From Candidatus Micrarchaeota archaeon (GTDB taxonomy: Archaea > Micrarchaeota > Micrarchaeia > Anstonellales > Bilamarchaeaceae), in contig JBFMCO010000068.1 of the NCBI GenBank assembly GCA_040754495.1, positions 1 through 17,203 on the forward strand: a DNA stretch of 17,203 bases. Reading direction: 5' to 3'. The notes under the pieces were generated by a model that saw only the letters and a program-made list of their open reading frames with translations, ran no database searches and was not told the origin of the DNA. Shown piece after piece: positions 1 to 17,203 of this stretch (positions within the stretch are counted from its first letter, which is position 1; each line of letters opens with the position of its first letter). The position numbers were made by a program, and so were the translations under genes.

Positions 1-282
1 AAGACGTCCGAAGGCAAAGCCATACTGGAGGACCTCCCCTGCTACTGCGGGTGCAAATACGAAGGTCATCTGCACGCCAGGCACTGCTTCTGGAGGGATG
101 ATGGCACCTTCGACAAGCACGGAACGACCTGCTCGGTGTGCCTGGACATAGCGAAAAAGGCCAAGGCGATGCACGATGAGGGGAAGGATATCTGCCAGAT
201 AAGGGGCGAGATAGACCAGTTCTATGCGCCTAATGCCCATCTTGCTACGCCTACGCCGATGCCGGAAGGCTGCGGGGGCTAA
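1..282 (+). CDS. PCYCGC-motif (lipo)protein, 5'-truncated by window edge
   Basis: Hand translation of frame 1: ...LEDLPCYCGCKYEGHLHARHCF...HGTTCSVCLDIA...FYAPNAHLATPTPMPEGCGG*, stop TAA at 280-282. The PCYCGC, HxxC and CxxC motifs match the PCYCGC family. Not in the ORF track. Confidence 0.9.
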   Translation, partial: KTSEGKAILEDLPCYCGCKYEGHLHARHCFWRDDGTFDKHGTTCSVCLDIAKKAKAMHDEGKDICQIRGEIDQFYAPNAHLATPTPMPEGCGG

Positions 283-294
283 GGGGGCATCTTG

Positions 295-999
295 ATGGCT
301 GTGGTCACGCTCGAGGTCCTGGTATCCGCAGCGCTTGTCGACAGCATAAACCCGTGCGTCTTCGGCGTCCTCATATTCCTTCTGGCTTATATGGTCAGGG
401 TTTTCAAGAACAAGGCGAGGATGCTGCTTGCGGCTTTCATATACATAAGCGCGGTATATGCGACATATTTCATGCTGGGAATGGGGATTTTCACATTAGC
501 ATATACGGCAGGACTGGCGAAACCGTTTTACTGGTTCGCGGCTTTTGTGGCGCTGCTTGCCGGCATTCTTGAGGTAAAGGACTTCTTCTGGTACGGAAAG
601 GGCATCTCATTGCAGATCATCCCGGGCGGCGCGGAAAGGATAAAGAAGTACACGGCGCTGATGGAGCGGCTCGAGGTGGAGCACCCTTCGCTGAGCCTGG
701 CGATCGCGGCGCTGCTCGGCGTTCTCGTGGTCTTCGTGGAACTGCCCTGCACAGGGGCGCCATACCTTGCGGTCCTGGGGATGCTGTCTGCAGGCGATTA
801 CAGCGAAGGCGTGCCGCTCCTCCTCCTGTATAACCTCGTGTTCATATTGCCGCTTTTCGTCATAACAGGCGTGGTGTATGTGGGACATACATCTGCGAGG
901 CTTGAGAAATGGAGGAAAGAGAACCGCGGCCTGATGAGACTGGGGATCGGTTTGTTCTTGTTATTGCTCGGCTTATATATGATATGGGCCGTTATCTGA
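295..999 (+). CDS. CcdA/DsbD-like transmembrane thiol-disulfide electron transporter (cytochrome c biogenesis family)
   Basis: Multi-TM hydrophobic protein with the two CcdA-type Pro-Cys motifs (DSINPCVF, ELPCTGAPY). ATG 295 is in frame with TTG 292 and follows a GGGGG SD-like run. Confidence 0.8.
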   Translation: MAVVTLEVLVSAALVDSINPCVFGVLIFLLAYMVRVFKNKARMLLAAFIYISAVYATYFMLGMGIFTLAYTAGLAKPFYWFAAFVALLAGILEVKDFFWYGKGISLQIIPGGAERIKKYTALMERLEVEHPSLSLAIAALLGVLVVFVELPCTGAPYLAVLGMLSAGDYSEGVPLLLLYNLVFILPLFVITGVVYVGHTSARLEKWRKENRGLMRLGIGLFLLLLGLYMIWAVI

Positions 1000-1008
1000 G
1001 GGGGATAC

Positions 1009-1287
1009 ATGCCGGTGATTGTTAAAAGACGCGGACACAACGAGGCGTTCGACGAAAAGAAGGTATACGGCTCCGTATATGCTGCCTGTGCCAGCGCGCA
1101 TTACGAAGAGACAAAATGCGAGGGGGTAGCAGAAGAGATAACGGAGAAAATAAAGAGATTCGTGAAAGGGAAAAAGGAGATAGAATCGACAGAGATACGC
1201 AGGAAGATAATTGAGGAGCTGAAAAAGACCGGCAACGAGCTTGCGTTCTTCTACGAGCAGCATCTACCGAATCTTAAAAAACTCTAG
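1009..1287 (+). CDS. Stand-alone ATP-cone domain protein
   Basis: 92 aa starting VIVKRRGHNEAFDEKKV, the ATP-cone VxKRxGxxExFDxxKI signature, and later STEIRRKIIEEL. SD GAGGGG upstream. Confidence 0.85.
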   Translation: MPVIVKRRGHNEAFDEKKVYGSVYAACASAHYEETKCEGVAEEITEKIKRFVKGKKEIESTEIRRKIIEELKKTGNELAFFYEQHLPNLKKL

Positions 1288-1302
1288 CTGAGAGGAGGCA
1301 CC

Positions 1303-1818
1303 ATGCCAAAAAAGCTCCGCATCGGATGGTTCACTTTCACCTGCTGCGAGGACAGCTCAATCATCCTGCTCGAGCTCATGAACAGGCACTACTTCAGGTG
1401 GGCGCAGCAGCTCGATTTCCGCTACTGCAAGATGCTGAAATCCAAGAACGTCCTGGACGAGCTGGACGTCGCATTCGTGGAAGGCGCCATATCGAACGAG
1501 AAGGAGAAAAAGAAAGTCCTCGAGATAAGGGCGAAATCCAGATACCTGGTCGCAATCGGCTCATGCGCCTGCACCGGCTACCCCTCGGCGCAAAGGAACG
1601 ACTTCCCGCCGCACCTCAAGGCGAAAATCGAGCCGTTCCTGAAGAAATGGGACCTTTATACCGACGTCCTCCGGCTGGACCAGGTGGTGAAGGTAGACGA
1701 GCGGGTGGACGGCTGCCCCATGTTCGAGCAGATATTCCTCAAGGTGCTGGACAAGTACATAAAGGAGTTCGGCATAGAGGAGCCCCCGGAGGATGCCCAT
1801 GCACAAGCAAAGCTTTGA
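1303..1818 (+). CDS. [NiFe]-hydrogenase small subunit, group 3-type, single Fe-S cluster domain (HoxY/HydD-like)
   Basis: Motifs FTCCEDS, FVEGAI, AIGSCACTG and GCP fit the NADH-Q oxidoreductase 20 kDa-like fold. AGGAGG SD at ~1292-1298. Confidence 0.9.
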   Translation: MPKKLRIGWFTFTCCEDSSIILLELMNRHYFRWAQQLDFRYCKMLKSKNVLDELDVAFVEGAISNEKEKKKVLEIRAKSRYLVAIGSCACTGYPSAQRNDFPPHLKAKIEPFLKKWDLYTDVLRLDQVVKVDERVDGCPMFEQIFLKVLDKYIKEFGIEEPPEDAHAQAKL

Positions 1819-3091
1819 CCTCACGATAAAGAACCTTAGCAAAATCGAGGGCCACACCGACCTGGATATAGCCGTCAGGGACGGGAAGGTCACGGGCTCG
1901 AGGCTGCAAATCAGCGAGAACAAGAGGTTCTTCACGACCGCCGCGGTCGGAAAGCCCGCCCTCGCCATCCACCAGATAGTGTCGAGGATATGCGGCACGT
2001 GCTCGATTGCCCACCTCATGTGCTGCGTCAACGCAGTCGAGAACGCGCTCGGCGTGGAGCCATCGGGGCAGACCGTGGCCCTGCGGGACCTGCTCCTCTA
2101 CGGGCTGAACATCCGTGACCACGCCATGCACCTCTATCTCTTCTGCCTCCCGGACATATACGGCAAGGATTCGGTGCTGGATTTTTCTGACCAAGGGCGC
2201 GAGCACGAGCTCGTCCACATGGCCTTCGACGTGAAAGGCGCGGGGAACGACCTCTGCGTCCTCACCGGCGGCAGGGCCGTCCACTCGCCTTTCCCTCAGG
2301 TCGGGGGCTTCATGAAAGTGCCGAAAAAAGAGGACGCGAAGGCGATGGCGAAAAAGCTCCGCGGAATCAGGGACGCCGCGGTGGAATTCGTGGACATCTT
2401 CCACGAGCGCGATTCCAGCTTCGAAAGCAGGACCACGTTCATAGCGCTGAGGAACGACCGCTTCAGCTACCTTGGCGGGGACCTCATGAGCTCGGACGGC
2501 CTCTGCATAAGCCACCGCAATTTCAGGGAGCACCTCCAGAAGCAGGTCGTCCCGTACTCGCAGGCGCCGGGTTTCGAATTCAAAGGCAAGCCATATACCG
2601 TGGGCGCGCTCGCGAGGCTCAACATAAACCGGGACACCCTCCACCGCGACACGAGGAAGGACCTCGGGAAGGCGCTTTCCGTGTTCCCTTCCAATGATAT
2701 CTTCCGCAACAACCTGGCCCAGGCCGTGGAAATCGTCCACTGCATAGACTCCTCCGTCGAGATGCTGGAAACCATGGAGTTCAAGGACGAGCCGAAGGCC
2801 GCCATCAAGCCGAAAAAATCCGAGGGCGTGGGAGTCCTTGAGGCCCCGCGGGGCACTTTGTATTACAACTTGAGCATAGACGATGCAGGGAAAATCGCGT
2901 CCGCGGACCTCGTGATACCGACCTCCCAGAACCAGATAAAGATGGACCAGGACATCGGCGCGCTCGTGCAGGAGAGGCTGGATGCCGGCATGGACCGCGA
3001 AGCCATGCCCCTCGAGATAGAGAAGCTCATCCGCGCATACGACCCGTGCATGAGCTGCGCTACGCACTTCCTGAAAGTAAGGTGGAGATGA
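1799..3091 (+). CDS. [NiFe]-hydrogenase large subunit, group 3 (3b-related)
   Basis: N-terminal KIEGH, L1 motif RICGTCSIAH (1985-), EAPRGTLYY, and L2 motif RAYDPCMSCATH (DPC from 3041), followed by a 7-aa tail FLKVRWR. ATG 1799 sits 6 nt after GGAGG; the ORF track starts at 1793. Confidence 0.95.
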   Translation: MHKQSFDLTIKNLSKIEGHTDLDIAVRDGKVTGSRLQISENKRFFTTAAVGKPALAIHQIVSRICGTCSIAHLMCCVNAVENALGVEPSGQTVALRDLLLYGLNIRDHAMHLYLFCLPDIYGKDSVLDFSDQGREHELVHMAFDVKGAGNDLCVLTGGRAVHSPFPQVGGFMKVPKKEDAKAMAKKLRGIRDAAVEFVDIFHERDSSFESRTTFIALRNDRFSYLGGDLMSSDGLCISHRNFREHLQKQVVPYSQAPGFEFKGKPYTVGALARLNINRDTLHRDTRKDLGKALSVFPSNDIFRNNLAQAVEIVHCIDSSVEMLETMEFKDEPKAAIKPKKSEGVGVLEAPRGTLYYNLSIDDAGKIASADLVIPTSQNQIKMDQDIGALVQERLDAGMDREAMPLEIEKLIRAYDPCMSCATHFLKVRWR

Positions 3092-3449
3092 TGGCCGAGG
3101 CCTCGGCAACGGCCCTGCGAAGCGGGTAGCCGTGCGGGACCGCGATGATGCGCACGGAGTCCAGCCTGCCGAGCTTCTTCATGAGCTTGAGCGTTATCGG
3201 GAGGTCGAAATCGTGCATCGAATACGCCTTCGACATCTCCAGCCGCTCGATGCCTTCGAGCACGGTCACGCCCCTGATTCCTTCGGCCGAATCCAGGATG
3301 AGCAGGTCGCGGCCCTCGGACTCGAGGTTCTCGGCCGCGTCGGCCTCCCTGAACTCGACTTCCGGGAACCTTTTGCGCAAGGCCGGAAGCATCCTCAGCG
3401 CTATCGAGTCCTTGCGGACAAGGGGGTTGCCGAAGACGAGGACCTTCAA
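3060..3449 (-). CDS. Hydrogenase maturation endopeptidase (HycI/HyaD-like)
   Basis: VLVFGNPLVRKDSIA (GNxLxxDDxxG-like), LLILDS and SMHDFDL motifs. TTG start 1 nt after the stop of the upstream flavoprotein gene. Adjacent to the large subunit gene. Confidence 0.85.
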   Translation of the reverse strand: MKVLVFGNPLVRKDSIALRMLPALRKRFPEVEFREADAAENLESEGRDLLILDSAEGIRGVTVLEGIERLEMSKAYSMHDFDLPITLKLMKKLGRLDSVRIIAVPHGYPLRRAVAEASAIISTLLSGSA

Positions 3450-3450
3450 C

Positions 3451-4164
3451 CTACCAGCCTTCCATCATCAGCTTCTTCGGGTCAACGCCTGCGGCCTCGA
3501 GGCATATCCTCATGTTCTTGACAAGCTCGGGCGCGCCGCAGATGTACCAGTCGTATTCCTTCGGGACGGCCGCGTATTTCGAAATCATTACGCCGTTTAT
3601 GCGCCCGCACTCGCCCACCCACTCCCCGGGCTCCTCGCGCGTGAGCGTCACCACGACCTTGATTCCGGGATGGCGCTTCTGGAGGGATTCCAGCTCCTCG
3701 CTGAAGATTATGCGGTCGCGCGTGCGGGTGCTGTAGAAAAGTATGAAGCTCCCCCTGACCTGCTTCTCCGCTATGTGCCTCAGCATGCTCATGAAAGGGG
3801 CGATTCCGGTGCCGCCGGCTATGAAGGCGGCCTTCTCCTGCCCCTTGTAAGTCATGTGGCCCATAGGTCCTTCGACTCCGACTACGTCCCCTGCTTTCAT
3901 CTTTTCCAGCCTTCCCGTGAGCTGGCCATGGACCATGTCGATTGCGAACTCCAGGAACGGGGCGGACGGGGCCGAGGATACCGAATACGGCTTCCGGGCC
4001 ACAGTGGCGCCCTTTTCGTCAAGTATGTGGATGAAGACGAACTGCCCGGGCTGGAAAGGCGGGACCTTGCCCTCGAGCGGCTCCAGCCGGTAGATATTGA
4101 GGTCGCTGAGAGGAGCCTCTATTGATGCAATCCTGTATCTCGATATGGCTGCCAATGGATTCAC
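3451..4164 (-). CDS. FNR-like FAD/NAD(P)-binding oxidoreductase without a C-terminal [2Fe-2S] motif
   Basis: FQPGQF, RKPYSVSS, EGPMG, FIAGGTGIAPF and YICGAP motifs; ends MEGW. Start is either GTG 4164 or TTG 4155, which lies downstream of GGAGGTGA. Confidence 0.9.
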   Translation of the reverse strand: MNPLAAISRYRIASIEAPLSDLNIYRLEPLEGKVPPFQPGQFVFIHILDEKGATVARKPYSVSSAPSAPFLEFAIDMVHGQLTGRLEKMKAGDVVGVEGPMGHMTYKGQEKAAFIAGGTGIAPFMSMLRHIAEKQVRGSFILFYSTRTRDRIIFSEELESLQKRHPGIKVVVTLTREEPGEWVGECGRINGVMISKYAAVPKEYDWYICGAPELVKNMRICLEAAGVDPKKLMMEGW

Positions 4165-4183
4165 CTCCCTGCAAATCTGCGTC

Positions 4184-4195
4184 TAAATATTTAAG
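4184..4195. promoter_or_regulatory. Palindromic TATA element of a divergent promoter
   Basis: Perfect palindrome TAAATATTTA at 4184-4193, lying ~20-30 bp from both GTG 4164 (- strand) and in-frame GTG 4217 (+ strand). Confidence 0.6.
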
Positions 4196-4216
4196 CCTTA
4201 CATGGCATGTCGGACC

Positions 4217-4864
4217 GTGGAATACCTGATTCCGGCGCTCGTGCTAGGGCTGAAGCACAGCTTCGATGCCGACCACCTGCTCGCGGTGTCGAACCTGCTC
4301 GTCAAATCCAAATCCCTCGGCGAGACGCTGAGGCTCTCGGCAAGCTGGACGCTCGGGCACATGGGAGGGGCGGCCATCGTCACGGTGCTGCTCTACATCT
4401 CAAAGGACTCGCTCCTCCCATTCCTCTTCGGACAGCTCGAAACCATCGTGGCGCTCATGCTCGTCGCCTTCGGCCTCTTCGGCCTCGCTCAGGCATTCAC
4501 CCTGCACGCCCACGAGCACGGCCACGGCAAGGGAGCGCATACGCATGCCCATTCCCATCTCCAGGGGCGCGAGAAGGACCACGCGCACGAGCACATCTTC
4601 GGCATAGGGATTATACAGGGGCTTGCGAGCAACGACGAGCTGCTGATGCTGCTCAGCGTCATGCTCGGCCTGGCAACGCTTGGCGACATGGTTGCCGGGG
4701 TTGCGTTCTTCTCCATAGGCGTCTTCATGGGCATGGTCGCCTTCGGAGCTGCGTTCACCATCCCGCTCCTTCGGAGCAGGAGGGCCGCCCTCGGCAGGGC
4801 TGTGAACGGCATCATAGGGATCCTGAGCGTCTGGTGGGGGCTGATGATGCTCGCGGGGAGCTGA
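4217..4864 (+). CDS. NiCoT/UreH-type nickel (cobalt) permease with His-rich loop
   Basis: LGLKHSFDADHLLAV resembles the NiCoT TM signature HAFDADH. His-rich loop HAHEHGHGKGAHTHAHSH...HAHEH, then GIIQGLAS. GTG 4217 fits the TATA spacing; the ORF track starts at ATG 4202. Confidence 0.85.
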   Translation: MEYLIPALVLGLKHSFDADHLLAVSNLLVKSKSLGETLRLSASWTLGHMGGAAIVTVLLYISKDSLLPFLFGQLETIVALMLVAFGLFGLAQAFTLHAHEHGHGKGAHTHAHSHLQGREKDHAHEHIFGIGIIQGLASNDELLMLLSVMLGLATLGDMVAGVAFFSIGVFMGMVAFGAAFTIPLLRSRRAALGRAVNGIIGILSVWWGLMMLAGS

Positions 4865-4905
4865 CTCCGACGGCAGTAGCAAACCGCAAGATTAAAATAT
4901 GAGGT

Positions 4906-5325
4906 GTGAGCAAGAATTCACCCAGTGGTAAAATGAAGAGGAACTACGGTAATTACTGCGCCTTGTTTTTCTCGGCGCTCGCAAACCCGGTCAGGATAAA
5001 GATACTCCAGGAGCTTGCGCTTTCGCCCATGACTGTCAATGAGATAGTCCAGAAGGTCGGGGCCGAGAGGACGCTGGTCTCCCACAACCTGGCCCTGCTC
5101 ACGCAGGCCCAGCTCGTGAACCATGTCAAGGCTGGAAAGACAAGGGTGTACTCCGCGAACCAGTACGTGGTCCCCTACGTGTTCTTCGTAATAGACCGCA
5201 TTGTCTGCAGCCGCTGCTCGTTGAGGAGCACCTGCAAGACGCTCAAAGAGCGCGGCGCGCTCCGCGACCTTCCGCTGCAGCCGGCCGGCGGGGCCATGAA
5301 GAGGCCCTGCGCCTGCTCGGAGTGA
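4906..5325 (+). CDS. ArsR/SmtB-family transcriptional regulator with Cys-rich C-terminal tail
   Basis: FSALANPVRIKIL...MTVNEIV...VSHNLALL...GKTRVYS winged HTH. Alternative start ATG 4933. Confidence 0.9.
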   Translation: MSKNSPSGKMKRNYGNYCALFFSALANPVRIKILQELALSPMTVNEIVQKVGAERTLVSHNLALLTQAQLVNHVKAGKTRVYSANQYVVPYVFFVIDRIVCSRCSLRSTCKTLKERGALRDLPLQPAGGAMKRPCACSE

Positions 5326-5331
5326 AGCCGG

Positions 5332-6237
5332 ATGGTCCTTTGCATAATCGCATTCGTAGTATTCTCAGTGATGTCCATTTTTTCGGCCAGATACCGCCCA
5401 CTTGCCAAAAAGGGGTTCGAGTGCGTGTTCAGGACCGTCACGCTGCGCCCCTGCGACACCGGCCTCGACGAGCAGCTCAAGGCGGACCTCGTCTCCGGGC
5501 TCCTGAAAGTCTCTCCCGGCGCAGCCAGGCTGCTTAACCGGCATTTCACCCTGTTTTCATGGCTCTTCGTCCTGCTGACGCTCGGCAGCCTCGCATACGC
5601 GGTATTCGGCGTATACAACTTCTATGTCTACGGGAACTGCGACGGGCCGGGCGCTAGCGGGGCGTGCATCCTGAACGACCTGACCGGTGATTACGGGCGG
5701 TTCAGCGAGCCCAAGGACCTGGTGCCTCCGACGTCGCTTGACGGTATAAGCGCAGGAACCCCGAATGCCAGCGTCACCATCGTGGAGTTCGGGTGCTTCA
5801 CGTGCCCTTATACCGGCAAGGCCGAGCCAGTGGTCCAGCAGATACTTGAGGAATATGACGGCACGGTCTATTACGTCTTCAAGCCTTTCCCGCTCCCGAA
5901 CCACAACTACAGCTTCGATGCCGCGAGGGCGGTCCTGTGCGCGAGCAGGCAGGGGAGGGAGTGGGAGCTGAAAAAGGAGATATTCGACCAGCAGGAGGTC
6001 TGCTCAGAGGACGGCCACATTGCCATAAAGCAGCTTGCGAATGACTCCGGGCTCGACATGGTGGAATTCAACGGCTGCTACGACAACAACGAGACGGGCG
6101 CGGAGCTTGCGGGCTTCGTCCAGCAGGGCAAGGACGCGCATATATACGCGACGCCGACATTCTTCGTGAACGGCAAGCCGCTCGTGGGGCCGAGGCCGAT
6201 AGAGGAATTCAGGAAACTCATTGAGGAGGCGAGATGA
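5332..6237 (+). CDS. Membrane protein fused to a DsbA/BdbD-like thioredoxin-fold domain
   Basis: Two N-terminal hydrophobic segments, then VTIVEFGCFTCPYT, YVFKPFPL, AARAVLCA and the cis-Pro loop ATPTFFVNG. Confidence 0.85.
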   Translation: MVLCIIAFVVFSVMSIFSARYRPLAKKGFECVFRTVTLRPCDTGLDEQLKADLVSGLLKVSPGAARLLNRHFTLFSWLFVLLTLGSLAYAVFGVYNFYVYGNCDGPGASGACILNDLTGDYGRFSEPKDLVPPTSLDGISAGTPNASVTIVEFGCFTCPYTGKAEPVVQQILEEYDGTVYYVFKPFPLPNHNYSFDAARAVLCASRQGREWELKKEIFDQQEVCSEDGHIAIKQLANDSGLDMVEFNGCYDNNETGAELAGFVQQGKDAHIYATPTFFVNGKPLVGPRPIEEFRKLIEEAR

Positions 6238-7427
6238 TGAGGGACGTCAGGGGGGATTTCCCGCTCCTTTCGAAGAAGCCGGGGCTTGTCTATCTGGACA
6301 GCGCATGCACGTCGCTCAAGCCCAGGGCGGTCATCGATGCAGAAAGCTCGTATTACACCGAACTGGGGGCATGCGGCGGCCGCAGCTCGCACTCGCTCGG
6401 GCGGGAGACCAGCGACCGGCTCGGCGAGGCTCGCGAAAGGATGCTGGCATTCGCAGGAGCGAAGGGCGAGGAGCTCGTCTGGACGAGGAACGCCACAGAA
6501 GCCCTCAACATCGTCGCGAACGGGTTCGATTATTCGAACCGGCCAAAGGTCGTGACAAGCGTGATGGAGCACCATTCGGTCCTGCTGCCGTTCATGGCGC
6601 TGGCAGAGAGGGGCCTTGTCAGGCTGGAAATCCTGCCGTGCGATTCGCTGGGCAGCGTTGCCGCAGAGGCCTGGAAATCGGCGATCGACAAGACGACCGC
6701 CCTGGTAGTCACCCACAGCTGGAACAATACCACCGGGACCGGGCAGCGGATTCCAGAGCTTGCGAGGCTTGCTCACGATAGCGGCGCCATGCTATGCGTC
6801 GACGGGGCACAGGGGCTTCCCCACCACGGATGCGATTTCAGGAAGGAGGGCATAGACTTCCTCTGCTTCTCCGGGCACAAGATGCTCGGCCCGACGGGAA
6901 TCGGCGGCCTTATCATGAAGAAGGGCCTCCTTTCGAAGACGAAGCCGCTCATGAGCGGGGGCGGGACCGTGAAGACCGTGAGCGCGGGGAAAAGCGTGCC
7001 TACGGACGACCACTCGCGCTTCGAGGCAGGCGTGCAGCACTATGCCGGCATAATCGGGCTTGCCGCGGCCTGCGACTACCTGAGCGCGCTCGGGATGGAG
7101 AACGTCGAGGCGCACGAGAAGGCGCTCGCGGAGCTTATGCTGAAGCAGCTCGGGGATGCCGGCGCAATCGTCCACGGCCCGGACGCGCACGATAATCATG
7201 GCGCGCTGTATTCCTTCAACTTCAAGGGTGCGAAGCCGCATGATGTGGCCCTGATGCTGGACAAGGACGGGGTCGCAGTCCGGAGCGGCTTCTTCTGCGC
7301 GCAGATGGCGATGGAAGCCCTCGGGGCTAAAGACGGGGCCGCGAGGGCCAGCGCGTACATCTACAACAACCAGGACGATATAAGGAAGCTCGGCGAGGCG
7401 CTGCAGAGGATACGCAAGCTTTACTGA
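6234..7427 (+). CDS. sufS: Cysteine desulfurase, SufS/group II type (class V PLP enzyme)
   Basis: YLDSACTSLKP, MEHHSVLLP, VDGAQ, the PLP-Lys motif FSGHKMLGPTGIG, FEAG, and the catalytic loop VRSGFFCAQ. Start overlaps the upstream stop (ATGATGA). Confidence 0.88.
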   Translation: MMRDVRGDFPLLSKKPGLVYLDSACTSLKPRAVIDAESSYYTELGACGGRSSHSLGRETSDRLGEARERMLAFAGAKGEELVWTRNATEALNIVANGFDYSNRPKVVTSVMEHHSVLLPFMALAERGLVRLEILPCDSLGSVAAEAWKSAIDKTTALVVTHSWNNTTGTGQRIPELARLAHDSGAMLCVDGAQGLPHHGCDFRKEGIDFLCFSGHKMLGPTGIGGLIMKKGLLSKTKPLMSGGGTVKTVSAGKSVPTDDHSRFEAGVQHYAGIIGLAAACDYLSALGMENVEAHEKALAELMLKQLGDAGAIVHGPDAHDNHGALYSFNFKGAKPHDVALMLDKDGVAVRSGFFCAQMAMEALGAKDGAARASAYIYNNQDDIRKLGEALQRIRKLY

Positions 7428-7459
7428 GCATGCAAGGCGTCCAGACGCCTGGGCGCTGG

Positions 7460-7918
7460 TCAGCACGCGCGCCTGAGGGACTCTTTTATCTCCCGGCCGC
7501 GCTCGAAAAGGAAGCGCTCCTCGTCGCTCTCCAGGACGGGCTCGGGCACCTTCAGCGGCCTGCCGCTGCCGTCAACGGCAACGAAGACGAAATCAGCGCA
7601 CCCGACAATCGTCTTCCGCTCGCCGCTCTTCGTCTCGGATTCGGCCTTGACCCGCATCAGCATAGACGTATTCCCGACATAGATGAGCCTCGCGCTGGCA
7701 ATCACGGTCTCGCCGAGCTTGACGGGCTTCCCGAAGACCAGGTTGTCCACGCTAACGGTCACGCAGTCGGCCTTGCAGTACCTCGTGGCCGCTATCGTCG
7801 CGGCCTTGTCCATCATCGCGATGAGTACGCCTCCGAAAAGGGTGCCGTAGTGGTTGGTCTGGCCGGGCATGACGACGTCTATCACTTCGGCCCTGCCAGC
7901 CGAGATTTTTTCCTGCAT
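7460..7918 (-). CDS. Hotdog-fold acyl-CoA thioesterase (YciA-like)
   Basis: VMPGQTNHYGTLFGGVLIAMMDKAA, VTVSVDNLVFGKPV and FVAVDGSGRP. The likely start ATG 7918 follows a GGTGA SD; the ORF track extends to 7987. Confidence 0.9.
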   Translation of the reverse strand: MQEKISAGRAEVIDVVMPGQTNHYGTLFGGVLIAMMDKAATIAATRYCKADCVTVSVDNLVFGKPVKLGETVIASARLIYVGNTSMLMRVKAESETKSGERKTIVGCADFVFVAVDGSGRPLKVPEPVLESDEERFLFERGREIKESLRRAC

Positions 7919-7985
7919 GGACGGATTTTCACCGGGTGGGGATTTAATCGTAGCGCCTGCCGGTGCGCTTTTGTCCATAATATCC

Positions 7986-8010
7986 ATTTAAATTATCTTT
8001 TTATCACAAT
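7986..8010. promoter_or_regulatory. AT-rich divergent promoter (TATA-like TTTAAATT)
   Basis: TTTAAATT at 7987-7994, about 24 bp before ATG 8018, in an AT-rich gap between divergent genes. Confidence 0.55.
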
Positions 8011-8017
8011 AGATAAC

Positions 8018-8671
8018 ATGAAGGACGTCCGAATCCGGCTTCTTTATCCCTCGTCCGTCAGGCCTGAAGAGGTGCGCGCTGCCATGCGGGGCATGGACAG
8101 GTTCAGGGACTTCGGGGCCTTGCATGATTGCGCCGAACTGGGCAGGGGCGACCGTGCGGCGCTCCGGGGAGTCAGGAACGGGAGTTCGATAAAAAGCATC
8201 CTGGCATCGCCGGCGCCGGTGGTCAGGTACGCCGACCTGCTCGGAGACATATCAGAGTTGTTCGTCTCCAAAGAGATACTCGCCCTCGGCCTGACACCTT
8301 CGCCCATGAGCGAATTCGTAGGGGAGGAGTTTTCAACAAGGCTGGAGCGCCGCGTAGGGGTGTCAAGGGAGTGCGTGGGGGCGGTAGTTTCGCTGTCTCA
8401 GGCGAGGGCGATGGAAGGGGGCATGCAGGCTGCCCCGTACCGGAACCTGTCGGACCCCGGCCTGGCGCTCAGGTCGGTAGAGCTGGCGGTCAGGCACGAG
8501 CTTGGCCACGTATTCGGAAAAAGGCACTGCCGGAACGAAGGCTGCCTCATGCAGGAGAACAGGGACTTCCCGGATTTCATCGAAAGGTTCGTCCGGAAAA
8601 ACCTGGACTTCTGCCGGGACTGCTCGGCTGCGATAGGCTCCTTCATCTGCCGCTGGACATCCGCCTATTGA
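8018..8671 (+). CDS. Archaemetzincin-like Zn metalloprotease (M54-like)
   Basis: HELGHVFGKRHC zinc motif followed by CLM and FCRDC (the CxxxxC...CxxC second Zn site). The real start is ATG 8018; the 7430 extension is antisense to the thioesterase. Confidence 0.8.
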   Translation: MKDVRIRLLYPSSVRPEEVRAAMRGMDRFRDFGALHDCAELGRGDRAALRGVRNGSSIKSILASPAPVVRYADLLGDISELFVSKEILALGLTPSPMSEFVGEEFSTRLERRVGVSRECVGAVVSLSQARAMEGGMQAAPYRNLSDPGLALRSVELAVRHELGHVFGKRHCRNEGCLMQENRDFPDFIERFVRKNLDFCRDCSAAIGSFICRWTSAY

Positions 8672-8730
8672 GCCGCGTGAAAACCGAATCACCCGGCAAA
8701 TTTTAATTTATTGAACGCTTTGGGTCATCC

Positions 8731-9222
8731 ATGCAAAAGATAACGCCGTTTCTGTGGTTCGACGACAAGGCCGAGGAGGCTGCGAGGTTCTACGTCTCGG
8801 TTTTCAAGAACTCGAAAATCCTGGACGTCGCACGCTACGACAAGGAAGGGGCCAAGGTGTCCGGAAGGCCCGCGGGCTCGGTGATGACCATATCGTTCCG
8901 CATCCTCGGGCAGGAGTTCGTCGCTTTGAACGGCGGGCCCATCTTCAAGTTCAACGAGTCTGTTTCCTTCGTCGTGAACTGCAAGACGCAGAAGGAAGTG
9001 GATTATTATTGGGAGACGCTCTCCAGGGGCGGGGACAGGTCGGCGCAGCAGTGCGGCTGGCTCAAGGACAGATACGGCTTGTCCTGGCAGGTAGTGCCGG
9101 ACATACTGGAGAAGCTCCTGCAGGACAAGGATGGGAGGAAATCGCAGAGGGTGATGGCTGCGATGCTCAAGATGAAGAAAATCGAAATCGAGGGCCTGAA
9201 GAAAGCGTACAGAGGGCAGTAG
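8731..9222 (+). CDS. VOC/PhnB-like protein (3-demethylubiquinone-9 3-methyltransferase-like family)
   Basis: MQKITPFLWFDDKAEEAARFY, ALNGGPIFKFNESVSFVVNC, CGWLKDRYGLSWQVVP and AMLKMKKI motifs. TTTTAATTTA at 8701-8710. Confidence 0.92.
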   Translation: MQKITPFLWFDDKAEEAARFYVSVFKNSKILDVARYDKEGAKVSGRPAGSVMTISFRILGQEFVALNGGPIFKFNESVSFVVNCKTQKEVDYYWETLSRGGDRSAQQCGWLKDRYGLSWQVVPDILEKLLQDKDGRKSQRVMAAMLKMKKIEIEGLKKAYRGQ

Positions 9223-9263
9223 CCGCAGGAACAGCATTAAATATTGGCTGATAAAGGGGATTC

Positions 9264-9692
9264 ATGCCAGAATGCGTATTTTGCAGGATCGTACGTGGTA
9301 GCCTCTCGAGCACGAAGCTCTATGAAGACGACAGCATGCTAGCGTTCATGGACTACAAGCCCATCACGCAGGGCCACGTCCTGATAATCCCTAAAAGGCA
9401 CGCCGAGTTGCTGACGGAGCTGGATGACAACCTCGCAGGGGAGATGCTCGTCCTTGCCAAGAAGGTGGGGCTGGCCCTGAAGAAGTCCAAGCTCAACGTC
9501 CGGGGAGTCAACTACATCCTTGCAGACGGAGCCGAGGCCGGGCAGGAGATATTCCACGTCCACATGCATATCGTGCCGCGATACCGCGGGGACGGCTTCG
9601 GGCTGCGGATGCCCCAGCGGGACGAAGAGGAGACGGACGAGAAGAGGCTGGAGAGGACGGCGGCGAAGATTAGGAAGTTCCTCGAAGTGTAA
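9264..9692 (+). CDS. HIT-family nucleotide hydrolase
   Basis: CVFCRI, PITQGHVLIIPKRH, GAEAGQEIFHVHMHIVPR (histidine triad). Confidence 0.95.
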   Translation: MPECVFCRIVRGSLSSTKLYEDDSMLAFMDYKPITQGHVLIIPKRHAELLTELDDNLAGEMLVLAKKVGLALKKSKLNVRGVNYILADGAEAGQEIFHVHMHIVPRYRGDGFGLRMPQRDEEETDEKRLERTAAKIRKFLEV

Positions 9693-9756
9693 GGCGGTCG
9701 GGAAAGCGAAACCTGCTGACGGAAAGAGGGTAGGGAAAACCGACCGTTACCACGGC

Positions 9757-10671
9757 TTAGCTGTCATAATCGCAGCTGGAACTATAGTAATTCGGGCTTT
9801 TCGAACCTTCATTAACCATCTCTCGAAGTTTCGCGCAGGCAGCGTCCAGATTCCCGTATATCCCCGAAATCACGCCCTTTATCGCATCCCCCTGCGGTTC
9901 GAGGGAGAAGAAGACCGCCTTTTTTGCGAAGGTGTACGGCACCTCAACCGAGCCGGACCCAGTTGCTACGGTCTCGGTGGCTTGCGTCTGATAATAGAGA
10001 ACGAGATAGGTCTCCGTATCGATGCATTTGATTTCCTCATCGCTGTCCCAGCTGAGGCGGTAGGATACGTTCAGGCAGTCGCGGCCGAGCACCCTTGACA
10101 TCCCCAGTATGACGCCTTGCGCCTCCTCAAAAGAGACGGTTTCGGCCCACTGCCCGGATGTTCCGTTGTATTCGTACGAGGAGGATATCGTGCTCCACAT
10201 GAAATGCGGACCGCCCTCCGGGCATCCGCTCGGGTTGCGGCAGAAGAGGCATGCCCAGGAAACCGGCTGCGGACCGCAAAGGACGTTAGAGCCGTTTTTC
10301 GGGTTCCAGACGATGTTGCATTCCGGATTGAAATAGTCTTTCGAGTCATTTTCAGAGTAGTTTTTGAAGCAAAGCCTCGAGAGGTAGTCCTGGCCGCTTG
10401 ATACGACATCTACGAAGGCCCCCTCCCCGCTGCCCGGCCGGCCGCTCTCGTCATATGCGTAGATTATCCGGTATTCGGAGGAGAGCATCGCGTCCCTGCT
10501 CTTCTGGAGGATTTCCTTAAGCGTTGAGTTTTCAAGTCCCCCGCTCTGGTTTTGCGGAGGATAAGCGGAGGGGGGCGGGGTCTGGTTCGAACCCGTACGC
10601 GTCGATGCCTCTTGGGTGCATCCTGCCAGCAAGAGCATGCCAATCAGGAAAAGAGCCTGCAAAAGCCTCAT
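9757..10671 (-). CDS. Secreted Cys-rich lipoprotein of unknown function
   Basis: Signal peptide with lipobox LLLAGC, a Pro/Gln/Ser linker, then a Cys-rich body. TTTTAAT TATA-like element 22-28 bp upstream. Confidence 0.75.
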   Translation of the reverse strand: MRLLQALFLIGMLLLAGCTQEASTRTGSNQTPPPSAYPPQNQSGGLENSTLKEILQKSRDAMLSSEYRIIYAYDESGRPGSGEGAFVDVVSSGQDYLSRLCFKNYSENDSKDYFNPECNIVWNPKNGSNVLCGPQPVSWACLFCRNPSGCPEGGPHFMWSTISSSYEYNGTSGQWAETVSFEEAQGVILGMSRVLGRDCLNVSYRLSWDSDEEIKCIDTETYLVLYYQTQATETVATGSGSVEVPYTFAKKAVFFSLEPQGDAIKGVISGIYGNLDAACAKLREMVNEGSKSPNYYSSSCDYDS

Positions 10672-10746
10672 GGACAGATTATTCAGGCAAGATTAAAATG
10701 GATTGACGCACCCGCGAGCGGAGCGAGCGAAATTCCACGTTTTTGG

Positions 10747-10767
10747 GCGCTTTTTACAAAAAAGCGC
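10747..10767. other. Perfect 9-bp inverted repeat at the island's left boundary
   Basis: GCGCTTTTT-ACA-AAAAAGCGC, directly abutting repeat copy 1. Confidence 0.6.
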
Positions 10768-10865
10768 AGGGCCATGACCGAGAATTCAAATCCCAGTTCG
10801 AGTCTCGTAAAATTCATGCAATATCATGCATTTTTCAGCAAGACATTGCAGTATCGAAATATAAA
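10768..10865 (+). repeat. ~98-bp imperfect direct repeat, copy 1 (palindrome pair + TATA)
   Basis: Aligns to 12698-12794 with 78/98 identities by hand. Identical blocks: AGGGCCATGACCG, GAATTCAAAT, TCTCGT, ATGCAATATCATGCAT, ATTGCA and AAATATAAA. Confidence 0.92.
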
Positions 10866-10886
10866 GCCGTTTGTTGCTCATTATGT

Positions 10887-11597
10887 ATGATGGCGTCAAG
10901 AATAAAGCTTCACAAATCTGAGGGGCTCACTGGAAGACACGACTTGGTGAGATACCTAGCTGGAGCGATACTTGAGATTAATGCGGATCATCCGGTTCGG
11001 GTAGGTATTGATGGTGCTGACGCATCTGGAAAGACGCATCTGGCTAATGACCTTGCAGTAGAACTCGGAAAAAGAGGGCGGCAGATAATTCGTGCCTCGA
11101 TAGACGGTTTTCACAATCCAAGGGGGATCAGGTACAGAAAAGGCCGGGATTCTCCTGAAGGGTATTATCTCGACTCTTTCGATAATCAAGCCATCATCGA
11201 CAATCTGTTAGCTCCTCTTGGCCCTAACGGAAATCGGTTGATAAGGACTGTGATATTTGATTTTAGAACAGATTCGGAAGTCGATGCGGTGGCGATACGT
11301 GCGACAAATAACTCAATCCTGGTAATGGAAGGGGTTTTCTTGTTTCGTCCCGAACTGGCCAGTCAATGGGATTTGAAGGTATTTTTGGACGTGGATTTTT
11401 CTACCTCTCTGAGCCGTGCTTTGAAACGAGATATATATTATCTTGGCTCAGAGGAGGGTATCAGACAGATGTACGAAAAGCGCTATATCCCCGGGCAGAA
11501 ATTATATTTCGCAGCATGCAATCCTAAAGAACAGGCGGACATCCTAGTAGACAATAACGATTTCGATAATCCAAAGATTACTCGATGCTCTGTGTGA
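10887..11597 (+). CDS. Uridine-kinase-like P-loop nucleoside kinase
   Basis: VGIDGADASGKT Walker A, RASIDGFHNP, SPEGYYLDSFD, EGVFLFRPEL and RYIPGQ. ATG 10887/10890 lies ~25 bp after the TATA of repeat copy 1; the 10743 extension runs through the repeat. Confidence 0.85.
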   Translation: MMASRIKLHKSEGLTGRHDLVRYLAGAILEINADHPVRVGIDGADASGKTHLANDLAVELGKRGRQIIRASIDGFHNPRGIRYRKGRDSPEGYYLDSFDNQAIIDNLLAPLGPNGNRLIRTVIFDFRTDSEVDAVAIRATNNSILVMEGVFLFRPELASQWDLKVFLDVDFSTSLSRALKRDIYYLGSEEGIRQMYEKRYIPGQKLYFAACNPKEQADILVDNNDFDNPKITRCSV

Positions 11598-11623
11598 CTA
11601 CACTTTGATTTCCCGTAGTCACA
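11593..11623. repeat. Inverted pair TGTGACTAC-N13-GTAGTCACA at the convergent kinase/Fic junction
   Basis: TGTGACTAC at 11593-11601 and GTAGTCACA at 11615-11623. Each arm contains the TGA stop of one of the two genes. Confidence 0.85.
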
Positions 11624-12563
11624 TCTTTTTCTTCAGGCTCTTCCGCAGGCGCCGATACTCTTTCAGCATGAGCTCGATCATCGGCCTTATATTCTGGCTA
11701 TTCTCATATTTCTGCAGCGCGGCATAATACTCTTTCCGGTTTTTCAATTCGATGTTAAGGGGCGGGAAATTATGCTTAAGCAAGATGTTTATCAGCAGAA
11801 GGCGCCCTACCCGCCCATTGCCGTCCTCGAAAGGATGGATATTCTCGAATTGGTTGTGCACCACTGCAGCTAGAACGAGCGGCGGGTATTTTTTCCGGTT
11901 CTTGCCGTACCAGATGACCAGTTCTTTTAAAAGAGAGGCGACTTGGCTTGATGGCGCCCCCTGATGTATTATATTTCCGAAACCATCAACAACCGCCACT
12001 TCCTTGCCGCGCGCTCTGAAGTTCCCTGCAAACGGTTTTGAGTTCTTGAATATGATTCGATGGAGTTCCTTTATCAGCCCTAGGGAGACATGATCTTTAG
12101 CCTTTCTAATGTAAGCAACCGCCTCGGCAACCCCATAGGTCTCGGATATCTCTTCCTTTGGTTTTTCCGGCCATTTGTTCTTCTCAAGGATATTGAGTAC
12201 CTCATGTCCAGTGACTGACGAACCTTCGATGGCATTGGTATCATAGGTGAATGCTTCGGTGAACTTCCGCCAGTCAGCTTCACTTAGATGGAGCAATTTT
12301 ATCTTGCCTTTGGCTTCGATGGTTCTGAGTTCTCCAAGTTCAGATGGAGATAAAACAGTCCTATAGGGGTCATGGATAAATTTTGCGCTCTGAAGCCTAG
12401 AACTGATCATCTGCTCGGCTTCCTTTTTCTTTGAATCCACCTGCGCTTGGGAGAGATCGGCACCCAGGTATACCCGGATTTTTTTGATTTTTCCGTCCTT
12501 CCGATAGGAATGGGCCAGATAGTACTGTGTTCTGCCGTCTTTCCTCCTTTTTTCGATGTACAC
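11619..12563 (-). CDS. Fic-domain protein (class II) with an N-terminal beta-sheet putative DNA-binding domain
   Basis: Intact catalytic motif HPFEDGNGRVGR and inhibitory (S/T)xxxE(G/N) motif TNAIEG. N-terminus MYIEKRRKDGRTQYYLAHSYRKDGKIKKIRVYLG. GTG start. Confidence 0.93.
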   Translation of the reverse strand: MYIEKRRKDGRTQYYLAHSYRKDGKIKKIRVYLGADLSQAQVDSKKKEAEQMISSRLQSAKFIHDPYRTVLSPSELGELRTIEAKGKIKLLHLSEADWRKFTEAFTYDTNAIEGSSVTGHEVLNILEKNKWPEKPKEEISETYGVAEAVAYIRKAKDHVSLGLIKELHRIIFKNSKPFAGNFRARGKEVAVVDGFGNIIHQGAPSSQVASLLKELVIWYGKNRKKYPPLVLAAVVHNQFENIHPFEDGNGRVGRLLLINILLKHNFPPLNIELKNRKEYYAALQKYENSQNIRPMIELMLKEYRRLRKSLKKKM

Positions 12564-12575
12564 AAATAGGTATTA

Positions 12576-12618
12576 TGTGACTACGTTTATTAATTTATTG
12601 ATTAGGTTGTGACTACGT
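12576..12618. promoter_or_regulatory. Fic promoter: TATA flanked by direct repeats TGTGACTACGT
   Basis: TGTGACTACGT at 12576-12586 and 12608-12618. Minus-strand TTAATAAA lies between them, 24-31 bp upstream of the GTG. Confidence 0.75.
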
Positions 12619-12697
12619 AATTTGGTTAGCCGTCGAAATCGGAATTGGTGAATAAAAGAAGGAAAGGGCCACGACCGGGACCACCCAGGAAGATTAT

Positions 12698-12794
12698 AGG
12701 GCCATGACCGTGAATTCAAATTCTGGTTCGACTCTCGTTAAACAATGCAATATCATGCATGTGTATGCAATATATTGCATAAGTTAAATATAAA
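12698..12794 (+). repeat. ~98-bp imperfect direct repeat, copy 2
   Basis: Lies 1930 bp after copy 1 and contains the perfect 18-bp palindrome TATGCAATATATTGCATA (12764-12781). A partial third copy AGGGCCACGACCG is at 12665-12677. Confidence 0.92.
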
Positions 12795-12827
12795 TCTTTT
12801 TTCAGTGTCGCACATGGTTAACAACAA

Positions 12828-14348
12828 TTATTCGTTGTTGTGCTCATACCCAAGCCTTCCCCATCTTTTCTTGAGCTTATCAAGGACCTCGGGGTTTCTG
12901 ATTAGACCGTCGTAAATTTCCTTGAATTCCTGGAGTGTTTTTGCAGACTCCAATGCGATAAGCACGGCGCATGCCTTGAATATATGGTAAACTACACCGG
13001 CAAGCTTACCTTGAGACCTTGCAAAGCGATATGCAGGACTAGAAGAGTTAATTGCCAATGCCTTGCGTTTCTTATCATAGGTTGCCTCAGGTTCAAGAAT
13101 TCCAAGTTCGCTTATCTCTATTTTCAGATCGCCCGCTGATAAAAGCTTAAATAGGCCGGGTGTTGAGACTTCCGTACTTTCTTTTTTCCGTGTTTGCTCT
13201 TCGTGCCTCGGGCTTGGCAGATTATTTTCTTTAATTGGCCTTTGCTCGGTCCTTATCGACAAAGATGTCTTCGTTGCAGCAACGGCCAGCGCCTCCGATA
13301 TGGCAGATGGTATGACCTTCTTTTCCACGGTATCTCTTGCTTTCTCGTATTTTTCGTATTCCAGATCGGAAAGTCTATTCAATTCTTTCTTGAGCCAGTT
13401 CATAAAAGAGATATACTTTGGGTGTGTCACGATAAATCCAGCCCGGTTTGTTTGGAGAGCATCATTAAGCCCATTGACGTTTATGTCGGCGTATATCTTT
13501 CGGTTAAACTGTCGTGCATGGTTCAAATTGGCAAAGTTGACAATGGTATGAGGACTGTCCAAATTAACCAACCTTTCAAATACCCTGATGAAAACCCCGA
13601 ACTCCCCTCCCTTTTCGCTATGCTTGAAGATGACCGTGCCATTTATGTCCCCTAAATCCGGAATGTTACCTCGTATCAGGTGCACATTGCCATGGATGAC
13701 GTCCTTAGAGGCAAGTGTAATTGGATGTCCTAGGCCCATGCCGCTTAGGATGATTTGAAAGTCCTTTGTTAGGGGCATTGTTTGCATCAAATGCCGCTTT
13801 ATTTTGATCGCATCGATTTTTTCCTTAAGATTCCGAAGCGTGATCTTTGTACCGCTTCCTTTGCGCTCTGTAAGTTCCGTAATCACGGAGAGCTCGAACG
13901 TATCTATGAATTCTTCTCTTTCGAATTCTTCAAAATCAAACGAGGCCCTAGAGAGTTTTCCGGCTCGCCATGTTTCTATGTCGAAAGATTTGCATATCTG
14001 GTATAACGAGAGTTTTCCAATACCGAACTTGCCAATTATGTACCTCTTAACTCCCTTGAACGATCTCACTGGAACATCGACTTTGCCAGTGTGCGAGATA
14101 TAAAAGAACTTTACCAAGCCATCGCGATCCATCCCCTCTCCATCATCCTCGATTGTGATCTGGATGTCCTGGACATCGAGCTTAACTGTTGTCGCAAGCG
14201 CGTCGCGTGAGTTTGCCACTAGTTCGTCAAAGATGATAAGGGGGTTTGGGTAGAATGTGGTGCTCAGCTGTTTTATGATTCTAGTTCCGACCCTGACTTT
14301 GTTGCCAGAAGAGGCAGGAATCACACTAATCGATTCGTCCGCTTGCAT
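12828..14348 (-). CDS. GHKL (HSP90/MutL/prokaryotic MORC-like) ATPase
   Basis: Bergerat motifs FDELVANSRDA, IEDDGEGM, IGKFGIGKLS and GTKITL. An S5-like middle region (GVFIRVFERLV), a helical linker and a C-terminal INSSSPAY region follow. Confidence 0.88.
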   Translation of the reverse strand: MQADESISVIPASSGNKVRVGTRIIKQLSTTFYPNPLIIFDELVANSRDALATTVKLDVQDIQITIEDDGEGMDRDGLVKFFYISHTGKVDVPVRSFKGVKRYIIGKFGIGKLSLYQICKSFDIETWRAGKLSRASFDFEEFEREEFIDTFELSVITELTERKGSGTKITLRNLKEKIDAIKIKRHLMQTMPLTKDFQIILSGMGLGHPITLASKDVIHGNVHLIRGNIPDLGDINGTVIFKHSEKGGEFGVFIRVFERLVNLDSPHTIVNFANLNHARQFNRKIYADINVNGLNDALQTNRAGFIVTHPKYISFMNWLKKELNRLSDLEYEKYEKARDTVEKKVIPSAISEALAVAATKTSLSIRTEQRPIKENNLPSPRHEEQTRKKESTEVSTPGLFKLLSAGDLKIEISELGILEPEATYDKKRKALAINSSSPAYRFARSQGKLAGVVYHIFKACAVLIALESAKTLQEFKEIYDGLIRNPEVLDKLKKRWGRLGYEHNNE

Positions 14349-14638
14349 TTCCCATCAGCCCGCGGGGGGCGGGTAAGTTTAAAAACCTAAAAATGGATAG
14401 TATATCATCGACGAAGTCGGATGTTACCTGGCAGAGCCGGTCGGCCCTGTCGGGCCATCATCTATTTTTTGTACATAATGCGTACAAAGTACGCGGCTCT
14501 GCGTGCCGAGCACACAGGCTACATCGACTTGTTCATCGATATACTGTCCTATTTAGCCTGTAACTAAAACAATTTAAAAAGCTTCCCGCGGGCTGGCCCC
14601 GTATCAGTTCCCACGGTAAGCCCATGCAAAAGTAATAT

Positions 14639-15709
14639 TTAAACTTTTCGGTTCAGCAGTTCCAAAAGCCACTGCCCAACCCCCTTCGCTACGAAGGGAG
14701 GGACGGCGTTCCCAACCTGTGTATACTGAGGACAACTGACCACCCTTTGCTTCCCGCCAGTTGTTCTCGGCCCTAAGAATACGTAGGAGTCGCTAAAGGA
14801 TTGCAACCGCGCCATTTCGCGGACAGTCAATATCCGAGGCAGTGAATAGTGCACATAATCATCGGGCAACGTCGTGACTGTTGGCGCGGGTTCGGATTCG
14901 GCCAGGCGGTAGAGATAACGCTTCTTTGTATCCCCTCCGTTAGGCAGGTTTCTTAGACTCCAGCCCGGGGCAAGACTGGAAAATCTTTTGGCGACCCTTT
15001 TTGAATGCATTGCAGTCGTATGGTTCGATAGCGATTTCATAAGCCCCCTCATGGTTGTCTGATACACTGATCGAGGCGGCAACGCATATTTCGATGAGGA
15101 TTCTCCTGATCTCAGGAATGACAAATCTCCGATAGCTTCAGCCACCGACACCCTTCGCATTTGTTCTTGTTTGAAACTATTGATATCGACGTCACGAAGT
15201 TTTGATCCAAGGATAAAGACCCTCTCCCTTCTCTGTGGGACGCCAAAGTCAGTTGCATTAATCACCCGCCAGGAAACTTTGTAGCCCGCACCTTCCAAAC
15301 TTTCAGTTATGGCACGCAGGAACCACCCCTTTTTCATAGTAAGGATTCCGCGGACATTTTCAATGAGGACAAAAGTGGGACGAACTTTTCTTGCAAGCCG
15401 GACAACCTCCTTGAAAAGATAGTTGCGGCGGTCTTTTTGTTTTCTTTGACCTGCATGAGAGAATCCCTGGCAGGGAAGCCCAGCAAAGAGAAGATGAACC
15501 TTCCCCCCAGCTGCGTCCAGTATTTCCTCAGCTGCGAGTTTGCGGACGTCCTTTTCAATCAGGATAGTCTCGGGGTGGTTTGCCTTGTAAGTCAAGGCAG
15601 CGTGGGGGTTGATTTCATTTGCAACTTTAACGACAAATCCAGCCTGTTTCAGGCCGTCACTTGCCCCCCCGGCACCCGCAAAAATGTCAACTGCAACTAA
15701 CTCTTCCAT
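14639..15709 (-). CDS. DNA (cytosine-5)-methyltransferase
   Basis: Motif I DIFAGAGG, IV GLPCQGFS, VI ENVRG, VIII QRRERVFI, IX RILTVREMARLQSF and X QVGNAVPP. Confidence 0.97.
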   Translation of the reverse strand: MEELVAVDIFAGAGGASDGLKQAGFVVKVANEINPHAALTYKANHPETILIEKDVRKLAAEEILDAAGGKVHLLFAGLPCQGFSHAGQRKQKDRRNYLFKEVVRLARKVRPTFVLIENVRGILTMKKGWFLRAITESLEGAGYKVSWRVINATDFGVPQRRERVFILGSKLRDVDINSFKQEQMRRVSVAEAIGDLSFLRSGESSSKYALPPRSVYQTTMRGLMKSLSNHTTAMHSKRVAKRFSSLAPGWSLRNLPNGGDTKKRYLYRLAESEPAPTVTTLPDDYVHYSLPRILTVREMARLQSFSDSYVFLGPRTTGGKQRVVSCPQYTQVGNAVPPFVAKGVGQWLLELLNRKV

Positions 15710-15712
15710 GTG

Positions 15713-15859
15713 CTACGCCCTTCTGTATTTTAACATCTTACCAAGCTGCCGTACGATCTCTTTCAAGGCTTCGCCCTTGCTAGTAATCGAATTGTCAGCC
15801 ATAAAGCGCTTGACGATCCACGTCTCATGCTTGTCAAGGTCTATCAGGGTCTTGGTCAT
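15713..15859 (-). CDS. 48-aa ribbon-helix-helix (DUF2683/VapB-like) putative regulator, not in the ORF track
   Basis: Hand translation MTKTLIDLDKHETWIVKRFMADNSITSKGEALKEIVRQLGKMLKYRRA*. Alternating beta strand followed by two helices with SKxEAL. Its stop lies 3 nt before the MTase ATG. Confidence 0.7.
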   Translation of the reverse strand: MTKTLIDLDKHETWIVKRFMADNSITSKGEALKEIVRQLGKMLKYRRA

Positions 15860-15868
15860 TTTATCGCC

Positions 15869-15908
15869 ATATTACATACTATAACATAATATTACAAAAG
15901 ATAATATT
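15869..15908. promoter_or_regulatory. Putative operator/promoter of the RHH-MTase operon
   Basis: ATATTACA direct repeats at 15869-15876 and 15889-15896 (20-bp period) flank a TATA-like TTATAG on the minus strand. ATAATATT also occurs twice. Confidence 0.55.
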
Positions 15909-16321
15909 TAATTATATGCATTCAACGCACGTTTAATCTTTTTTATACATCGAGTCAAGTTCTTTGTAACCTCGTGTTCCCAGAGGCGAAGTATCGTCCA
16001 GCCCTTCTTCCTAAGAAGCGCCCTCTGCCTTTTATCTCGGCGCATGTTTTGTTCAATCTTCCTCCGCCAGAATGAATTCAGTTTGGCCTTCCTTTTTGCA
16101 TAATCCCAGCCGTGCCAAAAGTCGCCGTCTACGAAGACAAGTATTTTCCTTCCATCTGATGAAACCAAAAAGTCGGGATTGCCCATGCCTCGGGGGTGTT
16201 TCCGGTAGGGGATTTTGGATTTACGTAAAGCCTTGGCAAGCAGAAGCTCGATCTTCGTATTCTTTCCTCGTATTCTGGACATGACCCAGCTTCTTTTTTC
16301 TTTACTGAAGACATCAGCCAT
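15908..16321 (-). CDS. vsr: Very short patch repair endonuclease
   Basis: MADVFSKEKRSWVMSRIRGKNTKIE, PDF, FVDGDFWHG, FWRRKIEQNMRRD and GWTILRLWEHEV. ATG 16321 follows GGGGTG; the ORF track starts at TTG 16336. Confidence 0.95.
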   Translation of the reverse strand: MADVFSKEKRSWVMSRIRGKNTKIELLLAKALRKSKIPYRKHPRGMGNPDFLVSSDGRKILVFVDGDFWHGWDYAKRKAKLNSFWRRKIEQNMRRDKRQRALLRKKGWTILRLWEHEVTKNLTRCIKKIKRALNAYN

Positions 16322-16475
16322 TACAGCACCCCGCAATTATGCCATATTTGAAATACACGCGGCAAACTTCTTTTAAGAAACGTATTAGTTGTTGACTTTT
16401 TCGTGCAATATGTTGTATAAATGAATAAATCGTCTTGAGCTAATTGTATACACCATCTCAAAATGGGGTGGTGAA

Positions 16476-16781
16476 TTGAATCTCAAGAGTATAACTATGC
16501 TCCTCCTTGTCGGAGGAATGGCTTTTGCCGAGTTCAGCATACCATCGGACCAGCCGATCTGCAACCTGTACGGCCTGCTTAAGACATTCGGTACGGTCGT
16601 AGGTATCATCGTAGCGGCCTACTCGGGCTTCATGCTGGCAAGCGTTACGGACCTTAAGGAGAGGAACGATGCCAAGGCCCTCCTGGGAGGCGTGGCTGTA
16701 GGTCTAATCGTAATCTGGATCGCTCCTTTGGTCATAACGAACCTGGTAGGAGCTGAGAGCGTCTGCGGGTGGACCTCCTGA
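16476..16781 (+). CDS. VirB2/TrbC-like pilin with signal peptide
   Basis: Signal peptide ending AFA, then two TM helices separated by a charged loop (SVTDLKERNDAKALL). Cys near both ends of the mature chain. SD GGGGTGGTGA. Confidence 0.7.
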   Translation: MNLKSITMLLLVGGMAFAEFSIPSDQPICNLYGLLKTFGTVVGIIVAAYSGFMLASVTDLKERNDAKALLGGVAVGLIVIWIAPLVITNLVGAESVCGWTS

Positions 16782-17002
16782 TCGATTTAACGGGCGTAGC
16801 TTCGGCCATAAAATCGATAGCGGTCTTCTTTTCCGTTCTCATCCTTAGCTATGCCGGTATCGTGCTGATTAGCAGCAATGACCCGGCTTCAAGGAGTGAG
16901 TGGAAGGAGATCACTAAGGGAGTACTTATTGGGCTTTCGGTACTTTTCCTAGGCCCGGTCATCTCCTCTGCGCTTACAGGGGGTGGTTACTGTAGCCCTT
17001 AA
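16769..17002 (+). CDS. Second VirB2/TrbC-like pilin-type membrane protein
   Basis: Same TM-loop-TM pattern (YAGIVLISSNDPASRSEWKEITKGVLIGL). Overlaps the first pilin gene. Confidence 0.62.
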   Translation: MDLLIDLTGVASAIKSIAVFFSVLILSYAGIVLISSNDPASRSEWKEITKGVLIGLSVLFLGPVISSALTGGGYCSP

Positions 17003-17078
17003 GCTGGTTCTTCTCACCGTTGTCTTACTTTCAGCCTCGTTTGCCTACAAGTACCATGATTACGTCAAAGAGAGCAAT
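16983..17078 (+). pseudogene. 5' end of a secreted-protein gene interrupted by the IS3 insertion
   Basis: GTG-start frame MVTVALKLVLLTVVLLSASFAYKYHDYVKESN (signal peptide ending SFA) overlaps the pilin 2 end, runs into the IS end at 17079 and stops at 17106-17108 inside the IS. Confidence 0.55.
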
Positions 17079-17203
17079 TGGACTGCACCCCTAAAAGTGG
17101 ACAATTAGAAAAGACTCATCCCACTATTGAAAAGGGGTGCAAAAATGAAATTGAAGCGCAGGTTCACGAGAGAATTCAAGCTGGCAGTAGTACGGGAGCT
17201 GCA
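17079..17203 (+). mobile_element. IS3-family insertion sequence, left end (IRL + start of orfA)
   Basis: The terminus TGGACTGCACCCCTAAAAGTGGACA (17079-17103) begins with TG and resembles IS3-family IRs. It is followed by an IS3-type OrfA. Confidence 0.8.
17145..17203 (+). CDS. IS3-family transposase OrfA, N-terminal HTH, 3'-truncated by window edge
   Basis: MKLKRRFTREFKLAVVREL matches the OrfA RRx(F/Y)(T/S)xEFKxxAV pattern. SD AGGGGTG upstream. Confidence 0.85.
   Translation, partial: MKLKRRFTREFKLAVVREL

Follow-up and report, generated by a model that had tools for sequence, protein, structure and literature searches.

Elements Integrated at RNA Genes

In SSV1-type elements, the att site lies inside the int open reading frame (ORF), and the gene is split upon integration. 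An integron comprises IntI, attI, and a single Pc promoter, together with promoterless cassettes that end in folded attC sites. A CIME is a cis-mobilizable element that has no integration or transfer genes but keeps a functional attL and attR. Tandem accretion at tRNA and tmRNA genes, with CIMEs, is known from ICESt1/ICESt3-CIME of Streptococcus thermophilus, as described in a review of IMEs (PMC5704250), and tandem, low-GC islands have been reported downstream of the single-copy RNA gene ssrA in Dehalococcoides (PMC3146451). Archaeal non-partitioning tyrosine integrases acting at tRNA genes have also been reviewed, along with archaeal cases of integrase-less remnants and of elements integrated in tandem at a single locus, in an article in which neither the word DPANN nor the word Micrarchaeota occurs (PMC8371274).

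The window analyzed here, that is, the whole 17,203-nt stretch of DNA, is contig C68 of a 1.63-Mb metagenome-assembled genome (MAG) from Micrarchaeota (DPANN). Everything to the right of position 10768 is very probably a composite island that arose by repeated integration of tyrosine-integrase elements at the 3′ end of a tRNA-His gene. The features of a tRNA-gene island were found, namely a repeat of the tRNA 3′ end at the border, a synteny break with an empty site in a relative, and a drop in GC content from ~0.60 to ~0.45 at the junction (10.6–10.8 kb), as well as, on another contig (C44), an integrase gene adjoining the target tRNA. Features of this kind are well known as tRNA-targeted islands, tandem accretion, and CIME-like remnants, and the initial annotation, which knew of no named system with such a layout, has to be amended in this respect.

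As in ICESt1/ICESt3-CIME, site-specific integration targets an RNA gene at its 3′ end, the borders bear direct repeats of this terminus, and an older element decays to an integrase-less segment beside which a new element integrates. Unlike in that case, the host is an archaeon (DPANN), no conjugation module was recognized, a promoter module with two palindromes is conserved at the junction, and the islet keeps one arm type and may not be cis-mobilizable. The Dehalococcoides islands are similar in having ~20-bp direct repeats of the 3′ end with extra conserved adjoining bases, and in that some of them contain no integration module, but they depend on a serine recombinase and tmRNA and carry dehalogenase cargo, whereas the present locus involves a Xer-like tyrosine recombinase, tRNA-His, and defence genes. 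With the archaeal non-partitioning integrases, the locus shares an intact integrase gene adjoining the tRNA. The SSV-type analogy drawn in the initial annotation, with att inside the coding sequence, extends only to the presence of a tRNA-derived att in an archaeon: here, the repeat is non-coding, and the integrase gene is unsplit, with att outside its ORF and ~155 nt upstream of its start. An integron was also considered and rejected, because a tRNA end serves as the target, every junction is equipped with a separate TATA box, and IntI4 is a weak structural relative of the integrase (2.2e-6), ranked behind Xer proteins.

The Repeat Pair and Its tRNA-His-Derived Core

In a global alignment, positions 10768–10865 (copy 1) and 12698–12794 (copy 2) are identical in 78 of 98 columns, with one 1-nt gap, reproducing the figures first given for these two ~98-bp copies. 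A repeat finder run on the window returned the same pair as D3 (45 nt, 87%) and D2 (57 nt, 75%), and the assembly contains no further full copy (E = 8e-18 for copy 2 against copy 1). The block-wise conservation described in the initial annotation was observed for the core (16/17), dyad 1 (16/16; ATGCAATATCATGCAT in both copies), and the TATA box (identical), but had been slightly overstated for dyad 2, which is a perfect palindrome in copy 2 only (ATGCAATATATTGCAT) and degenerate in copy 1 (CAGCAAGACATTGCAG). The partial third copy noticed at the same time is real (Table 1).

Table 1. Features of the window around and to the right of the island border
Feature	Position	Strand	Sequence or evidence
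Native chromosomal flank	10712–10767	.	Genus-wide tRNA trailer element: CGCGAGCGGAGCGAGCG + hairpin
att core, copy 1	10769–10785	-	GGGCCATGACCGAGAAT, reverse complement of last 17 nt of tRNA-His
Element arm, copy 1	10786–10815	+	Includes AGTTCGAGTC (10795–10804), inverted partner of the C44 integrase-adjoining arm
Dyads, copy 1, operator-like	10816–10851	.	ATGCAATATCATGCAT 10816–10831; degenerate CAGCAAGACATTGCAG 10836–10851
TATA-like box, copy 1	10857–10866	+	AAATATAAAG, ~25 nt upstream of kinase ATG (10887)
PRK/uridine-kinase-like P-loop kinase	10887–11597	+	Pfam PF00485, 2.6e-8
Fic-domain protein, SoFic-like defence/toxin candidate	11619–12563	-	PF02661, 2.5e-19; PADLOC SoFic, 1.9e-35
Partial tRNA-His end copy + 14-nt spacer	12665–12697	-	Copy 12665–12683, AGGGCCACGACCGGGACCA
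att core, copy 2	12699–12715	-	GGGCCATGACCGTGAAT, reverse complement of last 17 nt of tRNA-His
Arm + dyads + TATA, copy 2	12716–12795	+	Dyads 12745–12760, 12765–12780; TATA 12786–12795
Restriction-modification-type cargo, newer segment	12828–16336	-	Pfam; PADLOC REase_II, MTase_II, Vsr
HATPase_c_3/REase-like	12828–14348	-	
Dcm methylase	14639–15709	-	
Vsr	15908–16336	-	
TrbC/VirB2-like small membrane (pilin-like) protein	16476–16781	+	PF04956, 2e-4, below curated cut-off
Start of multi-copy repeat, IS-like	17079–17203	+	Ends contig C68

The first 17 nt of the repeat (GGGCCATGACCG[A/T]GAAT) correspond, in reverse complement, to the 3′ end of tRNA-His. The core of copy 1 matches that of the relative G006 at 18/18 positions, with the adjoining A (10768) included, and the core of copy 2 matches tRNA-His of G011, G029, and G033 at 17/17; in these three genomes and in G036, the full antisense tRNA-His continues from the 17-nt core. 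The repeat is thus tRNA-derived, as had been proposed, but not by way of the words flagged at the time (TTCAAATC and GTTCGAGTC); read as a T-loop or T-arm, they form no T-arm, and they instead belong to an inverted repeat that flanks the core, of which they make up one arm. The proposed peptide reading of the same block (GHDREF... frame) was not upheld, the 13 codons of copy 2 being bounded by TAG and TAA; the frame is not coding, and its apparent conservation is an artefact of conservation of the DNA itself.

Copy 1 lies directly on the hairpin of the native trailer (GCGCTTTTT-ACA-AAAAAGCGC, 10747–10767), which identifies this copy as the outer edge of the island. The same trailer element adjoins the 3′ ends of other tRNAs in the source genome (C22 tRNA-Gly and C14) and of tRNA-His in G006, G033, and G036. 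On the other side of the Fic gene, the partial copy and its spacer share homology with the trailer that adjoins tRNA-His in G006, G011, and G033, with window positions 12664–12715 being 90% identical to the G011 trailer (E = 4.8e-13). The presence of this partial copy to the right of the islet suggests that the older islet entered at a pseudo-att site rather than at the tRNA itself.

The Integrase and the Other End of the Locus

No integrase, tRNA (by ARAGORN and Rfam), or integrase-side arm was found inside the window. The tRNA-His gene of the source genome is located at C44:13722–13793 and is followed by an integrase gene and then by low-GC defence genes, those on C44 further including a STAND-like ATPase and AbiU/AIPR. 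An integrase of matching specificity adjoins tRNA-His in the same genome, with whose integrase genes the initial annotation had suggested comparing the 5′ block. It is an intact 401-aa tyrosine integrase (C44:13950–15155; Phage_integrase, 1.9e-19) with canonical catalytic residues (R170, K196, H268xxR271, and Y303), the HxxR motif differing from the KxxR of SSV1-type and the YxxR of pNOB8-type enzymes. The protein is Xer-like with a C-terminal zinc ribbon, and its nearest solved structure is XerA (4a8e). In a search of metagenome and genome collections, all relatives of the integrase showed ≤57% identity, a tRNA was called ≤600 nt upstream of the integrase gene in 9 of 64, and a TGCAACACGATGCA dyad was present in one subgroup; no episomal attP form was found in these collections.

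The arm of copy 1 matches, in inverted orientation, the stretch between tRNA-His and the integrase gene (C44:13794–13853) at 10/10 positions, which was reached by 0 of 500 shuffles. The inverted arms around the core of a relative (G034) agree at 11/12 positions (4/500 shuffles as good), and the arm of copy 2 agrees with the C44 arm at only 8/9 (65/500 shuffles as good). The integrase-side arm showed no match above chance to a fragment of another tRNA of the source genome. The inverted arms are probably binding sites of the integrase.

Synteny in relatives is best explained by C44 being the other end of the same locus as C68. No overlap was found between the ends of the two contigs; 100% identical copies of the repeat that ends C68 occur at the ends of contigs C1, C2, C13, C58, and C59.

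Empty Site, Complete Element, and Promoter Module in Relatives

An empty site was observed in G006, where the HIT gene of the window and the genes upstream of the C44 tRNA-His are ~450 nt apart; on a single contig, HIT and the CGCGAGCGGAGCGAGCG flank occur together with a partial att, tRNA-His, and an orthologue of the 294-aa gene of C44. A complete 8.1-kb low-GC element was found in G034, bounded by 17-nt direct repeats (L050, positions 1104–1120 and 9226–9242) and arranged in the order tRNA-His, integrase (at the tRNA end), cargo, dyad module (at the far end), and att repeat. In G029, Fic is the immediate neighbour of an intact tRNA-His, an arrangement that represents the stage preceding the newer insertion. 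Furthermore, both the window and its relatives contain small integrase-less islets with a copy of the tRNA-His end, the arm/dyad/TATA module, and different cargo (~1.5 kb in G036, ~1.4 kb in G021, and ~2.1 kb in G035:C80).

The module is conserved at 11 sites in 8 genomes with differing downstream genes, and is absent from order-level relatives outside the genus. The TATA box of copy 1 aligns with the TTTAAA boxes of this module family, and a single similar dyad occurs upstream of integrase genes. At the same chromosomal site, the module is accompanied by a hydrolase and Doc (G036), a HIT-like gene (G035), a wHTH regulator (G034), or Fic without the kinase (G017), in agreement with the initial description of a scar fused to a promoter-like module with variable cargo. 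In a related element of G024, this module precedes a plus-strand gene, and the pilin-like region of the window recurs there (76% nt match). The palindromes are probably operators for an element-encoded winged-helix regulator; nothing resembling the small regulator of G034 (L050:8707–9003) was found in the assembled source genome, where the best match is 28% identical (E = 1e-3).

Each 98-bp repeat would thus represent the distal (attR-type) junction of one integration event, composed of the 17-nt core (the tRNA-His 3′ end, antisense on the plus strand of the window), an arm carrying the inverted counterpart of the one that separates tRNA-His from the integrase gene, two 16-bp TGCA-N6-TGCA palindromes of the kind also found upstream of the integrase gene, and an inward TATA box that would transcribe whichever gene sits at that end. 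The kinase and Fic genes would belong to an older, integrase-less islet, beside which a newer element, carrying the restriction-modification cassette and the pilin-like gene, may have integrated to yield copy 2.

Cargo Genes

Between the two copies, only the kinase and Fic genes are present and, as in a CIME, there are no integration or transfer genes. The start of the kinase gene is supported by a homologue in G013, which adjoins a RelE-like gene. In G017 and G029, this site is occupied by Fic orthologues with 84–86% protein identity. The kinase and Fic do not constitute a fixed pair, since the Fic islets of G017, G035, and G026 contain no kinase.

Origin of the Repeats

If integrase-less units of att and a regulated promoter were captured and excised singly by an integrase acting in trans, tRNA-His would be an integron-like or CIME-like capture platform at which the resident Xer-like integrase inserts, stacks, and perhaps exchanges units, and the 1930-bp kinase–Fic unit could leave as a circle. 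Integrase-less islets with different cargo in the window, G036, G021, and G035:C80, and the cognate integrase in the same genome, are consistent with such a system, and CIMEs moved by accretion have been documented in bacteria (PMC5704250). However, both repeats of the window are attR-type, their arms lying to the same side of the core in each case, and the proximal side of the islet has the partial copy and no clear integrase-side arm. The Fic gene is 81% identical to its G017 orthologue at the nucleotide level, compared with 69–76% for flanking core genes, a divergence roughly like that of the core that suggests an old resident rather than recent movement; together with the attR-like nature of both repeats, this makes excision of the circle less likely. 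Moreover, in G017, G035:C72, G026:C11, and copy 2 of the window, the gene ahead of the promoter is convergent and has its 3′ end toward it, so that this is not a dedicated cassette promoter. Active capture and exchange are thus considered unlikely, both for single cassettes and for tRNA-His as a platform; if real, they would place toxin and defence genes under one common regulator, in what would be the archaeal counterpart of an integron or CIME array.

Simple local duplication of a promoter that takes no part in recombination would account for the restriction of full copies to two in the source genome and for the dyad/TATA part being the most conserved stretch of the repeat. It is nevertheless very improbable, given that each copy begins exactly with the tRNA-His 3′ end and that relatives have single copies at island ends adjoining tRNA-His; in addition, the two cores match different tRNA-His variants and the left flanks are two different native tRNA-His trailers, which indicates that the copies did not come from one local duplication. 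It is hardly credible that the 5′ block is instead a functional gene for a small or tRNA-like RNA, for example a minihelix or one half of a split tRNA. The tRNAs of the genus do carry long introns, the trailer hairpin also precedes 3′ exons, and minihelix-like units follow tRNA-His in many relatives, but ARAGORN and Rfam are empty in the window, the block offers no pairing for an acceptor stem or T-arm, and its 17 tRNA-derived nt run antisense to the promoter and gene that follow, with the block outside the predicted transcript because it lies upstream of the TATA box.

Implications

Composite growth by repeated integration at tRNA-His explains the GC break of the contig and connects two of the contigs in the MAG. 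Such a mechanism is a textbook one, and the value of the locus lies in its annotation and in documenting such elements in a poorly studied lineage, rather than in a new principle. Testable parts are supplied, namely the 17-nt core, the putative inverted arms, and the conserved promoter with its two palindromes, which likewise guards the integrase gene. Overall, a family of Xer-like integrase elements appears to use one tRNA gene as its landing site, giving a comparative picture of how tiny host-dependent archaea such as the Micrarchaeota gain defence and toxin genes.

tRNA-His origin of the repeat cores

Pairwise alignment of the two direct repeats bracketing the kinase and Fic genes reproduced the identity reported in the initial annotation—78 identical positions in 98 columns, with a single 1-nt gap—and repeat finding within the window split the same pair into two adjoining families. 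Searching the assembly (1.63 Mb, 72 contigs) recovered only these two full copies, both in the window, with copy 2 at E=8e-18. The window takes up all of contig C68, and integrase relatives in public records assign the genome to Candidatus Micrarchaeota/Micrarchaeia. Comparison of the 5′ block with tRNA 3′ ends, which had been proposed as a check, yielded a match, namely to tRNA-His: with matches sought in 60 related genomes, AGGGCCATGACCGTGAAT runs on into a complete reverse-complement tRNA-His in loci fetched from G011, G029, G033, and G036. Both copies share this stretch and, when aligned with tRNA-His loci, diverge from the tRNA right after GAAT. The core (first 17 nt) of copy 2 is identical to tRNA-His of G011, G029, and G033 (17/17), and the GAGAAT variant in copy 1 to that of G006 (18/18, counting the adjoining A); the genome's own tRNA-His, on contig C44, differs from the cores by one or two bases. 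The stretch 12664-12715, comprising the partial copy, a 14-nt spacer, and the copy 2 core, is 90% identical to the G011 tRNA-His trailer (E=4.8e-13). The T-loop-like words once taken for tRNA remnants lie beyond the tRNA match, and the GHDREF... frame, suggested to encode a peptide, lies between TAG and TAA stops in copy 2 and in copy 1 just reads into the kinase gene, the start of which is backed by a G013 homologue. No tRNA or Rfam family was detected anywhere in the window.

Two sides of one locus and a complete element

GC content falls from ~0.60 to ~0.45 around 10.6-10.8 kb and remains low for the rest of the contig. In G006, one contig reads from HIT through a small ORF, CGCGAGCGGAGCGAGCG, a partial tRNA end, and a spacer to antisense tRNA-His and then an orthologue (77.5%) of the 294-aa gene preceding tRNA-His on C44. 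Of the genus genomes examined, nearly all have this upstream gene beside tRNA-His, and on the downstream side almost every one has something different. Judged by the G006 contig and the upstream-gene synteny, the window contig and C44 are two sides of one locus, with all DNA right of 10768 apparently inserted.

On C44, tRNA-His is followed by TTATATTCAAGTTCGAGTCCCGGGC, the dyad ACATGCAACATCTTGCATG, and a 401-aa tyrosine recombinase (Pfam Phage_integrase, 1.9e-19) that retains R170, K196, H268xxR271, and Y303, with a C-terminal CxxC...CxxC ribbon; XerA and XerD are its nearest solved relatives. Beyond it lie a STAND-like ATPase and an AIPR/AbiU protein, at 36-49% GC to the contig end. A complete element was found in G034 on one 682-kb contig, with a GC content of 0.39-0.49 within versus 0.53-0.64 outside, and we infer that the window layout is that of this element.

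Features of the window, of other contigs of the same genome (C prefixes), and of the G034 locus (L050)
Feature	Location	Strand	Remarks
3-demethylubiquinone methyltransferase-family protein, HIT, lipoprotein-like ORF	left of GC break		core genes
Copy 1	10768-10865		
PRK-like kinase	10887-11597	+	
Fic protein	11619-12563	-	SoFic-like by PADLOC
Motif GTGACTAC/GTAGTCAC	11598-11632; 12575-12620		brackets Fic gene
Partial copy	12665-12683		
Copy 2	12698-12794		
Short ORF	12814-12915	+	
HATPase_c_3 protein	12828-14348	-	
Dcm methylase, Vsr, TrbC-like small membrane protein	right of GC break		
tRNA-His	C44:13722-13793		
Second defence cluster beside tRNA-His	C44:13950-18361		integrase, STAND/KAP-like ATPase (winged-helix domain at C-terminus), AIPR/AbiU protein
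Third double-dyad/TATA module	C7:571-630	-	
Trailer element copies	10712-10767; C52:5511-5633; C14:44063-44160; C22:18773-18805; C28:24718-24735; C28:33563-33581; C50:30747-30763; C56:56590-56608		
tRNA-His, G034	end at L050:1120		
Integrase, G034	L050:1268-2455		57% identical to C44 integrase
MarR-like protein, nucleotidyltransferase, ABC transporter, CARDB protein, G034			cargo
ArsR-type winged-helix gene, G034	L050:8707-9003	-	98 aa
Double-dyad module, G034	L050 ~9130-9200		
17-nt tRNA-end repeat, G034	L050:9226-9242		

The HATPase, Dcm, and Vsr genes were identified as type II R-M components by PADLOC. The motif bracketing the Fic gene forms an inverted pair between the stop codons of kinase and Fic and two direct copies in the Fic promoter region (TGTGACTACGT); also accompanying Fic homologues of G027, G029, G035, and G026, it may be an operator for Fic autoregulation. 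The last 125 nt of the window (17079-17203) are 100% identical to ends of C1, C2 (both ends), C13, C58, and C59, and an ORF from 17145 reads MKLKRRFTREFKLAVVREL, which resembles the start of an OrfA transposase of the IS3 family; the assembly was probably broken here by a multi-copy IS.

Proposed order of insertions

Left of copy 1, the hairpin element (10739-10767) is of the kind that ordinarily trails tRNAs in this genome—copies adjoin the 3′ ends of tRNA-Gly (C22) and an intron-bearing tRNA (C14)—which suggests copy 1 to be the outer border, an old tRNA-His end still joined to its trailer. One G017 contig carries the same core genes, the module (dyads plus TATA-like box), and Fic in that order, and in G029 an intact tRNA-His is the immediate neighbour of Fic and the GTGACTAC-bearing promoter of that gene; on these arrangements, the Fic islet would be the older resident. 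It probably entered at a pseudo-att, given the partial copy to its right. The HATPase/Dcm/Vsr/pilin-like segment would have come later, between islet and tRNA, giving copy 2. In G024, a related element shares the pilin-like region and has a plus-strand gene after the module, which suggests that the R-M cassette displaced a gene formerly served by the copy 2 promoter.

Origin of the copies by one local duplication is argued against by their cores, which match different tRNA-His variants, and by their different left flanks. The Fic DNA is 81% identical to its G017 orthologue versus 69-76% for the flanking core genes, and for this reason an old, largely vertically inherited islet would fit better than a recently moving cassette.

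tRNA-associated elements of the genus

The trailer belongs to a genus-wide element of ~30-55 nt, …GTTTTTGG plus the hairpin GCGCyTTTT-nnn-AAAArGCGC, with several copies per genome at 90-97% identity. It lies directly 3′ of tRNA ends, hairpin side towards the tRNA, and also within tRNA introns immediately 5′ of the 3′ exon (tRNA-Thr on C52 and a C14 tRNA, the latter exon having a copy on either side in inverted orientation). Its possible roles are as a terminator, a processing signal, or part of a mobile intron. In this 80%-complete 1.63-Mb genome, ARAGORN detected 7 intron-less tRNAs versus 15 with the Rfam tRNA model, several with 40-200-nt introns; most tRNA genes of the genus seem interrupted, so that standard counts would be too low.

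In many genus genomes (loci L020, L021, L032, L034, L039, L046, L048), tRNA-His is followed by one to three tandem 85-94-nt units, each ending with a copy of the acceptor 3′ strand (..CGTGGCCC). Ahead of this strand come a T-arm-like hairpin that covaries and a GGGrCrC stretch able to pair with the strand in a minihelix-like fold, and a 5′ stem covaries as well (TTTTCC/GGAAAA, TAAGTC/GACTTA, TAAGCC/GGCTTA). The partial copy in the window is a decayed trace of such a unit.

Junctions, modules, and known systems

A tyrosine recombinase needs inverted sites around a short core. In tRNA sense, the copy 1 arm (…GACTCGAAC TGGGAT TTGAAT-core) is the inverted partner of the C44 arm (core-…ATTCAA GTTCGAGTC), at 10/10 positions, reached by 0/500 shuffles. 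The G034 ends form another inverted pair of different sequence (11/12; 4/500 shuffles as good), and copy 2 matches the C44 arm weakly (8/9; 65/500). The arms are putative integrase binding sites.

Across 11 module sites in 8 genomes, the best-conserved part of the alignment is ATGCAAnATCATGCAT, 4-5 nt, TGCAATATATTGCAT, ~8 nt, and TTTAAA, with the tRNA-His core at the start of six sites and other upstream sequence at the remainder. As anticipated for variable cargo, what comes first after the module varies across sites: kinase (window), hydrolase (G036), HIT-like (G035:C80), a 338-aa protein (G024), and a 35-aa membrane peptide (C7 of this genome). In G034, the nearest gene on the module's strand is the wHTH regulator, ~130 nt away, and at copy 2, G017, G035:C72, and G026:C11 the module lacks a downstream gene and faces a convergent gene's 3′ end. 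The strong form of the cassette-platform reading is unlikely, with little direct support. The third module in the genome, which lacks the core, lies ahead of the membrane peptide ORF at the low-GC start of C7 and may mark where another element ends.

One dyad of this kind also lies immediately upstream of the integrase genes, and a subgroup of distantly related integrases has it as well. The dyads are therefore read as putative operators of an element regulator that would, in the circular form, control the two divergent promoters; alternatively, they would be arm-type sites for integrase or excisionase.

In layout, the locus agrees with tandem accretion of site-specific elements, integrase-less remnants included (CIMEs; PMC5704250), and with the ssrA islands that Dehalococcoides carries in tandem; their 20-bp direct repeats are, as here, flanked by extra conserved bases (PMC3146451). 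Integrase loss and tandem integration are already known in archaea; a 2021 review of archaeal tyrosine recombinases makes no mention of DPANN or Micrarchaeota (PMC8371274). The SSV-type partitioning initially invoked does not describe the locus, and integron membership was tested and rejected. The repeat feature is real and well explained, and belongs to a known kind of system.

The short ORF opens with an ATG approximately 26 nt past the copy 2 TATA box and runs antisense to the HATPase gene at its 3′ end. If active, the copy 2 promoter would produce an antisense RNA to a restriction-like gene.

Follow-up and report, generated by a model that had tools for sequence, protein, structure and literature searches.

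A Fic gene with repeated sites at both ends in a Micrarchaeota archaeon: a probable self-regulated unit

The window analysed here, a 17,203-nt stretch of contig JBFMCO010000068.1 from Candidatus Micrarchaeota archaeon (GCA_040754495.1), contains on its minus strand a Fic gene (11619..12563) that begins with GTG and encodes 314 amino acids. The Fic domain is recognised by Pfam PF02661 (E 2.5e-19, 70 bits against a cut-off of 24), and the core is FICD-like: the family profile matches human FICD at 1.2e-33 over residues 105-302 and FICD structures at 1e-33. An AF2 model of the full-length protein has a pLDDT of 88.6. The catalytic and inhibitory motifs, described as intact in a preliminary description of this DNA, are both present in the translation. 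The catalytic motif HPFEDGNGRVGR (11802..11837, minus strand; residues 243-254) fits HxFx(D/E)GNGRxxR, and the inhibitory-helix motif TNAIEG (12222..12239, minus strand; residues 109-114) fits (S/T)xxxE(G/N) and lies in the same chain, N-terminal to the core. Both are invariant in 92 orthologues, E113 included. Judged by these motifs, the protein is a class II Fic/Fido AMP-transferase, and AMPylation, or another NMP or phospho transfer, is its predicted activity. Profile searches found no catalytic domain other than Fic, and in particular no DDE transposase domain, behind its N-terminal head.

Four exact copies of the 9-mer TGTGACTAC lie at the two ends of the gene, at 11593 (+), 11615 (-), 12576 (+) and 12608 (+), and, as first reported, nowhere else in the window. 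Read in the sense of the gene, the distal promoter site U1 (12608..12618, minus strand, sense ACGTAGTCACA) is followed by an A/T-rich spacer with a TATA-like box (12587..12607, minus strand, sense acctaatcaataaattaataa) and by the proximal promoter site U2 (12575..12586, minus strand, sense ACGTAGTCACAT), which sits between this box and the start codon and whose motif copy ends 12 nt before the GTG. At the 3' end, D1 (11614..11624, minus strand, sense ATGTGACTACG) has the opposite orientation and encloses the last codon and the TGA of Fic (11619-11621, within the 9-mer at 11615-11623). A spacer (11602..11613; 13 nt between the 9-mers) leads to the outermost site, D2 (11593..11601, minus strand, sense GTAGTCACA), which holds the TGA (11595-11597) of a convergent PRK-like gene. 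The downstream pair thus contains both convergent stop codons and the upstream pair straddles a TATA-like stretch, in agreement with the preliminary description. The inner two sites, CGTAGTCACAT (11614-11624) and ATGTGACTACG (12575-12585), do form the perfect 11-bp inverted pair that had been singled out, but this pairing does not stand as a natural unit; across loci, it is the two promoter sites, in direct orientation, and the two 3' sites, inverted, that are kept as units.

A chance origin of the four copies is ruled out by shuffles and genome-wide counts. With at most one mismatch, TGTGACTAC occurs six times in the window against 1.43 expected, a number reached in 0 of 200 shuffles. The whole 1.63-Mb genome holds five exact copies, four of them at the Fic gene, and a search of the same genome for exact site pairs 15-40 bp apart returned the Fic locus only, so that no other such pair points to a wider regulon.

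The arrangement is shared by most of about 100 orthologous Fic loci (43-100% amino-acid identity) from many archaeal phyla, including DPANN, Bathyarchaeia, Methanosarcinales, Nitrosopumilales and other groups: two GTAGTCAC(C/A) sites around a TATA box and an inverted pair on the stop codon. Several of these orthologues adjoin tRNA genes. Since homologues carry GTAGTCAC sites at both gene ends, the reading of the protein as a DNA-binding AMPylase, which the preliminary description had staked on such flanking motifs recurring in homologues, survives that check. Spacing is also kept. U1 and U2 lie 30-33 nt apart, start to start, in 76 of 77 orthologous loci, and U2 ends 10-14 nt before the start codon across the 77 loci scored. 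D1 and D2 are spaced by 20-22 nt, and the equivalent of D1 covers the stop codon in the same register in 52 of 73 loci. Among the 51 loci with exact 8-mers, the D1-D2 spacer measures 13 nt in 45, its length being kept and its sequence not. In other lineages, the inverted pair is found upstream of, or around, the TATA box. No neighbour family is common to more than 8 of 102 loci, which gives the gene no candidate partner. In the closest relative, which belongs to the same genus (86% amino-acid identity), no convergent gene lies 3' of Fic.

The orthologues have a TTTAWATA-like octamer whose first base lies 27-32 nt ahead of the start codon (mode -30), which implies a leaderless or nearly leaderless mRNA and places U2 where archaeal repressors act. 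Judged by eye, the TATA-like box of the window fits this consensus poorly (5/8).

The candidate reader of these sites is the N-terminal domain of the Fic protein itself (residues 1-62; 12378..12563, minus strand). Modelled alone with AF2 (pLDDT 90), it consists of strands at residues 2-8, 11-22 and 25-35 and a helix at 39-62; the three-stranded N-terminus proposed earlier is thus predicted to form an antiparallel sheet that packs against a single long helix. Fic is the sole protein of its genome with this domain, in an assembly that is 80% complete. Sequence databases give the domain no name: Pfam and NCBIfam contain nothing above their cut-offs, the ESM Atlas offers no usable name, and a search of PDB sequences with the domain profile returned noise only. 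The Pfam family Arm-DNA-bind_5 appears at E 0.02-0.04 (15-16 bits against a cut-off of 22.6), and in only 1 of 98 members. The likeness to integrase arm-binding domains that had been noted recurs among the top structural matches, whose scores are weak. Foldseek places the arm-type domains 3rmp_C, 3jtz and 3ju0 at ranks 1, 2 and 6 (probabilities 0.96, 0.82 and 0.75; E-values 0.1-0.6), and in VIA-align 3jtz (Z 5.3) and an AP2 domain (Z 5.2) both fall inside the noise band. A BFVD search gave integrase-length proteins, an integrase and an AP2 protein, all as weak matches. Homology of the modelled domain with arm-type domains is therefore not established. Full-text literature searches returned no description of the domain or of such an architecture.

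Direct reading of bases by this domain is suggested by covariation between protein and site sequences. Within this Fic family, site base 9 is C in 73 loci, all with Lys at residue 13, and A in 14 loci, all with Leu, Gln, Tyr or His at that residue; the window pairs Gln with A. The switch has occurred at least five times on the tree, with all sites of the locus changed each time, and because only 3 to 5 independent contrasts lie behind the covariation, a sign test is unable to reach 0.05. A pattern search for further A-type loci gave two usable additions, and a third match (L231) was left aside, there being no ORF behind it. Partial and tentative associations are also seen between site base 3 and residues 2 and 17, and between base 5 and residue 17, the minority variants being carried by as few as 9 to 13 loci.

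This covariation bears on a rival explanation, namely that the sites are operators for another host-encoded transcription factor and that the Fic N-domain serves in substrate, RNA or tRNA binding. Binding by Fic itself is a prediction, the domain is also carried by three aminoacyl-tRNA synthetases, enzymes on which an RNA-binding appendage would be no surprise, and Foldseek gives further weak fold matches to single-stranded nucleic-acid binders such as PC4/Sub1 and Pur-alpha. However, residue 13 of Fic itself tracks site base 9, and each subfamily of the domain is accompanied by a word of its own. Furthermore, since the unit is spread over many phyla and has no conserved neighbour, any foreign factor would need to be universal; in each genome checked, however, the Fic gene has the word to itself. 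We regard this explanation as very improbable.

From the sites and how they are conserved and spaced, the fold predicted for the domain, its occurrence on other genes and the residue-base covariation, we consider it probable that the Fic gene and its four sites form a self-contained unit, in which the N-domain is predicted to bind the sites and to repress its own promoter. From its N-terminus, the protein would consist of a DNA-binding domain, a flexible linker, an inhibitory helix and the catalytic Fic core. The word read by the N-domain would be the asymmetric tGTAGTCAC(A/C), of which two direct copies, three helical turns apart, would be bound on either side of the TATA box. The proximal copy is expected to cover the stretch from the TATA box to the transcription start, and protein bound there should consequently block the pre-initiation complex or RNA polymerase, leading to negative autoregulation. 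Judged from site position only, the direction of control suggested is repression rather than activation. The two inverted sites at the stop codon, separated by two helical turns, may be a second operator for the same protein. Its most likely roles would be cooperativity, through looping to the promoter sites, or a protein roadblock insulating the unit from neighbouring transcription. Either role is a guess, because ordinary autorepression has no need of sites 1 kb away, a point already made in the preliminary description, and because most other genes bearing the domain are without 3' sites.

The 3' pair could instead act in the RNA, folding into a 9-bp hairpin by which the Fic and convergent transcripts are terminated or stabilised, leaving the promoter pair as the only protein site. 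In 55 of 67 loci D1 and D2 can indeed pair perfectly over a 9-bp stem, and in the window TCTTTTTCTT comes next on the plus strand, giving a terminator-like shape for the convergent PRK-like gene. The rest of the comparison makes this explanation unlikely. A T5 run follows D2 within 15 nt, in Fic sense, in 0 of 51 loci, which rules out a Fic-sense terminator, and the closest relative lacks a convergent gene at that place. The loop, fixed at 13 nt and free in sequence, fits the helical phasing of two protein sites better than it fits a hairpin, and where D1 or D2 departs from the word of its locus, the departure is one-sided in 12 cases and two-sided in 5. The stem is also the promoter word, for which an RNA role gives no reason, and the inverted pair of other lineages, upstream of or around the TATA box, is untranscribed there.

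A mobile origin of the sites must also be weighed. The heads of transposases attach to the terminal repeats on either side of their own gene, and the resemblance to IS1634 heads noted in the preliminary description is upheld: our domain profile (A4) matches, at E 3e-9, the first ~40 residues of an ORF (L219) that is a genuine IS1634-family transposase of a DPANN genome (NF033559, 210 bits). This was the one significant match among four IS1634 heads compared, two others (L218 and L222) being similar by eye. The four motifs might accordingly be the ends of a non-autonomous, IS-derived cassette in which Fic has replaced the catalytic part of the transposase, moved in trans by a transposase with a matching head. 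Besides the profile match, the perfect inverted pair formed by U2 and D1 lies tight around the ORF, and homology with relatives ends at the outer sites: it is confined to the U1-D2 stretch in diverged loci and begins at 11592, the outer edge of D2, in the closest relative. The gene is patchy in its genus (3 of ~40 genomes), its GC content is low (46% in the Fic region against 59.5% for the genome), and the tRNA-gene neighbourhood of several orthologues would also suit a mobile element.

Against this, the sites do not behave as a repeat family or insertion sequence, which is ruled out by a single copy per genome: in three other genomes, as in this one, the inverted pair occurs exactly once, at the Fic gene. 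The longest word shared by the flanks outside U1 and D2 averages 4.30 nt over 57 loci, against 4.24 nt for shuffled pairings, so there is no trace of a target-site duplication. No recombinase is linked in 102 loci. A search of the genome itself returned no IS1634 transposase or other domain-bearing protein, in an assembly that is 80% complete and of a kind from which repeats are often left out. The U2-D1 pair does not take in the TATA box, the distances from the sites to that box and to the start codon are fixed, and in other lineages the inverted pair can occupy a position upstream of the TATA box or on both sides of it. As for the DPANN IS1634 copies examined, their terminal repeats bear no relation to GTAGTCAC. 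The mobile cassette, offered at first as the alternative to a DNA-binding enzyme, is thus improbable, being single-copy, with fixed site distances, and with neither target-site duplication nor a linked transposase, nor one in the 80% complete assembly.

The self-regulated unit favoured here may not be confined to this Fic family. In DPANN archaea, the same domain also heads other Fic subfamilies, the antitoxin MntA (followed by the HepT toxin gene), ProRS, PheRS-alpha and GlyRS-like proteins. In 37 domain-bearing genes the TATA box is bracketed by a subfamily-specific repeat, and the best exact repeat has a mean length of 7.6 nt in these genes against 3.3 nt in 68 control ORFs (p = 3e-7); the comparison of genomic context left out the PEP-utilising fusions P0215, P0242 and P0254 and the 502-aa P0165. 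A wider and more tentative possibility, to which we give somewhat less than even credence, is that the domain is a portable 'self-operator' head, shared with IS1634-type transposases, which in DPANN and other archaea has been grafted on at least six kinds of enzyme (several Fic subfamilies, MntA, ProRS, PheRS-alpha, GlyRS-like and PEP-utilising proteins). In this scheme a distinct word would arrive at the TATA box with every fusion, and each such gene would therefore be its own private regulator, with the second operator of Fic forming a gene loop or a roadblock. If true, Fic would be a fully self-insulated cassette, obtaining both promoter control and a 3' boundary from its own product, and able to work after transfer into any archaeal genome.

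Several known systems resemble parts of this proposal, among them type II/VII antitoxins with DNA-binding heads. Phd and Doc fused into one chain would give a DNA-binding head, an inhibitory element and a Fic/Doc-type core, an order similar to that of the Fic protein here. In HepT-MntA, an MntA antitoxin bears the same head. Unlike both, Fic is a single gene without a separate antitoxin. The IS1634-family transposases share a similar head, whereas Fic has no DDE domain, is single-copy and shows no target duplications. BirA and PutA of bacteria are enzymes that carry their own DNA-binding domain and regulate transcription. The archaeal RbkR does likewise (PMC5397151), as proposed for Fic. These three use HTH or RHH domains and act on pathway genes, whereas the only genomic target of Fic would be its own gene.

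Arm-type integrases such as IntS and P4 Int offer a parallel in site arrangement, with a small N-terminal beta-sheet domain and short asymmetric words in direct and inverted copies, as at the Fic gene. IntS of KplE1 represses its own promoter through arm-type sites (PMC2951348); their position over the promoter results in negative autoregulation, and the same logic is proposed for Fic. Unlike the integrases, Fic has no recombinase domain and no core-type site, and its similarity to them is weak and below family cut-offs. CccR of Yersinia pseudotuberculosis (PMC9755527) joins a Fic AMPylase domain and a DNA-binding domain in one polypeptide, as is proposed for the Fic protein of the window, and through the latter domain it binds its own promoter and so represses its own gene; it differs in being bacterial and secreted by a type VI system. 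Unlike CccR, the protein described here has an N-terminal three-strand-plus-helix domain that lies outside Pfam and NCBIfam, an archaeal TATA promoter and an additional pair of sites at its stop codon.

To our knowledge, DPANN archaea have very few recognisable transcription factors, and their gene regulation is largely obscure. The locus suggests that a tiny, unannotated DNA-binding head may give single genes direct feedback control, among them potentially toxic Fic enzymes, an antitoxin and essential tRNA synthetases. It would offer a simple protein-DNA code that can be tested, in which Lys13 goes with C and Gln, Leu, His or Tyr13 with A, and a possible case of an archaeal gene regulated from both ends, and it would link transposase heads to domesticated regulators. 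For Fic biology, it presents a FICD-like enzyme from an archaeon, with a dosage, and perhaps an activity, that may be coupled to DNA binding.

The Fic gene (11619-12563, minus strand; 314 aa; Pfam Fic, E 2.5e-19) is framed by exact copies of the 9-mer TGTGACTAC at 11593(+), 11615(-), 12576(+) and 12608(+). A scan of the whole window, one complete 17.2-kb contig of a 1.63-Mb, 72-contig assembly, returned no exact copy beyond these four, and the site coordinates and 11-bp inverted pair of the preliminary description all proved correct. With one mismatch allowed, copies in the window number six against 1.43 expected, a count reached by 0/200 shuffles. Genome-wide, the 1.63-Mb assembly holds five exact copies, four of them at the Fic locus, which is also the sole place in the genome with two exact copies at a distance of 15-40 bp. 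Read in the sense of the gene, the 5' layout comprises ACGTAGTCACA, a 21-nt A/T-rich TATA-like stretch, a second ACGTAGTCACA, 12 nt and a GTG start. The 3' end comprises ATG-TGA, with the stop within TGTGACTAC, then 13 nt and GTAGTCACA; the stop codon of the convergent PRK-like kinase gene falls within the outermost 3' copy. The encoded protein bears HPFEDGNGRVGR, with a TNAIEG motif upstream of it.

The Fic protein family is highly conserved, with thousands of relatives, many of them labelled Micrarchaeota, and best matches 63-87% identical. Orthologous full-length loci were compared from genomes (23) and metagenomes (80), with sources in Bathyarchaeia, Aenigmatarchaeota, Methanosarcinales, Woese-, Pace- and Nanoarchaeota, Nitrosopumilales and Hadarchaeota. 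A lack of flanking motifs in homologues would have counted against the preliminary description; nearly all orthologous loci compared share the four-site plan. Since homologues keep the motif at both ends, the observation is general and extends beyond the window. In spacing statistics drawn from the 94 loci with sufficient flank, the upstream copies lie 30-33 nt apart, start to start, in 76/77 loci, the gap from the end of the proximal copy to the start codon is 10-14 nt, and the 3' copies are 20-22 nt apart in 70/73 loci. In 52 loci the TGA stop and the inner 3' copy overlap in one constant register, and the consensus word across loci is tGTAGTCACCt. Three layout variants occur, the window's plan being the most frequent: in some lineages the inverted pair lies directly upstream, its second half doubling as the distal promoter site, and in others the orientation of the distal site is reversed, and an inverted pair itself then brackets the TATA box.

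Between the upstream copies of the orthologous loci lies a TTTAWATA-like octamer that starts 27-32 nt before the start codon (mode 30). By the usual spacing of archaeal promoters, transcription would begin at the start codon or immediately beside it. The proximal site consequently fills the DNA between TATA box and start, the classic position of an archaeal repressor. The BRE/TATA region ends just short of the distal site; the promoter sites are approximately three helical turns apart and the 3' sites approximately two.

Most loci of this Fic family have C as the ninth base of the word (C-type); a minority that includes the window has A (A-type). The base switches at least 5-6 times on the protein tree, and at every switch the identical base is found in all sites of the locus. 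Residue 13 of the protein stands directly before an invariant Tyr-Tyr in strand 2 of the N-terminal domain, the first ~62 residues and proposed site reader. This residue is Lys in 73/73 C-type loci (83/83 under relaxed site calling) and Leu, Gln or Tyr in 12/12 A-type loci, the window combining Gln13 with A at base 9; a pattern search of the window's phylum added two A-type loci, one with Leu and one with His. The pattern is perfect, with four different replacement residues, and not yet statistically decisive: there are three independent contrasts on supported branches and five on all, every one concordant, numbers with which a sign test cannot reach 0.05. Of the lines of evidence assembled, this covariation points most directly to the gene's own product as reader of the sites. 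At a further locus (L231; G546:C27:4084-4124) an exact A-type double site is not followed by any Fic-like ORF; it may represent a remnant or a chance match.

A confident AlphaFold2 model of the Fic protein, built with 92 orthologues (pLDDT 88.6), predicts an N-domain of three antiparallel strands (residues 2-8, 11-22 and 25-35) and a long helix (39-62), followed by a lower-confidence linker and the Fic core, which aligns to human FICD at 1e-33. For the N-domain, which modelled alone reaches pLDDT 90, Foldseek ranks arm-type DNA-binding domains from P4-like and HPI integrases highest (3rmp_C, probability 0.96; also 3jtz and 3ju0), with E-values of only 0.1-0.6. A second, independent aligner gave 3jtz at Z 5.3 and an AP2 domain at Z 5.2, within the noise band, and a viral structure library gave weak matches throughout (integrase-length proteins, an integrase, an AP2 protein). 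Pfam Arm-DNA-bind_5 matched 1/98 members, below cut-off, and NCBIfam gave no match. Based on the predicted fold, the N-domain likely belongs to the arm-type fold class, short of established homology to arm-binding domains. The resemblance to IS1634-type transposases noted at the outset is supported by the N-domain profile, which matches the head of a genuine IS1634-family transposase from a DPANN genome (E 3e-9). The match connects the domain with a class of heads that bind DNA ends.

Searched against 1.8 billion representative proteins, the N-domain profile gave just 226 matches; apart from Fic proteins, the domain appears there fused to class II tRNA-synthetase cores and to PEP-utilising enzymes. 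Three head-bearing proteins of 534-578 aa (P0215, P0242, P0254) have a C-terminal PEP-utilising mobile domain, and a fourth (P0165, 502 aa) matched no Pfam or NCBIfam family. In one DPANN phylum the domain is present in 63/151 genomes, with up to five genes per genome. Its carriers there are several Fic subfamilies, an MntA-type antitoxin followed by a HepT toxin gene (L194:1501-2324), ProRS (L166:1495-3162), PheRS-alpha (L171:1480-3159) and a GlyRS-like protein (L173:1-1671). Across 37 N-domain genes, the 100 nt upstream carry a direct or inverted repeat around the TATA box, the proximal copy ~10-13 nt before the start. On average the longest exact upstream repeat measures 7.6 nt, versus 3.3 nt in 68 control ORFs from the same loci (Mann-Whitney p = 3e-7). 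The repeat word varies with subfamily (TGTAGTCACC, TGTAGACACC, TGTAGACGTA, TGTAGACATAT, TGTAATGGTA, GTAGGGGTAA, TGTGGTAATTAAC, ATGTGCAC): TGTAGACGTA surrounds the TATA box of the ProRS and MntA fusion genes and TGTGGTAATTAAC, in three to four copies, that of the PheRS-alpha fusion, while no repeat was detected at the GlyRS-like gene. A private word at the promoter of each domain gene, antitoxin included, matches what would be expected of a self-regulating DNA-binding head.

Among N-domain genes, the 3' pair is essentially limited to the window's Fic family. An inverted pair at a gene end might act mainly as an RNA hairpin or terminator. This is unlikely, because no T5 run follows it (0/51 loci), the 13-nt spacer is constant in length and free in sequence, 3' copies that differ from the locus word are mostly changed on one side (12 vs 5), and in some lineages the same inverted pair lies upstream of the promoter, outside the transcribed region. 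We read the 3' pair as a putative second operator for the Fic protein, which could loop to the promoter, block transcription across the gene end or gate the enzyme.

The other alternative raised at the outset, a mobile cassette with the motifs as its ends, is not supported. Nucleotide homology between diverged loci does run from about -52 to +31..46 relative to the ORF, i.e. from first to last site, and homology between the window and its closest relative (same genus, 86% amino-acid identity), whose Fic locus is missing the PRK-like kinase gene, begins at 11592, right at the last site's outer edge. These edges fit a unit held together by selection, with no cut-and-paste mechanism required. The evidence goes against a mobile element: the window's genome has only one copy of the unit, as has each of three other genomes checked, and flanks outside the outer sites share words no longer than shuffled pairings (4.30 vs 4.24 nt), indicating no target-site duplication. 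The most widely shared neighbouring gene family is present in 8/102 loci, all of one lineage, and no recombinase or partner gene accompanies the unit in the 102 loci. Since the Fic gene is patchy within the genus and far below its genome in GC (46% vs 59.5%), it was probably transferred as part of larger islands.

GC content drops from ~60% to ~45% across 10500-16500, where Fic lies with genes for a PRK/uridine-kinase-like protein (10887-11597), a GHKL-type ATPase (HATPase_c_3; 12828-14348), a Dcm-type C5 methylase (14639-15709) and a Vsr endonuclease (15908-16336); this stretch looks like an acquired, defence-type island. Direct repeats of ~105 bp (10768-10872 and 12698-12801; 87% and 75% identity in two blocks), with no further copies in the rest of the genome, bracket the kinase-Fic pair, the second lying ~80 nt upstream of the distal Fic site. 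Each contains palindromic ATGCAATAT...ATTGCAT boxes (12738-12787 and 10811-10850). A 29-nt hairpin-like segment, tttttgggcgctttttacaaaaaagcgca (10740-10768), has partial copies elsewhere in this genome, on contigs C14, C28 and C56, and may be a short repeated terminator-like element. At five orthologous loci (L003, L157, L160, L019, L207), sequences resembling tRNA-gene 3' ends were seen by eye directly upstream of the Fic unit, which would fit islands integrated at tRNA genes. In one closely related lineage (L089-L119) the surroundings of the unit are a rearrangement hot spot, with a ~120-bp indel ~15 nt past the last site (about +45) and variable insertions beginning ~210 nt upstream of the ORF.

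The reading in which the DNA-binding product of the Fic gene would regulate its own gene is well supported by comparative evidence. Phd-Doc is a pair with a DNA-binding head, an inhibitory element and a Fic/Doc-type core, and the order of the Fic protein (DNA-binding head, inhibitory helix, Fic core) resembles that pair fused into one chain. The N-domain itself was not found in Pfam, NCBIfam or the literature searched. Integrases that repress their own promoter via arm-type sites offer a mechanistic precedent (PMC2951348). Judged from sequence comparison, the Fic gene is a putative self-repressing enzyme-regulator, a known kind, whose DNA-binding domain had so far gone undescribed. New here are the proposed DNA-binding head itself, its spread over unrelated enzymes, and a candidate operator placed on the stop codon.
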